Sequence record: NC_070952.1 | DNA: 64,000 nucleotides | Reading direction: 5' to 3' (one strand) | In this document: piece by piece, positions 1-64,000 of the stretch | How the letters are laid out: each line of letters starts with the position of its first letter | How positions within the stretch are numbered: position 1 is the first letter of the stretch | Notes under the pieces: model-generated | Database searches by the model: none | Told to the model about the DNA's origin: nothing | The model's input: the letters and a program-made list of their open reading frames with translations, nothing else | Position numbers and translations under genes: made by a program

Positions 1-903
1 TTATGCCATGTACTTCGGATCTGAAATTTGACGCGCGTCTTGCTGCATCAGACTGGTCAGACCGTTGTTCTGGATACCCTGAAGTGTAGCAGTAGGGACC
101 AGGAAGCCTGATGGCGCTGCACGACCGGCCGGGTTGTAAAGAGGCATACGCTTCATTACAGCACGAGCAATCTGTTTAGCAGCCAAGGTATCGAACTCAA
201 TCAGACCAGTAAACTCGGTACTGATTTCACGAACTGCGCCTGAGCCGTTATCGACATCAAAGCCAAACTCGTAGTTCGGACCTTCTTTCGGCATCTGTGC
301 CAAGCAAATGAATGCGTGGCGAACGTCTTGCCAGTTACGAGTTGGTTCAAAGTAAACCGAGCTCATAGAGATCTCATCCAGAAGCAGATCACCGGTATAA
401 CCCAGGGTGATGATTTTCGGATGGCGGATCACTGGGTCGTTCAACAGATAGTCGATCCAGGTATCAAACAACTTGGAGAAGGACTCGCCTTCAGGATCCA
501 GTGCCATGTGCGTCACGGAACCGTACTGACGGCTAGAACCAACAGGGAAGCTCAGGGTAGAACCGCCTGCCCAAGTAATGTCATGATAGTCAACAGTCGT
601 ACGTGAAGTCAGACCACTCCAGTTACGGCTACGAGTTTCCATGTATGCACGAAGCAAACCATGAAGCTCAGCACCCGCTGGTAGTGAACTGAACGCAGAC
701 GGCGTTGACAAGTTAACGCAATAAGGACGCTGTGATACGTAAGGTTGCTCTGAAACGTAGCGGAAGTTGTTCGGTGCGAAACCGTACTCACCACCTGCTG
801 CTGCGTTGATCACCGGCGTATTACCGATATCGAATGCACGTTTGAATTCAGAGTTACCCGGCATCAAGGTCAGGTTATCGCGATGCGGAAAGTTAGTGCT
901 CAT
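1..903 (-). CDS. Tail tube protein (phiKZ gp30-like)
   Basis: 300-aa ORF directly downstream of the sheath gene; size and position match the jumbo-myophage tube gene. Confidence 0.7.
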   Translation of the reverse strand: MSTNFPHRDNLTLMPGNSEFKRAFDIGNTPVINAAAGGEYGFAPNNFRYVSEQPYVSQRPYCVNLSTPSAFSSLPAGAELHGLLRAYMETRSRNWSGLTSRTTVDYHDITWAGGSTLSFPVGSSRQYGSVTHMALDPEGESFSKLFDTWIDYLLNDPVIRHPKIITLGYTGDLLLDEISMSSVYFEPTRNWQDVRHAFICLAQMPKEGPNYEFGFDVDNGSGAVREISTEFTGLIEFDTLAAKQIARAVMKRMPLYNPAGRAAPSGFLVPTATLQGIQNNGLTSLMQQDARQISDPKYMA

Positions 904-916
904 TTCTTATTCCTTA

Positions 917-3133
917 TCACGCTGCTGTGGTTGTTGCCAGGCTGTCTTCGTTGTACGCTTCCAGCACGGAATCCATCATGTACACACCTTTACCCAGCCA
1001 CAGCTTGGTAACCGCATACATCACAGATTTAGAAGTTGGTGAATCTTCAAGGAACGAAGTCACTACTTCCCAGTTGGAGAGTACAGAACCGAAGCGATCA
1101 CGAATCAGAGCTTCTGCGTTATCTTTAACTGTTGACAGATAACCTTCTTTGCCCAGCTGAGTATCGCCAGAAACTTGGATCCACTGATCTTGCAGGATCT
1201 TCTCAACAGCCACACACTTCCACACGTTGGTCAGATCTTTCAGCACACTGTTGATGTTGTCATAAACAGTAGGCAATGCCGGACGGCAGAACTGAGATTC
1301 AGTGATTGGAGTAACAGTGATGTTACCGTTGATCAAGTTAGCTGCTGCAGGGTTGTCTGCTTCGAACTGAACAAGCGGATCGTGTGCAATACGCAGAATA
1401 CGGTTGCCTTCATGATCCGGCATTTCTGCTTTATACATACGACCATCTGAACCACCACCTGCCAGAGCAAAGGCGTACATCAGATCGATGTTCAGAGAGA
1501 AACGACCCCAGGTAGGTTCGTCGATGTAGCGCGCATTCCACAGGTTAATCGCCGCACGGCACGCGTGGGACTTATAAACGTCTGATTCTGGGATCATGTT
1601 AATACGAGTACTAAGCATGGTCGCTGTAGAATACAGCTCGTCCTGGGTTTTGGTTTTCAGATATTCAGTTGCACAAAGAACAGCAACGAAATCTTTACGC
1701 ACAGACATAAAGCTGATGATCAGGTTTTTGATCGACTGCTTATAACCAACATCCCAAAGGAAGGATACACGGTTACGAATCACATCTTTAATATCCAGAG
1801 ATGATTTGTATTCGGTCAGCCAAGCTTCGAGCAACATCTGGTTCATTTCCCAGCACTGAGCTTGAGAGATGATCGCATCTGGATCAGTGTTGTCATCAAC
1901 CCACTCACCGTTAGTATCTTCGTTCCAAGTAGATGGTTTAGCGAGATACTTGCCATCTGCGTCAGCGTACGGGTTGATCCCGCCATTAGACTGCAGATAG
2001 TGGTTCAGGCTGATACGAGTACCAGTCAGGGTGTTGGTCGCATTTGACAGTGTGAAGTTACCGCCGAACACAATACGCTGATATGGAACACCTTCGTGGT
2101 TCAACAGATCCCACATGTTCATGATCGCGTATTTCGGGAAACGTTTTGACTGGACAACTGGTGGAACCAGAGTACCGTCACCGTATTCAGCATCATACAG
2201 TTCTTTTGCTACGGCGTTTACGTTCGCGCTGTAAACATAGCTGTCGCTGAATGGTGCATCAACAGTTTCAACTTGACGGTTAACGTTGGCACCAGTATAG
2301 GAGTCAACAGCCGCTTTCAAGCTGTAACGCACGTTCGTTGAAGTCACTACATCAAACATAGTGAACGTGGTATCTGGGGTACCGTTTACGGTAGCCGCAG
2401 GAACGCGCAGACCTGCATCGGTCACGGTACCGATGTTCAGGATAAACGGATAGGCACCGTTCGCTACAATGAAGTCAGTTACCGCATCCCAGTCAGTCAG
2501 TGTGGCGTGACCAAAAGCAGCATAACTATCATTATAGAAATCACCAATCCCGGAGATCAGTTCTTTCAGTGGCCAGAACTTACCAGTGGTTCCTTCAGGA
2601 ACTTCCGGAGTGGTAGTATCAGAAGTCACTTCAAATGGTTTTGCAGTGCCGACGTCACCTTTACTTTTCAAGACAGCAGGACAAACCCACTTACCTGGAA
2701 CAGTTGGGACATCTTCATCTACAATGGCGTTACCCGCATCGTCATATTCATAATCACCGGTGAGCGTGTCACGTTTGTAATTAGGAACAGCACCGCTGAA
2801 AATAACAACACCTGCAATTACACGAGACTTAACTGTGTTATTGACCAGACGTTTAAAACCAAAAGAGGCCTGTGCTGCGGCACCCAACTTTTGAATGGCG
2901 AAAGTAATCGGATTATAATATAACCCGAATGCGTCATTGGTGTCCCCAAACTTATCAGTAAAGGTTGCCATTGACACCGTACCGTGCTTGGTATCGCCTT
3001 TAGGCGTTACTGCCGCAAAGTCCGGAAAGTGAGCAGGTGAAGAAATAACTGGTGTTGCAGAGGAGAACGTCTCTCGACTTACAATGCCGTTATTGACTAC
3101 TTTACCTGGTATCACTTTGGAAAATGTATCCAT
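917..3133 (-). CDS. Contractile tail sheath protein (phiKZ gp29-like)
   Basis: 738 aa; sheath-like C-terminal domain (ITVTPIT...RPALPTVY...VLKDLTNVW); next to tube gene and near terminase; high-expression codon usage. Confidence 0.8.
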   Translation of the reverse strand: MDTFSKVIPGKVVNNGIVSRETFSSATPVISSPAHFPDFAAVTPKGDTKHGTVSMATFTDKFGDTNDAFGLYYNPITFAIQKLGAAAQASFGFKRLVNNTVKSRVIAGVVIFSGAVPNYKRDTLTGDYEYDDAGNAIVDEDVPTVPGKWVCPAVLKSKGDVGTAKPFEVTSDTTTPEVPEGTTGKFWPLKELISGIGDFYNDSYAAFGHATLTDWDAVTDFIVANGAYPFILNIGTVTDAGLRVPAATVNGTPDTTFTMFDVVTSTNVRYSLKAAVDSYTGANVNRQVETVDAPFSDSYVYSANVNAVAKELYDAEYGDGTLVPPVVQSKRFPKYAIMNMWDLLNHEGVPYQRIVFGGNFTLSNATNTLTGTRISLNHYLQSNGGINPYADADGKYLAKPSTWNEDTNGEWVDDNTDPDAIISQAQCWEMNQMLLEAWLTEYKSSLDIKDVIRNRVSFLWDVGYKQSIKNLIISFMSVRKDFVAVLCATEYLKTKTQDELYSTATMLSTRINMIPESDVYKSHACRAAINLWNARYIDEPTWGRFSLNIDLMYAFALAGGGSDGRMYKAEMPDHEGNRILRIAHDPLVQFEADNPAAANLINGNITVTPITESQFCRPALPTVYDNINSVLKDLTNVWKCVAVEKILQDQWIQVSGDTQLGKEGYLSTVKDNAEALIRDRFGSVLSNWEVVTSFLEDSPTSKSVMYAVTKLWLGKGVYMMDSVLEAYNEDSLATTTAA

Positions 3134-3240
3134 AGTACTACCTCATTAATTTTTTTGATCAAAAAAATCAATCGTATGACCCAAAATTCGGGCATTACAG
3201 TTAACGTTAACACGCATAACATTATTTCAGGACTAGAGAC

Positions 3241-4116
3241 ATGATTCTAGATGGTTATAACACTACCGTGGGTAGTCGTTTCAAAATCAAGGATAAAGTA
3301 GCTGAAACAATAAAGCTGCTCCAAACCACACAGCGCTTAGATCAAATTGATAACCGCGGCGTGTTCGGTGTTGATCACAAAAATGATTTCGGACTTCCAA
3401 AATTTGTTTATCCGTTATCAGTTTTCAATTACAAACGAGAACCAGTGACAGTACTTGATCAACGTACCTACTTTAATACAGCGGGTAAGAATATCAACGT
3501 ACCGGAATACAACGTAATGTTGCTTGCTTCTATTTTACAGCAAGATTTGCAGCGTAACAATCTCACACTGGTTAAAACAGTGCGTCCGTATACGCTTAAG
3601 GCGTTTGCAAATGCATACGGTAATGCGATCGCACGTACTGTGACGCTGGACGTACTTCAGAAGATGACACTGCGTATCATCATCGCGCATTACTTCGTCT
3701 GTTTGTTTGAAAGTCCAGAAGTTGATTATACCTTTATTAGTCAGAATGCGATCTCTCGTTCTCTGCGTATCCCTCAGTCTGATGTATTAGAAATCATTTC
3801 TGAATTAGGGTACCTGAGTAACTTGCAAGATCTGCTTACCGCTATTAAAGGGAACGCTTCTTTATTTAGTCTTTCTCGCTTAGACTTGGGTGGCTTGGTC
3901 GCTGCAGGTTCTTCTATCTTCTTTGCCACATCCGGGTTCCGTATGTTGATGGGTGCAGCTTTGGAAATGCCAACGCTGTTTACCGCTATCTGTTACGGGG
4001 CTGCAACTGAGAAGCTCTATCAGAACACTGCGGTCGGTCAAGAGTTGAACGTTAAAAATGACAGTTCAGTATCGAACTTCATTCAAACGGTCGGCTTCTA
4101 TTATACCGGTCGATAA
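3241..4116 (+). CDS. Conserved virion-associated protein (phiKZ gp28-like position)
   Basis: 291 aa, divergent from sheath; CGTATG late-promoter motif upstream; synteny only. Confidence 0.5.
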   Translation: MILDGYNTTVGSRFKIKDKVAETIKLLQTTQRLDQIDNRGVFGVDHKNDFGLPKFVYPLSVFNYKREPVTVLDQRTYFNTAGKNINVPEYNVMLLASILQQDLQRNNLTLVKTVRPYTLKAFANAYGNAIARTVTLDVLQKMTLRIIIAHYFVCLFESPEVDYTFISQNAISRSLRIPQSDVLEIISELGYLSNLQDLLTAIKGNASLFSLSRLDLGGLVAAGSSIFFATSGFRMLMGAALEMPTLFTAICYGAATEKLYQNTAVGQELNVKNDSSVSNFIQTVGFYYTGR

Positions 4117-4142
4117 ACTTTATTTTATCTTGGGGTAAATGA

Positions 4143-6962
4143 ATGTCTACTGCTTATCAACAAAATTACACCCAGGAAAATAACCCACTTGTAGACTATG
4201 CTATTCACAATATGTGGGGGAACCCTGAACTTCCCTCACAATACCAGATAAAACTGGCCCGTGTGTCTGGCTTGCAAGGCTTTGTTAACGATTTCGTTTA
4301 TATGGGTAAACGTCGGTATTTGCCGACGACCTATAACTTCTATCACGTCTTTACCTTAGGTGGACTTGATACCGGGTTCTGGAATTTCGGAAATCGTGGT
4401 AAGAGCTGGTATCCTGTCGATACCTGGGTTAGTGCTTCAGCGTTCGCTAAGAACCGTGCCGTTGCCATTGACGTATACGTCGCTGACGGTACAATGTTCC
4501 CTCGTGAAGGGACATTAATTATGCCGTGCTTTGATGGCGTGACGCTGGTAGCCATTCCTGTTAACAAGAACTTTCTTATGCCGCTGGATAAGAGCCTTTA
4601 TATTCATTGTTATTCATCGGATATAAATGTTCGCAACATGACCCCTGCTAATACGTTAAAGTACAGCTTTGGTTATGTTGGCAGCGTCTATAATAATGCC
4701 GACGACTGGAGTCGGGTGTTGACCAATTACAACGCCTGGAAAGCTTACGATATTGGGATGGTTTCTTTCTACCATAACGGCAAGCTTAAACCGATTGCCG
4801 GTGTTACCCTTAAAGCGGGTGATTTGATTGAAGCAACTTACGATCCCTCAATTGAGATGATCTTGAGTTACGAGTATTCAAAGATGCCGGACTATTTATC
4901 GACACTCGATAATAAAAGAAAGGTTATTCTTTTCCCTGGCTTTATGGATCTCCCACGTTATTATCGTTATTACGCTGACTGTACTTTTTACGTCACCAAT
5001 AAAGTTAATAATGAAAGCTATTATTTTAACCGTAATTCTGAAGATGCTATTCGTCAGCTGACACATCAAGATTACGGGATGGCTGCAGACTACATCGAGT
5101 ATTTGGGTAACCGTTTAATCAGTGAAGATAAAACGAACTCCAGCAAGATGACGGATATTGAAGTCACCGTTGCGTACCACAATACGCTTTGGAAAGTTGA
5201 GCTGGGTCCAACCGCCAGTCGCATTAACGATTTGTATCTGCTTGAAGACCCTGGTCAGATTCTCGGGGCAATGACGGGATCCAATTCTAACGTCAAAGAG
5301 TGGAAAGCATCAACGCTTGAAAATGCACCGACTAACTTAGTGCTCAATGGGATCATTCAGTCGCTCACTACGGACTCGGTACGTCAAGGGCTAGGTTATC
5401 ATGGTTGCAGCGTTGCACTGTCTAACACGCCATTGTACATGCCTTATATTACACCGGGTGACCCTGGCTTTGATGACTTCTACCCAACGGCACCGTTTAC
5501 CTCGGGATTGGGGTATCAGGTTCCACCTACCTTCATCGAAAGCTCCACTGCGTATGAGTATGATAAAGATGGATTACTCATTCGTAAAGTGGGTGTGCTT
5601 GATCAGCAATGGTACATGCCGCAGGAAGATGGGTTCTATGTTGAGTGGGCGTTAGGGCAAGCATCAACCTGGCTGGATTACATCATCAGTAAGACCGATG
5701 TGAAACTGCGTGAAGGTTACGGGTTCCGTGTCTATAAAGCACAATGGGCGATTGATCCAGATTACGATCCAACAGATATTACCGCCAATGAGATTAAGGT
5801 CTCTACTGACGGGACAGATCCGTATGGTGAAAATGGTCGGGAATTAAAAGTCTACCGTTCTGATGAAACCACTAACAACGCTGGTGATGATTTACCGCCG
5901 GGCGGTTACCCTGTCGGTGACTGGATTGACATTACCGGGGACAGTACGCAATACGATATTGTCAACGGGTATGTGGTCTGGAAATTCGATACGGTGAACT
6001 GGGTAGGGATGGTGGTATTTGATACCGTTCATTTATATAATGAATTTAACCTTACTCACATTGATAACTCATTGAGCTTTGGTATCACATTCAAATGGGC
6101 TATCGGTGGGATTCAACTTCCATTGGAACCGGGTCAAATTGATATCTGGATGAACAAGCACCCGCTGATCGAAAATGTGGATTACATTATGGATTTCCCT
6201 AATGTCTACATTATCAACAAGATGTGGTTGCAAGAAGGTTCACAGTTTATTCAGTATCGTGGTACGGGTCTATCGAAGAACGGATTGGTTCGCACCAGTG
6301 AACTGGGTATCGTGGCGGATGGGGTTATTGGGTACAATGGTCGTTACAATCTTCGTATTGACCGACCGACCAAGACGATTGTGAATGGGCGGTTGTATTT
6401 AACCCAGACTGTGGATCAGGCTGAAGACATTCATCATGGCGACAACATGAAGAGTATGAATGGCATGCCTTACGAGGTGAAGCACATTTACTCTGCTAAT
6501 AAGTATGTGGATAAGTATGACGCATACTGGGGCTATGATGATGCGTGGGCGCTTGACACGACAATCGGAAACTACCTGACCGCGAACGTCAAATATAAAT
6601 CCGTGAAGCCATCGGCTCCGATTTATATGGCGGGTGATAAATATACTTTGTTTAGTCCGTTCCTGAGCATGGTGGTTAATGAACTGCTGTTAGGGTTTAT
6701 GATTGCACCAACTCCATCAGGTCGGGAAGTTCCTTATTCCCCGCAGACAGTAGATGAAGTGATCAAAGATTACGAATGGATGTTAAAGTACGACCCGATT
6801 ATTCTTGGGTTTGATCTTCAGTTCTTTACCGTTCATCCTTACAGTAATCTTACCCGTCCAACTGTTACGCCTAATCAGCTTACTTTCATCAAGATGGTTA
6901 ATGAACTTTACCTTAAAGGTAAGGTCGCAATCGAAGGACACTTTGAGGTGAAGAATGAGTAG
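4143..6962 (+). CDS. Large virion/baseplate structural protein (phiKZ gp27-like)
   Basis: 939 aa, aromatic/beta-rich; synteny between sheath and terminase. Confidence 0.55.
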   Translation: MSTAYQQNYTQENNPLVDYAIHNMWGNPELPSQYQIKLARVSGLQGFVNDFVYMGKRRYLPTTYNFYHVFTLGGLDTGFWNFGNRGKSWYPVDTWVSASAFAKNRAVAIDVYVADGTMFPREGTLIMPCFDGVTLVAIPVNKNFLMPLDKSLYIHCYSSDINVRNMTPANTLKYSFGYVGSVYNNADDWSRVLTNYNAWKAYDIGMVSFYHNGKLKPIAGVTLKAGDLIEATYDPSIEMILSYEYSKMPDYLSTLDNKRKVILFPGFMDLPRYYRYYADCTFYVTNKVNNESYYFNRNSEDAIRQLTHQDYGMAADYIEYLGNRLISEDKTNSSKMTDIEVTVAYHNTLWKVELGPTASRINDLYLLEDPGQILGAMTGSNSNVKEWKASTLENAPTNLVLNGIIQSLTTDSVRQGLGYHGCSVALSNTPLYMPYITPGDPGFDDFYPTAPFTSGLGYQVPPTFIESSTAYEYDKDGLLIRKVGVLDQQWYMPQEDGFYVEWALGQASTWLDYIISKTDVKLREGYGFRVYKAQWAIDPDYDPTDITANEIKVSTDGTDPYGENGRELKVYRSDETTNNAGDDLPPGGYPVGDWIDITGDSTQYDIVNGYVVWKFDTVNWVGMVVFDTVHLYNEFNLTHIDNSLSFGITFKWAIGGIQLPLEPGQIDIWMNKHPLIENVDYIMDFPNVYIINKMWLQEGSQFIQYRGTGLSKNGLVRTSELGIVADGVIGYNGRYNLRIDRPTKTIVNGRLYLTQTVDQAEDIHHGDNMKSMNGMPYEVKHIYSANKYVDKYDAYWGYDDAWALDTTIGNYLTANVKYKSVKPSAPIYMAGDKYTLFSPFLSMVVNELLLGFMIAPTPSGREVPYSPQTVDEVIKDYEWMLKYDPIILGFDLQFFTVHPYSNLTRPTVTPNQLTFIKMVNELYLKGKVAIEGHFEVKNE

Positions 6963-8712
6963 CAATTTATTTAGTGGTTCCGCTACATCCACTGCCGACA
7001 CAACAGGGGTGGTTCCTGCAAACCAACCCAACCTAATGAATGAAGGTGACATCAAAAGGATTTTGTATTTAGATCAGATTTATGATCCAGATATTCACCC
7101 TGTTGCGGATATGGCAAAATACTTGGTTCCTCTTGAAGGAACTGTTGTTATCGATGTTGATGATAATCGTTTTCTGATTGTTACTCATGTTGACAAATAC
7201 AACACCTGGAAAAGTACGTTTGCAAACTACTTCCTCTTACCTGAGAAAGATGTTTCTGACTACAACCTGTACCCACAACACGAATATGGATTCTTGCAGG
7301 GTGAGTTGGCATTAGCCATTGACTTCTCTACCCGTCCTGCAACAGCTCGTGTGGATGCCAATGCAGTAGCGCCTAACGCCGCATACGCAATGATCTATAA
7401 AGGAGCGATCATCAGTGAAAAGGGTGAAATCATTTCTGCGACGTACTCTGGTCAAGATTTGGTTAATAATCAAATCGGTGTGTCTCCTGTTGTCTACGAT
7501 AACTTGGAGAATAAAGTTGTAGTGGGATGTAATACGTTCAGTGTTACACAAAACGAAGCGGCACTCCCTAATGGTACACGTTGTACTCTGGTGTATTACG
7601 ATCAGGCAGGACGACCAATCCCACCGACCTATCCGGTCGTGGTTCAGCACTGTGCGTATCTGCGTGATCACCAGTTGGATGTCCGCTATATCGAATCCAT
7701 CGAACTGCTGGCGCCGTGGTTCACCAACTCCACTAAACCTAACACGATGTTCATTCCGGTGAACTTGCCGTTAAGTGCTGTAGAGTTTCGTGCGTTGGTT
7801 CGTTACAGTAATGGTGACACGGTCGAGATGCCAGTTAACTCCTTTAATGGGGATAATGGGTTCCGTCTTGACGGCATCACTCAGTACAAACCAACCACAC
7901 CTGGTCAGATCTCTGATGCAGTTATCCTGTCGTACTTCTTCGGGGATGGTGAGCAAGCGTCTATTGCTCAACCGGGTGCACCACGTCACATGTCCAATGT
8001 GTACGAGATTGTGGCGGTTCCTGCACAAGGTGCGTACAGTCCTCGCATCTATACTTACCCATATTGGGATTCCGCTTCAGGTTATAAACTGAAACACTGG
8101 TTGACTGACTTGGATCGTAAGTATTGCCGTGATGTCACTGACGTTGTTACCCTGAACGAATCGTCTCCGGTCTTCCAGGGACAGAAGTACGGTGAAGAAC
8201 AGTCAATGGTGTTCAACCTGAATATGCGTGACGTTTCTGCTATCTATGAACCGTGGGCATTTATTCAGTACAGCACAATCACGTTGTATAACCCACCGAC
8301 TGCACCTGGTCGTAAATGGGATGTCCGTCACTCATATAACGAGCCGGGCTTTAACAACATGACTGTTGAGTTCTGGACTCAGACCGGTGGTGGTAACCCA
8401 GCCCGCTTTGCAACAGTTACAACGGTTGACGAGTTCCTCAATGCAGGCTACTGGTCGTTTGCACCGATGTATGATCCACGTACTGAAGTTAAAGCACCTG
8501 CTCCTACTCACTTCGATCTTGTTCGTGAGGATGGAACATTCAGTAGTGCGATTCCTGTTGCAGCATTCAATCAGCTTCCTATCTCCAGTATTGCACTGAG
8601 CACGGGAACCACGTTATATATCCGTTGGGTATTACGTGAGGAAGACGGTAACGAATTGCAGCTGGGTGTCTCTGCCGCTATTTGTAATCAGATCACTGCA
8701 CCAACAACTTAA
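6955..8712 (+). CDS. Virion structural protein (phiKZ gp26-like)
   Basis: 585 aa, overlaps previous stop, beta-rich; followed by a terminator. Confidence 0.55.
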   Translation: MSSNLFSGSATSTADTTGVVPANQPNLMNEGDIKRILYLDQIYDPDIHPVADMAKYLVPLEGTVVIDVDDNRFLIVTHVDKYNTWKSTFANYFLLPEKDVSDYNLYPQHEYGFLQGELALAIDFSTRPATARVDANAVAPNAAYAMIYKGAIISEKGEIISATYSGQDLVNNQIGVSPVVYDNLENKVVVGCNTFSVTQNEAALPNGTRCTLVYYDQAGRPIPPTYPVVVQHCAYLRDHQLDVRYIESIELLAPWFTNSTKPNTMFIPVNLPLSAVEFRALVRYSNGDTVEMPVNSFNGDNGFRLDGITQYKPTTPGQISDAVILSYFFGDGEQASIAQPGAPRHMSNVYEIVAVPAQGAYSPRIYTYPYWDSASGYKLKHWLTDLDRKYCRDVTDVVTLNESSPVFQGQKYGEEQSMVFNLNMRDVSAIYEPWAFIQYSTITLYNPPTAPGRKWDVRHSYNEPGFNNMTVEFWTQTGGGNPARFATVTTVDEFLNAGYWSFAPMYDPRTEVKAPAPTHFDLVREDGTFSSAIPVAAFNQLPISSIALSTGTTLYIRWVLREEDGNELQLGVSAAICNQITAPTT

Positions 8713-8722
8713 TCTCATAGTT

Positions 8723-8748
8723 CCTACTCTTCCGAAAGGGAGAGTAGG
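8723..8748 (+). terminator. Intrinsic terminator
   Basis: CCTACTCTTCC-GAAA-GGGAGAGTAGG hairpin right after the 8712 stop. Confidence 0.7.
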
Positions 8749-8766
8749 AGTATGTTTAGTTCCATT

Positions 8767-8820
8767 TTAACTGAGGTCTATATTATCTAAGTGTATAACT
8801 CAATTAAATTAATTTAAAGG
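8767..8820 (+). repeat. 54-bp direct repeat copy 1 containing an early promoter and RBS
   Basis: TTAACTGAGGTCTATATTATCTAAGTGTATAACTCAATTAAATTAATTTAAAGG, identical to 11837-11890. Confidence 0.95.
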
Positions 8821-8829
8821 AACTTAGAC

Positions 8830-9384
8830 ATGATCGTTAACCAATCAAACCTCTCTACTATCGCTGCCAAATTTTTATTAGAACTGGGGAAAAGTCCTAG
8901 CGGTGTCATTCCCCGTCATATTAACGTATGGCCTTCAAATAACGTTACTGCCACTCGTTTCATAAACGAGGGGGAGATTTCTTATGTCATCAGTATTGAT
9001 GGCGAAGACATATGCTCAATTTATACCCCAGCTGATATGGACAATATCCGTCATGCTGATATTGCTGAAGCAATTATCGATAAATTAAATAAAGGTGCGA
9101 AGAAATATATCGAGTGGGCAATCGAAAGGGAAGTGGGCTCAATCTTGGATACTGTTCGAGACCCTCGGTTCACTACCTCTTCATTACCCGGTGGTTTAAA
9201 TGCGTTTATCCAAACGGAAAAGACGGGCCAGGGTGAGATCAAGTTTATTGATATTTATCAGGGTAGTACGTTGGTTTATTCATCCCCGCATGCAACGCAG
9301 TATGATGTAGCGCTCGCAACGGCTCTTAGCAAAGTACTTGTAGGTAGCTATCAGACAACTGAATTAATTATCGATATTCCATAA
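8830..9384 (+). CDS. Hypothetical early protein (promoter-gene-terminator cassette)
   Basis: 184-aa ORF with AAAGGA RBS, between repeat promoter and terminator. Confidence 0.75.
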   Translation: MIVNQSNLSTIAAKFLLELGKSPSGVIPRHINVWPSNNVTATRFINEGEISYVISIDGEDICSIYTPADMDNIRHADIAEAIIDKLNKGAKKYIEWAIEREVGSILDTVRDPRFTTSSLPGGLNAFIQTEKTGQGEIKFIDIYQGSTLVYSSPHATQYDVALATALSKVLVGSYQTTELIIDIP

Positions 9385-9387
9385 GAC

Positions 9388-9417
9388 AGAACTCCTACCC
9401 GGTTGGGTAGGAGTTCT
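9388..9417. terminator. Bidirectional terminator between convergent genes
   Basis: AGAACTCCTACCC-GGTT-GGGTAGGAGTTCT, 13-bp stem. Confidence 0.8.
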
Positions 9418-9436
9418 TTATCTATCTTATTTTTTT

Positions 9437-11758
9437 TTATCTGAATCTAACACTTGAACCGAAACGAGAACGCTTTGCCACAATACGTTTAGAACGTTCT
9501 GTTTTTGCTTCCTCAATGATGTTATCGATTGTGATGGTTTTCTTCATCTCTTTCGGAATACATTCAGAGAGTTTGCGTATTTCAGTTTCAATACGTTCCG
9601 CAATCATGTTGTTGGTTGAGGTCATCAGTTCTTTGGTCAGGTCGTTAATACGGGATTTGACCTTAATAAAGAATTCCAATTGGTTCTTGGTGTACTGTGG
9701 AGTATCACCATTATCTTTCAAGGTAATAACTTGGGTCATGGTCATCCCCTGGGGAATCCCGTAGAACGATTTGTTATAACCGAGTTTGATAAACCAATAG
9801 GTCAACAGCCATGCAACCACCAAGTCATCGTGGGTCTTGTTACCGTGGTCAATACGCCCGTCTTTGTTAACCTCTAATCCAATCAACTCATCGACCAGAA
9901 GTTTATAACGAATCCCAGCACCTGTTAATGAAACAGCTTCATGAATAAAGCCATACATTTCACGACGTGTCTGAGGACCAGTATAGAAACCAAAGAAGCG
10001 TTTGTATTTCAGATAAAACTCTTTACTGCGATGCTTGAAATGAATCTCCATGACATCCCGGTATTCCGCTTTGTATTTGATCGGATCCTGAATAATGTCA
10101 TTAAAGATACGCTTGAATGGATCAATGTCATACGCCGGAAGGGTTAACAGGAGACGCTCGATCATGTGGGCTGCACGGTTACGTTCGATGATCAGGAGAC
10201 TGTTAGGAATACGTACCAGAAGCTCTTTTAAGATTTCTGTTACATCATCGGCAAACGCCAATGGGTAGCGACCAACTCCTAAGTTCTCACCTGACTTCAT
10301 GCGACGTGCAACTAACGTCATGGCATCTCGGTTGTTTGCGTCTGACGTATCCATACCAAAGAGAATGAACTCATCGGGATCTTCAGCGAAATTAGTCAAC
10401 CCTTCTTTAGTCACGAACCAGTCAATAAACAGACCGGTGTCATTAACTTCCTCGTTCCAAACCGCATCTTCCTTACACTCGGATAACTTCTCACGAGTAA
10501 AGTCATCAAAGAGTTTACTCTCTCCTTCTTCCGTCCACATCATCAACAAGTCAATCTTAGCCTTAGACCACGACAGACCCAGTTTATCCATTGTCTCTTT
10601 AACCCAACCATGTCCCAGACCTAACTGCAGGTGTGTAAACATCATGCCGATTTTTGGAGAAGTGGTGTTAACCGGCGCCGCTTTAATCAGGCGGTGAACG
10701 AGATGTGATTCAGAGAAACTGTCAAAGAACGCTTCACGCCACTCGGTTGATTCCATGAAGTCCCGGTGCATGTATGCGCCTTCTTCTTTCAGAATCGAGT
10801 TTGGTGTTGTGGCTTTGGCGGTAAAGTAAGGGATCCCTTTCTCACGGGCTTCCTTTTGGGCTGTCAGGGTCGCAGGACCCGAGCCGTTGATGATCTCCTC
10901 AATGAACTTGGTCCATGCTGGTTCGTCATACAACAGCCCTTCAAGTGTTGCACCACGCGAAACGTTCTCCGCACCATCACGGCCACCGGAAGGAACACGG
11001 ACCTCAAAGGTGTTCTTGTTCTCTACCCCAAAGGCTTCATAGGAGAGAACGTTACCCGCATCCTTATCTTTGTAAGTAACATTAATAAGGTATTCAGGTA
11101 ATCCTGCACGTATCTTTTTGATGGCTTCGATGAACTGCATTCGGTTCGATGCAGCAAGGGTAATCAACCCCATTCGATAACCACGACCTACAAAGTACTG
11201 CATGATAAATGCCAGTACCTGCATCCCTACCGTTTTACCGGATTGACGAGGCATCAGTATTGTAGTTGGGATGTGACACAAACATGCCCAGATAAAGGAC
11301 AATACGGCACGGTTACCACGAAAACGACGACCCCCGATCATGATCACTTCACGAATGATATACCAAATGTTTTCATTACACTCGGCATGAATCATCGCTT
11401 TGGTGACGTCATCGAGATTCTCATCCCAAGGGTCCACATCTTGCAGCATCGGGTTATTGAGCTGCAACATGAAATAATAGTTCTTAACGCCCATCCCACG
11501 AAACAATTCAGCTGTTCGTTTAAAGGATTTGTTTGAGGTATTGAGATGTACCCCGGCATTGTACCGTTGAAAGTCTTTTAAGAAGCGGACGGTTTTTAAT
11601 GTCCAGAGTGTGTCTTCTTGAAAGTGTGCGAGAACGCGGTCGTCCTCATCAGCCAACTGAGTACGTTTATTTTTATCATCCATTAAGTATTCTGGTAGGT
11701 TACTATACTTTAACCCAAGATGCTCCAGAACCTTTTTGGCTCTATCTGCTTGACTCAT
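9437..11758 (-). CDS. terL: Terminase large subunit
   Basis: Walker A PRQSGKT, Walker B LLYDEPAW, RNase H-like nuclease motifs FGMDTS and HDDLVVAW; 773 aa. Confidence 0.92.
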   Translation of the reverse strand: MSQADRAKKVLEHLGLKYSNLPEYLMDDKNKRTQLADEDDRVLAHFQEDTLWTLKTVRFLKDFQRYNAGVHLNTSNKSFKRTAELFRGMGVKNYYFMLQLNNPMLQDVDPWDENLDDVTKAMIHAECNENIWYIIREVIMIGGRRFRGNRAVLSFIWACLCHIPTTILMPRQSGKTVGMQVLAFIMQYFVGRGYRMGLITLAASNRMQFIEAIKKIRAGLPEYLINVTYKDKDAGNVLSYEAFGVENKNTFEVRVPSGGRDGAENVSRGATLEGLLYDEPAWTKFIEEIINGSGPATLTAQKEAREKGIPYFTAKATTPNSILKEEGAYMHRDFMESTEWREAFFDSFSESHLVHRLIKAAPVNTTSPKIGMMFTHLQLGLGHGWVKETMDKLGLSWSKAKIDLLMMWTEEGESKLFDDFTREKLSECKEDAVWNEEVNDTGLFIDWFVTKEGLTNFAEDPDEFILFGMDTSDANNRDAMTLVARRMKSGENLGVGRYPLAFADDVTEILKELLVRIPNSLLIIERNRAAHMIERLLLTLPAYDIDPFKRIFNDIIQDPIKYKAEYRDVMEIHFKHRSKEFYLKYKRFFGFYTGPQTRREMYGFIHEAVSLTGAGIRYKLLVDELIGLEVNKDGRIDHGNKTHDDLVVAWLLTYWFIKLGYNKSFYGIPQGMTMTQVITLKDNGDTPQYTKNQLEFFIKVKSRINDLTKELMTSTNNMIAERIETEIRKLSECIPKEMKKTITIDNIIEEAKTERSKRIVAKRSRFGSSVRFR

Positions 11759-11836
11759 AAGACATTCACCTTCGTTGGTGCAAACATAAGCTTAGAGCGC
11801 TGTACAGCGCGTTACAAAGGATAGTTTAGTTACATC

Positions 11837-11890
11837 TTAACTGAGGTCTATATTATCTAAGTGTATAACTCAATTAAATTAATTTAAAGG
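11837..11890 (+). repeat. 54-bp direct repeat copy 2 containing an early promoter and RBS
   Basis: Identical to 8767-8820. Confidence 0.95.
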
Positions 11891-11898
11891 TATTCACT

Positions 11899-12666
11899 AT
11901 GAAACTTCCAAGCCACATCATTCATACCCTGGAGTTCAGCAACTGCGATAAATTGGCTGAAACCAAATTGCCTGATGACCACAGTCGCCAAGAGCGCATC
12001 TCAGAGATTAAACAACTGGCTAAGAAATATCAGGGTGTTCCTGGGATGTTTCTTTATGTATCTTTCAAATTAGAACAACTCAATGGTTTCACTGATGAGT
12101 TCTACCAGGAATGGGTAAAGCTCATAAAAGAAATTGAGGCAACAGAAGAAAAAGGAATTGCTTTGTTGGCGATTCCTGAAAATGAACTTCCCAAAGATGT
12201 TCACGGGAATAAAGCTGATTTGGAAACTCATTCTAAATCCCCTGAACATAAATTACTTGAAAAACAAATCTGTGGTTTGACCAATGCTCCTGATTTCACT
12301 ATGTCAGAAAAAGATCATACAACTTTCTTGCAGATAGTGAAAGGAATGACTTTTGAAGCAGGGACTTCAGAGATGGCGTTGGCTTTTATTACCGTTGCCA
12401 TAATGGATAAAGACAAACTTATCATTGAGCGAGATAAGCGTGAGGAAGATTTCCCGGTATTGATCAACATCATTGTTGATATCTACCGCCATGCCTCCGA
12501 TGCCAAATCCACGCTTCTTTTAACAAAAGAAGCTTTAGAACGCCACATTAATCATCCTGATGTCGCGTTTAAACTTGCTCTCTTTAGTGGGGTAACTAGT
12601 TTCAAAGATGTGATCCATCTGGTCCGTAAACCTAACCAACCACAACTTTCTTTAATTAAGGAATGA
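11899..12666 (+). CDS. Hypothetical early protein
   Basis: 255-aa helical ORF just after repeat copy 2. Confidence 0.75.
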   Translation: MKLPSHIIHTLEFSNCDKLAETKLPDDHSRQERISEIKQLAKKYQGVPGMFLYVSFKLEQLNGFTDEFYQEWVKLIKEIEATEEKGIALLAIPENELPKDVHGNKADLETHSKSPEHKLLEKQICGLTNAPDFTMSEKDHTTFLQIVKGMTFEAGTSEMALAFITVAIMDKDKLIIERDKREEDFPVLINIIVDIYRHASDAKSTLLLTKEALERHINHPDVAFKLALFSGVTSFKDVIHLVRKPNQPQLSLIKE

Positions 12667-13238
12667 ACATGAATACTGAACTGAAGAAGTTTTTGGACTT
12701 TATTCTGAATCCTGAAAATCGTTTTGATATCAACAACTATATCGCTAGTCGCAAGATTAACGATAACAACTTAACCCTGACCTGTGGTTATTTAAATGGC
12801 GCGGCTTGGATCTTGGGTGTCGCATTTGATCAGTTGATCAAAGTGCGTTTTAACTACTTCGAGCACAGTTGTGGTTTCTACGTCAATATTGACGGGACTG
12901 AGTTGACAAGTACAGTTTCTAAGTTTGTGCTGGACCACTTCTTCACCAACGGTGTATTGTTGGGTCATCCTGACCAACCGTCAACATTAAGACCAGTTAA
13001 AGACATGAACTATTATATTTGGGAGGCAGTGGTCATTGATGTTCAGACGCTGTGCTTCCTCAAACTTATCTCTGATGATCTGTACCGCGAAGCTGCGAAC
13101 ATCAGTAAAGAAACAGTTGAGGGTAATTTCTTCAGCGATGAACTAAAAGAGCGCGCTTGCAAAGTTGAATTTGAAGTTTCTAAATATCGTAAAGAGCTTG
13201 ACGCTCATTATGGTAATGAAGATAAAGCCCGAATCTAA
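12663..13238 (+). CDS. Hypothetical protein
   Basis: 191 aa, ATGA overlap with the previous gene. Confidence 0.75.
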   Translation: MNMNTELKKFLDFILNPENRFDINNYIASRKINDNNLTLTCGYLNGAAWILGVAFDQLIKVRFNYFEHSCGFYVNIDGTELTSTVSKFVLDHFFTNGVLLGHPDQPSTLRPVKDMNYYIWEAVVIDVQTLCFLKLISDDLYREAANISKETVEGNFFSDELKERACKVEFEVSKYRKELDAHYGNEDKARI

Positions 13239-13248
13239 ATAAAGACTT

Positions 13249-13276
13249 CCTCTACTCTCCGTCAGGAGAGTAGAGG
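13249..13276. terminator. Bidirectional terminator
   Basis: CCTCTACTCTCC-GTCA-GGAGAGTAGAGG between convergent genes. Confidence 0.8.
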
Positions 13277-13297
13277 ATCTTAATCAATTATTTTTTT

Positions 13298-13921
13298 TTA
13301 TTCTGGGATCAACGACGGGTCGATAATCGCCACAATTTCATCCACCGTTGTTTCTGGTGTAATGAAATGCACTTTAACGTCTGGATTGCTAAAAGTAATC
13401 CATTGGATTGCGGTGAGGTAATCTTCTTTGAGTTTCATCCAGTTGCCTGGGTCCATCAAAGCTTTCTCTTTCTCATCCGCGACACGGTCAGATACCGCTA
13501 AACGTTCAAGGTAAGTATCGTGATCGATGTCCAAGAAGAACAGGTGATCAGGATAAATATCGTGCCATTGATCTTGAAGGGTCTGTGCCATGAAGTTCAG
13601 GATATTCAAAGGACGGTTATACACGCCTTCGCCTACCTGATAGACCATGGTGCTCACAACAGAACGATCACCAATAACACCCGGTGAGTGGCGGTTAGGG
13701 GTGATCACATCGCGGAAGGCTTCCAGACGGTTTGCAGCTAACAGAAAAATCTCTGTTTCTTTATTAAAAGTATTATTGATAATTGCGTTCTTTACTGCTT
13801 TCGCGTTTTCCGATTCAGTAAAAGGTTCCGCAACTAAGCGATAGCCCAGACGTTCAGCAACCTTTTTAGTTAAGGTTGATTTACCAGCAAAGTCTGGTCC
13901 TTCAAACACAATGTATGACAT
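13298..13921 (-). CDS. tmk: Thymidylate (dTMP) kinase
   Basis: P-loop FEGPDFAGKST, LLAANR, GDRSVVSTMVYQ motifs. Confidence 0.92.
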   Translation of the reverse strand: MSYIVFEGPDFAGKSTLTKKVAERLGYRLVAEPFTESENAKAVKNAIINNTFNKETEIFLLAANRLEAFRDVITPNRHSPGVIGDRSVVSTMVYQVGEGVYNRPLNILNFMAQTLQDQWHDIYPDHLFFLDIDHDTYLERLAVSDRVADEKEKALMDPGNWMKLKEDYLTAIQWITFSNPDVKVHFITPETTVDEIVAIIDPSLIPE

Positions 13922-13922
13922 G

Positions 13923-15377
13923 TTAGGTCATTGACTCCATAACAAGAGTACGGAGGACGATATAAAGCATCAGGCTGGTACGTAGAGACGTGATCTTAAT
14001 CTCGGTCTTAATACCGGTCATGGCTTTAACAAGCTCGTCACCGTTCGTTCTGAGCCGCAAGAGAAGGGCATTGGAAGATTTATTAGATGTGTACGCACCC
14101 CGCAACTTGAAGAACACATTCTTCAGGTCTTGATGTCGAATCGCATTTGTAGAAAGGTATTCAAACAAATGGGTGGTGACGTCATCAACAAACTCCCGAT
14201 ACTTTTCCCCTTTGGCATGAGCATACTGACTTGGGAAATCCCGAATGATCATTTCGAGTTTATCTTCATCGGTACGGGGAATTGCTTTAGCAGCATAAGT
14301 TACCAGTTCCTGTTTATAAAAACTATTCACATCCATTAAAACGTTGGAGATGTAGTTCTTATATTTGGTCTCGCGTTTCTGAACATCTTTAATATTCAGT
14401 TCGCCATCCATCACAGCCAGACCGGAATCGGTTTCTACCAGATCAGCGGAATCCTTAATCTCATACAGCACTTTGGTGTAATCGTTGACCACACCTTTGA
14501 GACGGGACTCCATATCGTTGACCATGTACACCAGTTTCTTATCGTTGTCCATCTTAGCGAAGGCATCGAAGTGAATACCGGTACGAGGATCAATGATAAA
14601 CTCACCACGGGCTTTAAACAGATCAGTCCATGAACCGTACTTCTTAATATCAAACTTCAAGGAGAGCTTGTTATAGGCCGTAATGGCCACACTTGGTTTT
14701 ACCAGGTAACCGAAGTAGTGGTTCATGATCGACGTCATGATACGGTAGTGGAATAACATCACCAGGTTTACTAACGCATCGTCTTTCACGTTCTTTGGAA
14801 GATCGGAAATATAGACACGGTGCATCAGATAAATGATGGACAAGTTAAAGGCTTCTGATGACACTTTAAAGTCTTTGTTAATCCATTTGGTTTTGATAAG
14901 CTCATCGCGCAGACGCACTTCATCCACATCAATAATGTCACGGAAGAAGGTCACACGGTCACCGGTCTTAAACAGCACGCGGTGAGTACCGAGATACGGG
15001 GAACCAAAGAACTCAGTGTGGTCATTGTCTTTGGTAGCAAACCCATAGACGTACCGACGAAGTGTTGATACCCAACGTTGGTTAATCACCAGATCATCGA
15101 CCAATCCATCAAAGATCTCTTTAACGGCATTGTCACGGTCGTAAACAAAGTTAGGAGCAAGTGCTTCCAGGCCAGCGATATATTCGATGTTGTCATTGAA
15201 TGACTCCATCCCACCGTAAGCATTGTACCGTATAACTGGAGCAAAAAGGGAAAGGGGATCTTTTCGGGTTTCCATCCCCGCGATAAGTTCGCGCAGCTCT
15301 TGTTCAGATAACTGGTTTTCTTCCTGATCGACTGACATCAAGCCAGTATAAATGTTACCGCTTAACAATGCAGTCAT
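13923..15377 (-). CDS. Conserved jumbo-phage protein, probably virion-associated
   Basis: 484-aa clean ORF in an operon downstream of a late-type promoter motif. Confidence 0.5.
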   Translation of the reverse strand: MTALLSGNIYTGLMSVDQEENQLSEQELRELIAGMETRKDPLSLFAPVIRYNAYGGMESFNDNIEYIAGLEALAPNFVYDRDNAVKEIFDGLVDDLVINQRWVSTLRRYVYGFATKDNDHTEFFGSPYLGTHRVLFKTGDRVTFFRDIIDVDEVRLRDELIKTKWINKDFKVSSEAFNLSIIYLMHRVYISDLPKNVKDDALVNLVMLFHYRIMTSIMNHYFGYLVKPSVAITAYNKLSLKFDIKKYGSWTDLFKARGEFIIDPRTGIHFDAFAKMDNDKKLVYMVNDMESRLKGVVNDYTKVLYEIKDSADLVETDSGLAVMDGELNIKDVQKRETKYKNYISNVLMDVNSFYKQELVTYAAKAIPRTDEDKLEMIIRDFPSQYAHAKGEKYREFVDDVTTHLFEYLSTNAIRHQDLKNVFFKLRGAYTSNKSSNALLLRLRTNGDELVKAMTGIKTEIKITSLRTSLMLYIVLRTLVMESMT

Positions 15378-16231
15378 TATCGTTTCCTTGGAACAATCAT
15401 TTTCAACTGGTCGGTTTTACCTTTGGCATCAGCATACGCCATATACTTCTTCATTCGTTCATTATAGAACTCTTTGAATTGCTGAGCAGCATCTGAGTAT
15501 CCTTGAATATCATCTTGGACATCATCAACGGTAACACCGAAACGAGAAACGGCTTCTTGCATCCCACGACGACAGGTCTTATAGATGTACGCTTTCACAC
15601 CCAGCTCAACCAACTCGGCAAACTTGTCGAACATCTTAGTGGGGACACCATTAAAGTTCTCGTCGTAAGACAAGATCACTTTAGCGATCATGTTAAACAT
15701 GGCAGAACCGGCATCACGAATAATAAAGGAGTTAGGTCCTACCATCGTGAAGCTGTTAAACGAACGGGTGACATTACTGTCCGTCAATCCGCTGATCAAT
15801 CGGTTCATGCTGTTGTTCATCGCACTGGCACCGCAACTGGCGTAGTTACCAAAGTTATAGCCGTTAGCGACAGCCCGGTTAATGTTACCAGGGTACACTT
15901 CCACCACTTCTAAGATACGACGACCACCTGTTAGGAAATCAGGGACGTTAACCCAAATGACTCCACCGGCCAGATTTTCAATCTGAGCACCAGAAAGATC
16001 GATGATCTCAGTTTGACCACCGGCCACCTGAAGCAATGGCGCTACCATCTTGTTAACGACTTTCTCACGGATACCTTGCTCAACAGTGAACGAGTCATTA
16101 CTTGGTCCCCAGATACCACCGTACCCATTGTTGGGATTATAGAAGGCAAGCTTCAATAAATAATCGGTAATGTCCGTGGGTCCATTTATTACATAGTCGA
16201 TAGCAAAATCGACTGGGTTGCTTAAACTCAT
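15377..16231 (-). CDS. Conserved jumbo-phage protein, probably virion-associated
   Basis: 284 aa, GAGGT RBS, CGTATG motif at 16281-16286 on the minus strand. Confidence 0.5.
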   Translation of the reverse strand: MSLSNPVDFAIDYVINGPTDITDYLLKLAFYNPNNGYGGIWGPSNDSFTVEQGIREKVVNKMVAPLLQVAGGQTEIIDLSGAQIENLAGGVIWVNVPDFLTGGRRILEVVEVYPGNINRAVANGYNFGNYASCGASAMNNSMNRLISGLTDSNVTRSFNSFTMVGPNSFIIRDAGSAMFNMIAKVILSYDENFNGVPTKMFDKFAELVELGVKAYIYKTCRRGMQEAVSRFGVTVDDVQDDIQGYSDAAQQFKEFYNERMKKYMAYADAKGKTDQLKMIVPRKR

Positions 16232-16346
16232 AGTTACCTCTATTTCGAAATAGTCTTATTACAAAGATAATAAGATGTCTCATACGTTATCCATCCTAGG
16301 ACACATATGGAACGAGCTCATATGATCAAAGAGAAAACCATGCATA

Positions 16347-16377
16347 AACCCCCACCCCCGTGAGGAGGTGGGGGGTT
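16347..16377 (-). terminator. GC-rich terminator-like hairpin
   Basis: AACCCCCACCCCC-GTGA-GGAGGTGGGGGGTT; stem is better on the minus strand (C-A becomes G-U), where T-rich sequence follows. Confidence 0.6.
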
Positions 16378-16379
16378 AA

Positions 16380-17375
16380 GATATTGTTACCCAGCTTTGG
16401 TGTTTATAAACACCCTAGAAAAGACTCTGCGTAAATAACACGGGTGCCCCCGATCCATTACGAAAATCCTTAATAGGCTGTCTACTCTACTGATTGACAA
16501 CTTCTCCCTTGGCATAGGGAGCGGACTGTTTATTATCCACAAGGTACCGCTTGCCAACGGGCCATAGGAATAATGCTGACGTTCCTCTAGAATCGTAGAT
16601 TGAGGCTGCTCCTCACAGTTAAGGCGGAGCGATTCATGACGGATCTGTCAGGAGTTGGAGTCTCCAGATAACAGAACCCGTTTCGTCACTTTGTTTGTCA
16701 TCGCGGACTCATCAGATGGTTACGATGCCCCCACCACGGGAGAAATCCACTCCATATCACGGAGAGCAGATAAGGTTGAGAATCTTGATATCACCCAGGA
16801 AGACTAGCAAGTCTCCTGCTTTAGCCGCCTTTGATGCAACGTAAATGTGCTCGGCGGTTACCCTACGGTTTTCGTTCAAGATTCTCAAGAGGTTGTACCA
16901 ATGGTTGAAACACTGTGAGCGCTTATCCGTCAGGTATAATTAAAGCTCTATCTGGATATCAGCCACTGGTACAAAGAGGTTAACGACGACGGATCATCGT
17001 TAAGGAAAGGGCGCAACTTACCCATTTCTAAAGATGTTGTATCCTAATGGTGTTCCCATGGAATGTTTCGGGTTCGTTTCCAATTACTCGGCGTTATCGC
17101 CAAAGTGTCCTGAGCTTGGACGAAGGGAACCTATTCTCTTTAGACGCGTTGCAATGATACAGTAATTTTCAAACTATTGTATCGCCCACCAAGAGCTACT
17201 TCAATTAGTGAACTTAAGTCACCGTTCACTCTTGGATTTAACCCAGCAGTGCAACCTGCCGAGCATTGCCCTCGTTACTACCCACACCTGGATAACAAGG
17301 GTCTTACAAACGAATATAACGGGGTGATGAAACCATGTCGGTCCGCAGACCGGCAATCAGTTACACTCGAATGAA
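16380..17375. ncRNA. Candidate ~1-kb structured non-coding RNA, family not recognised
   Basis: No credible ORF; many nested helices (13-bp 16776-16788/16876-16888; 16893-16908/16959-16974; 16822-16829/16853-16860; 17027-17034/17137-17144); less AT-rich than other intergenic spacers. Confidence 0.65.
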
Positions 17376-17388
17376 TTACATAATATAC

Positions 17389-18006
17389 TTATGATATATG
17401 AAATCCTGGGGTGTTAGGATCTTGGTCTTCACGAACAACGATTAGCTGTGTGTACCGAGTATCTAATTTTCCCGTGGTCGCATCAACTTTACGCCAACTT
17501 TTGGATGTGGAGCGTGTATCGAGATACCAAGTCACCGTAACCATTTCGTCTACGGGCTTGAGTACGTTAGGATTTTTACCTTCTCTAACGGTGATGAATT
17601 CCAAATGAGAATACGACATACCACAATCTCGAACATACGCCATTTTTAACGCGGTATCACCACAGATGTCCAGGCTAAACCATTTTGTTTCGCGTTTGTC
17701 GCGATACCACACTTTAAGTGGGGCTTGCTTATGGATAACTGTAATTGTCTTACCGTCATCGCCAATGATGTACGCTTCCTGATCTTCAAAAATAAAGATC
17801 GGTTTACCTCCGTTTTTAGACCAGTTTAATACGGCCACAACACCCGGTTCAGGAGTTTCCTCCTCATAACCAAATGTTCTTTTACCGAAACTACCGTTCA
17901 TATCAGGATGAACCACAGTAAAGTCAGCGCATAAGTGGACATAATCAGTATCTGTAGTTCCGTCTTCGCAAAGGGTAATTTTCTTCAGTAACATATTTTC
18001 TCTCAC
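17389..18006 (-). CDS. Hypothetical protein
   Basis: 205-aa ORF in the minus-strand cluster. Confidence 0.65.
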   Translation of the reverse strand: MRENMLLKKITLCEDGTTDTDYVHLCADFTVVHPDMNGSFGKRTFGYEEETPEPGVVAVLNWSKNGGKPIFIFEDQEAYIIGDDGKTITVIHKQAPLKVWYRDKRETKWFSLDICGDTALKMAYVRDCGMSYSHLEFITVREGKNPNVLKPVDEMVTVTWYLDTRSTSKSWRKVDATTGKLDTRYTQLIVVREDQDPNTPGFHIS

Positions 18007-18055
18007 AGTTAGTAGTAGTGGTCGGAGATCAAAATAGAAATAGGGTATTGCTACC

Positions 18056-18193
18056 CTACACGTTTAACTTATATCCTTCTTTAACTTTGGTCATACTGAA
18101 TGCACCACCATCGCCATCAAGGTATAAGGTTTTTTCAGCATTCTGATTTTGGCGTCGGATCTTTTCTTTCAAAGAAGTCTTTTTCTTTTTCAT
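18056..18193 (-). CDS. Small basic protein (45 aa), not in ORF track
   Basis: MKKKKTSLKEKIRRQNQNAEKTLYLDGDGGAFSMTKVKEGYKLNV; fills the operon gap. Confidence 0.5.
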   Translation of the reverse strand: MKKKKTSLKEKIRRQNQNAEKTLYLDGDGGAFSMTKVKEGYKLNV

Positions 18194-18220
18194 GGTCAAA
18201 ATTTATCGCCTTTATCAAAA

Positions 18221-18358
18221 TTAGATTTTACAACCTTCGCAGTCGGCTTCATCACCGATAGCAGCGGCTTCTTTGTTTGCCTCGTCCTGACGCTCTTTAT
18301 TGCGAGCTTCAGCTTCATCGAGACCATCAAATGCCAAATCGTCTAAATCGAAATCCAC
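18221..18358 (-). CDS. Small acidic CxxC peptide resembling the class I RNR alpha C-terminal redox tail (45 aa), not in ORF track
   Basis: GTG start with GAGGA RBS inside the grx 3' end; MDFDLDDLAFDGLDEAEARNKERQDEANKEAAAIGDEADCEGCKI. Confidence 0.7.
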   Translation of the reverse strand: MDFDLDDLAFDGLDEAEARNKERQDEANKEAAAIGDEADCEGCKI

Positions 18359-18362
18359 AGTT

Positions 18363-18617
18363 CTATTCCTCTACTTCGGGCTTATTAGGCTTATTAAGAT
18401 AAGACACCAAATCAGTATAACCACCGACATGAACATCATCAACAAAGATCTGAGGAACGGAAGTAACAGGACCACCCACGATCTTTTCAAGACCTTCTTT
18501 ACCGAGGCCTGTTTCAATGATATCAATATATTCGTTATCGACATCGCGTTCCTCTACCAACTGTTTAGCGCGTTTACAAAAGACGCACTGATCCTTACCA
18601 TAAATTACAACTTTCAT
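18363..18617 (-). CDS. grx: Glutaredoxin (Grx/NrdC-like)
   Basis: 84 aa; IYGKDQCVFCKRAK active site, SVPQIFV, GGYTDL motifs. Confidence 0.93.
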   Translation of the reverse strand: MKVVIYGKDQCVFCKRAKQLVEERDVDNEYIDIIETGLGKEGLEKIVGGPVTSVPQIFVDDVHVGGYTDLVSYLNKPNKPEVEE

Positions 18618-18784
18618 TTCTTTTTCTTCCTGGTTAATTTCTGGCGGTCACGGATATTGGAGACCTTTTCTAATCTGCGGTGAATACTGTTAAGCAGGTT
18701 AGGAGTATATCCAATAGATCCGCCTACGTCGGTGTTAACCAACGGAACCTCATTCATAACCAATTTACTGGTTGAAAGAATCAT
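18614..18784 (-). CDS. Small hypothetical protein with basic C-terminus
   Basis: Likely real start MILSTSKLV (56 aa) inside the listed 112-aa ORF; ATGA overlap with grx. Confidence 0.5.
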   Translation of the reverse strand: MILSTSKLVMNEVPLVNTDVGGSIGYTPNLLNSIHRRLEKVSNIRDRQKLTRKKKK

Positions 18785-18789
18785 GATAA

Positions 18790-18915
18790 TTACCCAAAGC
18801 TGATGTGGATGAATGAGAAGATCCAACGGAGACCCTCGATAGCACACCAACCAGCGACGGCGCACACTAAACCGAAGACAATTATCATTCCGGTCCAACC
18901 ATTGCCCGACATCAT
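18790..18915 (-). CDS. Small membrane peptide (41 aa), not in ORF track
   Basis: GGAG RBS; MMSGNGWTGMIIVFGLVCAVAGWCAIEGLRWIFSFIHISFG. Confidence 0.55.
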   Translation of the reverse strand: MMSGNGWTGMIIVFGLVCAVAGWCAIEGLRWIFSFIHISFG

Positions 18916-18932
18916 AAATTATCTCCAGACAA

Positions 18933-18962
18933 ACAAAAAGAAAAGGGATCAATCGACCCCTT
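18933..18962 (-). terminator. Intrinsic terminator closing the tRNA/tRNA-like array
   Basis: Minus strand AAGGGGTC-GATT-GATCCCTT followed by TTCTTTTTG. Confidence 0.75.
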
Positions 18963-18982
18963 CTCTCTTCGTTAATAAAGGG

Positions 18983-19080
18983 TTACACGCCACACCTACC
19001 GACAGATGGGAAGTGGATCCCAGGTATGGTCACCTAAGTACCCCTGGCCTGTTGCACCCCGGCTACAGCATGGCGTGTAA
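18983..19080 (-). ncRNA. tRNA-like cloverleaf element 2 (98 nt, no CCA)
   Basis: 10-bp closing stem TTACACGCCA/TGGCGTGTAA enclosing three hairpins with 2/1/4/0-nt linkers, as in tRNA. Confidence 0.65.
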
Positions 19081-19082
19081 TT

Positions 19083-19186
19083 TGGCGCGGTCTTGGGAGT
19101 TTAACCCAACTACTGTGAAGATATCCAATGGTTGAAACTAATCATCCATCATCATACCTTCACGATATCTCTAAAGATATAACCGC
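19083..19186 (-). ncRNA. tRNA-like element 1 with 3'-GCCA and extended anticodon-position arm (104 nt)
   Basis: GCGGTT/GACCGC stem + G + CCA; T-arm TTGGG-TTAAACT-CCCAA; ATATCT-TTAG-AGATAT arm; long GTGAAG...CTTCAC arm. Confidence 0.7.
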
Positions 19187-19191
19187 AGATT

Positions 19192-19277
19192 TGGAGCCAA
19201 GTACAGGATTCGAACCTGTGAAGCCTTACGGCAGGGGATTTGCAATCCTCTCGCTTTGCCCACTCACGAAACTTGGC
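19192..19277 (-). tRNA. tRNA-Cys(GCA) with long variable arm, encoded CCA
   Basis: GCCAAGT TT CGTGAGTGGGCAAAGCG A GAGGA-TTGCAAA-TCCCC TGCCGTAAGGCTTC ACAGG-TTCGAAT-CCTGT ACTTGGC T CCA. Confidence 0.93.
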
Positions 19278-19283
19278 GAATCT

Positions 19284-19778
19284 TTAAACTGTTTTATTCT
19301 GATCATCAACAACAGGGGTTGCTGGCGCAGAAGAAACTACAGTTTGGGGTGACGCTGGTGAAGCCGTTAACACGGGAACAACTTCAGGTTTCACTTCTTC
19401 CTTTTCCAGATGAAGTTTTACCAGTTCTTCCTTAGTCAAGGTTTCAAAATGCTGAACTAACGCTTCGATCTGCTGAAGGTGTGATTCACCATTGACTTTT
19501 AAAGTAGAGAGTTCGACAAGTACCTTGGCTTTAAACGTTTCCCACAGTCCATCTCCCACGTCTTTGAGTTTCTCTTGGACATCGGCAGGAAGAAGCTTCG
19601 TTTTAAGCTCGTTAACTTGTGCTTGTAGTTGACTTTGAATACCATCAACATAAGCCTGCAGTTTAGGGTCTGTTGCAACACTACCGGTGGTATTATGTTT
19701 ACGGAACAAAATCGCACCGGCAATACCGACAGCAACACCTACAACCAACATAACTAACAGCATCCCAATAGAATTCAT
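19284..19778 (-). CDS. N-terminally membrane-anchored coiled-coil protein
   Basis: TM helix MLLVMLVVGVAVGIAGAILF then basic RKH and heptad-rich region; AAGGT RBS. Confidence 0.7.
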   Translation of the reverse strand: MNSIGMLLVMLVVGVAVGIAGAILFRKHNTTGSVATDPKLQAYVDGIQSQLQAQVNELKTKLLPADVQEKLKDVGDGLWETFKAKVLVELSTLKVNGESHLQQIEALVQHFETLTKEELVKLHLEKEEVKPEVVPVLTASPASPQTVVSSAPATPVVDDQNKTV

Positions 19779-19914
19779 TTTACTTACCTTTATATTTTTA
19801 TTGACTGAGAAAGTTCAGTCAAAAGATAAATAAGATGAACTCTAATAATATTGCCGCCTTGATATTTAAATCAGTAATTCCCGATTTTTCGGGTATTGCG
19901 GGCGGCCATTACTC

Positions 19915-20139
19915 TTATCCAGCATTATACTCGGATAAGATTATACCCTCAGGGACAAGAGCGTTTATAGCGACCGTGCTTACGTTAAGGAATTCATCCG
20001 AAGATGATTGATCTCCCTCAGCGAATAAAGCCAACGCTAACTCACGTGATCTTTCCTCTGTGGGTGCCGCTACCACTGTAGCGCAATAGTTATCGTAATC
20101 CCGATATTTATCGGTACGTTCAATAAGATAAAGTTTCAT
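19915..20139 (-). CDS. Small hypothetical phage protein
   Basis: 74 aa, MKLYLIERTD...VVAAPTEE..RELA pattern typical of small phage proteins. Confidence 0.65.
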   Translation of the reverse strand: MKLYLIERTDKYRDYDNYCATVVAAPTEERSRELALALFAEGDQSSSDEFLNVSTVAINALVPEGIILSEYNAG

Positions 20140-20369
20140 CTATTTAATCTCGATTAGATACAGTAGGTGTACTTTCAGAAGCTGTGAAAGGACTGTTCTC
20201 ATCTTGACGTAAAACTTATCTATTGATTGATCAACCAAATTGTGGTCCTGTCATTCTGGATCTCTTCCCGTCGACTGGAACATGTATAATCGAGAGAGAT
20301 ACTAGATCCGCCCATTGGCTTTCTCTAGCTGGAATTCTTTTAACAGAATATAAAGAGCTGATTAAAAAG

Positions 20370-20669
20370 TTACTCTACTTCAATCCAGTCTTCAGCCTGC
20401 AGATCCGAAGAGGATGGAACCCAGGAATTCACGCGACCATTGGTTTCGTTAACAATAACAAAGAAAGGATCGATAAAAGCAGGTTCACCGTTTTCCAATT
20501 GAACTTCATTGGTAGCAATTGCACCGTGGATCTTAACGTACAGCTTTTTACCGTTCCATCCAACGCGAGCAAACTTACGAGGCTTCTTAGTTTTCAGTGA
20601 ACCACGCATGGCTTCGTTAGCGATAGCATAACTGACCGTAACTGGAGCAGCGGAATTAGATTGTGTCAT
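20370..20669 (-). CDS. DUF2829-family phage protein
   Basis: RVGWNGKKLY and WVPSSSDLQAEDW signature motifs; GGAG RBS. Confidence 0.8.
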   Translation of the reverse strand: MTQSNSAAPVTVSYAIANEAMRGSLKTKKPRKFARVGWNGKKLYVKIHGAIATNEVQLENGEPAFIDPFFVIVNETNGRVNSWVPSSSDLQAEDWIEVE

Positions 20670-20699
20670 ACGTTCTCCAAAATAGATATAGTTATCTTT

Positions 20700-21200
20700 C
20701 TATGAATACTCGTAAATACACATAGAAAGAGGGGACGTTGATTCCCCCTTGCCCAATGTACAGGCTAAGCAACACAGTATCCGAAATAACAGCGCGTCAT
20801 TTCTTTATGCCAACTTACAAAAAAAAATAAGCATAAAGAAGCAACACGATAAAAAGCCTAGAGGAAGGAGGAAAAGGGAGACCAAGCCTCTAGGCTTTAC
20901 TTATCACGACTAACAATACAACAGCAAGAAAACATGCCCCCATGCTTTCTTTAAAGACACTTGTAAAAATACCTTTAAAGAAAGGGGGAGGAAGGCCGCC
21001 TCCCCACTTTATAACGAGATGAATAATGAATGGCAAAAATACCAAGAAGCACGATGGCGTCATACTTCTTTATGAACACTCGGGAATATGGAATGCTCAT
21101 AAAAAAGTAGAGATGTTCGAGCAAACATCTCTTTTATCAAATGATAAGAATGATTGGCAATACAATAAGAAAATTGAACAGTCTTTTCTTACATAAAATA
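20700..21200 (-). ncRNA. Candidate structured leader/sRNA
   Basis: ORF-free; 12-bp stems 20853-20864/20887-20898 and 20945-20956/20973-20984; G-U pairs in the 21045-21070 hairpin favour the minus strand. Confidence 0.4.
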
Positions 21201-21225
21201 AGTAACTCTCATAATAAATTAAATA

Positions 21226-21245
21226 GATATTATCAGAGTGAAGTA
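21226..21245 (+). promoter_or_regulatory. Early (virion RNAP-type) promoter
   Basis: GATATTAT-CAGA-GTG; same D-A-Y-ATTAY-N4-RTG motif at 8779, 11849, 28773, 38162, 47931, 53123, 57568, 62714; resembles the phiKZ early consensus TATATTAC. Confidence 0.7.
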
Positions 21246-21276
21246 TCTAACTTAGTTTTTAACCTTAGGATAGAAA

Positions 21277-21876
21277 ATGAATATTGAAACTGTTCGTACT
21301 GAATTCACAGATTTACTGATTGACCATTTTGATGTGCAGTCGGTAAAAAGCTATATTGTAGATCCAACCATGTTACGTAACATGGGCGAGTCCCGTTATA
21401 ACAAAGTTATTGGGATCGAGATTATCATCAACCGCACCATGCGTTTGCATATCTTTGGATCAGAGCGTCAGGGGAAGATGCTGTTTACCCGTCCTAAAGA
21501 AGGGATCGATAAATACATCATTGGGGAATTGCGTTCTTACGATTTCTATTTCTGTTTGAGCGACAAACACCCAAGTCACCGCAACCTTGTTGCTCGCATC
21601 ATTGATATCTGGCTGGGTCACTTAGCAGCAGAGAACATCAGATCCACATTGTCCTTCTATCTGAAGGAAAGTGGTAACGTTCTCGATTACTGCTTTGGGT
21701 ACAAGGTATTATGTACACAACGTGACACCAAAACGTATGACGCAGTATTTGATGTATTGGTTAACAAGAACGGCCGGTATCACACTTACCGTGGAACATT
21801 CACTAATGGTAACTTAAGCGCCATTACTGATGAAGATAATGTGAGCGTTCCGCCGGAGAAAATGTTTGAGGTTTAA
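21277..21876 (+). CDS. Hypothetical early protein
   Basis: 199 aa, first gene after the early promoter, AGGA RBS. Confidence 0.75.
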   Translation: MNIETVRTEFTDLLIDHFDVQSVKSYIVDPTMLRNMGESRYNKVIGIEIIINRTMRLHIFGSERQGKMLFTRPKEGIDKYIIGELRSYDFYFCLSDKHPSHRNLVARIIDIWLGHLAAENIRSTLSFYLKESGNVLDYCFGYKVLCTQRDTKTYDAVFDVLVNKNGRYHTYRGTFTNGNLSAITDEDNVSVPPEKMFEV

Positions 21877-22245
21877 ATGGATCCTGTTATATGGATTTTA
21901 TCCCTGTTTATAGTGGGTCTGGTTATTGCCGGACTTGCGCACCTTTCATGGCTCTATGCCAATAAACTAACCAAGAAGGAGAGACTCATGTCTCGTAAAG
22001 CAAAGTTCACTGGAATCAAATCTCGTGCAAAAGAAATCGTTCACTTGGATTATCTCCGGGTGTATCACGAAGTACTGAAATATGAAGAAATTCTGGATAT
22101 CGATCTGGATACCATTTATAACGCAGTACTGACCTGCTTCCAGTGTAAACTCGCTAAGGACAAGATGTCTGATGTTCCGGATCCGATTGATATCGAGATC
22201 ATGATCAAAGAAGTAATGGACAAGCTGGTTAAAGCCAACAAGTAG
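21877..22245 (+). CDS. Membrane-anchored hypothetical protein
   Basis: N-terminal TM VIWILSLFIVGLVIAGLAHLSWLY. Confidence 0.7.
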   Translation: MDPVIWILSLFIVGLVIAGLAHLSWLYANKLTKKERLMSRKAKFTGIKSRAKEIVHLDYLRVYHEVLKYEEILDIDLDTIYNAVLTCFQCKLAKDKMSDVPDPIDIEIMIKEVMDKLVKANK

Positions 22246-22385
22246 ATGGTTATATTTAATTTCTAACTCCTATCCTTATCTATTGATGGGGTAGGGGCTT
22301 AGGTCCTATCCGATTAGGATAAAAATTAAATATATTAACGAACGTAGTGAGTATCCTTATTCTGTAGTTAATACCAGAGGTAATT

Positions 22386-22826
22386 ATGTATTACATTAGC
22401 GGTCTCGATTTAGTGGGATTAGTAATCTTAGGATTTATCCTGGGGTATGTTTGGTTTGAATCTCTTTTGCCTTATCTTAAAGAGATCAGGGCTAAGAAAA
22501 AAGAAATCGATGATGAAACTACTCAGGAAGATCGGGTCGACATGTTTCTCACTGAAGTAGAGAGCATGCTGAAGAAGATGTATACTTACGGTGTTCTCGA
22601 TAAGTTTTATTTAAACGACTTTAAAAAGGCGGTTTATATTTCCGCCCATGATCTGTTAGCCGACACTGTTTGTAACGTGCATGTTGAATGGGTGTCTTCT
22701 GATGTACACTATACGGTCACCATTGATATTGATGAGGAACGCTATGAGTTAGTAGCGCCGTGGCGGTTACCAACCTTGGATCCTGAAGAGTTTGGAATAA
22801 AATTTACCGTCCCGTATAACCGATAA
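22386..22826 (+). CDS. Membrane-anchored hypothetical protein
   Basis: GAGGT RBS; N-terminal TM. Confidence 0.7.
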   Translation: MYYISGLDLVGLVILGFILGYVWFESLLPYLKEIRAKKKEIDDETTQEDRVDMFLTEVESMLKKMYTYGVLDKFYLNDFKKAVYISAHDLLADTVCNVHVEWVSSDVHYTVTIDIDEERYELVAPWRLPTLDPEEFGIKFTVPYNR

Positions 22827-22930
22827 TTTCTATATTGTGACTCTTACTGCGTAAATGTAGTAAGATGATTAAAATATAAATATGGACATTACACACACCT
22901 TCAACACTCAAACCCCTGAGGATATAGTTA

Positions 22931-23608
22931 ATGTTTGACTATAAAAATGTCGCTGTAATCTACCTTCGTATGTTTCTATCCATTTTAGCAGCCAACTTTA
23001 CCGCTGCTAATAAACGTCTGGAAAAGCTTGTCCTTAATCAGGTCGGAAATGCTTACCCACAGCAACTTCTTTTTTGCGCTAATGGTGTCTCTGCGACGAT
23101 CATGATGCGTGAAAGTATCTATTACCTGATTGTGAGTATAGCAACGGGAGAGGGAGCAAAAGAGTTTAAACTGGGTAAAACGGCGACGATCAGTAAATCG
23201 ATATTGAATCAGCTTGAAGTCTGGTTCCATAAAGAACACCGCCAAATGTATAATGAATCCATCGGGATCATTACTGCCAGTATTAAACGCGTCACCATCA
23301 AGCCTTTCATTTCAGAGATCGGTTGGATTAAACGCCTTTGCTTTACTCAAAACGTGAAGAACATCAGTTACGGTTCCCAACACCTTGATCAGCTGTTACC
23401 AACCCGTGTAACAGTACAGCGTGGGATTACCAACAAGTTGCAGGTTTTTGTGGATATCCACACCGACAACATCAAAGGTGAACTCACGAAGTTCATTCCA
23501 GTTCATGCTGGAATAATGCGCAGCTACTACGCGAACCAGGCTACAGACCCGGTGAACAAATGGCTGCGTGAAGTGCTGCTTGAGCACGTTGATGTAAACT
23601 TGAAGTAA
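22931..23608 (+). CDS. Hypothetical protein
   Basis: 225 aa, GAGGA RBS. Confidence 0.7.
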   Translation: MFDYKNVAVIYLRMFLSILAANFTAANKRLEKLVLNQVGNAYPQQLLFCANGVSATIMMRESIYYLIVSIATGEGAKEFKLGKTATISKSILNQLEVWFHKEHRQMYNESIGIITASIKRVTIKPFISEIGWIKRLCFTQNVKNISYGSQHLDQLLPTRVTVQRGITNKLQVFVDIHTDNIKGELTKFIPVHAGIMRSYYANQATDPVNKWLREVLLEHVDVNLK

Positions 23609-23682
23609 AATAACGAATGGATAGGGGGCTCTGCCTCCTGTCTGTTTATCTTTTGCTGTTCAATAAATCGAGAATAATAATT

Positions 23683-24081
23683 ATGGGTGATCTACACATA
23701 ACTGGTTTTCAGTTGTTAGGGATAACTGTTCTGATTGCCATTGTCGCTTTAGCTTTTTGCGCTATCTGGTTAACCTGTATATTACTGGGGGAAACGCAAG
23801 ATCTCAAGAAAGCGGTGAAGGACGTTCAGTGCGCATATGGTAACATTGAGATTGAACTCAATAAAAAGTTAAAGGTAAACAATGCGATTCATTATTCTGA
23901 CTTGGTTAAGATTGTCAGGGTGGTGGGGAACATGGTACCAGGGGTCGAAATCGTAATTGATAAAGAGTTTGAGAACGATCGGTTGCATATCCTGATAGAA
24001 GCAGGTGGGATTAAATCCAAGCTTACCTTGATTGCAACTATCGTGGAATATGGTATTCCTCGTTTCCATGAACAAGTATAA
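23683..24081 (+). CDS. Membrane-anchored hypothetical protein
   Basis: Likely start MGDLHITG at 23683; N-terminal TM. Confidence 0.65.
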   Translation: MGDLHITGFQLLGITVLIAIVALAFCAIWLTCILLGETQDLKKAVKDVQCAYGNIEIELNKKLKVNNAIHYSDLVKIVRVVGNMVPGVEIVIDKEFENDRLHILIEAGGIKSKLTLIATIVEYGIPRFHEQV

Positions 24082-24174
24082 GTGATTTCTTAATTGCCTT
24101 TTATATACTATGTATTATAATTCTCTTTCTCGTACTCTTTTCTCTACTCTCTAATTACCTTAAAAAGTGGTTAT

Positions 24175-24199
24175 GGGAGAAGGGGAAAGGGGATGAGGG
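24175..24199 (+). other. Canonical G-quadruplex motif in a 310-bp intergenic region
   Basis: GGG-AGAA-GGGG-AAA-GGGG-ATGA-GGG. Confidence 0.5.
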
Positions 24200-24393
24200 C
24201 CTTCCCTTGACGTTGTCCGGGTAGGACTATATTTAAATATATTTACAGGAAAGTATTATAAAGAGAATATATAAAGGGAATAAAAGGGATTAAGGAAAAA
24301 CAGAAATCCTGAAAATTGAAAAAAGAGAAAGAACCTTGGTTACCCTCATCGGTAACCAAGGTAGGATGAACTTTAATTATTTTAGGATTTTAA

Positions 24394-24918
24394 ATGAACG
24401 TTAAAGAGGAACTGCAACGGTCAGTAGATGTTTACGCTACTAAGTTGAAGAAAAAGATTGAGAAAGACATTGACACAATGTTAACAAGTTTGAATGAGCA
24501 ATTTGTATTACCAAAGCCCGAGTTACAAAAATACCTGTTAGAAACATTTGTCAATAAATTTAGTGCGGATATTGATCAGTGCGATACTCAGGCTTTATTA
24601 CATTTTGTCATTAAGTTCTCTGAAGTCCTTAACTTGCTTAAAGCACATAAGTTAAAAGATTTCTCCCCCTTAGCGGTGAATGGGTATATCTTCACGCCTA
24701 ATGGTGGTATTCCTGCATCTATCGATGTGGAACATGTGGAGAGTAAAACACCACTGGGTAAGATTGTGATTCAGTTGGATATGATCACAGTAAGAACAAG
24801 TGTGCCAGAGATCCAATATCACGTGGACTCTAGCTACGTTAAAGACGATGTCGTAATGAATGTGCTCGGTAATTTTATTGTCAAGTTTAAAAACAATATC
24901 TCACCACTGAAAGGTTAA
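24394..24918 (+). CDS. Hypothetical protein
   Basis: 174 aa, AGGA RBS. Confidence 0.7.
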   Translation: MNVKEELQRSVDVYATKLKKKIEKDIDTMLTSLNEQFVLPKPELQKYLLETFVNKFSADIDQCDTQALLHFVIKFSEVLNLLKAHKLKDFSPLAVNGYIFTPNGGIPASIDVEHVESKTPLGKIVIQLDMITVRTSVPEIQYHVDSSYVKDDVVMNVLGNFIVKFKNNISPLKG

Positions 24919-24924
24919 TTTATT

Positions 24925-25284
24925 ATGTCGCATTATGCTAAATTATCGTTAATCGATGATGACATGGTCAAAGAGTTAAATCCTATCTTGGATTACTGCG
25001 ATTATCATTCTTATACTCGTGACATTTTCAGTGTGCCACGCATCGAGGATATCTGCGATGCATTGATGGAGATCCTGGATGTCAATTACGATAACGAGAT
25101 GGATTTCCACGTTCTTAATCCTGAATTGATTGATCGTATTGTATCGGGATTGGAAGAACGTCAGGGGATGTGGAGTGATGGACTGCAACTTAAATCTAAA
25201 CGTTTAATTGACGGGTTGAAAGAACACCGCGATACGTTTGCGTTTGAAGGCAGTGATTCCTTGTTGTTGAGTTGGGCTGATTAA
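24925..25284 (+). CDS. Hypothetical protein
   Basis: 119 aa, operonic. Confidence 0.7.
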   Translation: MSHYAKLSLIDDDMVKELNPILDYCDYHSYTRDIFSVPRIEDICDALMEILDVNYDNEMDFHVLNPELIDRIVSGLEERQGMWSDGLQLKSKRLIDGLKEHRDTFAFEGSDSLLLSWAD

Positions 25285-25356
25285 TTATAAACCACTACTA
25301 AGATGATCTGGCTTCGGCTGGGTCATCTTATATCTTAACCTTAGAGAGATTAAATC

Positions 25357-26070
25357 ATGCTGAATAAAGATAATGCTGTTAAATTCCTTGAAACAGTAAC
25401 CTATGACGAAATGATGGGTTACGATGCAGTACTGGTATCCGAAAATGAACACAGTCAGTCTACTAATCCTGATTGGGCATCGGCTCGTCAGTTTATCCTT
25501 GATACCGGAACCAGTATGTACGGTTGGGATGATGAAAGAACGATGTTCCTGGGAAGACTGTCCAACTTCCACAATGCCGAGGTTGCTTGTGAAGATTGGC
25601 GCTTTAATTACTTCTGGGCACTAACCAAAAATCTTCCTGAATCGACATTAGAAGAACAGTTCCCCACTTTGAAAAAGTTAGGCGACGAACTGACCAAGTT
25701 AAAAAGAAGTGCACTAGTCTATAAGAACCGAATGATGGAAATTTTAATGGTTCAGGACTCTATTACGTTTATGTATCCCCTTATTCATTTGGAAGATGAC
25801 ACTATTGAAATCCCCGAAATGGATTGGATAGGTAAAACAGTTGCCTGGCAAAATTCTTCATCGAGAACGGTTCGTTTCATCAAAGAAACCATTGATACTC
25901 ATCTCGGTGAAATTATGACCTATTCCCCCACCCCCGATCTGCAAGAAAAATTCAGTGTAGGTCCGTGCGGTCAGGTAGGAATTGTAACGGGTAAGATCAT
26001 GAAACAAACTCGCATCATGGGTATGCATGGTGTAATTGATCTGACCAATAATAAGTTATCTGCAGTTTAA
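25357..26070 (+). CDS. Hypothetical protein
   Basis: 237 aa, operonic. Confidence 0.7.
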   Translation: MLNKDNAVKFLETVTYDEMMGYDAVLVSENEHSQSTNPDWASARQFILDTGTSMYGWDDERTMFLGRLSNFHNAEVACEDWRFNYFWALTKNLPESTLEEQFPTLKKLGDELTKLKRSALVYKNRMMEILMVQDSITFMYPLIHLEDDTIEIPEMDWIGKTVAWQNSSSRTVRFIKETIDTHLGEIMTYSPTPDLQEKFSVGPCGQVGIVTGKIMKQTRIMGMHGVIDLTNNKLSAV

Positions 26071-26087
26071 CCTTAGAGAAAAAACTC

Positions 26088-26426
26088 ATGACAACAGTAA
26101 CACGTAAGAAACTGCGTAACGAATTAAAAGAACTGATGACGCCTGTCATCAAACATATTTACAAATTGGTGGAAGAAGGTAAAGCCACCGATGTACTGAA
26201 ATTCCAACATCGCGATAACGATGTGGAAGCGCATTTTACCAGTGATAATGGAAACTTGGTTGTTTATGTCATTGACTGGTACGGAGAGACGGTCGCATTT
26301 AAGATAGCTCCGCAACAACTGGCAGATACAACGGCTATGGGTGAGAAATGGATTATCGACAAATTCTCCACACTCAACACGCAACTTATCGATCGTGTCT
26401 ATAAGTCCCTTACCACTCTTCACTGA
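26088..26426 (+). CDS. Hypothetical protein
   Basis: 112 aa, operonic. Confidence 0.7.
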   Translation: MTTVTRKKLRNELKELMTPVIKHIYKLVEEGKATDVLKFQHRDNDVEAHFTSDNGNLVVYVIDWYGETVAFKIAPQQLADTTAMGEKWIIDKFSTLNTQLIDRVYKSLTTLH

Positions 26427-26433
26427 GGTCATT

Positions 26434-26844
26434 ATGTCTAGAATGTCTGAAGAAGAAATAAAAATTATCTTTAATAAAGTTTATCCTGCCAATGACATCG
26501 CCCATGAACAGTTTTATTACATGTTTAACCAAAATAGTATTCCAAAGGGATGTATTCTGGATGTTCCTGTTCGTTCTTGTCCTTGGGCTATTGACAATGT
26601 GGTATTTCAATTACATTGCGTCTTAAGTGAAGAATTTCCCGATCAGATTCTGCTAACTCGATTTGGTAAAGAAGTAGGTAAAATCTGGCATGAATACGAT
26701 AACTTTATTCACCTATCTTCTACCGAGTCAGGATTAACTTATAAATTTCCATTGAAATCTAAATTGTCGGTATCAACAGAAGAATGTGTAAACGCCATGA
26801 TGTGGTTCTTCTGTCCTAATGAAATAATGTCGATTAAAGAATAA
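26434..26844 (+). CDS. Hypothetical protein
   Basis: Likely start MSRMSEE at 26434 after GAGGT RBS. Confidence 0.7.
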   Translation: MSRMSEEEIKIIFNKVYPANDIAHEQFYYMFNQNSIPKGCILDVPVRSCPWAIDNVVFQLHCVLSEEFPDQILLTRFGKEVGKIWHEYDNFIHLSSTESGLTYKFPLKSKLSVSTEECVNAMMWFFCPNEIMSIKE

Positions 26845-26853
26845 GGATTTAGA

Positions 26854-27018
26854 ATGTCCCAAGAACAAATGAAAGATTTATTTCAGCGTGTTCGTGAAAT
26901 GACTAAAGAACGTAACTTTACGATTGTTACTCCAAAAGCTTCGCCAATGATGGGCCGACCACCTGAACCTAAAGACGGTCCACTCATTATTGACTACCTC
27001 TCTACTCTGGAACATTAA
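26854..27018 (+). CDS. Small hypothetical protein (54 aa), not in ORF track
   Basis: AAGGA RBS; MSQEQMKDLFQRVREMTKERNFTIVTPKASPMMGRPPEPKDGPLIIDYLSTLEH; fills the operon gap. Confidence 0.6.
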   Translation: MSQEQMKDLFQRVREMTKERNFTIVTPKASPMMGRPPEPKDGPLIIDYLSTLEH

Positions 27019-27020
27019 TC

Positions 27021-27923
27021 ATGCAAACTCAATTAGTATCACTGACCATCGGTCCAATTGTTGAACATTATCTTGAAACCACCCCACTGTCGCAAGGTAT
27101 CATTGGGATTCAAGTCCCCGGTTTTATCACTGTCGATGACCTTAACAAACTTGTTACTGAACTCTTTGCGTTGGGTATCGGTACAAGTGAAATGCAAACG
27201 GTTATTATCCCACCACCGCAGCTCGGTACATTTGACGCATCTAAAAAGGCTGACGTGGAATCGATCGGTGGTCGTGTATTCCGTGATCGTAATGACGGGA
27301 TTCGTTATAATCGTGTTTATATTGCGTTGTACTGGGACGACCTGGGTAAACTGAACTCAATGCGCCATGACATCTTCTTCCAAGTAGAAGAACGTCAAGT
27401 AGGTGGTTACCAGGTTTCTATTACTGATAACCGTGAGTTCGGCGGTGACAAGGTTGTATACGGTAACCAACTGAAGAGTGTGATCGGCACACTTGCTTCG
27501 CAATCTGAAGATAAGCCGGTAGATATGTTATTCTCCCTTAAATCATTGATGTTGAGAAAACCGGATGATTTTTGGATAGAATTCCCAGAATTCACCGATG
27601 AGAAACTTATGGCAGCAAATCTTCTGAAATATGTTCAGGATAATGAACAAATATTCACTAACGTTATTTGGGTCATTAAGGATCGTATTAGCAAAGGTAC
27701 ATTTGGTGTTGGGATCATTTTAGAATTTCCAAAATGTCTCAATATCAGAGTCATCATGACAGATGGTCCTCGCGGTAAGTTTGTCCGTATTCAAGTAGGA
27801 ATGACTTTCTTCTTCTTCTCCATAGACCGCCCTATTATTCATGACTGGGTTAAGTTGATGATCAACCAACTCGAAGCTCACATGAACGCTTACCTGTTGG
27901 CCAAAGAAAATGAAGTACGTTGA
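27021..27923 (+). CDS. Hypothetical protein
   Basis: 300 aa, operonic. Confidence 0.75.
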   Translation: MQTQLVSLTIGPIVEHYLETTPLSQGIIGIQVPGFITVDDLNKLVTELFALGIGTSEMQTVIIPPPQLGTFDASKKADVESIGGRVFRDRNDGIRYNRVYIALYWDDLGKLNSMRHDIFFQVEERQVGGYQVSITDNREFGGDKVVYGNQLKSVIGTLASQSEDKPVDMLFSLKSLMLRKPDDFWIEFPEFTDEKLMAANLLKYVQDNEQIFTNVIWVIKDRISKGTFGVGIILEFPKCLNIRVIMTDGPRGKFVRIQVGMTFFFFSIDRPIIHDWVKLMINQLEAHMNAYLLAKENEVR

Positions 27924-28347
27924 TAGTAGTAATATTAGCGAGTTCCTTTATGAGATTGGGGGAAACCGTTATAACAACGTCAACTGGTTTAAACGCAAGT
28001 GGTGGGGTGTAAAGATTGCATTTCGAAACCGACCTTTTAAGAAGTTGGATAAACTTAAAAGAAAGTTTCTGCTAGAAGACATTCAGTACGTTCGATGCTG
28101 GGACGTGAAGTTTAGACGTCTTCGTTATTTGGATGATACTGGTACTCTACGCAGTGCAATGTTTAAAGTAAAATGGATCGCCGGTGTTTGTTATATATCC
28201 CAGTATCCGGGTGGTGTTCCACTCATTGCCAGTAAACCAAAAGGCCCCATGAAGTTTCGCGTTGTTGAATGTTCAGGTATCGAATATCGATGGCTTGGAT
28301 TACGGCGTGTTTTTACATGGGAAATCAATTACCAGTCAGCTCTGTAG
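27910..28347 (+). CDS. Basic hypothetical protein
   Basis: 145 aa, overlaps previous gene. Confidence 0.6.
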   Translation: MKYVDSSNISEFLYEIGGNRYNNVNWFKRKWWGVKIAFRNRPFKKLDKLKRKFLLEDIQYVRCWDVKFRRLRYLDDTGTLRSAMFKVKWIAGVCYISQYPGGVPLIASKPKGPMKFRVVECSGIEYRWLGLRRVFTWEINYQSAL

Positions 28348-28689
28348 GTGAACATGTCTGAGGTTATCAATAAAGAAGACTTACGAGGTTATGTCAAATG
28401 CCTCGTAAGCAATCTGAAAAACATTTGTGATCCTGAAAAGTTTGATCCCAATATGCGTTTCCGGGATGGACCCAAAATGGTTATTTATATTGAGGAAGAT
28501 CGAGGTAAGATTATTATTGCCCATTTCCAATACCTTAATCATTATCATATAAAGTTCCCTCTTTTCCCTAAAGGTAAGATATCTGAAATCACCGATGAAG
28601 ATATTAAACGATTCCTAAGGGACGAGACAAATGTCATCGAAGGGGTCACCAATAACGTTTATAACCTTTTCAATCAACTTAAAAAATAA
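28348..28689 (+). CDS. Hypothetical protein
   Basis: 113 aa, followed by a terminator. Confidence 0.65.
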   Translation: MNMSEVINKEDLRGYVKCLVSNLKNICDPEKFDPNMRFRDGPKMVIYIEEDRGKIIIAHFQYLNHYHIKFPLFPKGKISEITDEDIKRFLRDETNVIEGVTNNVYNLFNQLKK

Positions 28690-28698
28690 TAACTCACC

Positions 28699-28726
28699 CC
28701 TCTACTACCCAACTGGGTAGTAGAGG
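28699..28726 (+). terminator. Intrinsic terminator (near-identical to 36202-36229)
   Basis: CCTCTACTACCC-AACT-GGGTAGTAGAGG + T-rich tail. Confidence 0.8.
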
Positions 28727-28772
28727 TTTATCATGTTTATTATTTTTGTTTAGTTACATATTTATTTAGGTA

Positions 28773-28792
28773 GACATTATTACTATGTATAA
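28773..28792 (+). promoter_or_regulatory. Early promoter
   Basis: GACATTAT-TACT-ATGTATAA. Confidence 0.6.
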
Positions 28793-28830
28793 ACTCTAAT
28801 CTTTTAATCTTATTAACCAAGGAACCTATC

Positions 28831-29391
28831 ATGACCGTTATTACCAAGTTGATCGTTGAACAAGCCGCGCGTTCTATTACTTCTTTCATGTCCAATATCA
28901 CCCCAGAAACTAAAAAGGGTAATCACCCAATTCTGTTGACCGGTGGTGTTGAAGTGGAAGTTGAACTTAAAGCCGGCTTGGAAAACAAACTTGTTCTTAT
29001 TGCCAAAGTCGGTAACTGCATCGTGTACCGTGACAAAGTCACGTATGAACAATTGTGGAATATCAAGAATAATGCAGAAGTGTTGTATGATGCATTATTC
29101 TTCCGTACTCTGGAAGCGCTGTATGACAATGCACTGATTGCTGATTTCTCGCTGATGAAATTGATCAGTGCAGTAAGCAATCAAAAAGTAAACGAAACCA
29201 AACTGGAACTTCCAGCTGGCTTCACTGTTGAACTTAAGAAAGACGGAATTCTTATCTTTAACGCAGATAAGAAACACATTGAACTGCAGGAATTCAAAAA
29301 CAATGATTACCCATTGTCTCCTGCACTGTGTATTTCTAAGACCATTGTTGTCTACATGGTTGCTGAGAACTTCAAACCGTTTATCATTTAA
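28831..29391 (+). CDS. Hypothetical early protein (paralog set A)
   Basis: 186 aa, AAGGA RBS, two internal alpha/beta repeats. Confidence 0.75.
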   Translation: MTVITKLIVEQAARSITSFMSNITPETKKGNHPILLTGGVEVEVELKAGLENKLVLIAKVGNCIVYRDKVTYEQLWNIKNNAEVLYDALFFRTLEALYDNALIADFSLMKLISAVSNQKVNETKLELPAGFTVELKKDGILIFNADKKHIELQEFKNNDYPLSPALCISKTIVVYMVAENFKPFII

Positions 29392-29404
29392 GGATCCATT
29401 CGGC

Positions 29405-29959
29405 ATGTTATTAAACAGCGCATTAGTAAAAAGGATTGAGGGTCTTCTGAAAGCATCCTTATCCAACATTGAAAATGGCAAATACACCATTGAGCACGAT
29501 TTGGGTCCAGAGCTTACGATCTTTTATGTTCGCGATACACTTATATCTCATTGGATTATCAATAACTTTTATTTTGAAAGTAGTGTCGGATCAATTTCTG
29601 AATCGCGTGCACTTACTTGTAAAGATATTGCCGAACTTCTGATCAAGCTCAGCATTGCAAAAGCAGATCAAATCGATAACATCCAGGATATGTTCAATGG
29701 TATCACTACCAACGTTGAACATGAATCTCCCATTGGTTTAACTGTTAAGTTCCATTGCGATGTTGACTCACGCCGTTTAATGATCTCGCAAACAGCCAAT
29801 CCCAATAATGTTCTTTATGCATTGGAAGAAGCTGTGAATCAAGATATGTCAATCAATCCAAGATTGATGACTCCTTCTTCTGATTTCCAGCACCGTACGT
29901 TATCTCTGTTTTCTGATTATCTCATGGCTGACTTGATCACTCATGATGTCGCAATTTAA
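29405..29959 (+). CDS. Hypothetical protein (paralog set A?)
   Basis: Likely start MLLNSAL at 29405 after AAGGA. Confidence 0.65.
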   Translation: MLLNSALVKRIEGLLKASLSNIENGKYTIEHDLGPELTIFYVRDTLISHWIINNFYFESSVGSISESRALTCKDIAELLIKLSIAKADQIDNIQDMFNGITTNVEHESPIGLTVKFHCDVDSRRLMISQTANPNNVLYALEEAVNQDMSINPRLMTPSSDFQHRTLSLFSDYLMADLITHDVAI

Positions 29960-29990
29960 TTTAAACCCTTTAACTTAGTAAGGATGTATT

Positions 29991-30803
29991 ATGAAAAAGA
30001 CCTTTACCCCAGAACTGATCTCCGCAATCGTTGCCGAAACTTCCCGTTTGATTTCTTTGATTCCTGCAGATGAAGCGGGTCAGGGTGAAACAAAAGTGGA
30101 TGGCGTGGATTTGGTTGTTGTAGTTCGTATTCCTGACCAGCCTGCTCTTGGTGCAACTATTCGCAGAACCGTGTATTTAACTTACGGTAAAATGATTATT
30201 GCTTATGGTCTTAATCCTCGTTTGCTCAGTGATAATATCTCCAATAACCCATTGCGCGTTATGTTGTCTTCATGTCTGGGTGCTAGACGCGAACGCATCG
30301 ACATGTCCCAGCTTGCTACCATGATCAGTCAACAGAGTGTCGCGCATGCCATAAACTCGGGTTCTGCAATGGGTTACTTAACGGTGACTCAACCTGCTGA
30401 TTTCAAAGTAGAGCTTCCAGGCGGCGTTGTATTTTCTCGTACGGATAAATCTCTTTCCGTGGTAAGGGGGGACGTGGGTCTGTGTGTTATATCAACCACT
30501 ATCCCTCATGTCATTGAGCAACACATGAACCAAGCTGCCCATTTGGCAATTAGCTATGCGGACGACATTATCATTCCAGCACGTACGGTTGATACATCTG
30601 TCGACTCAGTGTTAGCGAACGGTGTACTTTACATCAAAACCGGTGATAAGAGTGTCGCTTTCTATTTTGATGACGAGCACACTAAAGCGCTTGTTGCTCA
30701 ACAGAGTTCCCAACATTTTACACAGGGAATGATTCTCGATCCAAACCAGCAGTTCGGTCATCCTTTTAATGGCATGAGACCTGGCGGATATAGCAACTAT
30801 TAA
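29991..30803 (+). CDS. Hypothetical protein (paralog set A?)
   Basis: 270 aa, AAGGA RBS. Confidence 0.75.
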   Translation: MKKTFTPELISAIVAETSRLISLIPADEAGQGETKVDGVDLVVVVRIPDQPALGATIRRTVYLTYGKMIIAYGLNPRLLSDNISNNPLRVMLSSCLGARRERIDMSQLATMISQQSVAHAINSGSAMGYLTVTQPADFKVELPGGVVFSRTDKSLSVVRGDVGLCVISTTIPHVIEQHMNQAAHLAISYADDIIIPARTVDTSVDSVLANGVLYIKTGDKSVAFYFDDEHTKALVAQQSSQHFTQGMILDPNQQFGHPFNGMRPGGYSNY

Positions 30804-31123
30804 TGCCAATACCTAAAAAGCACAAAGCCAGAGTGGAGAAGTTTATCAGTATTGTTTTGGGTAAAGTAGTGAGTGAGGAACTGGACCGCTCTTTCTTTAA
30901 GAAGGGTGCCCTGGATCCCAATTACACCATTGCTCTTTACAGTACTGGACTTCTTCCACTCTACACTGATTCTCGTATAGAGGTCATGGGTGATATTAAT
31001 GGTGTGAAAACACCTATTGCTATTTTGACCTGTGATGCTTTATCTAATAAGAGATTGGACAAGTCCCTGGTGGATGAACTCACCCAATCTTTCATGAAGC
31101 TCAGAATTAAGGAAATCAAATGA
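30803..31123 (+). CDS. Hypothetical protein
   Basis: 106 aa, TAATG coupling. Confidence 0.65.
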   Translation: MPIPKKHKARVEKFISIVLGKVVSEELDRSFFKKGALDPNYTIALYSTGLLPLYTDSRIEVMGDINGVKTPIAILTCDALSNKRLDKSLVDELTQSFMKLRIKEIK

Positions 31124-31863
31124 GTCAAGTTCATTACTCCCTCCCCATTGCGTTAGGGTTGCAGGTTCCGATTACCGATATGGTAAGGAACGTTATTCGT
31201 GATATCCTCACTAACTTTAACGCCGTTATCAACACCCAGCGTACCTATCAGTTGGTGATTAATAAAGAAACCGGGGAATCTGTTGATTTCGCATTTAAGA
31301 TCAAAAAGAACCCCCTGGATGAAATCGCAGGTGATAATCCTCTTCGCGGTATTACTGATATGGAAGCATATCGTAAACGCCCATTGGTAACCGCCACTAC
31401 GTTTCTCCATGGTCGTCCTGTGGCGATTACGCTTCAACAAGAGGATTTCGATAAACCTCTTGAAGAAACATTACAGGATCCAATGGTTGATAATGTAGCA
31501 GCTATGTTCCGAGACCACATCGTTGGCGGTATGGCAGCAAGCTTCTATCAGCACGGGCTGCGGGATCGCATTTCTTTGTGGAACCACGAAAGTAATTTTG
31601 AAGCCATCCGCGATCATTTCAACGGCATGATCGATGTGATGTGGGATGGAAATGGTTACGCTATAGATGTCCTGGCCCCTGATCATTCTAACGACGATAA
31701 GTTACGCGTCGTGAAACGAAATATCAGTTTTAATGCATTGCTGCAACATCAGGACCCAAATAACAAGAACGTTGATGTCTGCCAACGCTATCTTGACTTG
31801 GGAATCATTTCACTTATCGCCCTCGGATTAACCGAGCGGGGCTTTACCTGGACCCTGAACTAA
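31120..31863 (+). CDS. Hypothetical protein
   Basis: 247 aa, ATGA coupling. Confidence 0.75.
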   Translation: MSQVHYSLPIALGLQVPITDMVRNVIRDILTNFNAVINTQRTYQLVINKETGESVDFAFKIKKNPLDEIAGDNPLRGITDMEAYRKRPLVTATTFLHGRPVAITLQQEDFDKPLEETLQDPMVDNVAAMFRDHIVGGMAASFYQHGLRDRISLWNHESNFEAIRDHFNGMIDVMWDGNGYAIDVLAPDHSNDDKLRVVKRNISFNALLQHQDPNNKNVDVCQRYLDLGIISLIALGLTERGFTWTLN

Positions 31864-32183
31864 TGGAAAAAGCTCACCTGCATCCCAGTATCACCAATAT
31901 CAAGATTTCCACCCTGGTAGAAATTGCTGCAAAAATCAGTGCCGAAGATCCAAAGCTTAAACTGGGTGATGCTTGCAAACATGTGTTGCAAGAAGCCGGT
32001 GTGGTTTTGGAAACCAAGGTCTGGGGGTTTACCCGTGATCGTGCCAAGCTGATCCTTGAAGTATTGATCAACGGCGTGTCGGTTAACAAAGTGGTGCTGG
32101 GTTCGAAAGGTAGTAGCTACCGCATTGCCACCAACCCACACTTCATCTCAGACTACAAACGTCGGACCGGGTTACTCGCATGA
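31863..32183 (+). CDS. Hypothetical protein
   Basis: 106 aa, TAATG coupling. Confidence 0.7.
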   Translation: MEKAHLHPSITNIKISTLVEIAAKISAEDPKLKLGDACKHVLQEAGVVLETKVWGFTRDRAKLILEVLINGVSVNKVVLGSKGSSYRIATNPHFISDYKRRTGLLA

Positions 32184-32266
32184 TAAAGACACTGAGATCA
32201 TCTCGCCATTCCGAAAAACTATGAAGGGGGCGGCATGTTGTCGTCCCCGTTTTTGGAATCTTTATC

Positions 32267-32509
32267 ATGGCTCGTACTCGCGCTTATCGTCGTACCAAAC
32301 TCGCACTGAAGAAAAAGAACTGTAGCCGCTATTATGTTGCAGGATATTGGGGCGTAGAAGGTGTTCCTCAAACCGATAAGAAAATTGTCGGTAAGGTTGC
32401 CGCTGCCACCAAAAGCTGTGATGGATGGTGTTGTAACAAACCCCGTAAAAATCATGGTGAACTCTTTTCTGATGTGCGTAACAAACAACGTTATGTTGAT
32501 CAAGAGTAA
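32267..32509 (+). CDS. Small basic Cys-rich protein
   Basis: MARTRAYRR...KSCDGWCCNKPRKNHGE, putative Zn-binding. Confidence 0.65.
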   Translation: MARTRAYRRTKLALKKKNCSRYYVAGYWGVEGVPQTDKKIVGKVAAATKSCDGWCCNKPRKNHGELFSDVRNKQRYVDQE

Positions 32510-32520
32510 ATGAGGTTAAT

Positions 32521-32967
32521 ATGCAGGGATTAGAATTTGCTGTCAAAAAGGGATCACTTATTATAACTGATCTTGAGAACAAAGGGTCTCTGCATATTTC
32601 CTTTCGTTGTTACGGGAAACCTGCCATCTCTCCAGCCTTCGAAGCTTGGAATGATATTGAGACATCGATTAATTCCGGTAAACTCAATTTGCGTCTTTAT
32701 GGACACAATACCATTCGTGAACAAAATGGTTTCGCTATGTCGGGAAATGTGGTATTAAGTTCCTGTCACTTGTACGATCCCGTTCTTCATGATAGTTTCA
32801 TGCACATGGTGTTTTTAAAGCCACGGTCTGAAATCATCGGGTCCACATTGATGAACATTGGGTTTTCCCATTTTGGAACTGTATCGTTTAAAGAGTGTCA
32901 ACTCGATACTACTCCAAAGCGAGTTTCATCACGTTATTCTTCTTTTTACCGCAATCAATTAACATAG
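32521..32967 (+). CDS. Hypothetical protein (paralog set B)
   Basis: 148 aa, GAGGT RBS; aligns by eye with 33514-34023. Confidence 0.7.
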   Translation: MQGLEFAVKKGSLIITDLENKGSLHISFRCYGKPAISPAFEAWNDIETSINSGKLNLRLYGHNTIREQNGFAMSGNVVLSSCHLYDPVLHDSFMHMVFLKPRSEIIGSTLMNIGFSHFGTVSFKECQLDTTPKRVSSRYSSFYRNQLT

Positions 32968-32975
32968 AGGTATTC

Positions 32976-33434
32976 ATGCTCAATTTATTCCAACGACTCG
33001 CCTTACTGTTTCCTAGTGCTGATACAGCAGATACTATTGAGCTAGCCTGCGCCTCATTCGGTACTGTTCGTAATGCGGTCAGCGCTCAGTTGAAAACATT
33101 GATCGGTGAAAGTTCTGCGTTGGGTTTGGAAGAACTGGAGGAAGGTAAGATCAAACTGAGTTCACTACATAAAGAACTCAAGATCAGCCAAACTACCGAC
33201 CTGCTTCAGATCAATAAACCAATTACGGTTCGCCTGACATTGATTCCAACTAACGAAGATATGTACAGTTTGAAAATGAGCCTGTACCTCACTGATCCAC
33301 AATCAAGTTATGTGATCGAGCATCACGTTGTTGATTTCACTGTTGAATCAGTAGATGAGAAGCGTATCCACAAACGCGTGGAACGTATGTTGTCAGAACT
33401 GCACCGTTTTGCTGCTCCTGCCATTGCTGGTTAG
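32976..33434 (+). CDS. Hypothetical protein
   Basis: Likely start MLNLFQ at 32976 after GAGGT. Confidence 0.7.
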   Translation: MLNLFQRLALLFPSADTADTIELACASFGTVRNAVSAQLKTLIGESSALGLEELEEGKIKLSSLHKELKISQTTDLLQINKPITVRLTLIPTNEDMYSLKMSLYLTDPQSSYVIEHHVVDFTVESVDEKRIHKRVERMLSELHRFAAPAIAG

Positions 33435-33513
33435 TCTGTAACCAAACTTTAACGAGTAACCTTCCAGAGATCTGGAAGGTTACTTCTATTTATTTACTTT
33501 AGAGAATATCATT

Positions 33514-34023
33514 ATGTCAAATAAACATGTTGTTATTTTAGGTCAAGGTTCTACCGCAGGTACCATCAAAATCGAAGACCACAATACCGGTGGTTCATTG
33601 TTGATCAAACACAGCGTGAGCGAAGCTTGGGCTGAAGCCATTGATGACAATACTGATAATCCACTTGTCGAGCTGGCTAATGGTTTAAACGGTGTCTTGG
33701 AATCAGGGAAACTTTCTTTGACCTTGATCGGAAATGACAACCTTATTACTTTTAAGGATGACGATGCTCCTATCCTTGAAGGTGGGGTACTGTTACGCAA
33801 TATCAAACTCAACAGCCCTTATTTGAGAAACTGTAAACTCACGGATGTTGATATTCCAAATGCCGATAACGTGACTATCCATTTTTCCAAAGTGGATGGC
33901 CTGTATATGGAAACAACCAACCGCATCCATATGGTCAGCTGCTACATCGACGATAAGCACGGTTTGGATAACGTTACCAAGCTCCCGCTTCATTTCTTGA
34001 TGAACAAGCGCACCGGCGAATAA
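33514..34023 (+). CDS. Hypothetical protein (paralog set B)
   Basis: 169 aa; shares GxLxIxD..xGSL, SGKLxLxLxG and xxLxxxxL repeats with 32521. Confidence 0.7.
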   Translation: MSNKHVVILGQGSTAGTIKIEDHNTGGSLLIKHSVSEAWAEAIDDNTDNPLVELANGLNGVLESGKLSLTLIGNDNLITFKDDDAPILEGGVLLRNIKLNSPYLRNCKLTDVDIPNADNVTIHFSKVDGLYMETTNRIHMVSCYIDDKHGLDNVTKLPLHFLMNKRTGE

Positions 34024-34070
34024 TTAACCTCAGGGAGTCATTGGCTCCCTTCCTGTTTGGAGAAAGAATT

Positions 34071-36191
34071 ATGTCAAGCATTCATTTAGTACACCGTTAT
34101 GTTGTTGAACAAATCCTGTCTATCACAACCAAATGTGAATTCAAAAACTATGGCGGCACTGGCCGGGGTTTGGTCGATCGTATTATGGGTTCTTTCAATA
34201 TACCCGAAACTGGTTGGCTCCAAGCAGTCTATACCGGTAACATACTGAACACTGCAAAGTTAATGGATCTCATCAAAAACAAACTTGATGAAGATCAACT
34301 TGAAGATGTGATCGATGTTTGGAAAGAACTGTGTAATAAAGGTTTTTCTGAATCATCAATCATGGGTCACGCTCGCAACTTCGCAGCCGAAATTCGCAGC
34401 CGTGGATTTGGGAAAAAGCCGTTCTTTGAGTTGGATGTGGACGAATGGACAGTCGTACTCAGGACCGTGAATAATACAATTAAAAGCGCCCGTGGGTATT
34501 TCGAGAAAGCATTCAGTTCAACCACAGTTGAGGAGTTCAATGTCTATCAGCAAAAACTCCTGAGAACGTTGGTGACTTATCCTTATATCCAAGAAACATT
34601 CATCGAAGATAGTTTCTCTCAACAACTTCGTCACCATCTGCAAGCAATGTCTGATCCAGTGGTGCGTACCGAACATTTGATCACTAAGCTTAAAGAAGAA
34701 AACGACTTTTTGTTCAAAGAAGTTAAAGTCAAGCAATCTAAAGAAGGGACAGAAATTATGCTGGACCAGATGCACAAACAACATCCCCACGCTAAGCCGT
34801 ATATCCATTTCCTGGGTACCGATCACCATATCGGACATTCATTCCATTTCAACGCCGATGCCTCGCGCTTTGCACAAGAGTGTAATTACATTCGCAGCCT
34901 TATGTTAGATCTACCTAAAGACGGTAAGATCCCACTGTGTGCAATTAAATCCATCATCCACCGTTCAGCTCACCAGAAGCGGCTGTGTCAAGAACTGTTT
35001 ATTGATCAAACCGACTGGGAAAACTTTGATAAAATGGATCCTCAAAAACGTGGACTCAAACTCGATGTGATCTTTAACGCCGTTATGACACACGAAAGCT
35101 TGTCTGCGGACAATGCTGACCAGTCATTGTCTTTACCTGATTACCCTAATTTAGCAGAAGAGGAAGTACCTGTGGAAGATTCACGTTATTTGGCAATAAT
35201 CAAGGAACTCTATCCTGATGTTTATGCTGAAATTAAAGAGAGCGGTGATTCTTCAGATGAAGGTGTCAATGCGATACTTCTGAAAAAGATTACCAAAGCA
35301 AATCAGCAACGAAAGGCTGAAGATCGTATTAATTTGATTGAACAACTTTCAGATAAATTAACCGATCAATTTAAAGTGCTGCTGACTACTGCTACCCCGT
35401 TTGATCCGAGTGGCGAATGCAAGAATCCTGATTACCGTATTCATAGTAAAGGCAGTGAGATCATTGATCTTCTTCGACAGCACCAAAATCCGATCGATCA
35501 CTTTATTGGTATTGACTTGGGGGGTTTGGAAACTCGGCCCAAGCAGGGGTTCCAGGTAAAATCTCGTCAACCGCAGCATGCGCTTGCATTTCTTATTCAA
35601 ACTCCACCTGAACATACCGCGTCAGAGATTGAGACTACTTCTAATGTTGTCATCAACCAGAAGTTTATCATCCATGATGTAAATGGGGATTTCTTCTCCG
35701 AATACAAAATGACCTGGACAGATGGTGTTGCTCGTATCATGCTTAGCCACGATAAACCAGGCAATGGAGTAGGTCGCCAATTCCGCCACTTAGAAAATTT
35801 AAGCGGGAAGATGACCCAGGACGAAGCATTTAGTCGGTTCCAATCTTTGCGCCGCGTCTCCCTTAAGGATCCTATTAATCCACGACCAAATCCATTTGGC
35901 GGCCCTGTTGGGGATAACAATCAACAACAACCTGTTCCATCAACTGAACCAGCTATTGGTACAGAGATGGTGTCGCGTGTTATCATTATTGATAATAACC
36001 GTCATGAGTTGATGTTCAATACTGTTACCAAACGCCTGACCATCTTTGGTGCGGGTAAACAAATCTACAGCGGCATTGTTAAAAATGAATACCAGGCAGC
36101 ATATGTTTGGAACCGTTATAAAGACGGTGCTGTTATTGGTTTTGGTATTCACGCAATCAACGGAGCAATAGCGTCACTGAACGGTTTGTAA
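34071..36191 (+). CDS. Large multi-domain hypothetical protein
   Basis: Likely start MSSIHL at 34071 after GGAG; ~706 aa, no recognised motif. Confidence 0.75.
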   Translation: MSSIHLVHRYVVEQILSITTKCEFKNYGGTGRGLVDRIMGSFNIPETGWLQAVYTGNILNTAKLMDLIKNKLDEDQLEDVIDVWKELCNKGFSESSIMGHARNFAAEIRSRGFGKKPFFELDVDEWTVVLRTVNNTIKSARGYFEKAFSSTTVEEFNVYQQKLLRTLVTYPYIQETFIEDSFSQQLRHHLQAMSDPVVRTEHLITKLKEENDFLFKEVKVKQSKEGTEIMLDQMHKQHPHAKPYIHFLGTDHHIGHSFHFNADASRFAQECNYIRSLMLDLPKDGKIPLCAIKSIIHRSAHQKRLCQELFIDQTDWENFDKMDPQKRGLKLDVIFNAVMTHESLSADNADQSLSLPDYPNLAEEEVPVEDSRYLAIIKELYPDVYAEIKESGDSSDEGVNAILLKKITKANQQRKAEDRINLIEQLSDKLTDQFKVLLTTATPFDPSGECKNPDYRIHSKGSEIIDLLRQHQNPIDHFIGIDLGGLETRPKQGFQVKSRQPQHALAFLIQTPPEHTASEIETTSNVVINQKFIIHDVNGDFFSEYKMTWTDGVARIMLSHDKPGNGVGRQFRHLENLSGKMTQDEAFSRFQSLRRVSLKDPINPRPNPFGGPVGDNNQQQPVPSTEPAIGTEMVSRVIIIDNNRHELMFNTVTKRLTIFGAGKQIYSGIVKNEYQAAYVWNRYKDGAVIGFGIHAINGAIASLNGL

Positions 36192-36201
36192 TTAACCTAT
36201 T

Positions 36202-36229
36202 CCTCTACTACCCAACCGGGTAGTAGAGG
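36202..36229 (+). terminator. Intrinsic terminator
   Basis: CCTCTACTACCC-AACC-GGGTAGTAGAGG + TTTG. Confidence 0.8.
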
Positions 36230-36263
36230 TTTGTTAACTCTATTTTATTTTTGTTGGTTTTAT

Positions 36264-36269
36264 CGTATG
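36264..36269 (+). promoter_or_regulatory. Late-type promoter motif (CGTATG)
   Basis: Same motif at 3173-3178 (+), 16281-16286 (-) and 47884-47889 (-), each upstream of a gene start; phiKZ late consensus is TATG. Confidence 0.5.
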
Positions 36270-36317
36270 TGTAGCACAAAGTTACACAACACCTGCAAAT
36301 TAAATTAGGAGATTAGC

Positions 36318-38096
36318 ATGTCAAGTAACGAATTAACTTTGGTGCCGTCATACGCTGCATTAAAGGCGACCAAACCCACAGTACAAGGACAACGGGCTTT
36401 ACTGACCGGATGGAACGAAGGAACAAATGTCGGGGGTGGTTATTTCATCGGTTACTTGGTGAATCGCAACGTAACCCAGAAGTACAGTGACGGTGGTCTC
36501 ATCGCTCACGGTAAGGATTATTATTGGGAACGTGTTGTTAGTGATCCGTCTAAACTCACCGTTATTGATTTTGGTGCGATTGCTGATGGTAAGACCGATA
36601 TTGCCGATGCGGCGCAAGCCATGCATAAATGGTCTTTAGCTAACTACCCAGGAATTGGTATCCAACTTCCTGCGGGGCGACTGTACTTATCTAAATTGGA
36701 ACTTCTTACTGAATCAAGTTTCTTCCGTTTATCGGGTCCGACAGTTAACTTCGGTTACTTTGCCAACACGGTTATCGTAACAGATACTGGCCCTGTGAAT
36801 GATAAAGGCGAACCAGTAGAAGATTTCTTGATTGATGTTAAACACCGTTGGGTCGAATTATCGAATATTATCTTCCAGTGTGAAAGCGCCCCAGGCAAAC
36901 TTAACAAGAAAGGTATCTTCCGTAACAACGTTATCGGTGGTCAGTACTTCAACGGTAAAAGTCTGAAGTTCAATAAAGTGGGTGGAACCTGCCTTAAACT
37001 GATGGACACGTTGGATGCCAAACTTGACCAATGGTACGCAAGTAGCTGTACCGGTGATGTTTTAGTGAACACCTGGTCTGATCGTTCTGCTGGCAGCTGG
37101 AACCATACCACTGCCCTGGAGCTGACCAACTTCAATATCCAAAGTAACACACTGGGTAAAGTCTTCGACCTTCAGCGTTGTACTCAGGCACTGATTCGTA
37201 ATGGTTGGATTGAACACAGTGATGATCCAGGGACGTTATGTGGTGGCCATTGGACTATTGAAAACCTCAGCATGGAAGATTGCAAAGCCAAGCTGAAGGT
37301 GTCTTGTGCTCAGTTAACGGAAATCAATAAAAACCATCAGGGTGATTCATCAGGTATCGATTATACTCGTGATACCTCAGACCAATGGTTGAGTGAGTGG
37401 GAACGTGGTCGTGTAGACATTAACCCGTACGGTGTGTATGTCGAACGGTCATTAGATGTCGGGACTTACATGTCTCGTAATAAAATCAGTAACCCAGGAA
37501 GCTTGTCCAATTGGTTTAAATTGGGAGACTTCTATTTATCTGAAGAAGGCGATACCGTAGACATCAATATGGTAGCCTGTGGGAATATCCTTTCTACTGG
37601 TGCAAGTCTTCCTGATATCGATGGAGTCAGACAAGGTGGAGGTAACACCTTAATCCGCATTCAGACTTTACAGAATGCCGGGTTAGGCGGGACTTTCCAA
37701 CCAATGGGCTCAAGTCCTGTTAGTGCAGCTAAGCTTGTGAAAACAGGTTCTGGACGTTTCGCGGTTTATGTGCAACTTAAGCCGTATACCAAGAACGTCA
37801 TCCCGATGATCACCGCTACATCGAAAACGCGTTATGAATCTGGCGTCTCTTATTACTTTACCCCAGATATCAATAAAGTCGCTATCGATGATTTAAACAA
37901 GATAACCGGCATCACCGATATCTTAGAGCAGTGGTCAATCGGTGCTGCTGCAGGTATTGGGGTGACCAATACCGGAGATCTGATCCTGAAAGGTAAATTG
38001 GTGAATAACCATCTTGCTGTTCAGATCAACTTCGGTACGCAGAATAACCCTAATGTTCAAACCCGTTTCTTAGAGTTGAAAACTAAAGCAGAATAA
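36318..38096 (+). CDS. Tailspike-like beta-helix protein, AmsF/WceF-like (candidate EPS depolymerase)
   Basis: GGGYF...WERV...VIDFGAIADGKTD pectate-lyase-like N-cap followed by beta-helix repeats; own late promoter and terminator. Confidence 0.6.
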   Translation: MSSNELTLVPSYAALKATKPTVQGQRALLTGWNEGTNVGGGYFIGYLVNRNVTQKYSDGGLIAHGKDYYWERVVSDPSKLTVIDFGAIADGKTDIADAAQAMHKWSLANYPGIGIQLPAGRLYLSKLELLTESSFFRLSGPTVNFGYFANTVIVTDTGPVNDKGEPVEDFLIDVKHRWVELSNIIFQCESAPGKLNKKGIFRNNVIGGQYFNGKSLKFNKVGGTCLKLMDTLDAKLDQWYASSCTGDVLVNTWSDRSAGSWNHTTALELTNFNIQSNTLGKVFDLQRCTQALIRNGWIEHSDDPGTLCGGHWTIENLSMEDCKAKLKVSCAQLTEINKNHQGDSSGIDYTRDTSDQWLSEWERGRVDINPYGVYVERSLDVGTYMSRNKISNPGSLSNWFKLGDFYLSEEGDTVDINMVACGNILSTGASLPDIDGVRQGGGNTLIRIQTLQNAGLGGTFQPMGSSPVSAAKLVKTGSGRFAVYVQLKPYTKNVIPMITATSKTRYESGVSYYFTPDINKVAIDDLNKITGITDILEQWSIGAAAGIGVTNTGDLILKGKLVNNHLAVQINFGTQNNPNVQTRFLELKTKAE

Positions 38097-38203
38097 CACC
38101 GTATAGAGAACAGGGGTAAAACCCTGTTCTCGATTATGCCGCGCTAAAATAATTTCAAACAAATATTATCATCATGTACACTAATGTATAAGGTTTTTCT
38201 AAC

Positions 38204-38668
38204 ATGGATAAAAAGCGAGCCGTATTAAAGGTTACCGTATATGCCGTTATCTCAGACATCCTGAAATGGATTCTTACTAAAGGTCGAACAACGATAACCC
38301 CCAAACGTGATTTCCAAGCCAAAGACCTCAAAGGTGTTTTTGTTATTGTTGATGAATTGGAACCCCTTCGTGATACTGAAGAAGTGTTATTTCATTTTCA
38401 GATATCTGCTGTTGGGAATCCCAACCGTTACCCGATCGACATTCTTGAAGTTGTCTGTCGTAAAGAGTGTCCGAATAAAAGATCGGGTATTTATATCCGA
38501 TTCAGAGGTGGCGAAGTCCCAATCACACTGCATCCAAATATCTTGGTTTTAGATGACCTTTCTCTTAATGCATTAGTCGGTGTCATTATTGACTCTAATG
38601 ATGACCTACTTAACCTTATCAATCAATCCAGCGGAGGTACGCGTGAGATTAAAAGATCTGGTAAATGA
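38204..38668 (+). CDS. Hypothetical early protein
   Basis: 154 aa, after promoter motif at 38162. Confidence 0.65.
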   Translation: MDKKRAVLKVTVYAVISDILKWILTKGRTTITPKRDFQAKDLKGVFVIVDELEPLRDTEEVLFHFQISAVGNPNRYPIDILEVVCRKECPNKRSGIYIRFRGGEVPITLHPNILVLDDLSLNALVGVIIDSNDDLLNLINQSSGGTREIKRSGK

Positions 38669-39017
38669 GATCCTGATTGATGCGGCATTAAAGAACCCAC
38701 CTAAGCCTTACAGAAACGTTTACTTTATCAAGGTGTTAAACCCTGGTGATCGAAAAAGTTTATTTGTAAGCTTTCGTTATAAGTCATCTAAAAACGAAGT
38801 CTTTATTTGTTTCGTTGAAATCGATCTCAATAACACCGAAAGAAATGTGTCTTATGGGATAAGCTTCCTTATTCCCCGAGCACGTGAATCCACCACGTTC
38901 TTTAAGAAGTCAGAATTTATCCCTTATAAGGATATCATCGAAATCTTAAAGATGAAGGTTATTCCCACCTTCGTTGAGAAACTACAAAAAGTCGAGAGCC
39001 TGTATGAACAAGACTGA
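38643..39017 (+). CDS. Hypothetical protein
   Basis: Likely GTG start at 38643 after GGAGGT. Confidence 0.6.
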   Translation: MRLKDLVNEILIDAALKNPPKPYRNVYFIKVLNPGDRKSLFVSFRYKSSKNEVFICFVEIDLNNTERNVSYGISFLIPRARESTTFFKKSEFIPYKDIIEILKMKVIPTFVEKLQKVESLYEQD

Positions 39018-39399
39018 TATCATAAAACAATACGCTGAGAGAAAGCTGCGTGAAATTTGCAAAAGCTCTCAGGGTAAGCCGATTCCAAATTGGCACAACA
39101 TCGAAGACATGCAAGGGTTTAGCTTCCGCATTACGGAAGGCGAGCTTAAGCTGGTATTCGGTATCACAGTTTACCCAGTTGACGAAGTCGGTCCTGGAAA
39201 CTTCCTGGTAAGGCTGATAGGGACGTTTGTCAATGACCCTGTAATAAGAGACGGGTACGAATTCCAGGCAGCTCCTTTGGGCCTTGGTATTCAAATGGAC
39301 CACGCTATGTTTGCTGAAGGTGAACAAGAGCTGATGGACGGCGTTTTGGAATGGATCTATGATGAGGCTGACAACATCCTGTGTCAGATACTCGAATAA
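39004..39399 (+). CDS. Hypothetical protein
   Basis: Likely start MNKTDII at 39004. Confidence 0.65.
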   Translation: MNKTDIIKQYAERKLREICKSSQGKPIPNWHNIEDMQGFSFRITEGELKLVFGITVYPVDEVGPGNFLVRLIGTFVNDPVIRDGYEFQAAPLGLGIQMDHAMFAEGEQELMDGVLEWIYDEADNILCQILE

Positions 39400-39534
39400 C
39401 GTCTGTAATCAATCCTAAGCGTTTTATTTAAGTAATACTGGTCGTTCTATCATATAGACGACTAAATCGCATGAAGAAGGATTTGGAGCTTCATGCCAAC
39501 TGACTAAGTAACGTTAACCCTTAAAGGAAATTAA

Positions 39535-40485
39535 ATGAAAGACTTTAACATCTATGCAGTAGGTGGTACTGGGATCAACATCGCTAACCGTTTTCTGAAA
39601 GACAACCGTAATGGTCGCGCCGTCGACACTATCGTTGGTTTCGATACGTCAAGCGCTAACCCAGTTTCAGATGGTCTGTTCAACGTTGAGCGTGTGCCGG
39701 ATGCCGAAGGTTCTGGCGGTAACAAGAAAGCGCATGCTGATAAGTACCCTGATTTCGCCAAACAGATGCTGGCCAAATATCCACCGAACCGTTTGAACAT
39801 CGTGGTGTTCTCAACCGGTGGTGGTACTGGTGCATCTCTGGGTCCGTGGATTGTCCGTAATCTGCTGCAGCGTAAAGTTCCCGTCCTGGCGATTGTTATC
39901 GGTGACCGTTCAAGCTACAACGAACATGATAACACAATCGGTACCCTGGGTTCGCTGTACAACCAGACCAAGCTGGGTCATTCGGTTCTGTTCTCTTACA
40001 TCGAAAACAAACCAACGGTTACTCAGGGTGACGTCAACGCCAATGCAGCTGCCCGCATTGATAATGCGATCATGTTGTTCAGCATGGAAAACGAACGTAT
40101 CGACTATGCCGACGTGTTCAACTTCTTCTTCTACACTACCGTAGTTGATGCAGATCCGGTGTTGACTCAGTTGACTTTCCTGACTGACAATGATGTAGGC
40201 AACTACAAAAGCAAACCAGTCGCAGCATTAAGTCTGTACGCTGATGCGGATCAAATCAAATCTCCGTTCGAAGATCTGCTTTATCGTAAAGCGGGTATCT
40301 ACGGTGAAACGTATCGCGGTATCACCCAGACTACTCACGCAGTCCTGGATCACGGTGACACGCTGGAAAACCTGAAAGAGATGATCAACAACAAAGCAGT
40401 GAAAACTGATCAACTCGCTGGCCAGTTCCGTAATAAAGGTAATCTGAACTTCGGCGGTAACGCTGACGATGATGGCATGATGTAA
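39535..40485 (+). CDS. phuZ: PhuZ tubulin (phage spindle)
   Basis: VGGTGINIA, tubulin signature GGGTGAS, acidic C-terminal tail; 316 aa. Confidence 0.93.
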   Translation: MKDFNIYAVGGTGINIANRFLKDNRNGRAVDTIVGFDTSSANPVSDGLFNVERVPDAEGSGGNKKAHADKYPDFAKQMLAKYPPNRLNIVVFSTGGGTGASLGPWIVRNLLQRKVPVLAIVIGDRSSYNEHDNTIGTLGSLYNQTKLGHSVLFSYIENKPTVTQGDVNANAAARIDNAIMLFSMENERIDYADVFNFFFYTTVVDADPVLTQLTFLTDNDVGNYKSKPVAALSLYADADQIKSPFEDLLYRKAGIYGETYRGITQTTHAVLDHGDTLENLKEMINNKAVKTDQLAGQFRNKGNLNFGGNADDDGMM

Positions 40486-40523
40486 TAAAGGAGGCCCTAG
40501 GTAATCCTAGGGCTTTTGCCCCC

Positions 40524-40826
40524 ATGAAAAAAATTTTGTTTAATCTCGTCCATGAACGAACGGCATTGAACGTGGTTTCCGAAAATGACATTGGGTTGGC
40601 ACATTCCATCTTGGCAAGCATTTGTCAAGAAAATGGGTTTCCGGTGGCAGAAGGATATTACGATCCTAGCCTGTCTTTTGACCATACTTATATCTATAAA
40701 AGTATCCGCAATTATGTCGAGCCTTTATTGCTTGGCGTTTGTGTTACCGACTATGCTGTCTTGGCTAGTCTGGGCAATCTTAAATTTCAACTCACACTTC
40801 ACTCGAGCAACCCATGTATAATGTAG
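40524..40826 (+). CDS. Hypothetical protein
   Basis: 100 aa. Confidence 0.6.
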   Translation: MKKILFNLVHERTALNVVSENDIGLAHSILASICQENGFPVAEGYYDPSLSFDHTYIYKSIRNYVEPLLLGVCVTDYAVLASLGNLKFQLTLHSSNPCIM

Positions 40827-41296
40827 AAAGTCGGACACTTAAGACAGAGATAGGAATCCTGTTATATTCATCGGTCACTGAAGACAAAAAGATCGAAGAA
40901 ATAATTGCGTATTACTATCCTCTTCTTTTGGATATGATGGTGAATGTTCTTAACAACCGTCATCGTTCAACGGAAGATGCAATCTTCGAAGAGCTGAAAA
41001 AGTATTACGATGATCCAGGACTTCAGTTGTTCTACGGTATGCTTTACGAAGAAATTCGTATGATCAAGAAACAGTTTATTATTGCCGGTTTTGACCCACG
41101 GTTGAAATATAAACTGGTCGAACGTACTCTCCCACGCAGTACCATTAAACTGCATGCGATCTGTATGGACCTGGAAGCAACCATGGACCATATGTTGGTT
41201 CAACCTGAAACTGGATCGGACAATCAAGATGTCAGTGACGCCGTTATCGACAACCCAACAATTGACCAACTCGAGTCCTACTTCGATAAACGGTAG
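40814..41296 (+). CDS. Hypothetical protein
   Basis: 160 aa. Confidence 0.7.
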   Translation: MYNVESRTLKTEIGILLYSSVTEDKKIEEIIAYYYPLLLDMMVNVLNNRHRSTEDAIFEELKKYYDDPGLQLFYGMLYEEIRMIKKQFIIAGFDPRLKYKLVERTLPRSTIKLHAICMDLEATMDHMLVQPETGSDNQDVSDAVIDNPTIDQLESYFDKR

Positions 41297-41855
41297 AATC
41301 GAATTTGGTTCTTTTGATTCAATCATCGAAGAGTCCCTCGAACAAAAGCAATACCTTTCTTACCGGTTAATCAATATCGCTGACAAACCCAATTTGATCT
41401 GGGGATTGCGGGAATGGCTAATTCGCCAAGCAGGGTACTTTGAAATTGTTGGATATGTACGGACTCCTGATCTTGCTTACTGGTATGACAATGAAGCATT
41501 AATAGAAGAGTTTGATGATCTTCTTTTATTGTTCCGTGATTATGTCAGATTCCAGAAAGGAATCAATTCAGACAACAAGTACAAGCTGTACCGGTTCATG
41601 GATAACATGAACTTCATCTTGCGTGAAATTGTTGAAGGTGAAACCGACGAACCCACTGATCTCGGTTACACTGTGAATGAAACGTTTTTCAGTGAGCTCT
41701 GGCCAGAGTTAGCAAAGGAATTTAAGAAATTCGAAGGTATGTTGGAAGACAAATACGGACATCAGCTTGATGTCGGGGCGCTTTTCAACCAAGTCTGCTG
41801 GAATGGCAATGGTTTAGCTTGGGAAGCATCAAAGGTCGTTAAAGCAGAGGAGTAA
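41154..41855 (+). CDS. Acidic hypothetical protein (start uncertain)
   Basis: Coding from about 41290 onward; true start not evident. Confidence 0.6.
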   Translation: MRSVWTWKQPWTICWFNLKLDRTIKMSVTPLSTTQQLTNSSPTSINGRIEFGSFDSIIEESLEQKQYLSYRLINIADKPNLIWGLREWLIRQAGYFEIVGYVRTPDLAYWYDNEALIEEFDDLLLLFRDYVRFQKGINSDNKYKLYRFMDNMNFILREIVEGETDEPTDLGYTVNETFFSELWPELAKEFKKFEGMLEDKYGHQLDVGALFNQVCWNGNGLAWEASKVVKAEE

Positions 41856-41857
41856 GA

Positions 41858-42157
41858 ATGAAGTTGCATAGTTGCAACATCTTTCCGATTCTCCGTGTAG
41901 CTACACGATATCAGCTGGATTCTGAGAAACTCTTTAGTATCATTTTGGATTTCCTCTCGCATCGTCGGGAGGAAATCCTTAATACTCAGCTGTCCAGATG
42001 GTTCAATCCATTCGACGTTGATATTAAAAGAGAACTCAAACCTATTTTATATGAGCTGATAAGTGAATTGAACTATACGGATAACGTAGACAATTTCTTT
42101 ATCAAGAATAACCGTTTCTATATTAAGGACCACGTAAATGAATCTAATGAGTGGTGA
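41858..42157 (+). CDS. Hypothetical protein
   Basis: 99 aa, GAGGAG RBS. Confidence 0.65.
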   Translation: MKLHSCNIFPILRVATRYQLDSEKLFSIILDFLSHRREEILNTQLSRWFNPFDVDIKRELKPILYELISELNYTDNVDNFFIKNNRFYIKDHVNESNEW

Positions 42158-42470
42158 TGATCCGATGTACCTGCCAGACCTGCCCATCGTATTTAGTTGG
42201 TCGCTGAGTCTTCCAGGTGTTCCTTTTACTAGCATCCTCAATAGTGTCATTCTGTTGTTCAACACGTACAACATTCGACATTCATCGGCTTTGGATTCTG
42301 AAGCGGATATGCAAATCACAACCGGTAACCCGGAAACCGACGAACGGTTTATGGCTGATTATTTGAACTTCAAAATGTTTCTGGATGGACTTAACCGGGA
42401 ATATGAGGATATTCAATGTGATCTCCAAGGAACCGGGATCGGTTTATACATGACCTTTAAGTGCAGGTAA
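42138..42470 (+). CDS. Hypothetical protein
   Basis: 110 aa. Confidence 0.65.
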   Translation: MNLMSGDDPMYLPDLPIVFSWSLSLPGVPFTSILNSVILLFNTYNIRHSSALDSEADMQITTGNPETDERFMADYLNFKMFLDGLNREYEDIQCDLQGTGIGLYMTFKCR

Positions 42471-42473
42471 TGC

Positions 42474-43148
42474 ATGTACATAAAAGCAAACCACTTCAAC
42501 TACGATAAGCTATTGGGAGGTATCGTAGAACACTTAGATCTTCAGGACACACCGCTTGATGATCAAATGGTGTCAAATGTATTTAAAGGGTTTGAGTCTA
42601 CCTATAAAGAACTCCGTGCTAATCAGAAGTTGGAAGAGTGGCAAGAACAGATCGTCGTTCAGTTCTTAGCTTCGATCCAAACCACGGTGATGTATTATGC
42701 TAGCTCATGGTTCAATGATGATGACGAACCACGAGAAGTAATGGGTTATACCGAGGTATTGGCCAAGTTGCTGGATTCTCTTGCGGATTGTCTTACCGGT
42801 ACTGGCGATGACGATATGATCGAATATGTGGACTCTTTCATAGACCGTATCGTAACCGGTGACATCAAAGAAGTTAAATTTACTAACGATCTGAAATATT
42901 GTCTCATCAATGGTGCAGAACTCGACGCAGAACAGTTTGCTAACTTTCTGCGCAGCTGGGTAGAAAGTCATCTGTCAAATGAACTGGAAGGGATCAATGG
43001 TTTCTTGTTCGATGCGATCAATGAAAACGTTCTTCCTCGAGAGTACATGAAAGATATTAACGTCATGGACATTCCTGGATCAAAAGCAAAACACGGGGAT
43101 ACTTTGATAACCTTCCCACTTATTTTGCTTGAGGTTCATAACCGATGA
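42474..43148 (+). CDS. Acidic hypothetical protein
   Basis: 224 aa. Confidence 0.7.
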   Translation: MYIKANHFNYDKLLGGIVEHLDLQDTPLDDQMVSNVFKGFESTYKELRANQKLEEWQEQIVVQFLASIQTTVMYYASSWFNDDDEPREVMGYTEVLAKLLDSLADCLTGTGDDDMIEYVDSFIDRIVTGDIKEVKFTNDLKYCLINGAELDAEQFANFLRSWVESHLSNELEGINGFLFDAINENVLPREYMKDINVMDIPGSKAKHGDTLITFPLILLEVHNR

Positions 43149-43567
43149 CAGATATCGCCCTTATCAAGAAAGATGACATCATCAATTTTGATATGATTGC
43201 ACCGGGCATTTATGGGGATCAGTATAAGGCAGCATTGGTTAGCGGGATCGTTGACTATAATACCGCTCGATTGATTGATCCCTCTATTGATGTGAAACAC
43301 GCCAACTTCTATCCTTTCTTCAAAGATAAAGTTGACAACGTCAATAGCCCGAGTATTTATAACTACTTTATCCTGCAGTTAGACAAAACCAAGTCTAACC
43401 TGGTGGTGATCGGTTTCCCTTGGATTAATGTTGATTCACTGGTGACTATCACTACCCGTAACGCAACTGTACTCATTCAGAACTTCCAGGAATGGCAGCG
43501 CGCTCCGCTGGTTGATTTCTTGAACAGCTTGAATGTGACTTACACGTATAAAGTAGACGATCAATAA
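43145..43567 (+). CDS. Conserved hypothetical protein upstream of DNA polymerase
   Basis: 140 aa, GAGG RBS, followed by a terminator hairpin. Confidence 0.7.
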   Translation: MTDIALIKKDDIINFDMIAPGIYGDQYKAALVSGIVDYNTARLIDPSIDVKHANFYPFFKDKVDNVNSPSIYNYFILQLDKTKSNLVVIGFPWINVDSLVTITTRNATVLIQNFQEWQRAPLVDFLNSLNVTYTYKVDDQ

Positions 43568-43659
43568 AAATAGTATCCTATTACTGGACCTACCATACGG
43601 TAGGTCTGGTAATATATTTACCTATTATTATTATTTTTTCTCTTAATGAGGGAATCGAG

Positions 43660-45738
43660 ATGTCTGGAGTGGGTCCATTTCTCTCAGAGGAATACAGTAG
43701 CGACCGCAACATACTGAAACACGCTATTAGCCAACATGCGACGTTTCTTGCGAAGACGCGCGGTGAAGATGAATCTGAGATCAGAAATAATCTGATAAAA
43801 TATTTTAAAGAGAAGAAAGATGAGTTCCGTTCTCGTCGTGCCAAAGTCATTATTAAGAATAAACTTGGCGACCGCGAAATGCACGTTATCCCTTTCTCTT
43901 CTGTATTAAAGCACGTACAAGAAAAGAACTACCACTTCTCCCCTTCCATGGTTGGGTACACTAACTCAGAAGAAGAAGAGTGTATCAACTCAGTCGGTAC
44001 CCGGTTGTTCATTGATAACCGTAACTACTATAAAGGTCTGCGCAAGAAAGCCCACAAAGCGGGCGATGATGATCTTTATGATAAGTACCACGAATTACAG
44101 AACGCCTTTAAGATCTTTAACAACGCACAGTCAGGGGCAATGTCATCTGAAGGAACACCGATCAACAACAAGACCGGACACACTTCATTAACGTCTACCT
44201 GCCGCTGCCTGACGTCCACAGCGAACTTAATTAACGAACAGTTCATTGCCGGTAACCGTTTCTATAACACTCCGGAGAATACGTTACAGTCGTTAATGGC
44301 ACGTCTTCAAGTTACCGACCTGAAGAAACTGGAAACAGTAATGGAGAAATACAAACTTCATTACCCAACCGTTGATCAGGTTATGGAACGTGTGCGTTAC
44401 TGTTCAGGTCGTTATTGGGATTCCGCGAAGTTCATGGATATTATTCATAACTTCTTAAAGGAACTGTCGAATCTTCATTTGGCATCTATTCTGTATACCC
44501 TTGATCTGGTCTCTTTATTTGCCCACAACAAAGAAACGATCTCCACGTTCTTTGATGAATTTGCGGCACTTAAGAAACCGGAAGAAGGGAAAGAAGCCAA
44601 AGATTACCTCGCACCGGATAACGATGACAAATATGTACTGGCGGTATCCAAGCTTCCGCGCAGTGCAACCATGTTGGATATCTCTGCACTGAACCAACAT
44701 CACGATTACGTTGAAAAGAAATACGCTGACTTAATGAACGTGTTCTTCAAATCAGTGATTCCACCGTCAGGGTTATTCGATGTAACGTCTTCTATTCGTG
44801 ATTGTGTATTGACTTCAGATACCGACTCCTCTATCTATACCGTGGATGAGATGATCGAAGCGTACACTGATGATCGTGATAAAGGGATTAAACTGAATGC
44901 GGTATTGACTTACTTCATTCGTATGATCTCTGTTGACCAGCATCAGCAGTTGTCTGCTAACCTGAACGTCAGTACCCGTAACCTGCGTATGCTGGGGATG
45001 AAGAACGAGTACTATTTTGGTGCGTATGTAACAACGTTGATGTCAAAACACTATTACGCCAGTCAGCAGATGGTTGAAGGTGTGATGAACGAAAAACCTG
45101 AAATGGAAATCAAAGGGGTTCACCTTAAGTCATCGAAGATTGCCAAGAACATTAAAGACTTTGCTCAAAAGCTCATGGTTGATACCTTAGAAGCTATTGA
45201 ACATAAGCACAAACTGGATGCACCTGAAATCTTGAAAGGGATTGGGGATCTGGAGCGTACCATCGTTAATGATATTAACAGTGGTGATTGGAAATGGTTA
45301 TCTCGTCAAGGGGTTAAAGGTAAAGCAGCTTATACCAATCCAAATGGTTCGGTGTACTTCTACCATGAGCTGTGGGAGAATGTGTTCAGCAAGAAATACG
45401 GTCCTGCTCCTGAGCTTCCTTATGTGGGTGTGAAGATGTCAGTTGCTTTGGGATCCAAATCTAAGATGAAAGCCTGGATTGACTCCATCGAAGATAAAGA
45501 AATCAAAGCCAGTCTTGAAGAGTTCTTCTTGATGACCGGTCGTACAGATCTTGGTAACATCGTTATTCCAATGGAGCGCCTTCAGTACATCCAAGGTATC
45601 CCAGAAGAGATCAAACAAGCGGTGGATTATCGTACTGTAATTAAACAGAACCTGAAGTGTGTTTATGAAGTCTTAAACTCAACAGGTCTGTACTTTATGA
45701 ACGATTCCATTACGCGTTTGGTAAGTGACGAGCATTAA
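43660..45738 (+). CDS. Split B-family DNA polymerase subunit (phiKZ gp50-like)
   Basis: QNAFKIFNNAQSG (KxxxN motif), LTSDTDSSIY (DTDS), KHYY...KGVHLKSS; position upstream of chmA. Confidence 0.85.
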   Translation: MSGVGPFLSEEYSSDRNILKHAISQHATFLAKTRGEDESEIRNNLIKYFKEKKDEFRSRRAKVIIKNKLGDREMHVIPFSSVLKHVQEKNYHFSPSMVGYTNSEEEECINSVGTRLFIDNRNYYKGLRKKAHKAGDDDLYDKYHELQNAFKIFNNAQSGAMSSEGTPINNKTGHTSLTSTCRCLTSTANLINEQFIAGNRFYNTPENTLQSLMARLQVTDLKKLETVMEKYKLHYPTVDQVMERVRYCSGRYWDSAKFMDIIHNFLKELSNLHLASILYTLDLVSLFAHNKETISTFFDEFAALKKPEEGKEAKDYLAPDNDDKYVLAVSKLPRSATMLDISALNQHHDYVEKKYADLMNVFFKSVIPPSGLFDVTSSIRDCVLTSDTDSSIYTVDEMIEAYTDDRDKGIKLNAVLTYFIRMISVDQHQQLSANLNVSTRNLRMLGMKNEYYFGAYVTTLMSKHYYASQQMVEGVMNEKPEMEIKGVHLKSSKIAKNIKDFAQKLMVDTLEAIEHKHKLDAPEILKGIGDLERTIVNDINSGDWKWLSRQGVKGKAAYTNPNGSVYFYHELWENVFSKKYGPAPELPYVGVKMSVALGSKSKMKAWIDSIEDKEIKASLEEFFLMTGRTDLGNIVIPMERLQYIQGIPEEIKQAVDYRTVIKQNLKCVYEVLNSTGLYFMNDSITRLVSDEH

Positions 45739-45782
45739 TAGTATCGAGTGAGGGCGGGAGTACCGCCCATGACTCTTCCGTA

Positions 45783-46604
45783 GTGATAAACCCAATAAGC
45801 GAGGAGCTTATAATGAAAGAAGAAACAGGCTTTGTAGATAATCCATTCATTTGGAAATCGCCCTCTATATTAGCAAGTGTCAATATCGATCCAACCAGAT
45901 ATTCTCACCTGTTAATTTATCAGGATTATTGTCAGATCGTTGTAGGGCATGTGACATCTCCGTCGCTAGATAAATCAGATGCTGCAACAATATTGAAAGA
46001 ACTTAAAGGACTTATTTCTTCGTTTGGATCGACTAAATCCAGACTGTCCGCAGTTAAGTACACACCAACAACGATTAAAGTAGGACAGTGTATATTGTTG
46101 GGTAGACCAGGACACGACGGTCTTGTGAGAGCGTTGGAGTTATACGTCTCTGACGGCCCTTATCCCAAGAACATTCCCTATACTAACAAAATTGACAGTG
46201 GATCAGAAATTATAGTCAAGGAAAGGGTAGGTAAGGTCAGCCTTCATTCATGGTGGGATTTCAAACGTTATAGTTTTGGGTCTTCCATGCAATTAACAAT
46301 CGTCGGTCCCTATGAAATATTTTCATTTGGATTCAATGACAAAACGACCATCGATAAGTTATCTGAGGCCGTTAAATTTCTGATTAAAACAGACATCAGA
46401 GAAATAAAAATAGACACCAAACCTGAATGGCCTGATGAACTTAACCTGCGTGTGTTCAAACAGTCTGTCTGCGGTGAGCCAGCTGTTTGTATTTCTACTG
46501 ATACCATTATGGGTAACCAGCGGTCCCTAATTTTTATTGGCAAGGAATCAGGAGCCCGATTCTTAGAGTTCTTGAAAAAGGCCAAACGGTCGACTGAAAA
46601 ATAA
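45783..46604 (+). CDS. Hypothetical protein
   Basis: 273 aa. Confidence 0.65.
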   Translation: MINPISEELIMKEETGFVDNPFIWKSPSILASVNIDPTRYSHLLIYQDYCQIVVGHVTSPSLDKSDAATILKELKGLISSFGSTKSRLSAVKYTPTTIKVGQCILLGRPGHDGLVRALELYVSDGPYPKNIPYTNKIDSGSEIIVKERVGKVSLHSWWDFKRYSFGSSMQLTIVGPYEIFSFGFNDKTTIDKLSEAVKFLIKTDIREIKIDTKPEWPDELNLRVFKQSVCGEPAVCISTDTIMGNQRSLIFIGKESGARFLEFLKKAKRSTEK

Positions 46605-46627
46605 TCAATTTTATGTAAAACAATTTA

Positions 46628-46657
46628 GAACTCTACCTGGATATCCAGGTAGAGTTC
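46628..46657. terminator. Perfect 30-bp palindrome / bidirectional terminator
   Basis: GAACTCTACCTGGATATCCAGGTAGAGTTC between convergent genes. Confidence 0.75.
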
Positions 46658-46666
46658 AACGTTGCG

Positions 46667-47764
46667 TTATGGTTTTATATCTTTTACTACCGTCCAAATA
46701 TCGATGAAGTGTTTCTTCCACATCGGCATAGGGATTTGGTTGATTTGACTTTGTAGCTGAACTTTACTGTAATAGGTATTCAGTTGAGCTTTGATCTGCC
46801 CGTCCACAGCCCCTACAATGTTATTGTAGCGGATATACTTCTCCACCATACCCAAAGATGCCAATGACCAGACCCAACTCATCTGGACGAAGTACAGGCT
46901 CTTATAGGCTTCAGGGAAAATCATCTTGGCAAGATCAACACTTGGATTGACTTTCATGTTAACTTGCGTGAATTCGGTAAACGACTGCATGGGGTTAATT
47001 AACATCCACCGGTTTTTATAATCGGTATAGTTAACCAGCTGAGTATAATAGTTTTCCAGATTGAATCCCCCTTTAGAGATATCAATCGCTTCAGCATTAC
47101 CATTAAGGTAATTGAAGTTAACCAACTCATTATGATAAACGTAGCAGTTCATCAACGGGAAGTTAGCCAGATAACCGTGTGCTGAGTTACCCCATTCTAC
47201 ACCGCGTTGTAACCAACGATACAGTCCGATAATTAATGCGTACACATCGACATTAACAATAGAGTAAATCGCGTCATCAGCTTTATAGGTGCGGGTATCG
47301 ATCAAATCCATGATGTCCCAGCGTTGTACTGTGTCCGTGGTATAGATCGGATACAGAGGTACCAGTTCATCTAAAGGAATACTGAAGTATGCATTAATTT
47401 GTGAAGCACTGGGATTACCGAAAGGAACAACCAACAACGTGTTGTGATTTATCTCTGGGTAGACTGCCCCGATATGATTCTCTCCTTTACTGTATAAAGA
47501 AGTTAAATCCGTTAAGCTTGCAATCTGCTGAGAGCGAGTATTGATTTGTTCTACTAACTCTGCTTTGGTCCAGCTGGTATCAACAGAGAAGGATTGCAGA
47601 AACTGCACTAACGGATTTTGATTACGAACAGTGCGATTACCTAGATTGATAAAGTTAAAGAAGTGATCCTCATTTCTCGACATTATACGTTCTAGGTTTA
47701 TTAGTCCGGGGTACGATTTGATTCCGTAGTTCAACCCATTCGGTTGAAGCTTTAAATAGGACAT
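46667..47764 (-). CDS. Conserved Chimalliviridae core protein (phiKZ gp52-like position)
   Basis: 365 aa, divergent from chmA, GAGGT RBS. Confidence 0.55.
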   Translation of the reverse strand: MSYLKLQPNGLNYGIKSYPGLINLERIMSRNEDHFFNFINLGNRTVRNQNPLVQFLQSFSVDTSWTKAELVEQINTRSQQIASLTDLTSLYSKGENHIGAVYPEINHNTLLVVPFGNPSASQINAYFSIPLDELVPLYPIYTTDTVQRWDIMDLIDTRTYKADDAIYSIVNVDVYALIIGLYRWLQRGVEWGNSAHGYLANFPLMNCYVYHNELVNFNYLNGNAEAIDISKGGFNLENYYTQLVNYTDYKNRWMLINPMQSFTEFTQVNMKVNPSVDLAKMIFPEAYKSLYFVQMSWVWSLASLGMVEKYIRYNNIVGAVDGQIKAQLNTYYSKVQLQSQINQIPMPMWKKHFIDIWTVVKDIKP

Positions 47765-47930
47765 TCGATAAACCTCATAAGAGACTCCGTAATTAAATAT
47801 TACACTTCTCTATACTATGTAAACTAATTCTTAAGGCTCGTCCTTAAGAGTACACGGGAGTCGTACGTTTATTTTTAAGTATACATACGATTTACTGTGT
47901 AAAAAAGATACTCCTATAATTTTTGAAGTC

Positions 47931-47950
47931 TATATTATTATAGTGCATAG
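47931..47950 (+). promoter_or_regulatory. Early promoter of chmA
   Basis: TATATTAT-TATA-GTG. Confidence 0.65.
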
Positions 47951-48044
47951 AAGACAAGATGTCATTTCATCTTTTCTCCCACCATGTAAATTAACGTTAA
48001 TCTATATATCTCATATCACGAATTGAATAAAAGGAATATGTAAC

Positions 48045-49958
48045 ATGGCTCTCGACTCTCATAACTCTTCTGACAACGCGTCTAACAACAACAACTCAGG
48101 GAAATCTCCTATGTCAAGCACCAACCCACTGCTGGCTCTTCTGGGACAGCAGAACCTGATCTCTTCCACCAACAACATCGCTGAAGTCAACGAAGTTGCT
48201 AAAAGCCTGGAAGAAGTGATCGAAGCGCTGAACAAAAACACCGCCAGCGATATCCAGAAACTGACTCTGCCAAAAGAAGTGCGCAACATCACTTCCGATA
48301 TCTCTCCGAATCTGCCGGGCATCACCCTGCACACTATCATCGGCGCTGCGGTTTACGTTCAGCCAGTTCTGTTCTACAAAGCCGGCATCACCGAAGTGAC
48401 CGAATCTATCCACCTGGCCAACGAACCTGCTGCGCGTGCAATCGCCAAGCCTGCTTCTGGCTTCATGGATGCAACCCTGCTGGAAAAGATCAAAACTCAG
48501 TATGCGTTCGTTGATGGCAAACAAGCCAGCAAAGTGATCATCCTGGCACCGATCGTTCGTAACCTGGAACCGTACATCAAAAACCAGATCTCAAGCGACG
48601 ACATGATCCTGCAGGTGCGTAACAGCATTCTGAAAGAATGGTCAACCTCTCTGTGGAACATCGCATCTCTGGAAGCGACCAAAGAAGGCGTTGAATTCCC
48701 GAACCCGTTCAAAGACGGTAAACTGTTCGGTAAGGATGATACTGCAGTTGCTCGTATCGAACCAGTTAACAAACTGATCATCGACGGCGTACCAACTCCG
48801 TATAACCTGGCTGCGAAAATCTCTACCAGCAACAAAAACAACACCACCTCGCCAAACAGCTCTCAGAGCAAATCTGTTGCAACTGCGCACATGACCGTTT
48901 CTCTGGAAGCGATGTCTCAGAGCCAGTTCATGCAGGCACGTGCTCGTCAGCCTGGCCAGGTTGTTGGTCCACTGGTTCCAGTTGTTTCTACCGGTCTGAC
49001 CGTTCCAGGCGAAACCCTGAACAACAACAGCTCTCTGCTGACTGCACTGCTGGGTCTGTATGCATCTATCGGTGCAAACAACATCAGCTACCTGTCAGAA
49101 GCATTCCGTGGTAAGGAAGTGGGTCACCGTGGTAACATCGGTAACTTCAACCACTACCTGTCTCAGATTCTGCAGGGTTCTTTCGGAACTCAACAGTATA
49201 TCACTGAGAAAAACATCACCAATGCACAGGTTGTTAATCAGTGGCTGGGTACCTACATCGCTCCGCAGGCTGTGTACGTTCTGGATCTGTCTACCTTCAC
49301 TAACGATGTCGCGAACACCGACTTCTGGTGGAACCTGATCGGTAAGGGAGCTGGCTCTACTTATCATCGTACCCTGGTTACTCTGCTGGACGCACTGTCT
49401 AACGGCGAGTTCAGTAAACTGGCTGCTGCTAACGCTGCTAAAGGTAACAACCGTAATCCGCGTACCGAATGGGTTGCAGGTGACGCGATTCTGAAAACCA
49501 CCAACATCATCATGCCTAACGGTATTGCTCAAGGCAAAGATGGCAAGTGGTTTGATCTGGCTGAAGTTGACGGCATGTTCCTGCGTCAGGATTCTTACTA
49601 CGGTCAGAACGAAGCAGCGATCAACGAATACCAGGGTCTGATCAACGGTTCTATGGGTGGCGATAACATCAAGATCCGTCAGTACAACATCTATAACCGT
49701 CTGAACCAGCTGTTTGGTGCAAACGTTGTTCTGGATGGCTGGAACCGTCGCTTCATCTGGGAGAACAGCTTCTTCGCAACGTTCGCTCAGGCTATGGCTA
49801 CTGCTGGTACTCTGTCTCTGTCTGGTTCTAACACTGCAACCATGTGGAGCATGAACACCGGTAATGATTACCTGAACTACGCTATTACTGCTCAGCTGTC
49901 TCAGTCTGTACAGGCTGCAGGTTTCGGCAACTTTAATGGTACGTTCTCTCAGTACTAA
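48045..49958 (+). CDS. chmA: Chimallin, phage nuclear shell protein
   Basis: 637 aa, strongly host-optimised codons, early promoter, lies between DNA polymerase and nvRNAP beta-prime-N as in phiKZ gp50-gp54-gp55. Confidence 0.85.
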   Translation: MALDSHNSSDNASNNNNSGKSPMSSTNPLLALLGQQNLISSTNNIAEVNEVAKSLEEVIEALNKNTASDIQKLTLPKEVRNITSDISPNLPGITLHTIIGAAVYVQPVLFYKAGITEVTESIHLANEPAARAIAKPASGFMDATLLEKIKTQYAFVDGKQASKVIILAPIVRNLEPYIKNQISSDDMILQVRNSILKEWSTSLWNIASLEATKEGVEFPNPFKDGKLFGKDDTAVARIEPVNKLIIDGVPTPYNLAAKISTSNKNNTTSPNSSQSKSVATAHMTVSLEAMSQSQFMQARARQPGQVVGPLVPVVSTGLTVPGETLNNNSSLLTALLGLYASIGANNISYLSEAFRGKEVGHRGNIGNFNHYLSQILQGSFGTQQYITEKNITNAQVVNQWLGTYIAPQAVYVLDLSTFTNDVANTDFWWNLIGKGAGSTYHRTLVTLLDALSNGEFSKLAAANAAKGNNRNPRTEWVAGDAILKTTNIIMPNGIAQGKDGKWFDLAEVDGMFLRQDSYYGQNEAAINEYQGLINGSMGGDNIKIRQYNIYNRLNQLFGANVVLDGWNRRFIWENSFFATFAQAMATAGTLSLSGSNTATMWSMNTGNDYLNYAITAQLSQSVQAAGFGNFNGTFSQY

Positions 49959-50051
49959 TTAGTGCTGTTTGTAGTTTAGGTAGTTAACTGAAATAACAAG
50001 GATAGCGGGCACGTTCCGCTATCCTTGTTTTACTAACGGGGTTTATTTTTT

Positions 50052-51644
50052 ATGTCGAAAACGGTGGCGGACATTCTAAATAAGTACGCGGATGATAAGA
50101 TGATTCCGAGTATGTTATTTAAAAGTATTATTGAGGCAGGTGGTACTGAACCACGGCAAGATGATCCTCAGTTCTACACACCCCTGTACCCAGATTTCGA
50201 AGATTTCAATGTCAAGCACGATTTGTCGATCACTCCTCCAGTTTATCTGAATGATTTTGACTTCAATATCGAAGAGCATCGTGAAGCCATTGTCGAACTC
50301 CTTCGTACCGAATACGAAGGTAACAGTTTCGATACTGTAGCCAGTTGTAACTGCCGTAAACACCGCAGTAACATTTATATTGGTTCTGGGTTCACCTGTG
50401 ATGAATGTGGTAGCGAAGTCGTAAAACCACTGTCGCAGCGCATTGAAACCAAGGTCTGGTTAAGAACTCCTGCATATGTCTCTGGGTTTATTAATCCAGC
50501 AATGTGGGCTATCTTCTTCTGTAAGTTGAATACCAAATCACCAAAGGTCAATCTGGTTGAATATTGGATCAACCCAACCATCCGTGAAGACAAACGCTTC
50601 CGGGATCCCAACAACAATGCATTTAAAATAGCGGCTAAGATCGAGAGCTTCCGTGCAACGCTGAATATCGATTTTGGATATAACAGCTTCATCGATAATC
50701 TGGACTTGATCGTATTATCTGCAATCGAACAAGATGTCAGCAAAGTCCTCGACCTGACAGAAAAAGATCGTGAAGACTTCGCCGCATTCTGGCACAAGTT
50801 TAAGACAAAAGCCGTCTTTAACTATTTGCCACTCCCAAACAAGATCACCACTGTGGTAGAGTCCGACCAACGTGACCGTTATGTGAATAAGGAACAAACG
50901 GATCTGGATAAGATCTATTTCACGTTAGCCGATACTTATACTGTGGATGATGTCCGTGCTACTGAAAACGAAGACCTCATGGGTAAAAACATGAAGCCTT
51001 TAGTTGATGCACTGATGGAAGTTCAAAAGAACATTCTGTTTGGTAAGAAAGGTATGATTCGTTATCATGCCGGTGCAGGTAAACTTCCGTTAACTGGTCG
51101 TTCTATTATTACCGGTGAATCGGGCGTGTGTCGTTCAGATACGATCGTCCTGCCTTGGCTGTATGGATTAACTTGTTTGGACAAACATTTAACCAACTGG
51201 TTGTACCGTAAAGGGTATACACCATTAAAGGTTAAAGACATCATCAAAACAGCGAACAGCTTCCGCCATCCGCTGATTGAAGAATTCTATACCTGGATTG
51301 AAACCAACCGTTTTGCAATGGCAACCGCTGGTCGAAATCCGTCAATCCAATATCTGTCTGCACGTGCTTTCTTCGTTGAGTTCTCTCGAGACCTTGATGA
51401 TAAATCCATCCGTATTCCAATCACCACTGTTAAGGAATATGGTGCAGACTTTGATGGCGATGCTATGTATGTAATCTTTGTACCGGATATGGCGTCTAAG
51501 ATCGAAGCTTATAGTAGCTGGGGTCACCATCAGATGTTGGATCCGAACCGTCTCTTTAAAGTAAGTCGTTTTGGTACCCACACAAAAACTAACCTGTTGA
51601 ACATCAACTCGTTAATGCTGAGTGAGCCAATCGAAGAGGAATAA
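50052..51644 (+). CDS. Non-virion RNA polymerase beta-prime N-terminal subunit (phiKZ gp55-like)
   Basis: Zn-binding CNC...CDEC, GRSIITG, GRNPSI, catalytic GADFDGDAM. Confidence 0.92.
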   Translation: MSKTVADILNKYADDKMIPSMLFKSIIEAGGTEPRQDDPQFYTPLYPDFEDFNVKHDLSITPPVYLNDFDFNIEEHREAIVELLRTEYEGNSFDTVASCNCRKHRSNIYIGSGFTCDECGSEVVKPLSQRIETKVWLRTPAYVSGFINPAMWAIFFCKLNTKSPKVNLVEYWINPTIREDKRFRDPNNNAFKIAAKIESFRATLNIDFGYNSFIDNLDLIVLSAIEQDVSKVLDLTEKDREDFAAFWHKFKTKAVFNYLPLPNKITTVVESDQRDRYVNKEQTDLDKIYFTLADTYTVDDVRATENEDLMGKNMKPLVDALMEVQKNILFGKKGMIRYHAGAGKLPLTGRSIITGESGVCRSDTIVLPWLYGLTCLDKHLTNWLYRKGYTPLKVKDIIKTANSFRHPLIEEFYTWIETNRFAMATAGRNPSIQYLSARAFFVEFSRDLDDKSIRIPITTVKEYGADFDGDAMYVIFVPDMASKIEAYSSWGHHQMLDPNRLFKVSRFGTHTKTNLLNINSLMLSEPIEEE

Positions 51645-51646
51645 TT

Positions 51647-52300
51647 TTGAACGTAACTGCTGCCTTTATGAGAGCATCCGGTGGGTCAATGACTGATGGG
51701 AGCGCCGCTGTATTTGATAGTTATATGGCCTCGATGTACCAGAAGTATGACAACCTTACCGGGTGGCTTGGAGATACTCTCAACTCCGTAAAAGAAGCCC
51801 ACAGTAGCTTTATGAATAGCCGCATGTGGGAATTCAGTAATCGTGTTAACGGAAAAGACGGTCAGTATGTAGGACGATTCGAAATTGGCTATCTCTCTGA
51901 AATCAAGTATCAGCAACAAGCTACTGGATTCATGAGAGATTATATCATGGCCAACCCATTGGTTATGGACCTCTATCAACAACAACGCGTCTCTGGTTTC
52001 GATGGAGATTTCCATGCTGCGTGTTCTGGTATCGGTCGGGATAACTATTTCTATAATCGTTCTATCGATGGCAAAGTCATGTTTGATAAAGAGGAACAAA
52101 CTCTGAATCGAACAGCGTTCACCAGTTCACGAGATGACTTAACCCATCTTGGATTCTCTGAACGTGTTGATATCCATCGAACCTGGCAAGCTACTAACCT
52201 CCACTTGTTACAGAATCTCTTTGACCCAACCTCGGTGTTGAACGATAAGATTCTTTCAGTCGAAGAAGTGGAAGAACGTCTTAAAAGTAACGATGAATAA
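51647..52300 (+). CDS. Conserved core protein (phiKZ gp59/Imp3-like position)
   Basis: 217 aa, TTG start with GAGGAG RBS; synteny only. Confidence 0.5.
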   Translation: MNVTAAFMRASGGSMTDGSAAVFDSYMASMYQKYDNLTGWLGDTLNSVKEAHSSFMNSRMWEFSNRVNGKDGQYVGRFEIGYLSEIKYQQQATGFMRDYIMANPLVMDLYQQQRVSGFDGDFHAACSGIGRDNYFYNRSIDGKVMFDKEEQTLNRTAFTSSRDDLTHLGFSERVDIHRTWQATNLHLLQNLFDPTSVLNDKILSVEEVEERLKSNDE

Positions 52301-52367
52301 TAAATGAAGCGTAACCAGGGATATCCCTGGTTACCTTTTCTTCTTTATTTTTTTTTGGAGAAAGAAG

Positions 52368-53093
52368 ATGGGAACGGTACACCAAGATGAAAATAGTCGT
52401 ATCCGAACTGTCTCGTCTCAACCTGACCAATATAAAGTTTATGGTAAAGATGATGAACGGGTCGCTAAGCTAGAATTCAGTACCAATGGTTTGACTGAGG
52501 AACATCTTCTTCTGATTCTTAAAGACCGCTTTAAGTCCGAAAAAGACCCGATAGGAAATCATATAAGAGATTGTTTGGACTCTGCACTGTTTGCAGTTAG
52601 TGCAGGTAAAATTAAAAGGGTTCCCAAGCTTATGTCAAACCACGGTTATGCTGAATTGCATGTTGATTTATCCAGCGGTACGAAACTGTATAAAGACATC
52701 ATACCGGCTGTAGGTGAAGATGCGGATCTTATTCCTGTGAATAAGTTACACGCCACCATTATGTATGATGAACGAAATCCTGATATTATCCCATCTGTAT
52801 CTAATAAGGTCTATAAAGGCAAGGTAGTAGGTGTGGAGATGTTAGGTAAGGTAGGTTCAAAATGGCGGTCTTGTGCCCTCATTCTTGAATCTGAAGGTGT
52901 GCTTGAGCGACACAAAGAACTCGTCAAGGAAGGCTTTAAGCATTCTTATGATGATCTGCTGCTCCACGTTTCCCTGGTATACGGTACTGATTCAGAGGTT
53001 GCTTATCCTGTTATCAAGCAACTCTTTGATGAAAAGAAACTACCAGAGTCAATTACCCTTTGCGCTGAAACTTGGGATCAGATAAAAGACTGA
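52368..53093 (+). CDS. acb1: Acb1-like 2H phosphodiesterase with N-terminal Tad1-like domain
   Basis: KLHATIMY and LHVSLVY HxT/HxS motifs; IPVNKLHATIMYD and ERHKELVKEGFKHSYDDLLLHVSLVY match T4 57B/Acb1; N-terminal NGLTEEHLLLILKDRFKS resembles the Tad1 core. Confidence 0.8.
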   Translation: MGTVHQDENSRIRTVSSQPDQYKVYGKDDERVAKLEFSTNGLTEEHLLLILKDRFKSEKDPIGNHIRDCLDSALFAVSAGKIKRVPKLMSNHGYAELHVDLSSGTKLYKDIIPAVGEDADLIPVNKLHATIMYDERNPDIIPSVSNKVYKGKVVGVEMLGKVGSKWRSCALILESEGVLERHKELVKEGFKHSYDDLLLHVSLVYGTDSEVAYPVIKQLFDEKKLPESITLCAETWDQIKD

Positions 53094-53122
53094 CCAATTT
53101 AAGTTGCATTCGGTTTCAGACC

Positions 53123-53142
53123 TATATTACCTAAGTGATAAA
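53123..53142 (+). promoter_or_regulatory. Early promoter (exact phiKZ-type TATATTAC)
   Basis: TATATTAC-CTAA-GTGATAAA. Confidence 0.7.
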
Positions 53143-53183
53143 CCTAAACAGTTTAAACTCATTTAATATAGAGAGAGGCGATT

Positions 53184-53348
53184 ATGTTTGATTTCTTTAG
53201 CTCAACTACTCCAGATGGCGTTGCATTAGTAGGTTCTTTTATCGGCGGCATCGGTGCAATGGTATTTGGTTATGCGGGTATTCGTGGAATTGTGAGTGCA
53301 GTAAAGGTACTCTTAACTCCTACACAGCAAATGGCTAAGCGTAACTAA
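53184..53348 (+). CDS. Small single-pass membrane protein (54 aa), not in ORF track
   Basis: GAGG RBS; MFDFFSSTTPDGVALVGSFIGGIGAMVFGYAGIRGIVSAVKVLLTPTQQMAKRN; own promoter and terminator (53361-53388). Confidence 0.7.
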   Translation: MFDFFSSTTPDGVALVGSFIGGIGAMVFGYAGIRGIVSAVKVLLTPTQQMAKRN

Positions 53349-53454
53349 TAAAGAAGTAAGCAGGATCTCCCTTAATTGGGAGATCCTGAATCTTTATGCA
53401 TTTATTTTTTTTGTGTTTTTATCTTTTGATTGCCTTATTAATTGGAGAAAAGAA

Positions 53455-53874
53455 ATGCCTAAAGGTGTTGTTGCCTCAATGGACACCGTGGGGTTCATAC
53501 AAGAACCTGCTGTTAAAATTGACCGTGCTATCGCATACTGGTTTGCTAACCGTATCGACCAGTGTATCGTATTGCGTGATGTCCATTCTTACCAGTACGT
53601 TGTCGCTAACCACCAAGATGATAAAAAAGGTGAAGCATTATTCCTCGCTGACATAAAACAAAACCTCAACGAGTATATGTTGCAAATTTTTGATTCAGCA
53701 TCGATTGACGCATGGGCTAACCGTGCCAATGAGGGAGACAAAATGTTTACCCTGGTTCTTTCTGGTGTGGTGGGTCAAGACGGTAAAACTTATGATATTG
53801 CTCGCTCTGTCTATGTTGAAGGCGGGTCCTATAAACTTATTGATACAGCTCGAGAACTTAATAATGGCCAATGA
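53455..53874 (+). CDS. Conserved core hypothetical protein
   Basis: Likely start MPKGVV at 53455 after GGAG. Confidence 0.7.
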   Translation: MPKGVVASMDTVGFIQEPAVKIDRAIAYWFANRIDQCIVLRDVHSYQYVVANHQDDKKGEALFLADIKQNLNEYMLQIFDSASIDAWANRANEGDKMFTLVLSGVVGQDGKTYDIARSVYVEGGSYKLIDTARELNNGQ

Positions 53875-54658
53875 AAACGATTTCAATAAAGTAGACAAAC
53901 AGAAACACGGTAAGTTGATGGAGTTTTTAAATTCTGTCCGTTCTCTGGATGTTGCGGGTAAAAAGATTATCCAGTTACCAGACGGTGAGTTTGCCGAATA
54001 CATTCTTATGGAAGAAGAGTATTTTGTCGATAACTGGCTGACCCAATTCGCTATTGGCTTTATTGATAAAACCAACTACTTTAATCAGGATGGCTGGTAT
54101 CGCTTGACTGACGGATTCACCAAAGGGGTGATTGTTATCAATGCCGAGAAAGACCCGGTAGTGATCATCCGTAAGTTTATCGATATGGACATGAGCGTCA
54201 ATAACCAGAGTTATCTGGAATACTACGTTCGTACCATCGGCGCCAATGCCAAGTTCAACCCGAACAAAGCCGAAGTGGATGATGCGCTTAATGAGCTGAC
54301 CAACATTGTTGAGAAGCTGACTGAACAAAACCCGGATTACGATACCCTGACCATGATGGTGCCGTGGGATTACTATCTGAGCAAGGGTGTGAATCCCCGT
54401 GTACTGAAACAAGTCATTTACATCCGTGACAAGTTTACCTATCAAGATCAACCGATCGCAGGTAACGATGAACTTCTGAAACAGATCGAGGATATTCTCT
54501 ATCGTAATGATGCTAAGAAGGTTATCTCATTCAGTGAGAAAAAGCTCATTAACGAAATCACCGGAAATACATTTATTTTCCACGACGGTGGTAATATAGT
54601 AGAAACCAATTCTCATTCTTCTGACGAACAGAAAGAATTCAACCCGTTATCTGATTAA
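53864..54658 (+). CDS. Conserved core hypothetical protein
   Basis: Likely start MANEND at 53864. Confidence 0.7.
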   Translation: MANENDFNKVDKQKHGKLMEFLNSVRSLDVAGKKIIQLPDGEFAEYILMEEEYFVDNWLTQFAIGFIDKTNYFNQDGWYRLTDGFTKGVIVINAEKDPVVIIRKFIDMDMSVNNQSYLEYYVRTIGANAKFNPNKAEVDDALNELTNIVEKLTEQNPDYDTLTMMVPWDYYLSKGVNPRVLKQVIYIRDKFTYQDQPIAGNDELLKQIEDILYRNDAKKVISFSEKKLINEITGNTFIFHDGGNIVETNSHSSDEQKEFNPLSD

Positions 54659-54685
54659 TATCTGTATCGGGTGTAAAGGACAAAT

Positions 54686-55822
54686 ATGAAAAAGCTGTTC
54701 AAGGCGGTCTTAACCACCGACCACCACACCATACACCCGAACACCCCAACTCGGCACATACTCAATAACCTGGACACGTTTTACTATAAAGAAACAAATC
54801 TGGCAACCATTGATTTTAATGTGCTGAACGGGGATTTCTTTCACGATTTAGCACCCGCTAATGACCCGAACATGATGCTCTGTCATCGTTGGATCAAGAA
54901 GCACCTGCAAATCTGTCATGACAACAAAGTCCATGTCAGGATATTGGAAGGGACTTCATCCCACGATTGGGGACAGCCTGAGTGCTTTGATATCCTGAAG
55001 CCGAAAGACAGTCCGTATATTAAATACATCAATACCTTGAGTATTGAGTTTATCCCTGAATTGAATATCCACTGTATGTATGTCCCGGATAACTTTGGTC
55101 ATACCTCCACGGACATCATTTATGACAATGCGCTGAAACTGTTGGCTGAATGGAACTTGAAGGAAGTTGATTTCATTTTCCTACACGGTGGGTTTGATTA
55201 CCAACTTCCACCGATTGCCAATAAGAAAGGAACATTGTACGATTCCATCAAGTGGAGTGCATTGGCAAAGCACGCGATCTTCAGTGGACACATTCATAAA
55301 CCTTCAACGCGATACAACATTTATTGTGCGGGTTCTTTTGACCGTACAGCATTTGGTGAGATGCACCCGAAAGGCGCTTATCGTTTTGAGTTTAATGACA
55401 CGGACTTCAAAGCCGAGTTTTGGGAAAACAAGAACGCACTGATTTACGATAAGATCTTGATCAATAAAGAGATGGATACGAAAGCAGTCGCGAAAGAGAT
55501 TATGAACTACTTGGCGAAACTTCCGCCAAAGAACACCCATATCCGTTTAGTGGGTGGGTTGTCATCTGTGACCACACCTTTGATTAATGATTTCAAGGAG
55601 CAGTATCCGCAATACTCGTTTGACCTTGAGAACGTAAAAGAAGATAACATCGAAATTGATGACACTTTATATATCCCTGAGATGTATAACGGTGTTGCAT
55701 TGACCAACGGAAACCTTAAGGATAGTTTGTTTAACTTTATGGAATCCACCCTTCAACAGAACACCGACATTGATCGAAGTCTGTTAGAGGAATTACTCGA
55801 TGAGGTCATGAATGTCAATTGA
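54686..55822 (+). CDS. sbcD: SbcD/Mre11-like metallophosphoesterase nuclease
   Basis: TTDHH, NGDFFHD, EGTSSHD, LHGG, SGHIH, GSFDR motifs. Confidence 0.88.
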   Translation: MKKLFKAVLTTDHHTIHPNTPTRHILNNLDTFYYKETNLATIDFNVLNGDFFHDLAPANDPNMMLCHRWIKKHLQICHDNKVHVRILEGTSSHDWGQPECFDILKPKDSPYIKYINTLSIEFIPELNIHCMYVPDNFGHTSTDIIYDNALKLLAEWNLKEVDFIFLHGGFDYQLPPIANKKGTLYDSIKWSALAKHAIFSGHIHKPSTRYNIYCAGSFDRTAFGEMHPKGAYRFEFNDTDFKAEFWENKNALIYDKILINKEMDTKAVAKEIMNYLAKLPPKNTHIRLVGGLSSVTTPLINDFKEQYPQYSFDLENVKEDNIEIDDTLYIPEMYNGVALTNGNLKDSLFNFMESTLQQNTDIDRSLLEELLDEVMNVN

Positions 55823-56609
55823 GAGGACTAAAGGTACGTTGCCCATAAGTGTGGGCACTGCCTTGGCATTGGAAGCGTTAACCGCAGTTCCGATGTACAA
55901 GTACCACTCCTTTCTCCTCAACTTAAGAACCATTGTCCGTAATGCTCGCCAAGCTTATGACCAATATGTCCCAACGACGTCTGAATTATACCAAGCGTGT
56001 AAAGAAGACATTATTGGGTTAGCCGAATTCATTGCGGGAATGAAATTAAAAACAGATTTGGATATTAAGTTCTACTATCCATCTTATCGGAGATTACCGA
56101 ATCTGTTTCCGCTGGCTAAACTTAAGAATGTGGAGAAAGACGGGACCGATAAACAGAAAGAGATCGCCAGACTCGACAAGAGTGTGATCGATAAACTTCT
56201 GCCAGAGTTTGGTAAGAACATCAACCATGTTGACAGTGTAATTCCAGAATTTGCTGGCCAAGCATTAATCCTCACCAGTCACCCTGTTGATTTGGTAACG
56301 ACGAATTCTTATGCCCGCTTAAATTTGCTCGAGTCCCACACTGGAGCAATAAAGAATTACACATTGTTCTATACTAAGCTAACCGGTTCAGATAAACTTA
56401 CTAACATCCCCATGAATAAACTGACTATTCAGATTTTTGGGGATAACTCGATCAACTTCTATTCTCAGTCTATTGCTGTCAAGAATGAAGTCAAGCAACT
56501 TGCGGATGTAGCACATTGGAGCACAGCTTCTACGCCGCAAATGGTTGCACGTTCTATTCGCTCTCTGAACAACACACCAGAGAAAGAAATCCTATTAAAA
56601 ATGATTTAA
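55812..56609 (+). CDS. Conserved core protein (phiKZ gp66-like position)
   Basis: 265 aa, overlaps sbcD; synteny. Confidence 0.55.
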   Translation: MSIERTKGTLPISVGTALALEALTAVPMYKYHSFLLNLRTIVRNARQAYDQYVPTTSELYQACKEDIIGLAEFIAGMKLKTDLDIKFYYPSYRRLPNLFPLAKLKNVEKDGTDKQKEIARLDKSVIDKLLPEFGKNINHVDSVIPEFAGQALILTSHPVDLVTTNSYARLNLLESHTGAIKNYTLFYTKLTGSDKLTNIPMNKLTIQIFGDNSINFYSQSIAVKNEVKQLADVAHWSTASTPQMVARSIRSLNNTPEKEILLKMI

Positions 56610-56624
56610 TAAAAGGAATATTCC

Positions 56625-57434
56625 ATGTCTTTCCCTCAAGATCAGATCCAACGCCGTCCGCAGACCATGTTCAACGATTTCCGCTACCCGATGCCTACTT
56701 CTGACAAACCAGTTGAAGGTGCTAAGTACCCGGCTCGCTGGACCTGGGAATGTGGCTTGAACGGCAACATCTATTTCAAAGTCAACGACGGTGTTTGGGG
56801 TCGTGATGATAAGAACGCCAAAAGCAAAGAAGTTGAACTGAGCTGGGCTGACCGTGGTGCACTGTTTGGTCTGATGGAAGAAGCCATCCGTAATCCAGAC
56901 TTCACCAAATCACAGTACGTGGTTAAGAAGACAGTATTTGGTAACGGCGGTCGTATGAATGACCACCCATCCGTACTGGCTACCTTTACGGTTATCCGTG
57001 ACAGCGATGGTCGTATTCTGGTGGGTTACACCAAAGGCACCTATAAAGTGATGTTCCCATTCACCTCTCCATTCGACTCGGTTATCCTGGTTGCAAGCAA
57101 TGGCGGTGAACCTGTAGAAAACCGTGGCCTGATGTCACGTGTCTACTGTAAAGCCTTTATCGACTTCTCCAAAGTTAAGCTGGACGATTACGAGTTTAAT
57201 AACTTTAAACCTCGTGAGAAGAAAGGTGATAACGCTGGGGCTGGTAATAACAACCAGGGCGGTAATCGCGGGGGAAACAGCAGCTGGGGTGGCAACAGCA
57301 ATTCCGGAAGCCAGGGCGGAGGCAATTCAAGCTGGAACGGAAATGGTGGTGGTAACTCCAATAGCGGCGGCAGCACTGGCGGTCAAACTCGTCAAGCTCC
57401 ACCACAAGAATTTGATGATGAAATCGACTTCTAA
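56625..57434 (+). CDS. chmC: ChmC-like single-stranded nucleic-acid-binding protein
   Basis: Folded N-terminal domain plus G/N/S-rich disordered tail ending EFDDEIDF; two genes upstream of PicA-like gene. Confidence 0.65.
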   Translation: MSFPQDQIQRRPQTMFNDFRYPMPTSDKPVEGAKYPARWTWECGLNGNIYFKVNDGVWGRDDKNAKSKEVELSWADRGALFGLMEEAIRNPDFTKSQYVVKKTVFGNGGRMNDHPSVLATFTVIRDSDGRILVGYTKGTYKVMFPFTSPFDSVILVASNGGEPVENRGLMSRVYCKAFIDFSKVKLDDYEFNNFKPREKKGDNAGAGNNNQGGNRGGNSSWGGNSNSGSQGGGNSSWNGNGGGNSNSGGSTGGQTRQAPPQEFDDEIDF

Positions 57435-57612
57435 TAAGTAACCTCTTTTAGAGAGTATCCCTCACGGGATACTCTCTAGTTACTATGTTGTCTTTTAATA
57501 AAAACAGTAGTCACAATCAATAGGTCACTAATCTCTTCTTTTATATAACTCTAAATTATCTTAAGCAGATATTATTAGAGTGTATAACCCATAATAGTTT
57601 TGGAGAATAACT

Positions 57613-59244
57613 ATGCTATATCTTACTCGTATGTCGGGTAAAAAGAATATTGACGGGATCATTGTACAACACAATGGCGAAGAGATCGTCTTCAGTGGCG
57701 GACAGAAAGTTAACGGTGGCGATGCCAACCAAGAACTGTTCGAGTATCTCAATGAGTTCTTCCAAGGTTGTATCCCAGCAAAATTGGATACCTTGTGGAA
57801 GCTGCTAAAAGAAGGTAAACGCATTCTGGCTCCAGGTTATTTCGATGAACCTGAAACCGACCAACTTATCGAGCTGCGTAAAAACAATCAGGATTATAAG
57901 TTCCTGACTGAGCGGTTAGAAAAAGTCATCAATGAAATCTATCGTGAATTCCCACCGGCTGATGTGGTGTATGGTGCGACGGTTACCGGACGCACTCAAG
58001 CACCGAAAGATCTGATGGCGATGTCTCAACTGGGTGACTATCCAGAAGAAACAACGATCGATGAACGTAAATATGCTGAGCTGGTTAAACTTGCTTTTGC
58101 AACCCAACTCTGTTTCCCAATCGTTAACCAATTGCTTGACCATGTTTCCATCATGACAGGTAAGGATAACAAAGACGCTGTAGCGGGCGAACATCTGATT
58201 TCCCATATCAGGCCGTTAACCGACATGGCGGGCTGGAAGATTCTTGATGTTTATGTCCGGGCATCGTGCATGCGTCAGGAAGCACGCCGTAACAGTATTG
58301 CGGTTGTCAGTGATGTCAAGTACATTAACTACATCGTGTATAAAGGTCTGTTCAACAAGCTGTGTCTGACCTTCTTACCAAGCAAGATCAACGGTAAGAA
58401 CTTGTCGAAAGAGTTGAACTCACTGGTTGAAGGTGAAATCCGTGGCGGAGCTGACGTGAAGTTCAAAACGTACAGCGATCCAAAGCCAGGGTCTGATGAC
58501 CAATCTATTCCAGAAAGCTATCGCATTACTCAGGCGGTAAACGGAACGGATGAAATGGCACAGGCAGAGTACTTCACGTTCAACTTGTACAACGAAGAAA
58601 ACTCAACAGATCAATACGGGAATCCGACAACAATCTGGGTGAAGAAGAATAAAGACTTCTTCTATCATCAGTGTACCGGGTTTGGAATCAAAAACCAGAA
58701 GTTGGCTGAGAAGTTATTCAACACACTTCCCCGTATCTGGAATTTCCGTTTGACCCTGATTCATCTGAAACTCCTACAATTAACCTTCCGGGGTGATATC
58801 AACTATAACTTGTACCCAGCGTTGAAGTATGACCAGTTAATGGCAGCAATCTGTCTGGCACAAGTGAAGTTGTTTGAGATGGGCTTTGAACATCTGGCAC
58901 AGTTGTGTTCGGTCGTTCGTAACCCAAGTTATCCGACCGTGTTCTTGGACGATGACTTTAAACTCAACACCAAAGATCGTGATGGCTTAGTGGAGATGTG
59001 TGACATTTATGTCGGACAGTCTACTTCCAGCACAGATAACATCCTGGTAAAATCTGTAACCGATCTCCTGGATGAACTCAGTACATCCGGCTGGGATTCC
59101 ACCATTGAACCTGGTCTTCTTGGTGATGAACAATTCGTGGCGTTAATGTCGACCGGTCAAATGTATCAGGTTGATCTTCTTCCCGCCATCAAGCGTGAAC
59201 TCATCGAACTTATCAAACAGTCAAATACTTTAGAGGTAGAATAA
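57613..59244 (+). CDS. nvRNAP promoter-recognition subunit (phiKZ gp68-like)
   Basis: 543 aa, early promoter at 57568, position between ChmC and PicA. Confidence 0.65.
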   Translation: MLYLTRMSGKKNIDGIIVQHNGEEIVFSGGQKVNGGDANQELFEYLNEFFQGCIPAKLDTLWKLLKEGKRILAPGYFDEPETDQLIELRKNNQDYKFLTERLEKVINEIYREFPPADVVYGATVTGRTQAPKDLMAMSQLGDYPEETTIDERKYAELVKLAFATQLCFPIVNQLLDHVSIMTGKDNKDAVAGEHLISHIRPLTDMAGWKILDVYVRASCMRQEARRNSIAVVSDVKYINYIVYKGLFNKLCLTFLPSKINGKNLSKELNSLVEGEIRGGADVKFKTYSDPKPGSDDQSIPESYRITQAVNGTDEMAQAEYFTFNLYNEENSTDQYGNPTTIWVKKNKDFFYHQCTGFGIKNQKLAEKLFNTLPRIWNFRLTLIHLKLLQLTFRGDINYNLYPALKYDQLMAAICLAQVKLFEMGFEHLAQLCSVVRNPSYPTVFLDDDFKLNTKDRDGLVEMCDIYVGQSTSSTDNILVKSVTDLLDELSTSGWDSTIEPGLLGDEQFVALMSTGQMYQVDLLPAIKRELIELIKQSNTLEVE

Positions 59245-59246
59245 TC

Positions 59247-60785
59247 ATGAGCGGTATTCAATTAGTCAGTGCAAAAGTAGGTCTCACCAACTATTATCAT
59301 AATCAAGTTGTTCGTAATCCGGCGATGGATATCCCAACGCAAATGATCGACCAGCTGACTTTTGAGAATCACTCTGGTGGTGTTAAAGGTACGACGCTGA
59401 TGCATACCGCTGTAATGTCTGGCGGCCTGAGTGCACAACCAAGTGACCATGCTTACATCCAAGGTGGTTGGGGTGAATCCAAAGGTCTGATGATGATGGA
59501 CTTCACTACTCAAGACAGCCCGGCGTTTATTGAGTATATGCATGTATTGGGCTACGTGTCCAATAACGCATCTCTTGAAGGTCTGACCATGGATGCAATC
59601 TTCCATCCAGTCATGTCTTGGAAAACCCAGGAAACAGTAACCAGTAACTTTGGTGACATTGCCAATCCAACCAGCATCCAACGCAAGATCGGTCAGCGTA
59701 CAGATTACATGTATAATGACGGCACCGGCGGCCAAGGGTTGGTAACCTTGCGTCCTTCTGATGTTATCGAATATGGTCTGGAATCTGCCAGTCGTAACAG
59801 CATCATTGATCGCATGGATGACGAAGGTCTGGAAGGGTTCAATCCAGTTGTTAATCCAGCGAATGCTTCTATTGACCGTGCCGGCGTTATTGCATCTAAG
59901 CGTGCCAACACCAACCCAGTTAACTATGCATCTGATATCCTGAAAGCCGGTGTGGATTTCCAGGCCAGTAAACTGATGTCAGGTAATAGCCTGATGGACG
60001 CAGGTCAGAGTCAGTTTGACGGCCTGTTCGGTGAACTGAATACCCTGGGTTATCAAGCACAACAATCTGAACCCCAGATTCTGCGTGACAACTTCTTCCG
60101 TGAAATGATGCAGCAGTTGGGTGTTCAACAGTCCCGTGGTTTTAACGGTTACAGTATCGCCGATTTGTTACTGGGCTTTGAAAACCTGAACGACGTGTTG
60201 GACTTGACCTTCATGAACGCTGAACAGTTCACTGTGGAAGATTACACTCTGAACACTGAACAGTTTGGTACCTCCAGTTATGCTGAGATCATTGCATCTG
60301 AGCTGGAAGCCAACATGTTGGACTTGATGCTGAAGTTTGGTCTGAACATCATTTCCTTTAAAGGTTCTAACTGTGACAACTTCGGTGGTGACGGCGGTTT
60401 AGATAACATCGTTATTCTGCCGTATAACCCATCTTCGCTTCAGCAAGATGACTTCCAGTTGGGTCAACGTTGTGATGCATTTGTCGAAGCCCTGCGTACC
60501 CAGATCTTTACTCGCCTGAACGGCCTGAACATCAACCAGATGACTCCTATCCGTTTCAATGTTACAGCTGAGCTGTTTGGTACCACTGTTATCGATGTGA
60601 TGATCGTGGACAACAACAACATGGGCGCTGCATTCAGTATGGAAGACACCAACGCACCTGTGGGTATTGTGCGTTCATTCCCAACGTTTGCAATTAATAC
60701 TACCAGTCCTATCTTAGGTACCAGTGAGTCTGCACAGGTAGCTGGTTCTAACTTCTTCTCCAACATCGAGAGCTATTTCCAATGA
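59247..60785 (+). CDS. picA: PicA/Imp1 nuclear-shell import factor (phiKZ gp69-like)
   Basis: 512 aa, conserved position after gp68-like gene. Confidence 0.6.
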   Translation: MSGIQLVSAKVGLTNYYHNQVVRNPAMDIPTQMIDQLTFENHSGGVKGTTLMHTAVMSGGLSAQPSDHAYIQGGWGESKGLMMMDFTTQDSPAFIEYMHVLGYVSNNASLEGLTMDAIFHPVMSWKTQETVTSNFGDIANPTSIQRKIGQRTDYMYNDGTGGQGLVTLRPSDVIEYGLESASRNSIIDRMDDEGLEGFNPVVNPANASIDRAGVIASKRANTNPVNYASDILKAGVDFQASKLMSGNSLMDAGQSQFDGLFGELNTLGYQAQQSEPQILRDNFFREMMQQLGVQQSRGFNGYSIADLLLGFENLNDVLDLTFMNAEQFTVEDYTLNTEQFGTSSYAEIIASELEANMLDLMLKFGLNIISFKGSNCDNFGGDGGLDNIVILPYNPSSLQQDDFQLGQRCDAFVEALRTQIFTRLNGLNINQMTPIRFNVTAELFGTTVIDVMIVDNNNMGAAFSMEDTNAPVGIVRSFPTFAINTTSPILGTSESAQVAGSNFFSNIESYFQ

Positions 60786-62260
60786 ACAAATTAAACAAAC
60801 TGTACGAAGCAATGCTGAAATCCTGGGGCTGTAAGTTTGCTGAAGATCACGCTATCGTACTGACTATGTCCGGTGTTGATGTTCCGGTTAAAGTCGACGG
60901 TAAACAGACTTATCTTCCGACGTCTGAAAACTTGAATGGCGTGACTATCGGGAAAGTGTTCTTCCATCCGGCATGTGAGTCTATCATGTCGAAAGAAACC
61001 GAAGTCTTTAAAGTGGTTCGTAAACTGACCGCAGCTAAGATCTATGCTGTCTTCCAACCGATCTTTGAAGTTATCTTAAATGTGGCTTCCAAGAAATCAG
61101 GTAAAACCCTGAGCGGTAAAATGCTGGAACAGCTGGAACCTTTCAAGTCTGTTACCAAAACCGTTAAGCAAGAAGTTAACGACGTTATCAAAACTATCTC
61201 GATTGATATCGAAGACCAGGGTATTGATTCTCGTCTGATTAACTTCTCCCTGATTAAGGGTGGTAAAACTGACAACGACGAAACCGCCTATTATACAGCA
61301 ACGCCTTCTTTCCCGTTCTACGGTGAACTGTATCGCGTAGTCAGTCAGAACGAACATCTGAAGCCGTCTGACCGCCTGAGCTTTAATGGTCAGAATGTTT
61401 CTTTGCAAGCACTGAACATCGTTATTGCATTGTTCGAACTGGCGATGCCGGCGTGTATAGATCCATCCCGTAAGAAGTATTCGTCTACTTCTCCAGACGC
61501 TGCCCGTTTGATTGCGTATCTGCATTCTTATGGTCTGGTTGCTTCTGACCTGAACAGTTTGATCGGTAAGTTCCGTAAAGAGTTTGACTCTATTGGGATT
61601 TACGGTATCGACCTGGATTGGATCTCTGACCTCGATGAAATCGGTGAACTGAAATCCCTGATCCCGGCTCTGGATTATAACAACTATAATCTGACCGCAT
61701 CTCCGGAAACAGCAAACTCCATCAACGTCAACCGCATCAGCAGCTTTAACCCAGCGCTGGGAATGTTCAACCCAACGGGCAATAACCAGCAAAACCAGAA
61801 TGTCCAGATTCAGCAGCCCGCTCAGAATAACCAACCAAAGGTCCCGGATTCCCGTCCTGGTGAGAATTACATCGGTTGTGAATATTCTCCGTCTAACGGA
61901 ATTTATGAATATAAGTTCCAGCAGTCAAACGGCATGGTGCGTGTAAAACGTCTGGCTGAAGACGGTCGGTTCATCTCTGAAGATGTTCAAATGCCACAGA
62001 TGAATAATGGTAACAACATGGGAATGAACATGAATCCCATGATGATGAACATGATGAATATGATGAACAACCCAATGATGAACAATGGATTAGTTCCACT
62101 GGTCGGCATGGGTATGGGTAACCAAGGTGCTTTTGTCCGTGATCCATATAGCAACAACATGGTTCCGAGCAACGGCATGGTCACCAATAATGGCCTGAAC
62201 AACAATTCATTCCCTCAGGATAATGGATTGTTTTCTGGCGGCGTTAACAACGGTTATTAA
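60782..62260 (+). CDS. Conserved core protein (phiKZ gp70-like) with Asn/Met-rich low-complexity tail
   Basis: 492 aa; C-terminal QMNNGNNMGMNMNPMMMNMMNMMNNPMMNN. Confidence 0.6.
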   Translation: MNKLNKLYEAMLKSWGCKFAEDHAIVLTMSGVDVPVKVDGKQTYLPTSENLNGVTIGKVFFHPACESIMSKETEVFKVVRKLTAAKIYAVFQPIFEVILNVASKKSGKTLSGKMLEQLEPFKSVTKTVKQEVNDVIKTISIDIEDQGIDSRLINFSLIKGGKTDNDETAYYTATPSFPFYGELYRVVSQNEHLKPSDRLSFNGQNVSLQALNIVIALFELAMPACIDPSRKKYSSTSPDAARLIAYLHSYGLVASDLNSLIGKFRKEFDSIGIYGIDLDWISDLDEIGELKSLIPALDYNNYNLTASPETANSINVNRISSFNPALGMFNPTGNNQQNQNVQIQQPAQNNQPKVPDSRPGENYIGCEYSPSNGIYEYKFQQSNGMVRVKRLAEDGRFISEDVQMPQMNNGNNMGMNMNPMMMNMMNMMNNPMMNNGLVPLVGMGMGNQGAFVRDPYSNNMVPSNGMVTNNGLNNNSFPQDNGLFSGGVNNGY

Positions 62261-62282
62261 TCTCTAAACGAAAAGTAAATAA

Positions 62283-62310
62283 CTACTCCCTACGATATCG
62301 TAGGGAGTAG
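62283..62310. terminator. Perfect 28-bp palindrome / bidirectional terminator
   Basis: CTACTCCCTACGATATCGTAGGGAGTAG between convergent genes. Confidence 0.75.
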
Positions 62311-62327
62311 CATTACTGTTTAATTTT

Positions 62328-62672
62328 TTATTGTCGAACGGTACGTGTACTCTGAATCAGTAAATCAATTTGTTCGTAAGTAACTGTGTAGATACCTTTA
62401 AGGTGAGAAAAATCTTGATTGGGGTTTTCAATTCCGTTGATAAAGGAAATCGTCCAAATTAATTCTTCTGGGATTGCAGTCATCCCGCTGGTACTGGTTC
62501 GTAACTGGCGTAGGAATTTATGGAAGTTGTACCGGTATGCGTATTTAATACCGAGTTCTAAAAATGGAGTATATGAGGCGTTCTTAAGTAAGACCTCTTT
62601 GCAAGATCGCACTATGACCTTGTATTCGTCGGTGTAGTAATAAGAATCACCGCCAGTATAAGGAAGGGGCAT
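62328..62672 (-). CDS. Small conserved hypothetical protein
   Basis: 114 aa, GGAG RBS, divergent from RNAP beta. Confidence 0.6.
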   Translation of the reverse strand: MPLPYTGGDSYYYTDEYKVIVRSCKEVLLKNASYTPFLELGIKYAYRYNFHKFLRQLRTSTSGMTAIPEELIWTISFINGIENPNQDFSHLKGIYTVTYEQIDLLIQSTRTVRQ

Positions 62673-62753
62673 TCTGAATCTCCAATAATTTTCGCGCCAA
62701 AGATAATCAAGCAGATATTATCTTTATGTATAATAAAAGAGGTGTCATGCAAC

Positions 62754-64000
62754 ATGGATAAGCACAATCAGATTAAACCGAATACGGCAGGTGTCGCTAT
62801 CGGTATGAACACTAACAGAGCAACCAACTCTTCCTCACGCTTGTATATGCTCGGGAAGAACCAAGGTAAAGCGGCTGTTATCCACGGTACCACAAACCGT
62901 AAGTATATTTCTGGTGATGAACAAGAGTATACGAAAGGCGCCCGTAAAGTAGAAACAGAGTCTGATGTAGAAGTTGAAGAGATTCTGTTTGTTCGAGATA
63001 TCGTTAATGAAAAGGAACCTACTCAGTGGGGTTCTCACTTCGTTATTGTAAAGGATCTCGAAACCGGACTTTACGACGTAATCGAATTGTCTAAGTTTCA
63101 CGCTCAAAATATGGATCTTGGCTTTGAGTTTAAATACGACAAAGACTTGCTCCGCTCGATTCATAAAGGTGCACGATTCCGTAAAGGGACGGTATTTGCA
63201 ACGTCTGCTCGTATCACCGAAAGTAATGAGTGGGTACCTGGTGCCGAAACCAAAGTAGCTGCAATGTCCCACGTTTATACCGAAGAGGATGCCGTTGTTA
63301 TCTTTGAGCATTATGCAAAGAAGATCGGCGTTACTTTCAAACGCAGTCATGACTTCCAGTGGAATGAGGATGAGTATATTCCGTTGAACCTTTATGGGAC
63401 AATCGATCATCCACAACCTTTCCCACTGTCTGGTGAAACTGTGCGTGCTGACGGTATCGTTATGGGTTTTCGTCGTAAGGATGCGGATTCAGCGATGGCC
63501 GGTCTTACCAAGAAAGCATTGATGGAACCGGATGACATTTATGATATCTTATTCCACAGCAGTGCTAACTGTGTGGTTGCCGATATTGAAGTTTCCACCG
63601 AGCGTTATAAAAACGTCTCGAACAACAAACGTGCTGAGAAACGCAGTCAACCCCATACGGCTATTCTGGAACGTATTGAAGAAGCGCAGAATGCTTTTGC
63701 TAACTCCGTTGTTAAATGGTTTAAGGAAAAGCAGAAAGTATATAAAGACAAGAAAGTTCCAATCTCTCGTGCACTGTGGAACTTGATCTGCTTTAACGGT
63801 ATGGGGGATATCACCCGTGACTTCAGTACACCGAACAGTCAGGGTCGTTATAACAAGGTTAAACGTAAAACCGGTAATATCCAATTGAAAGATTGGCGTA
63901 TCCGTATTCACCTTCGTGAAGATGTAGAAGGGAAAACGCGATTCAAGAACACCGGGATGGACGGTAACAAATCGATCATCATGAAGGTTCTGCCTTCACA
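62754..64000 (+). CDS. Non-virion RNA polymerase beta C-terminal subunit (phiKZ gp71-73-like), truncated by window end; not in ORF track
   Basis: Translated by hand: MDKHNQIKP...NSSSRLYMLGKNQGKA (cf. DANRALMGSNMQRQA), HVYTEEDAVVI, KNTGMDGNKSIIMKVLP (cf. GRHGNKGVISKILP); early promoter at 62714. Confidence 0.88.
   Translation, partial: MDKHNQIKPNTAGVAIGMNTNRATNSSSRLYMLGKNQGKAAVIHGTTNRKYISGDEQEYTKGARKVETESDVEVEEILFVRDIVNEKEPTQWGSHFVIVKDLETGLYDVIELSKFHAQNMDLGFEFKYDKDLLRSIHKGARFRKGTVFATSARITESNEWVPGAETKVAAMSHVYTEEDAVVIFEHYAKKIGVTFKRSHDFQWNEDEYIPLNLYGTIDHPQPFPLSGETVRADGIVMGFRRKDADSAMAGLTKKALMEPDDIYDILFHSSANCVVADIEVSTERYKNVSNNKRAEKRSQPHTAILERIEEAQNAFANSVVKWFKEKQKVYKDKKVPISRALWNLICFNGMGDITRDFSTPNSQGRYNKVKRKTGNIQLKDWRIRIHLREDVEGKTRFKNTGMDGNKSIIMKVLPS

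Follow-up and report, generated by a model that had tools for sequence, protein, structure and literature searches.

A candidate stable-RNA and tRNA locus in Erwinia phage AH04 containing a putative hammerhead-bearing RNA gene of about 1 kb

What does a 5-kb stretch of a phage genome encode when about half of it is not occupied by protein-coding genes? The window analysed here, 64,000 nt, corresponds to bases 1–64000 of Erwinia phage AH04 (MZ501267.1), a nucleus-forming jumbo phage of 262 kb related to OBP. Gene order is kept between AH04 and its OBP-like relatives. The stretch in question, hereafter the island, has late virion genes on one side and, on the other, the gp24 gene cluster, which is transcribed divergently. 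Annotated or conserved coding sequences account for about 2450 of the 5045 nt in 16232–21276, which leaves about 51% non-coding, in agreement with an earlier note that put structured non-coding DNA at about half. The gaps measure 1157, 607, 276 (plus an 86-nt tRNA), 230 and 136 nt. Outside the island no gap in the first 50 kb of MZ501267.1 exceeds 313 nt, so gaps elsewhere are short, as the note had said. The note had also called those gaps AT-rich; the check on this was a composition profile, in which GC content is 0.45–0.50 in the island RNAs and 0.30–0.32 in the promoter region 21000–21450. All elements, RNAs and ORFs alike, are on the minus strand, and the island is dense in both structured RNAs and very small ORFs, which the note had described as alternating. 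Four of the five RNA elements it named are borne out below, while the fifth, the 230-nt gap at 20140–20369, is not.

An RNA gene of about 1 kb

The features of the element nearest the virion genes are:

16346–17379, minus strand: ncRNA gene of about 1,034 nt, non-coding, 12 homologues, no Rfam family
17376–17387, minus strand: promoter-like motif TATATTATGTAA at the extreme 5' end of the RNA, kept in AH04-clade contigs
17184–17308, minus strand: multi-helix core of the 5' domain, GUAAGACC to CUGGUGGG, from covariation
16634–16727, minus strand: putative type I hammerhead ribozyme, core invariant in 12 sequences, with covariation
16727–16723 with 16703–16699 in loop II, minus strand: hammerhead pseudoknot, 97% paired
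16715–16709, minus strand: CUGAUGA of the hammerhead core
16684–16681, minus strand: GAAA of the hammerhead core
16681–16639, minus strand: hammerhead stem III and distal hairpin
16640–16638, minus strand: cleavage triplet GUC, predicted cut between 16638 and 16637
16381–16637, minus strand: 3' domain of about 260 nt, predicted to be released by the hammerhead cut, from comparison of relatives
16346–16375, minus strand: intrinsic terminator CCCCCAC...GGGGUGGGGG, then UUUAUG (z = −5.3)

On sequence grounds, we take this element to be a previously undescribed RNA gene with a built-in hammerhead. Rfam holds no family for it, and we found no paper that describes it. It contains no ORF, mismatches show no 3-nt periodicity, and close relatives differ by indels of 1–2 nt. 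The 1-kb element named in the note is a conserved non-coding RNA with covarying helices, present in 12 related phages or contigs, with its own promoter-like motif and terminator; its conservation, non-coding nature, covarying helices, ribozyme core and motifs are all direct observations. The RNA is made up of a 5' domain, the hammerhead, an optional 3' domain and the terminator. In the 5' core, 86.7% of cells are paired, against 35–53% with slid partners, and 19 of the 31 pairs change on both sides, which was matched by none of 500 shuffles. A model of this core (R2) matches 12 of 12 homologues and 0 of 5 Aeromonas phage loci. The 3' domain is carried by AH04, L140, Kc263, Yubaba, N1M2 and OBP and is missing from SXP01, Survivor and pEt-SU. 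The terminator tail in relatives reads TTTATGTTTGT, and the RNA also holds an invariant single-stranded palindrome, GAUAUC.

The hammerhead is similarly constrained: 89.8% of cells are paired (35–49% with slid partners), and both sides change in 20 of 31 pairs (0 of 500 shuffles match). The corresponding model (R1) also recovers hammerheads of the ordinary kind from other viral contigs. With Rfam Hammerhead_3 the core aligns at just 16 bits, far short of the 48.5-bit threshold. The (pro)phage hammerheads of Perreault et al. 2011 have the same core (CUGANGA, GAAA and a GUC site), the same three helices with a pseudoknot from the stem I side to loop II, a phage context and a presumed part in transcript processing. 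A stem I/II pseudoknot is used by about 40% of prophage hammerheads (PMC3088659). Those ribozymes lie between protein genes, whereas the AH04 hammerhead lies inside a large conserved structured RNA, has a long loop II (~17 nt) and a long stem III (~40 nt, conserved loop UCUCCAG), and scores below the Rfam thresholds.

The leader, the small genes and the tRNA array

The remainder of the island contains the following features:

21189–21200, minus strand: TATTTTATGTAA, promoter-like motif heading the leader, near-invariant in 8 phages
20670–21192, minus strand: structured leader, about 520 nt, ahead of gp22, from fold and covariation in 8 phages
21132–21109 (a) and 21108–21065 (b), minus strand: leader cassette M1
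21005–20985 (a) and 20984–20945 (b), minus strand: leader cassette M2
20896–20855 (a) and 20842–20799 (b), minus strand: leader cassette M3
20749–20730 (a) and 20729–20696 (b), minus strand: leader cassette M4
20370–20669, minus strand: gp22, 99 aa, Tad2-like (formerly DUF2829), Pfam PF11195
20140–20369, minus strand: conserved non-coding gap, sequence blocks in 5 phages
19915–20139, minus strand: gp21, 74 aa, phrog_5444, from annotation
19845–19913, minus strand: predicted three-way-junction fold closed by GCCGCC/GGCGGC plus an extended AU stem
19772–19843, minus strand: predicted long hairpin, gp20 Shine-Dalgarno and AUG paired with an upstream U-rich strand
19284–19778, minus strand: gp20, 164 aa, N-terminal membrane helix, AH04 clade only
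19192–19277, minus strand: tRNA, anticodon GCA, long variable arm, discriminator U73, encoded CCA, from sequence
19083–19186, minus strand: tRNA-like RNA A, from a 5-phage alignment and fold
18983–19080, minus strand: small RNA B, from an alignment of 6 sequences
18933–18964, minus strand: terminator-like hairpin GGGGUC-GAUU-GAUCCC, then UUUUCUUUUU, read from the sequence
17389–18915, minus strand: small-ORF run gp18–gp13, from annotation and comparison of relatives
within this run, minus strand: gp18, 41 aa, membrane peptide
within this run, minus strand: gp17, 56 aa
within this run, minus strand: gp16, glutaredoxin, 84 aa
within this run, minus strand: gp15, 45 aa, and gp14, 45 aa
within this run, minus strand: gp13, 201 aa, in none of the relatives checked

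The leader consists of four cassettes of two parts, a first hairpin (a) and, directly after it, a long hairpin (b). The b hairpins take the form CUUUCUUUAUR...(G/A)AGU...YAUAAAGAAAG, and none occurs in the rest of the 64 kb. The note's structured region of about 500 nt (20700–21200) holds up, with z = −9.46 for 20670–21200 and hairpins that covary across 8 phages, with pairing in 91.6% of cells (43–56% with slid partners) and both sides changed in 39 of 93 pairs, which 0 of 500 shuffles attain. There are 11 terminator-like sites, compared with 4.5 expected from shuffles, and, together with the U-rich tracts that accompany them, the a hairpins resemble terminators or attenuators. The arms vary while pairing is kept, which points to structure rather than to a fixed protein-binding sequence; as inverted repeats, the hairpins might also have a role at the DNA level. 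Neither the annotated gp23 (plus strand) nor the minus-strand ORFs in the leader are conserved.

Downstream, gp22 matches PF11195 at 56.9 bits (cut-off 25) and is kept in all relatives checked, in keeping with the note's DUF2829 assignment. As judged by this match, the sole anti-defence signal in the island is a protein. The gap that follows had been called hairpin-rich, a description we could not uphold: windows over it give z of about −0.4 to +0.1, no excess folding, and the consensus fold is weak, at only −7 kcal/mol. It has conserved sequence blocks in 5 phages, and its 31-aa ORF carries a frameshift in L141, a close relative. It is possibly an internal promoter or the 5' UTR of gp21. The GCCGCC/GGCGGC multi-hairpin was correctly recognised and folds as a three-way junction at about 19845–19913, with z = −9.85 for the 150-nt window 19750–19899. 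This fold is better conserved than the flanking coding DNA in three AH04-clade sequences. The adjacent hairpin, which the same 150 nt cover, is, from its predicted pairing, likely a translational control element for gp20.

The tRNA and tRNA-like array proposed in the note resolves into one tRNA, a tRNA-like cloverleaf and a conserved small RNA. In RNA A (z = −4.67) the acceptor stem and the D-like hairpin each measure 6 bp, the variable region is 5 nt long, and the T-like arm, UUGGG-UUAAACU-CCCAA, is followed by G-CCA. An arm of about 20 bp with the near-invariant loop AUGAUUAGUUUC replaces the anticodon arm. Both sides change in 17 of its 35 pairs across 5 phages, and neither ARAGORN nor Rfam calls it a tRNA. 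RNA B, directly 3' of the tRNA in relatives and without an Rfam match, is closed by a 9–10-bp stem, and the invariant core inside it, CAUACCUGGGAUCCACUUCCCA, contains the palindrome GGAUCC; the fold of RNA B is tentative because there is little covariation. The window 18850–18999, over the hairpin that follows, has z = −5.1.

Transcription units and competing explanations

The 64 kb contains four exact copies of the promoter-like motif TATWTTATSTAA, each in an intergenic gap, and two of them (21189–21200 and 17376–17387) head the two largest non-coding stretches. Allowing up to one mismatch gives 7 matches, with 2.2 expected in this one 64-kb window. A TATG motif with G as +1 is known from phiKZ (PMC4666361), where the terminator motif is a hairpin followed by TTAT (10.1101/2023.10.13.562163). 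The TATG start motif sits inside the longer AH04 motif, and the tail of the AH04 relatives fits the phiKZ terminator consensus. If the phiKZ TATG late-promoter core is taken as a guide, a start is predicted at G21192; the 1-kb RNA is predicted to start at G17379. A similar motif about 20 nt beyond 21189–21200 faces in the opposite direction, towards gp24. With promoter motifs and terminator-like hairpins with U-rich tracts inside it (several in the leader, 18933–18964 and 16346–16375), the island would comprise no fewer than two transcription units, and probably three.

The earlier note had read the whole island as one long minus-strand transcript giving many stable RNAs, an RNA-based host-takeover or anti-defence module, with processing by RNase P and Z, RNase E and the hammerhead. 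We regard this as unlikely. All elements are on one strand, the tRNA and RNA A imply RNase P-type processing, and the hammerhead implies self-processing. In Yubaba, N1M2 and OBP the 1-kb RNA directly abuts an upstream tRNA-Met, which makes co-transcription with tRNAs probable there, and a gene of the Tad2-like anti-defence family opens the unit. However, the internal terminator-like hairpins speak against a single transcript, as does the exact motif, present at the head of the leader and, in the AH04 clade, right where the 1-kb RNA begins; no evidence ties the island RNAs to defence systems. RNA processing itself is very likely, given the hammerhead and the tRNA-type ends of RNA A; it is the single precursor that is not supported. 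Leaky terminator hairpins might still let long transcripts read through several units.

It is similarly doubtful that the 1-kb element is just a long 3' UTR or insulator, its hammerhead and terminator only keeping upstream early or middle transcripts apart from the late virion operon (gp12, gp11), and that the leader hairpins of a divergent promoter region are simple terminators or operators acting at the level of DNA. The element does lie exactly at the virion-gene border, with TATG-containing sequences after the terminator, upstream of gp12, and known prophage hammerheads are thought to cut long polycistronic transcripts into gene-length pieces (PMC3088659). Yet an insulator has no need of a conserved multi-helix structure that spans 650 nt and shows compensatory changes, or of a conserved optional 3' domain, and leader arms that change while pairing is kept speak against operators. 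Less probable still is a self-assembling or scaffold RNA of the GOLLD or ROOL kind, trimmed by the ribozyme and forming a higher-order particle in infection. GOLLD and ROOL are RNAs of 600–800 nt or more with no known function; like the 1-kb RNA they are phage-encoded, have many covarying helices and share the habit of a large ornate RNA often beside tRNA islands. GOLLD env-38 even lies downstream of tRNA-Met, as the 1-kb RNA does in the three phages above. The palindromes GAUAUC and, in RNA B, GGAUCC could form kissing contacts, but may equally reflect chance or internal contacts. The Rfam GOLLD and ROOL models do not match the AH04 RNA, nor is there sequence similarity, and the host range differs, the AH04 RNA belonging to a clade of nucleus-forming jumbo phages of Gammaproteobacteria. 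Neither GOLLD nor ROOL is known to contain a self-cleaving ribozyme.

Proposed organisation of the locus

The layout of the array recalls the T4 tRNA region, where two small stable RNAs that are not tRNAs likewise come after the tRNAs on the same strand (annotated order tRNA-Arg, rnaD, rnaC) and the array is also flanked by very small ORFs. In layout, RNAs A and B are the counterparts of T4 RNAs C and D (species 1 and 2), whose function is still unknown (PMC9697503). Like RNA A, rnaC has a tRNA-like shape, a T arm and long extra arms. The likeness observed is one of layout and fold rather than of sequence; T4 has eight tRNAs and AH04 one, and the T4 tRNA-region annotation has neither a 1-kb ribozyme-bearing RNA nor a structured leader.

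Taken together, these results, whose alignments contain only 5–12 sequences, several of them from close relatives, lead us to favour the reading that the island is probably the clade's stable-RNA and tRNA locus, made of several minus-strand transcription units. The starts and ends of transcription, actual cleavage, stability and any biological role of the RNAs are what we infer. The first unit would start at the promoter-like motif near 21192 with the 520-nt leader, its four cassettes serving as tandem terminators or attenuators, or else yielding short terminated RNAs. It would then code for Tad2-like gp22, gp21 and the membrane protein gp20, whose ribosome-binding site would be buried in a hairpin, and end with the tRNA, RNA A, RNA B and the terminator at 18933–18964. 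RNAs A and B are probably excised by host tRNA-processing enzymes, like T4 RNAs C and D. The small-ORF run (glutaredoxin and peptides) would come next. The last unit would be the self-contained ncRNA gene, about 1,034 nt long and equipped with a promoter motif (~17379) and a phiKZ-style terminator (~16346) of its own. Its embedded type I hammerhead would cut the transcript after C16638 into a 742-nt 5' RNA, which retains the ribozyme core and has a 2',3'-cyclic phosphate end, and a 292-nt 3' RNA that begins with a 5'-hydroxyl; where relatives lack the 3' domain, cleavage at this site would simply take off the terminator hairpin. Most likely, cutting would serve to give a large structured RNA a defined 3' end that resists exonucleases and poly(A) addition.

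Composition and relatives of the island

The window matches Erwinia phage AH04 (MZ501267.1) at 100% identity, and record and window coordinates are equal. AH04 belongs to the genus Meadowvirus and has a genome of 262,639 bp. Homologues of gp12, the protein adjacent to the island, occur in 232 phage records, among them phage EL, OBP and many more jumbo phages of the Chimalliviridae kind. The nearest relatives are Serratia phages Yubaba and Sureiya, Klebsiella phage N1M2, Shewanella phage SXP01, Kosakonia phage Kc263, Pseudomonas phage OBP, Pantoea phage Survivor and Edwardsiella phage pEt-SU. Common to the relatives is the order Tad2-like/DUF2829, small ORFs, tRNAs and glutaredoxin, followed by 0.75-1.2 kb without annotation and then by two virion proteins, thymidylate kinase and terminase. 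Contigs of four sequencing runs reveal near-identical phages in several metagenomes.

The earlier note had described an island that is about half non-coding, in a window where intergenic gaps are otherwise short, and both points are borne out. The stretch from gp12 to gp24 spans 5045 nt, of which ~2450 nt are CDS and ~51% is non-coding, while the first 50 kb of the record contain no other gap >313 nt. When the minus strand was folded in sliding 150-nt windows, strong excess folding was found at 16225-16374, 18850-19224, 19750-19899 (z = -9.85) and 20725-21249. Four of the five RNA elements named in the note stand. The fifth, a "hairpin-rich" gap of 230 nt, does not: the 150-nt windows overlying 20140-20369 have no excess folding. 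Blocks of sequence are kept in this gap and its consensus fold is weak. A 31-aa ORF within it was rejected as coding, being unconserved or frame-shifted in relatives.

Structured features of the island
16346-17379, minus strand: 1-kb RNA
18933-18964, minus strand: terminator-like hairpin 3' of RNA B
18983-19080, minus strand: RNA B, a small RNA
19083-19186, minus strand: RNA A, a tRNA-like RNA
19192-19277, minus strand: tRNA
19772-19843, minus strand: long hairpin pairing the gp20 Shine-Dalgarno sequence and AUG, downstream of the three-way junction
~19845-19913, minus strand: three-way junction closed by GCCGCC/GGCGGC, between gp21 and gp20
20670-21192, minus strand: leader upstream of gp22

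Among the island proteins, gp22 scores 56.9 bits against PF11195 (Pfam gathering score 25), a family match that predicts a Tad2-like protein, and gp16 is a glutaredoxin. No informative match was found for the remaining island proteins. A homologue of gp13 (201 aa; 17389-17994, minus strand) is present in 0 of 16 related loci, and the closest contigs carry different DNA at its position. The gp13 site looks like a variable slot immediately upstream of the promoter motif of the 1-kb RNA.

The 1-kb RNA and its predicted hammerhead ribozyme

By BLAST, four further jumbo phages share short conserved stretches with the element, in DNA that carries no annotation. In an alignment of the syntenic gaps from eight phages and four jumbo-size viral contigs, invariant blocks lie between variable stems. 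For the viral contigs, the pattern GACGAAACGGG...CCGTC was too loose, with a single true locus (L078) among the matches listed; a tighter pattern worked. One metagenome scan with a pattern from the 5' domain gave 120 chance matches and no true relative, and we place no weight on that absence. Between AH04 and its close relatives, mismatches in the element lack 3-nt periodicity and indels are mostly of 1-2 nt; it is therefore non-coding.

One of the invariant blocks is a hammerhead core, CUGA-N-GAGUCY ... RGACGAAACGGG ... CCGUC. The hammerhead core is defined by C3-U4-G5-A6-N7-G8-A9, G12-A13-A14, a pair between A15.1 and U16.1, and H17 at the cleavage site. CUGA-N-GA, GAAA, GUC and the A-U pair are the same in all 12 sequences, and the single core position that varies is N7 (U, A or C). 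The structure drawn from the alignment comprises the three stems (I, II and III) together with a distal hairpin and a pseudoknot. Its pairing is 89.8%, compared with 35-49% when the partners are slid; 20 of its 31 pairs are changed on both sides, a result reached by 0 of 500 shuffles. Each of the three stems is 85-94% paired; stem I is the open one, II and III being closed. A 6-bp helix (97% paired, covariation at 4/6 pairs) forms the pseudoknot, linking loop II with the strand 5' of stem I, and RNAalifold recovered it unaided. The order of the parts predicts a type I hammerhead, with a putative cut after C16638. Hammerhead self-cleavage leaves a 2',3'-cyclic phosphate and a 5'-OH.

A covariance model built on these hammerheads also matches ordinary hammerheads in unrelated viral contigs. 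The Rfam gathering score is not reached: Hammerhead_3 matches in part, at 16.3 bits where 48.5 are required, and the other Rfam hammerhead models have no match at E up to 10. The low score is probably due to the insertions, a 17-nt loop II and 40 nt in stem III. Pseudoknotted hammerheads are known in prophages (PMC3088659).

The ribozyme is embedded in a larger conserved architecture. The core of the 5' domain (17184-17308, 125 nt, four helices) is 86.7% paired versus 35-53% with slid partners, covaries at 19/31 pairs, and is found by its own covariance model in 12 of 12 sequences. That model detected no 5' core at five Aeromonas OBP-like phage loci, searched around their gp12 homologues, and the hammerhead model found no hammerhead in the whole genomes of five such phages; the RNA is thus confined to a sub-clade. 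Six members keep a 3' domain of ~260 nt that runs from the predicted cut to the terminator; SXP01, Survivor and pEt-SU lack it, and in these three the ribozyme lies immediately before the terminator. Two metagenomic loci (L141:903-1411 and L149:790-1314) lack ~130-160 nt of the 5' domain and keep the core, hammerhead and flanks, so part of the RNA would be a dispensable peripheral domain. The terminator consists of a G/C hairpin and, after it, TTTATG; its tail in relatives is TTTATGTTTGT, as in the reported phiKZ intrinsic-terminator consensus.

Rfam searches of the window and its sub-regions, at gathering thresholds and at E up to 10, returned only the tRNA and the sub-threshold hammerhead core, with no RNase P, tmRNA, group I/II intron, GOLLD, ROOL or Y-RNA. 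We found no paper describing the 1-kb RNA, nor anything in the literature on hammerheads or large non-coding RNA in jumbo phages or Chimalliviridae.

RNAs beside the tRNA, and the structured leader

A single tRNA is called in the island. Its body, 86 nt long and of class II, carries a Cys anticodon (GCA), a long variable arm and U73 as the discriminator, and the CCA is encoded. A tRNA of this kind is also present in Shewanella phage SXP01. In pEt-SU a comparable body is combined with a Tyr anticodon (GUA) and A73. The tRNAs compared in relatives lie at L006:4303-4389 and L008:4416-4501, and Ser, Asn, Arg and Met tRNAs also occur at the locus in relatives.

RNA A folds as a cloverleaf: a 6-bp acceptor stem, a D-like hairpin, an arm of ~20 bp whose loop is near-invariant, 5 nt of variable region and a T-like arm, then G-CCA. 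Across five phages 17 of its 35 pairs covary, and its fold z is -4.67. RNA A was not called as a tRNA by ARAGORN or the Rfam tRNA model. A tRNA has a 5-bp anticodon stem, a 7-nt loop, GG in the D-loop and C56 in the T-loop. RNA A instead has the ~20-bp arm, a D-like loop of UUAG and a T-like loop of UUAAACU, features that set it apart from a tRNA. RNA B (18983-19080) is conserved: a long stem closes off an invariant core, though its fold is less certain. In relatives, modules of RNA A and RNA B also adjoin tRNAs, in differing order.

Two palindromes stand out. GGAUCC (19025-19015, minus strand) is invariant in six of six copies of RNA B, and in the 1-kb RNA 11 of 12 copies carry GAUAUC, in the 16830-16800 region of the minus strand (GUGAUAUC), OBP having GACAUC. 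Both are highly conserved and apparently unpaired, and could form self-complementary (kissing) contacts.

The three-way junction and the gp20 hairpin are highly conserved in three sequences of the AH04 clade, too few for much covariation. The leader (20670-21200) has a fold z of -9.46. It contains four cassettes, in each of which a first hairpin precedes a long one with arms CUUUCUUUAUR / YAUAAAGAAAG and a loop containing (G/A)AGU; most relatives have five. In eight phages the leader hairpins are 91.6% paired and 39 of 93 pairs are changed on both sides, the structure having been derived from the same alignment. This type of hairpin occurs nowhere else in the window. Its G/C hairpins, with the pyrimidine tracts that go with them, resemble terminators, so the leader could be a series of attenuators or of short terminated RNAs. 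Two leader ORFs, ORF57 and ORF49, were rejected as coding, being unconserved or frame-shifted in relatives. The annotated gp23 (21026-21196, plus strand) overlaps the conserved structured leader in antisense orientation; tblastn gave no match to it in any relative, and it is probably not a gene.

Transcription units and interpretation

In the 64 kb the motif TATWTTATSTAA occurs exactly four times, on the plus strand at 8779 and 11849, on the minus strand at 17376 and 21189; with ≤1 mismatch there are 7, against 2.2 expected. All are intergenic, and all except a near match at 46607, which is directed at a convergent gene, point toward a gene or RNA. The two largest non-coding stretches are each headed by an exact match. 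TATWTTATSTAA contains TATG, the core of phiKZ late promoters, in which G is +1 (PMC4666361). By this likeness, transcription is predicted to start at 21192 and 17379. The primary 1-kb RNA would then be 1,034 nt long and would be cut into 742 and 292 nt. Internal promoter and terminator signals speak against the single processed transcript that the earlier note proposed for the island as a putative RNA-based takeover module. In Yubaba, N1M2 and OBP, a tRNA-Met lies directly upstream of the RNA in place of the motif. Between the RNA terminator and the gp12 start (16232-16345, minus strand) are two copies of CATATG, containing TATG like the phiKZ late-promoter core; the pair fits a putative late promoter for the virion genes.

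None of the sequencing runs with this DNA is recorded as RNA. One run of guessed RNA kind (X5) has four island contigs, at 16952-17252, 16431-16582 and 20032-20290, which are parts of the 1-kb RNA plus the 230-nt gap with the gp21 start only; other coding stretches of the island are not covered. This pattern weakly hints at abundant RNA, and chance at low DNA coverage could also produce it.

The observation of the earlier note is largely right and the island is unusual. It is best described as a stable-RNA/tRNA locus of the T4 kind, enlarged by a structured leader and by a new large RNA, of the GOLLD/ROOL kind, that bears a predicted ribozyme. In the T4 record a tRNA cluster is followed by rnaD and rnaC, annotated as "small, stable RNA", and AH04 has the same design: RNA A lies immediately 3' of a tRNA on the same strand, has a T-like arm as well as an acceptor-like stem, and carries NCCA at its 3' end. 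Its tRNA-like shape is similar to that of rnaC, the likeness being one of layout and fold. The roles of T4 rnaC and rnaD are still unknown (PMC9697503). The 1-kb RNA resembles GOLLD and ROOL as a large multi-helix phage RNA adjoining tRNA genes; it has no match to their covariance models at E up to 10. GOLLD and ROOL form RNA-only multimers (nanocages). A bolder reading, which we consider unlikely, is that the undescribed ~1-kb self-trimming "ornate" RNA of this jumbo clade serves during infection, with the tRNA-like and small RNAs, as a decoy or as a machine made of RNA alone. It could assemble itself into a particle as GOLLD/ROOL do, or act as a sponge for ribosomes or host RNA-targeting defences. 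If true, the island would be a genuine RNA-based takeover toolkit.

GOLLD, ROOL and T4 RNAs C and D are large structured phage RNAs whose function is still unknown, and this locus, best read as a T4-kind locus with a GOLLD/ROOL-kind RNA, adds an example from jumbo phages that can be cultured, with hosts in Erwinia, Serratia, Klebsiella, Pseudomonas and Edwardsiella. A self-cleaving ribozyme inside a large RNA is unusual, and its predicted one-nucleotide cut offers a simple biochemical handle. In addition, the island provides this poorly mapped phage clade with candidates for promoters, terminators and elements of translational control. Because nucleus-forming phages transcribe apart from translation, an abundant non-coding RNA with defined ends would raise questions of export, stability and counter-defence.

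Follow-up and report, generated by a model that had tools for sequence, protein, structure and literature searches.

A predicted ~1-kb structured noncoding RNA with an embedded type I hammerhead ribozyme in OBP-like jumbo phages

The window that we analyzed is a 64,000-nt stretch of the genome of Erwinia phage AH04 (NC_070952.1), a 262-kb phiKZ/OBP-like jumbo phage. It contains a noncoding gap (16232-17388) between two minus-strand genes, the virion-protein gene AH04_12 (15377-16231) and AH04_13 (17389-17994), and GenBank has no annotation inside it. The first-pass annotation saw no credible ORF in this region, and the longest ORF that a mechanical search returned between the two genes was indeed only 65 aa. 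The terminase gene lies ~5 kb from the gap. The only tRNA or tmRNA identified by ARAGORN was a tRNA-Cys at 19192-19277, and Pfam and PHROGs scans of the neighboring proteins revealed no RNA-related function or protein partner. Twelve other phages or contigs have homologous, equally ORF-poor gaps at this genomic position. The flanks are complete, with a CDS (AH04) or a tRNA (relatives) upstream and a DUF7484 gene downstream. The tRNA genes of the relatives are directly upstream of the RNA described below; in Yubaba, N1M2, OBP and contig L099, the adjoining gene is a tRNA-Met. At the equivalent site, Aeromonas phage pAEv1810 carries an HNH endonuclease gene and contigs L016 and L019 have extra ORFs.

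The set of 13 sequences that we compared comprised AH04, Kc263, Yubaba, N1M2, SXP01, OBP, Survivor, pEt-SU, four IMG/VR contigs and one metagenome contig. Homology detected with nhmmer was full length in Kc263, Yubaba, N1M2 and OBP, and in SXP01, Survivor and pEt-SU it covered the 5' ~700 positions and the putative terminator; the sole blastn match to Kc263 and Yubaba was a segment of the 5' domain (17189-17301). The sequences form one clade with five close relatives among the 13, and the number of independent changes behind several helices is therefore small. The RNA is single copy within the window. Scans of metagenomes and GTDB with the hammerhead pattern described below recovered one new homologue of the large RNA only (L099), and, the hammerhead motif itself excepted, the RNA was not found in 185,579 bacterial species genomes. 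The 16-mer GCATAAGCTGAATGCA occurred at 10 IMG/VR loci, nine of which had no homology to the RNA and were discarded as chance matches; the tenth was pEt-SU. Blastn searches of 5,426 E. coli genomes returned no similarity and thus no evident mimicry of a host RNA.

The comparisons bear out the earlier proposal of a ~1-kb structured noncoding RNA, which is conserved and covaries across the 13 sequences. Our curated set of 26 helices (135 pairs) was 88.7% paired across the alignment vs. 40-48% in slid controls, and compensatory changes were present at 85 pairs vs. 27-34 in the slid controls, a count that none of 500 shuffles reached. RNAalifold predicted 98 pairs, 53 of them with compensatory changes; two of its pairings were replaced by hand, a GACG/CGUC mis-pairing inside the hammerhead in the whole alignment and a spurious 71-72/1272-1273 pair. 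An all-against-all scan of column pairs was crude and too noisy beyond its four top helices. We read the RNA from the minus strand because G:U combinations outnumber A:C ones 151 to 40 among the supported pairs, which corrects the slight lean to plus, with the strand left unresolved, of the first-pass annotation. The U-tract of the terminator-like hairpin, the sense of the hammerhead and the neighboring genes are all minus as well. Folding energies yielded z = -5.8 for the 5' part in the minus sense, compared to z = -3.1 for its plus reading, and z = -3.8 for the 3' part; the hammerhead segment by itself was ordinary (z = -0.11). On this comparative evidence, the AH04 gap encodes a highly structured, conserved noncoding RNA of the OBP-like jumbo phage clade. 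Its outline and the features of its 5' part are:

16343-17388, minus: whole unit of ~1.05 kb, from the promoter-like box to the terminator-like hairpin (nhmmer homology and covariation)
17372-17388, minus: conserved promoter-like box GTATATTATGTAATTCA, directly after the AH04_13 stop codon
17189-17301, minus: 5' domain, invariant GUAAGACC followed by P1, P2 and P3 (20 of 33 pairs compensatory in alignment block 100-255)
17294-17301/17269-17276, minus: helix P1 (covariation set)
17257-17264/17241-17248, minus: hairpin P2 (6 of 7 pairs compensatory)
17229-17235/17189-17195, minus: helix P3, CCAAGAG/CUCUUGG, enclosing hairpin P3a (covariation set)
17156-17183, minus: hairpin P4 (covariation set, helices 5-8 together with P5)
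17140-17144/17027-17031, minus: multibranch domain P5, closed by UCUAA/UUAGA (covariation set)
17107-17121 and 17055-17072, minus: P5 hairpins P5a and P5c
17009-17023, minus: hairpin P6 (covariation set)
16980-17003, minus: hairpin specific to the AH04 clade (flagged as strong)
16967-16973/16894-16900, minus: P8 domain, closed by UGUACCA/UGGUACA (covariation set)
16925-16935, minus: conserved AUACCUGACG within P8
16876-16886/16778-16788, minus: P9 domain, long-range helix of 11-13 bp (covariation set and independent column-pair scan)
16867-16869/16793-16795, minus: P9 junction helix
16825-16857 and 16799-16816, minus: hairpins enclosed by P9
16728-16742, minus: hairpin P11, directly 5' of the hammerhead (88.9% paired, 4 of 5 pairs compensatory)

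Helices 1-4 of the 5' domain were 80-89% paired, with compensatory changes at 18 of 27 pairs. Most of the helices proposed from the AH04 sequence alone survived the comparison. The best-covarying of all, with up to five pair types per position, was the P9 long-range helix, first described as a 13-bp pairing of 16776-16788 with 16876-16888 (91.6% paired and 7 of 11 pairs compensatory at columns 637-647/740-750 of alignment A3) and flanked by conserved GAACGAAA and GYGAUAUC strands. The two hairpins that it was said to enclose are also retained: 16799-16816, within the proposed 16796-16818, belongs to the covariation set and 16825-16857, within 16822-16860, is supported by partial column counts and the aligned rows. 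Covariation in alignment A3 likewise upheld 16894-16900/16967-16973, the core of the proposed 16893-16908/16959-16974 helix, and the TCTAAAGA/TCTTTAGA helix (17027-17031/17140-17144) that closes P5; the aligned rows showed that a hairpin at 17337-17354 covaries within the AH04 clade. The pairing of 17246-17252 with 17263-17269 was displaced by the overlapping P2. The domains are modular and some are present or missing between relatives. The sub-domain formed by P4 and P5 (17027-17183) is one such module, since it is wholly missing from the IMG/VR contigs L016 and L017.

Between P11 and the 3' domain, positions 16634-16727 of the minus strand are, by every hallmark of sequence and pairing, a complete type I hammerhead ribozyme and thus a predicted member of a known ribozyme class. 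Its parts are:

16634-16727, minus: type I hammerhead (covariation and covariance model)
16722-16727/16699-16704, minus: 6-bp pseudoknot between loop II and the 5' flank (97% paired, 4 of 6 pairs compensatory)
16716-16719/16634-16637, minus: stem I (4 of 4 pairs compensatory)
16709-16715, minus: core CUGAUGA (CUGA-N-GA invariant in 13 of 13, N being U, C or A)
16705-16708/16685-16688, minus: stem II (three invariant pairs and one covarying C-G/U-A)
16682-16684, minus: G12-A13-A14 (GACGAAACGGG invariant in 13 of 13)
16639-16681, minus: stem III, a long hairpin with conserved apical loop YUCCA (13 pairs, 7 compensatory)
16638, minus: C17 (C in 13 of 13)
between 16638 and 16637, minus: predicted cleavage site (hammerhead core alignment)

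Along the RNA, the 5' strand of stem I is followed by the core, the stem II hairpin, GAAA, the stem III hairpin, the UC site and the 3' strand of stem I. Stems II and III are capped and stem I is open, which is the type I topology. The blocks CUGAnGAGUC, GACGAAACGGG and CCGUC are invariant in all 13 sequences, A15.1 (16681) pairs with U16.1 (16639), and nucleotide 17 at the cleavage site is not a G. Overall, the 27 hammerhead pairs were 90% paired vs. 27-45% in slid controls, with compensatory changes at 16 that none of 500 shuffles reached. The hammerhead was kept in all 13 homologues, including the short forms of SXP01, Survivor and pEt-SU that lack the 3' domain. A second hammerhead-like motif (GACGAAACGG) in the extra 370 nt of SXP01 was rejected; it lies inside a probable inserted ORF and has no CUGANGA partner. 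A covariance model (R1) scored 93.4 bits at 16634-16727, its sole match in the window, and a hammerhead-derived model had 57 matches in other phage or metagenome loci. The subclass defined by CUGAnGAGUC...GACGAAACGGG has 49 other distinct phage or metagenome copies.

The first-pass annotation had recognized no known family here, a statement that holds for the large RNA and fails for the hammerhead embedded in it. As it had advised, we searched Rfam, and no family matched the RNA at gathering thresholds over the 64 kb. With the threshold relaxed to E ≤ 10 over 16100-17700, four weak matches appeared, none near its gathering score. Among these, CRISPR-DR37 and CcsR1 were noise and alpha_tmRNA (plus strand, 12.9 bits vs. 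50) was taken as such. Hammerhead_3 matched partially (15.7 bits vs. 48.5 for gathering) and the other Rfam hammerhead models did not match in the region. Eight other loci with the same hammerhead subclass had no Rfam match either; the Rfam models miss phage hammerheads of this subclass, and the sub-threshold score is a shortcoming of the curated models, not of the chemistry that defines a hammerhead. Apart from the alpha_tmRNA match, RNase P RNA, tmRNA and tRNA had no match in the RNA region (Rfam, ARAGORN). Our literature searches on hammerheads and large structured RNAs in jumbo phages turned up no description of the element. Judged from these searches, the large RNA around the hammerhead looks like a new family.

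Downstream of the predicted cleavage site, the RNA continues into a 3' domain and a terminator-like hairpin:

16376-16637, minus: 3' domain, the predicted 3' cleavage product minus the terminator (helices 21-24, covariation)
16608-16630, minus: D3a, with conserved loop GCCUUAACYGUGA
16504-16521, minus: D3c
16409-16482, minus: D3d
16343-16375, minus: hairpin resembling an intrinsic terminator, CCCCCCACC...GGUGGGGG, then UUUAUG (helices 25-26)

Helices 21-24 were 96-100% paired, with 14 of 22 pairs compensatory. SXP01, Survivor and pEt-SU lack the domain, and L099 has a truncated copy. The terminator-like hairpin upstream of AH04_12, previously placed at 16347-16377 and judged better on the minus strand, proved to be conserved in 12 of the 13 homologues with compensatory changes, and its U-tract exists in the minus sense only. 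The stem is G+C rich (9-11 bp) and the U-tract is short, below the T-run rule of a simple scan. A conserved promoter-like spacer separates this hairpin from the structural gene. At the other end of the unit, the early-promoter core predicted on the minus strand is also present: the AH04 clade conserves the TATATTAT box (17380-17387), and the longer GTATATTATGTAATTCA is identical in four AH04-clade IMG/VR contigs even where the upstream sequence differs. The box includes ATATTAT, the core of predicted early promoters in OBP, N1M2 and phiKZ (consensus from PMC7058600). Only this core matches; the extended OBP/N1M2 consensus has no match to the box within three mismatches.

The explanation that we consider best, and probably correct, is a self-cleaving structured RNA unit in which the hammerhead matures the 5' RNA. 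Transcription in AH04 would probably start just downstream of the ATATTAT-type box at 17372-17388; in Yubaba, N1M2, OBP and L099 the RNA and the tRNA cluster probably share a transcript. The unit would end at the conserved terminator hairpin (16343-16375), upstream of AH04_12. The hammerhead sits ~735 nt into the predicted RNA, where it would be stabilized by the pseudoknot that loop II forms with the strand 5' of stem I, and after transcription it would cut after C16638. The ribozyme would stay on the large ~735-nt 5' RNA, which would end in a 2',3'-cyclic phosphate. The 3' piece, freed with a 5'-OH, would be a structured RNA of ~290 nt including the terminator in AH04, and a short trailer plus terminator only in SXP01, Survivor and pEt-SU. 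The products should separate because stem I is only 3-4 bp long. The likeliest role for the hammerhead is the maturation of the 3' end of the large 5' RNA, presumed to be the functional molecule, because the ribozyme is kept in every homologue, even in those without a 3' domain. By analogy with GOLLD and ROOL, which are comparable in kind, the 5' molecule may be a stable structural or scaffold-type RNA of the phage tRNA/early region. A bolder version, which we advance tentatively, is that the ~735-nt product represents a new class of large ornate RNA, confined to OBP-like jumbo phages and dependent on its own hammerhead to mature, that acts either by assembling into a higher-order RNA or RNA-protein particle in infected cells, as GOLLD and ROOL do, or as a giant sensor domain gating cleavage; the latter, if true, would be a natural allosteric hammerhead. 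Nothing that we found supports the packaged, scaffolding or nucleus-associated role suggested earlier.

The predicted ribozyme has close counterparts. Pseudoknot-stabilized hammerheads of all three types have documented activity and are common in phages (Perreault et al., 2011; PMC3088659). Like the AH04 element, they are phage-encoded and have the same catalytic core, three-stem layout and C17 site, with a pseudoknot of 5-6 bp linking loop II to the strand beside stem I. Unlike them, the AH04 ribozyme is not beside a gene start but built into the 3' part of a ~1-kb RNA, it is followed by a putative terminator or a further structured domain, and its stem III is a long conserved hairpin with a YUCCA apical loop. 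The setting, inside a large RNA and neither next to a gene start nor in a viroid-like repeat, is unusual for a hammerhead.

To our knowledge, bacteria and phages have yielded very few classes of structured noncoding RNA longer than 500 nt, most of which still lack a settled function. We know of no self-cleaving ribozyme in GOLLD or ROOL, and the AH04 RNA differs from both in containing a predicted one. It also differs in being confined to one clade of jumbo phages of Gammaproteobacteria and in lacking sequence or structure homology to them: the GOLLD, ROOL and OLE models had no match at gathering thresholds (64 kb) or at E ≤ 10 (16100-17700). The likeness noted in the first-pass annotation extends to the ~1-kb size and, in relatives, to the position next to tRNAs, and stops short of homology. 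GOLLD and ROOL (cryo-EM in PMC12286853) resemble the AH04 RNA in being very large, multi-domain, covarying, phage-encoded and tRNA-adjacent, with no assigned function and no conserved ORF. Noncoding RNAs derived from 5'UTRs and 3'UTRs in phiKZ and other Pseudomonas phages (80-210 nt, none with a reported ribozyme) are similarly processed or terminated from jumbo-phage transcripts (PMC10914365). Compared to these, the AH04 RNA is 5-10 times larger and has extensive covariation and predicted autocatalytic processing. Self-cleavage is a readily assayable predicted activity and the phages are culturable on laboratory hosts (OBP on Pseudomonas fluorescens, N1M2 on Klebsiella aerogenes and AH04 on Erwinia billingiae), which makes the function of the RNA directly testable.

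A rather unlikely alternative to a free-standing noncoding RNA is a cis-acting processing spacer in a long transcript that spans the tRNA/glutaredoxin genes and continues in the direction of the virion-protein operon. Cleavage by the hammerhead would free the upstream RNA from the mRNA downstream of it, and the structured part would tune cleavage, for instance as an allosteric platform that uses an alternative ACCUGACGG/CCGUCA pairing, or shield the RNAs on either side. Perreault et al. (PMC3088659) suggested that hammerheads process long phage transcripts, and ~27 of the 49 other members of the subclass lie 7-35 nt upstream of a Shine-Dalgarno sequence and start codon, a position that points to mRNA processing and not to noncoding RNA maturation. 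In the short forms, only ~90 nt separate the cleavage site from the structural gene. Against a spacer, 12 of the 13 homologues have the covarying terminator-like hairpin with its U-tract between the hammerhead and the structural gene, the promoter-like spacer after it is conserved, and more than 700 nt of covarying structure are far beyond the needs of known processing sites. The alternative pairing is itself doubtful. The 8-bp complement TGACGGAT/ATCCGTCA (16637/16925), which had been proposed as a pseudoknot, is present in AH04 and its clade, but comparison of the P8 ACCUGACG element among the 13 sequences for pairing with the cleavage-site strand gave no comparative support: it spans 8 bp in four sequences and 5-6 bp in three, and is absent in six. 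Covariation, which the pairing does not show, cannot test it, because one arm is the invariant hammerhead cleavage site.

We consider it improbable that the region is what remains of a selfish RNA, for example a mobile intron without an ORF or an insertion that carries a ribozyme, at an intergenic hotspot and of no benefit to the phage. The endonuclease gene and extra ORFs at the equivalent site in pAEv1810, L016 and L019 would fit such an origin, as would the gain and loss of sub-domains between relatives and the frequency of hammerheads in selfish elements (PMC3088659). Yet compensatory changes maintain the structure across several genera, no split exons flank it (upstream, AH04 has a CDS and other homologues have a tRNA) and group I and II intron models have no match even at E ≤ 10. 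The single copy and the absence of all but the hammerhead motif from the bacterial genomes scanned are also at odds with mobility.

Less probable still is an element acting as DNA, be it a replication origin, a packaging site or a protein-binding array. The proximity of the terminase gene and the richness of the region in inverted repeats would agree with it. However, G:U is about four times as frequent as A:C in the minus sense, which DNA hairpins would not tolerate, the invariant blocks are exactly the hammerhead catalytic core, and the helices are long-range and nested, with a pseudoknot.

That the region holds one or several small proteins or a decayed gene is hardly credible, for although annotators called ORFs in the gaps of N1M2 (170 aa, antisense) and Kc263 (64 aa), neither is conserved even in the closest relatives, no conserved ORF exists among the 13 homologues, substitutions between close pairs lack 3-base periodicity (e.g., 32/32/31) and most indels are not multiples of three (0 of 9 for Yubaba vs. 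N1M2). The GenBank records warrant correction in this respect, several of them placing hypothetical proteins on the RNA locus.

The best-supported reading of the region is a self-processing noncoding RNA. It lies in Erwinia phage AH04 (MZ501267; 262,639 bp; genus Meadowvirus), whose first 64 kb are the window, and window and genome coordinates are identical. A gap of 1,157 bp without any GenBank annotation separates two genes, and all genes neighbouring it are on the minus strand:

15377-16231, minus: AH04_12, DUF7484 virion protein
17389-17994, minus: AH04_13

The DUF7484 protein is conserved across 232 phiKZ-like phage records; Pfam and PHROGs scans of the neighbouring proteins gave no clue to the role of the large RNA. 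The first-pass annotation had described the gap as ORF-free and, indeed, the longest mechanical ORF encodes 65 aa and none is conserved. Nor did we find a conserved ORF among the homologs described below. Antisense ORFs of 170-177 aa in N1M2 and in the IMG/VR contig L016 are missing from the closest relatives of each, no codon phase carries an excess of substitutions, and most indel lengths are not divisible by three. The AH04 gap is not coding. Two hypothetical proteins annotated on homologous RNA, N1M2_252 (L004:1371-1883, antisense) and Kc263 QYN80068.1 (L002:3357-3548), are not kept in the closest relatives and are, therefore, probably false gene calls.

A blastn search with the gap returned a sole match of 60 nt, to Kosakonia phage Kc263 and Serratia phage Yubaba, inside unannotated gaps of ~1.1 kb positioned as in AH04. 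The two phages share the gene order thymidylate kinase, two virion-protein genes, gap, then tRNA and glutaredoxin genes, and an equivalent gap is present in N1M2, SXP01, OBP, Survivor and pEt-SU. Using nhmmer, we detected homology over the full length to Kc263, Yubaba, N1M2 and OBP; in SXP01, Survivor and pEt-SU it covers the terminator and the initial ~700 profile positions. Four IMG/VR contigs (L016-L019, which with AH04 form the AH04 clade) and one metagenome contig (L099) also carry the RNA. The flanking genes occur without the RNA in Aeromonas jumbo phages, EL and Miami; a scan of 185,579 species genomes of bacteria and archaea found no copy, and blastn against 5,426 E. coli genomes showed no resemblance to E. 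coli RNAs. From the searches of phages, IMG/VR, metagenome and species genomes, the family therefore comprises 13 distinct sequences, every one from OBP-like jumbo phages.

From the 13-sequence alignment, RNAalifold predicted 98 pairs, and compensatory changes occur in 53 of these. In a curated set of 26 helices and 135 pairs, 88.7% of the cells hold standard pairs, versus 40-48% with partners slid by 1-3 columns; both sides change in 85 pairs versus 27-34 in the slid controls, and none of 500 column shuffles attained the observed values. The first-pass annotation had left the strand unresolved, with a lean to plus, but in the minus sense G:U outnumbers A:C 151 to 40 within the curated pairs, which assigns the RNA to the minus strand, in agreement with neighbour orientation, the terminator U-tract and the ribozyme. 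Folding energy, a check proposed in that annotation, is better than that of dinucleotide shuffles for 16638-17375 (z = -5.8 as minus, -3.1 as plus, the minus strand thus folding better) and for 16345-16637 as minus (z = -3.8). Covariation upheld the previously proposed 13-bp long-range helix and both hairpins inside it, as well as P8 and the closing helix UCUAAAGA/UCUUUAGA. A hairpin at 17337-17354 held within the AH04 clade alone, as read from the aligned rows, and a helix at 17246-17252/17263-17269 gives way to an overlapping one (17241-17248/17257-17264).

Elements of the large RNA, 5' to 3', minus strand (RNA position r = 17392 minus window coordinate)
r 4-20: promoter-like box
5' hairpins
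GUAAGACC, invariant, with P1-P3
P4 and P5 multibranch domain, absent from L016 and L017
P6
P8, variable
P9 domain
P11
r 665-758: predicted hammerhead
3' domain of ~260 nt with conserved loops
terminator-like hairpin

The first-pass annotation was thus largely right about a novel large structured RNA, yet it missed the strand and overlooked an embedded hammerhead. Three blocks, CUGAnGAGUC, GACGAAACGGG and CCGUC, are invariant in all 13 sequences and on the minus strand form what is, by sequence, a complete type I hammerhead:

stem I: 3-4 bp, covarying (CAU/AUG, CAG/CUG, CACC/GGUG, CUAU/AUAG)
16709-16715, minus: C3-A9 core in AH04
stem II: capped
G12-A13-A14
stem III: long and capped, first pair A15.1-U16.1
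C17: predicted cleavage nucleotide

The predicted cut in AH04 falls between 16638 and 16637. Loop II forms a pseudoknot with the strand immediately 5' of stem I, and the pairing covaries (CAUCG/CGAUG, CGUCG/CGACG, UGUCG/CGACA, GUUCG/CGAAC). Such pseudoknots are common across all hammerhead types and needed for fast cleavage, and hammerheads are abundant in phages (Perreault et al., PMC3088659). In the hammerhead alignment, the 27 pairs, including the pseudoknot, are 90% paired versus 27-45% in slid controls, with compensatory changes at 16 of the 27, a value that 0 of 500 shuffles equalled. The folding energy of the isolated segment is unremarkable; support for the hammerhead is therefore comparative. 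With a covariance model of the family hammerheads, we found one site in the window (93.4 bits) and 57 matches elsewhere, at phage and metagenome loci.

At gathering thresholds, Rfam reported tRNA-Cys alone in the whole window; at E<=10, 16100-17700 gave four weak matches, one of them a partial Hammerhead_3 on the minus strand. Rfam hammerhead models miss the CUGAnGAGUC...GACGAAACGGG subclass (none of eight tested loci reached threshold), as a 2026 preprint reports for other divergent hammerheads. The predicted AH04 ribozyme is best described as a new representative of a known ribozyme class. The subclass has 49 other distinct copies (IMG/VR and metagenome, L020-L114; GTDB, L115-L133), and several contigs carry 2-3 (L022, L050, L062, L117).

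Acting on the primary transcript of the large RNA, the hammerhead would trim it to a ~735-nt RNA with a cyclic phosphate end and set free a 3' fragment with a 5'-OH end. The chief alternative, a processing spacer inside a longer transcript, might be expected from the ~27 of the 49 other subclass members whose position is 7-35 nt 5' of a Shine-Dalgarno sequence and start codon; the terminator, size and conservation of AH04-type RNAs speak otherwise. The 3' domain is confined to AH04, L016-L019, Kc263, Yubaba, N1M2 and OBP. In SXP01, Survivor and pEt-SU only ~15-20 nt separate the predicted cleavage site and the terminator; these phages keep the hammerhead without the 3' domain, which ties it to the 5' RNA. 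A long-range pseudoknot proposed earlier, between upstream ACCUGACGG and the cleavage-site strand, found no support: it has 8 bp in four AH04-clade sequences only, 5-6 bp in three and is absent in six of 13. We hypothesize that this pairing could in principle inhibit the ribozyme. Our literature searches found no paper describing the AH04 RNA and, as far as they show, a hammerhead within a conserved kilobase-sized RNA of one jumbo-phage clade is undescribed.

The box GTATATTATGTAATTCA (17372-17388) is identical throughout the AH04 clade, even with differing upstream sequence, and has the ATATTAT core that predicted early promoters of N1M2, OBP and phiKZ contain (PMC7058600); it does not match the extended early-promoter consensus. 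Elsewhere in the window, the OBP/N1M2 consensus TTTYARRYAKATATTATY has 9 matches with <=3 mismatches versus 3.3 expected (plus strand: 21217, 28764, 38153, 47922, 53114, 57559, 62705), which suggests that AH04 shares this promoter type. In Yubaba, N1M2, OBP and L099, the 5' end of the RNA immediately adjoins a tRNA-Met gene. Between terminator and structural gene (AH04_12 or its relative), a conserved spacer, GAUCWU..UUGUAAG, expanded in AH04, would fit a separate promoter for that gene. A perfect palindrome, CTATTTCGAAATAG (16240-16253), immediately 5' of the AH04_12 Shine-Dalgarno and start codon, is kept in L018, Yubaba and N1M2 but not in Kc263, OBP, SXP01, Survivor or pEt-SU, and may be an operator or translational hairpin.

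The intergenic site 5' of the DUF7484 gene is an insertion hotspot. In Aeromonas phage pAEv1810 an HNH endonuclease gene occupies it (L010:1384-2436), and two IMG/VR relatives of AH04 carry an extra opposite-strand ORF of 141-144 aa between large RNA and structural gene (L016:2026-2451, L019:2012-2446). In Klebsiella phage Miami, a stretch of ~1.16 kb located 5' of the DUF7484 gene (MT701590 220256-221418; L015:1335-2497) holds only tiny, inconsistently annotated ORFs and is 89-95% conserved in BUCTxx100, YC1, KPN8 and VB_ZK_P1; similarity to the AH04 RNA was not detectable, and the stretch may be an analogous ncRNA locus of another phiKZ-like lineage. Miami itself carries another member of the CUGAnGAGUC...GACGAAACGGG hammerhead subclass, also type I (family model score 38.7 bits; L015:273-352, locus minus strand), ~2 kb from the structural gene and downstream of CPT_Miami_267. 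Finally, the AH04 tRNA-Cys(GCA) (19192-19277, minus) has 86 nt, more than is usual for this tRNA, and that of Shewanella phage SXP01 is similar (87 nt; L005:803-889).

Follow-up and report, generated by a model that had tools for sequence, protein, structure and literature searches.

Directly downstream of a glutaredoxin gene (grx) in Erwinia phage AH04 lies a short acidic reading frame, AH04_15, whose product ends in two closely spaced cysteines followed by Lys-Ile, much as NrdA, the catalytic alpha subunit of class I ribonucleotide reductase (RNR), ends. In class I RNR, an active-site disulfide is formed at each turnover and is reduced by a Cys pair on the flexible alpha tail, and this Cys pair is reduced in turn by thioredoxin or glutaredoxin (PMC4078304, PMC5704485 and PMC11903788). 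Nucleotides and the tail compete for one and the same active-site pocket (PMC11903788). The locus thus poses the question of whether the phage makes a detached version of the alpha tail and, if so, on which enzyme and in which direction such a miniprotein would act. The window, that is, the whole stretch of DNA analysed, comprises 64,000 nucleotides of the AH04 genome, with which it is 100% identical, and the features of interest are collected in Table 1. AH04 is a phiKZ-like jumbo phage, with annotated PhuZ tubulin, split multisubunit RNA polymerases and phiKZ-type internal head proteins.

Table 1. Coordinates of the window and of the features in and around the grx-miniprotein locus
Feature	Position	Strand	Description
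DNA window	1-64000		Part of Erwinia phage AH04 (MZ501267); genome 262,639 bp, genus Meadowvirus, host Erwinia billingiae
Terminator-like hairpin	18040..18059	-	Directly 3' of AH04_14; consensus match, regional count not above shuffled controls
AH04_14	18056..18193	-	Small basic ORF, function unassigned; accompanies grx and the miniprotein gene in relatives (L024:1440-1583)
Miniprotein (AH04_15)	18221..18358	-	45 codons, acidic, GTG start, C-terminal end ...DEADCEGCKI-stop
grx (AH04_16)	18363..18617	-	84 aa, GrxA-family (Grx1-type) dithiol glutaredoxin, active site CVFC
GAGG Shine-Dalgarno for miniprotein	18368..18371	-	Within the final grx codons, 9 nt upstream of the GTG

Both reading frames were found exactly where the preliminary description had placed them, with the small frame following grx on the same strand, and the ribosome binding site proposed to lie within the 3' end of grx is present there as the GAGG. 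The small frame had also been called unannotated, which is incorrect: GenBank entry MZ501267 lists AH04_15 as a hypothetical protein. Four nucleotides separate the TAG stop of grx from the GTG start, which is in a different frame, so that initiation of the miniprotein is independent of grx. Joining of the two products in AH04 by programmed frameshifting or readthrough was considered and rejected because the peptide frame has its own stop five codons upstream of the GTG; in addition, the P-site codon before the grx stop allows no slippery re-pairing, and the GAGG is correctly spaced ahead of the miniprotein start. A family search with AH04_14 gave no match. The hairpin beyond AH04_14 is likely, on its sequence and position, to be the 3' end of a grx-miniprotein-gp14 transcription unit.

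Comparison with its relatives indicates that AH04_15 is a conserved gene under strong purifying selection. A single-sequence search returned 17 homologue clusters of 45-46 aa with 80-100% identity, and D-C-x-G-C-K-I was invariant in 17/17. Pairwise dN/dS values among five DNA copies from related jumbo-phage contigs were 0.05-0.14, with dS of 0.3-2.6, where synonymous sites are near saturation. A profile search extended the set to 209 clusters at E ≤ 0.01; with E ≤ 1e-3 as the threshold, an exhaustive HMM search of 1.8 billion representatives gave 35 clusters, counted at the level of 50% identity. In the window, the back-translated motif D-C-[DE]-G-C-K-I-stop has one occurrence, against 0 expected from 100 shuffles. 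The product matched PHROG 10239, a phage protein family without functional annotation, with an E-value of 8e-6; residues 2-45 aligned to profile positions 6-47 of 47, placing it in this family over its full length. Searches of Pfam and NCBIfam with the phage and bacterial miniproteins produced nothing beyond low-complexity noise, a PDB sequence search with the miniprotein found nothing even at E ≤ 10, and the PADLOC defence and counter-defence models gave no match for the miniprotein, the glutaredoxin, their four neighbours or the bacterial homologue described below. The miniprotein opens at its N-terminus with an acidic-hydrophobic motif (MDFDLDDL..), continues as a central helix and closes with DCEGCKI. 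AlphaFold2 (AF2) modelled a single helix over residues 10-41 with confidence dropping toward the C-terminus and no globular fold, and the product is therefore predicted to be non-globular and tail-like.

The likeness to NrdA was examined at the level of the terminal motif and of the whole profile. A scan of IMG/VR for D-C-[DE]-G-C-K-I-stop found the motif in 112 stretches, where a rough estimate of the chance expectation is ∼2. Among the 80 loci listed, 11 are full-length phage NrdA proteins (∼755-781 aa) ending in the exact heptapeptide, and 31 are stand-alone or fused modules. The other 38 of the 80 listed belong to one near-identical S/R/C-rich 133-aa ORF on prophage-like contigs and were set aside as probably a multiplied chance match. 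In 80 viral nrdB loci, almost all of the adjacent NrdA proteins end in an acidic stretch, a Cx2C and two further residues, and many of these tails open with a G-E-I/V-D-I/L-D-x-L motif; across ∼70 phage NrdA tails the common pattern is an acidic segment with a terminal Cys pair 2-4 residues apart, followed by K/V/T and I/L. When the miniprotein HMM was run against the 3548 ORFs of the viral nrdB loci, it matched 25/75 NrdA proteins and 5/3473 others (Fisher p 2e-39), and every match to NrdA ended at the last NrdA residue. For three NrdA proteins from 358-378-kb contigs, the alignment covered profile positions 6-45 or 9-45. Since these alignments take in the N-terminal D-L-D-x-L motif, the miniprotein resembles the whole flexible NrdA tail and not just its Cys pair.

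In sequence, then, the miniprotein is an NrdA C-terminal redox tail module: it shares with the tail an acidic, flexible character and a Cys pair at the end, just before a final K-I, and its DC[ED]GCKI ending is that of phage NrdA proteins. It differs from the tail in being a separate product of 40-50 aa, with its own start and ribosome binding site and no catalytic body, and in being present in genomes without nrdA. It is not itself a class Ia NrdA, which would have a catalytic ten-stranded barrel, an ATP-cone and active-site cysteines, whereas this product has 45 aa and no Pfam match; nor is it a fragment of an adjacent nrdA. The claim that the peptide resembles the RNR alpha redox tail thus stands, on the heptapeptide and profile likeness to NrdA ends. 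The likeness to E. coli NrdA (its gene was retrieved by way of a phage nrdB match) is real as well, but that protein ends in ...DDGCESGACKI and so has a Cys spacing of Cx4C where the miniprotein has Cx2C. Common descent of the miniprotein and NrdA tails is likely from these comparisons but unproven, because the resemblance extends over a short stretch of biased composition, and no NrdA was significant in the giant library: the miniprotein profile found none at E ≤ 1e-3 among 1.8 billion proteins, so that the likeness is seen in the focused set only.

The gene beside that of the miniprotein encodes a glutaredoxin of the GrxA type. AH04 Grx matched Pfam Glutaredoxin (4.7e-14) and scored 90.9 bits against the NCBIfam GrxA equivalog NF008401 (cut-off 84), whereas its score against TIGR02183, 75.9 bits, was under the cut-off of 106.5. 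It is therefore a member of the GrxA family, with the active site CVFC rather than CPYC, and its nearest solved structures are those of E. coli Grx1 (1EGO, 1GRX and 1QFN, the best at 1.8e-17). Entry 1QFN contains E. coli Grx1 together with a free 25-residue peptide, NrdA 737-761; a free NrdA tail peptide is thus a known Grx1 ligand, and therefore a detached tail is competent to be one.

The pairing of the miniprotein with Grx, which had been proposed from AH04 alone, holds up in relatives. The two genes adjoin in AH04 and in four related jumbo contigs, and both gene orders occur (the preliminary description had suggested looking for the peptide beside grx in other phages); in one contig (L024), the order is reversed, with the miniprotein gene upstream of grx and a spacer of ∼450 nt. 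In Pantoea phage Survivor and in cluster P0122, the linkage is covalent, the module forming a C-terminal extension of Grx. The last 47 residues of the Survivor fusion, which end in DCKDGCAV, are 53% identical to the AH04 peptide in a whole-length alignment. A search for further Grx-tail fusions returned the single cluster P0122. AF2 modelled the Survivor fusion as a confident Grx domain (pLDDT 90-95) with a low-confidence, partly helical tail, and gave no confident or fixed docking of the tail on Grx.

Glutaredoxins are coupled to RNR parts in another arrangement as well, the Grx-NrdB fusions (PRK12759, bifunctional glutaredoxin/ribonucleoside-diphosphate reductase subunit beta; PHROG 86), to whose models AH04 Grx has weak matches. 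These are alike in joining Grx to a part of RNR, with a shorter electron path. They differ in that Grx is joined to NrdB, whereas in Survivor it is fused, and in AH04 adjacent, to a detached alpha tail, a Grx substrate.

The RNR gene content of the phages bears on which enzyme the miniprotein might serve. Outside the window, AH04 encodes a class Ia NrdB, AH04_199 (726.7 bits against NF006576, cut-off 346), which is 78% identical to E. coli NrdB and has an E. coli-like alpha-binding tail (...SYLVGQID...DDFQL); the gene shows 72-74% nucleotide identity to E. coli nrdB. A whole-genome tblastn with E. coli NrdA found no nrdA in the complete AH04 genome. The preliminary description had suggested checking whether the phage nrdA lacks its C-terminal Cys pair, and the outcome is stronger than this: nrdA is missing altogether and only a host-like class Ia nrdB is present. 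Erwinia phage RAY, of another genus (Agricanvirus), repeats the combination, with a miniprotein (RAY_108), a class Ia NrdB (RAY_88) whose tail is likewise host-like, and no NrdA anywhere in its 271-kb genome by whole-genome tblastn. In the proteome of the RAY phage family, the beta subunit was detected by mass spectrometry and no alpha subunit is named (PMC6690015). Absence of alpha is unusual: in the viral nrdB loci gathered with AH04 NrdB, a set that did not include AH04-like IMG/VR contigs, nrdA adjoins nrdB in 52/55 loci with enough flank, and the 3/55 without an adjacent nrdA (L254-L256) have no module within 10 kb. AH04 thus supplies the accessory parts of RNR minus the catalytic subunit, namely a Grx, an alpha tail and an NrdB that is host-like and keeps its alpha-binding tail intact. 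The occurrence of beta and an alpha tail without alpha in both AH04 and RAY points to host NrdA as the working partner.

The miniprotein was regarded in the preliminary description as a phage device, and this did not survive the search for homologues, since many of the profile matches are 43-aa proteins from bacterial chromosomes. A bacterial motif scan with one genome per species gave at least 80 loci, and the 43-aa homologue is present in at least ∼70 species of Erwiniaceae, Yersiniaceae and neighbouring families, in the genera Pantoea, Erwinia, Tatumella, Mixta, Izhakiella, Kalamiella, Serratia, Rahnella, Ewingella, Rouxiella, Chimaeribacter, Budvicia, Leminorella, Hafnia, Sodalis and Acerihabitans. 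The gene is part of the core chromosome in Pantoea, between a DUF808 gene and a DUF2158 gene, and in Serratia, between ylaC and a Na/H exchanger gene. In the contexts examined, the chromosomal copies are neither in prophages nor beside nrd, trx or grx, and each is preceded by a -10-like box of its own, ∼35-45 nt ahead of the start. For NrdR-type co-regulation, the upstream regions of 69 chromosomal miniprotein genes were compared with that of E. coli nrdA, and no 16-mer of the latter recurred above the shuffled control. A DNA search of 5,426 E. coli genomes for the miniprotein gene found no match, with sensitivity limited by the 132-nt query. Given the chromosomal homologue, the phage gene appears to duplicate a host component in an auxiliary role, and in this it resembles the phage nrdB, which also looks like a copy of a host gene.

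Among phages, stand-alone modules are found in other Erwinia jumbo phages (Wellington-like, Y3 and AH06), in 50-kb myoviruses (Pantoea phages PSKM and AAM37 and Xanthomonas phage DIBBI) and in Proteus phage Myduc. By whole-genome search, PSKM carries the module in a genome without NrdA, NrdB or Grx. Since the module occurs in phages without RNR or Grx genes, and also fused to unrelated domains, any model of its action must work on host proteins alone.

We tentatively suggest, on the evidence of sequence comparison, that the miniprotein is a free alpha tail, reducible by Grx or thioredoxin, that acts in trans on host NrdA. It would be a detached class Ia alpha tail in which a helical spacer connects an acidic docking-type motif to a terminal Cx2C-K-I redox pair, and this pair would cycle between dithiol and disulfide. 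The co-encoded GrxA-type Grx would reduce it with glutathione as the source, and in phages without a Grx of their own, host Grx1 or thioredoxin would do so. The reduced miniprotein would then reach in trans into the active-site pocket of host NrdA, in the manner of the tail that the enzyme itself carries, and help to re-reduce the active-site disulfide; in AH04, the miniprotein and the phage NrdB together would raise dNTP output. The AH04 set can accordingly be read as an auxiliary kit through which, during infection, dNTP output from host NrdA is raised or uncoupled. Several observations count against such a shuttle: the module is present in PSKM, which lacks RNR and Grx, it is fused to unrelated domains, and its chromosomal copies lie away from nrd, trx and grx and have no upstream motif in common with E. 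coli nrdA; the negative search of the giant library for NrdA and the lack of a confident docking in the AF2 model of the Grx fusion count the same way. Moreover, it is not evident why host NrdA, with a tail of its own, would need another in trans.

The direction of the effect is most likely to be stimulation by electron feeding, although restraint fits the sequence data almost as well. By competing with the NrdA tail, either for Grx/thioredoxin or for the active-site pocket, a tail mimic could restrain RNR turnover; it would then serve phages in reprogramming host dNTP metabolism and bacteria in tuning RNR. We consider such a regulator or inhibitor unlikely. It has a precedent in yeast Sml1, a small, intrinsically disordered RNR inhibitor that is not known to have a tail-like Cys pair and that reportedly (Zhang et al., in 2007) interferes with the R1 C-terminal domain. 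Like the miniprotein, Sml1 is small and largely unstructured and acts where the R1 C-terminal Cx2C tail regenerates the active site, but the miniprotein differs in possessing a tail-like Cys pair, and searches of Pfam, NCBIfam and the PDB with the miniprotein found no Sml1 homology. Restraint would also suit the binding of a free tail peptide to Grx1 (1QFN), the competition of the NrdA tail with nucleotides for the same pocket (PMC11903788), and the presence of the module both in phages without RNR genes and on chromosomes, where it is a stand-alone gene behind a promoter-like -10 box of its own. However, AH04 and RAY invest in an NrdB of their own, which in the RAY family was seen by mass spectrometry (PMC6690015), and it would be contradictory to inhibit an enzyme that the phage supplements. 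The fusion to Grx suggests productive electron flow over blockade, and the module is set among dNTP-producing genes: its neighbours are often genes of nucleotide metabolism or replication, with ThyX at 6 loci, dCMP deaminase at 3 and thymidine kinase at 3, and further neighbours including MazG and a primase-helicase. These gene neighbourhoods and the orphan beta subunit favour dNTP production over its blocking.

Still less probable, in our estimation, is a general tag, not specific to RNR, that recruits Grx or thioredoxin or serves as a redox switch. Such a tag would tether reducing power, or deliver it, to any protein to which it is joined or on which its N-terminal acidic-aromatic motif docks, a motif that is similar to the acidic tip of SSB. 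The breadth of the module is what speaks for it. The ∼40-residue module is found C-terminal to a Phage_gp49_66 domain in the N4-like phage phiEaP8 and in IMG/VR loci, C-terminal to a Cys-rich segment in the T7-like Salmonella phage KKP 3828, and at the end of several proteins of 90-223 aa without any family, and thus on unrelated N-terminal domains; the chromosomal copies lack an nrd context, and the N-terminal motif of the miniprotein resembles the end of the PSKM SSB. But binding of partners by SSB depends on its free C-terminal end, and the SSB-like motif of the miniprotein is not C-terminal. The likeness to the NrdA tail, by contrast, is specific and anchored at the C-terminus, the module is paired with an orphan nrdB in two phage genera, and its neighbourhoods are those of nucleotide metabolism. 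Finally, an acidic peptide that binds metal (Zn, Fe or Cu) or has some other non-redox role, with a convergent likeness to NrdA tails, is very improbable: a terminal CxxC with acidic residues before it can bind metals, and the NrdA likeness is short and composition-biased with no NrdA at E ≤ 1e-3 in the large library, but one CxxC provides two ligands only, the identity with NrdA ends extends to the flanking D and K-I, and the module is linked and fused to a dithiol Grx.

A free tail that feeds electrons to host NrdA has a known counterpart of sorts in GrcA (YfiD), a stand-alone copy of the C-terminal glycyl-radical segment of pyruvate formate-lyase that is thought to act in trans. Both are small free proteins that duplicate a C-terminal functional segment of a large radical enzyme. 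GrcA, however, takes the place of a damaged, cleaved segment and becomes part of the folded enzyme, whereas the miniprotein is proposed to be a disordered redox shuttle and the tail of host NrdA is presumably intact. The parallel with GrcA drawn in the preliminary description therefore holds as an analogy in kind and not as homology, Pfam and NCBIfam giving no glycyl-radical match. Taken as a whole, that first interpretation is partly borne out: the likeness to the tail and the coupling to Grx were substantiated, while the miniprotein is not a phage invention and GrcA serves as an analogy only.

We found no curated family, solved structure or literature description of a free-standing alpha tail in Pfam, NCBIfam, the PDB or searchable papers. 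Each class I RNR turnover includes re-reduction by the alpha tail, a step that, to our knowledge, has always been regarded as intramolecular or intradimer. If the miniprotein does act on host NrdA, the half-reaction that re-reduces the active site could be supplied or controlled in trans. In its broadest form, which we regard as speculative and somewhat unlikely, a diffusible alpha tail would be a hitherto unrecognised third redox component of class Ia ribonucleotide reduction, between Grx/thioredoxin and the NrdA active site; it would be encoded by Enterobacterales outside the Enterobacteriaceae and by many of their phages, and would have been co-opted by nucleus-forming, nrdB-only Erwinia jumbo phages (in AH04 with a dedicated Grx) to run the host catalytic subunit on a private electron supply.

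The separately encoded tail spans at least ∼70 bacterial species and at least five unrelated phage lineages, and with its recognition PHROG 10239 and an unannotated family of bacterial small proteins acquire a name and a testable hypothesis. If the proposed action is correct, it would explain phages that have an RNR beta but no alpha subunit, and would add a new type of auxiliary metabolic gene, one encoding a detached enzyme appendage instead of an enzyme. The miniprotein may thus be an unrecognised part of how DNA-precursor synthesis is sustained in cells and phages.

The tail module, the miniprotein-like segment of ~40 residues, was also found in a T7-like phage, Salmonella phage KKP 3828 (Autographiviridae), in a protein whose N-terminal segment is short and Cys-rich (four Cys in ~15 residues) and which also carries the complete module. 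Its gene is part of the DNA-metabolism region and directly precedes an 814-aa gene; in the annotation of the 6-kb stretch covered, no gene carries a named function. The ending DCEGCKI is also present on a near-identical 133-aa ORF in at least 38 IMG/VR loci (L015, L018, L021 and 35 others). Prophage-like contigs carry this ORF repeatedly, and one Enterobacter MAG (L137) has it too. The ORF is rich in Ser, Arg and Cys, a composition that suggests an antisense or out-of-frame reading of a conserved gene; it was therefore judged a multiplied chance match.

The AH04 glutaredoxin has CVFC as its active site, whereas E. coli Grx1, the Grx of the related jumbo contig L024 and the Survivor-like P0122 have CPYC. 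Both the Pro and the Tyr of the classical motif are substituted, with the GrxA-family score retained. The 'glutaredoxin' of Pantoea phage Survivor, in which Grx and tail are fused, probably starts 32 codons downstream of its annotated start: an internal Met marks the beginning of the Grx domain, and AF2 pLDDT is ~50 over residues 1–32. Immediately upstream of the AH04 gp18-gp17-grx-miniprotein-gp14 cluster is a phage tRNA-Cys gene, a position equivalent to that of tRNA-Asn and tRNA-Ser upstream of the Survivor fusion.

Features compared in the window and in other phage genomes
Feature	Location	Size or remarks
AH04 gene-free gap, AH04_12/AH04_13	window 16232-17388	~1.16 kb
AH04 miniprotein start	window 18331-18358	compared with PSKM SSB
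AH04 glutaredoxin	window 18363-18617	
AH04 tRNA-Cys (GCA)	window 19192-19277	minus strand; 86 nt
Survivor tRNA-Asn and tRNA-Ser	L002:2043-2211	
Survivor 'glutaredoxin'	L002:2593-3087	164 aa as annotated
KKP 3828 tail-module protein	L004:2800-3084	94 aa
PSKM SSB	L124:26255-26350	
RAY second copy of NrdB C-terminal 24 residues	L131:10056-10127	record 72055-72126
Orphan-nrdB viral contigs	L254, L255, L256	IMG/VR; 52-78 kb

The miniproteins carry an N-terminal acidic-aromatic motif (MDFDLDDL.. in AH04, DDIFEFDIDA in bacterial members) that resembles the acidic C-terminal tip of the SSB of Pantoea phage PSKM (..MDFDDDIPF). In the SSB the motif is C-terminal, but in the miniprotein it is not, which makes it doubtful that the miniprotein truly mimics the SSB tip.

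The AH04_12/AH04_13 gap contains no annotated gene and no ORF longer than 65 aa. Nevertheless, 1168 nt match the related jumbo contig L059 at 82% identity, and identity to other jumbo contigs is 74–87%; in the flanking coding genes, by contrast, synonymous sites are close to saturation. An Rfam search of the gap gave no convincing match. The gap is a candidate for a large non-coding RNA or structured element.

In Erwinia phage RAY, nrdB is followed by the homing-endonuclease gene RAY_89 and immediately afterwards by a second copy of the NrdB end, 75–83% identical to the last 24 residues of NrdB. This copy looks like the footprint of a homing-endonuclease insertion near the 3' end of nrdB. Among the matches listed, the closest relatives of AH04 NrdB (71–76% identity) are encoded by three viral contigs that lack nrdA in the 10 kb upstream and the tail module in the 10 kb on either side. 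These are further cases of an orphan beta subunit, in mid-sized phages.
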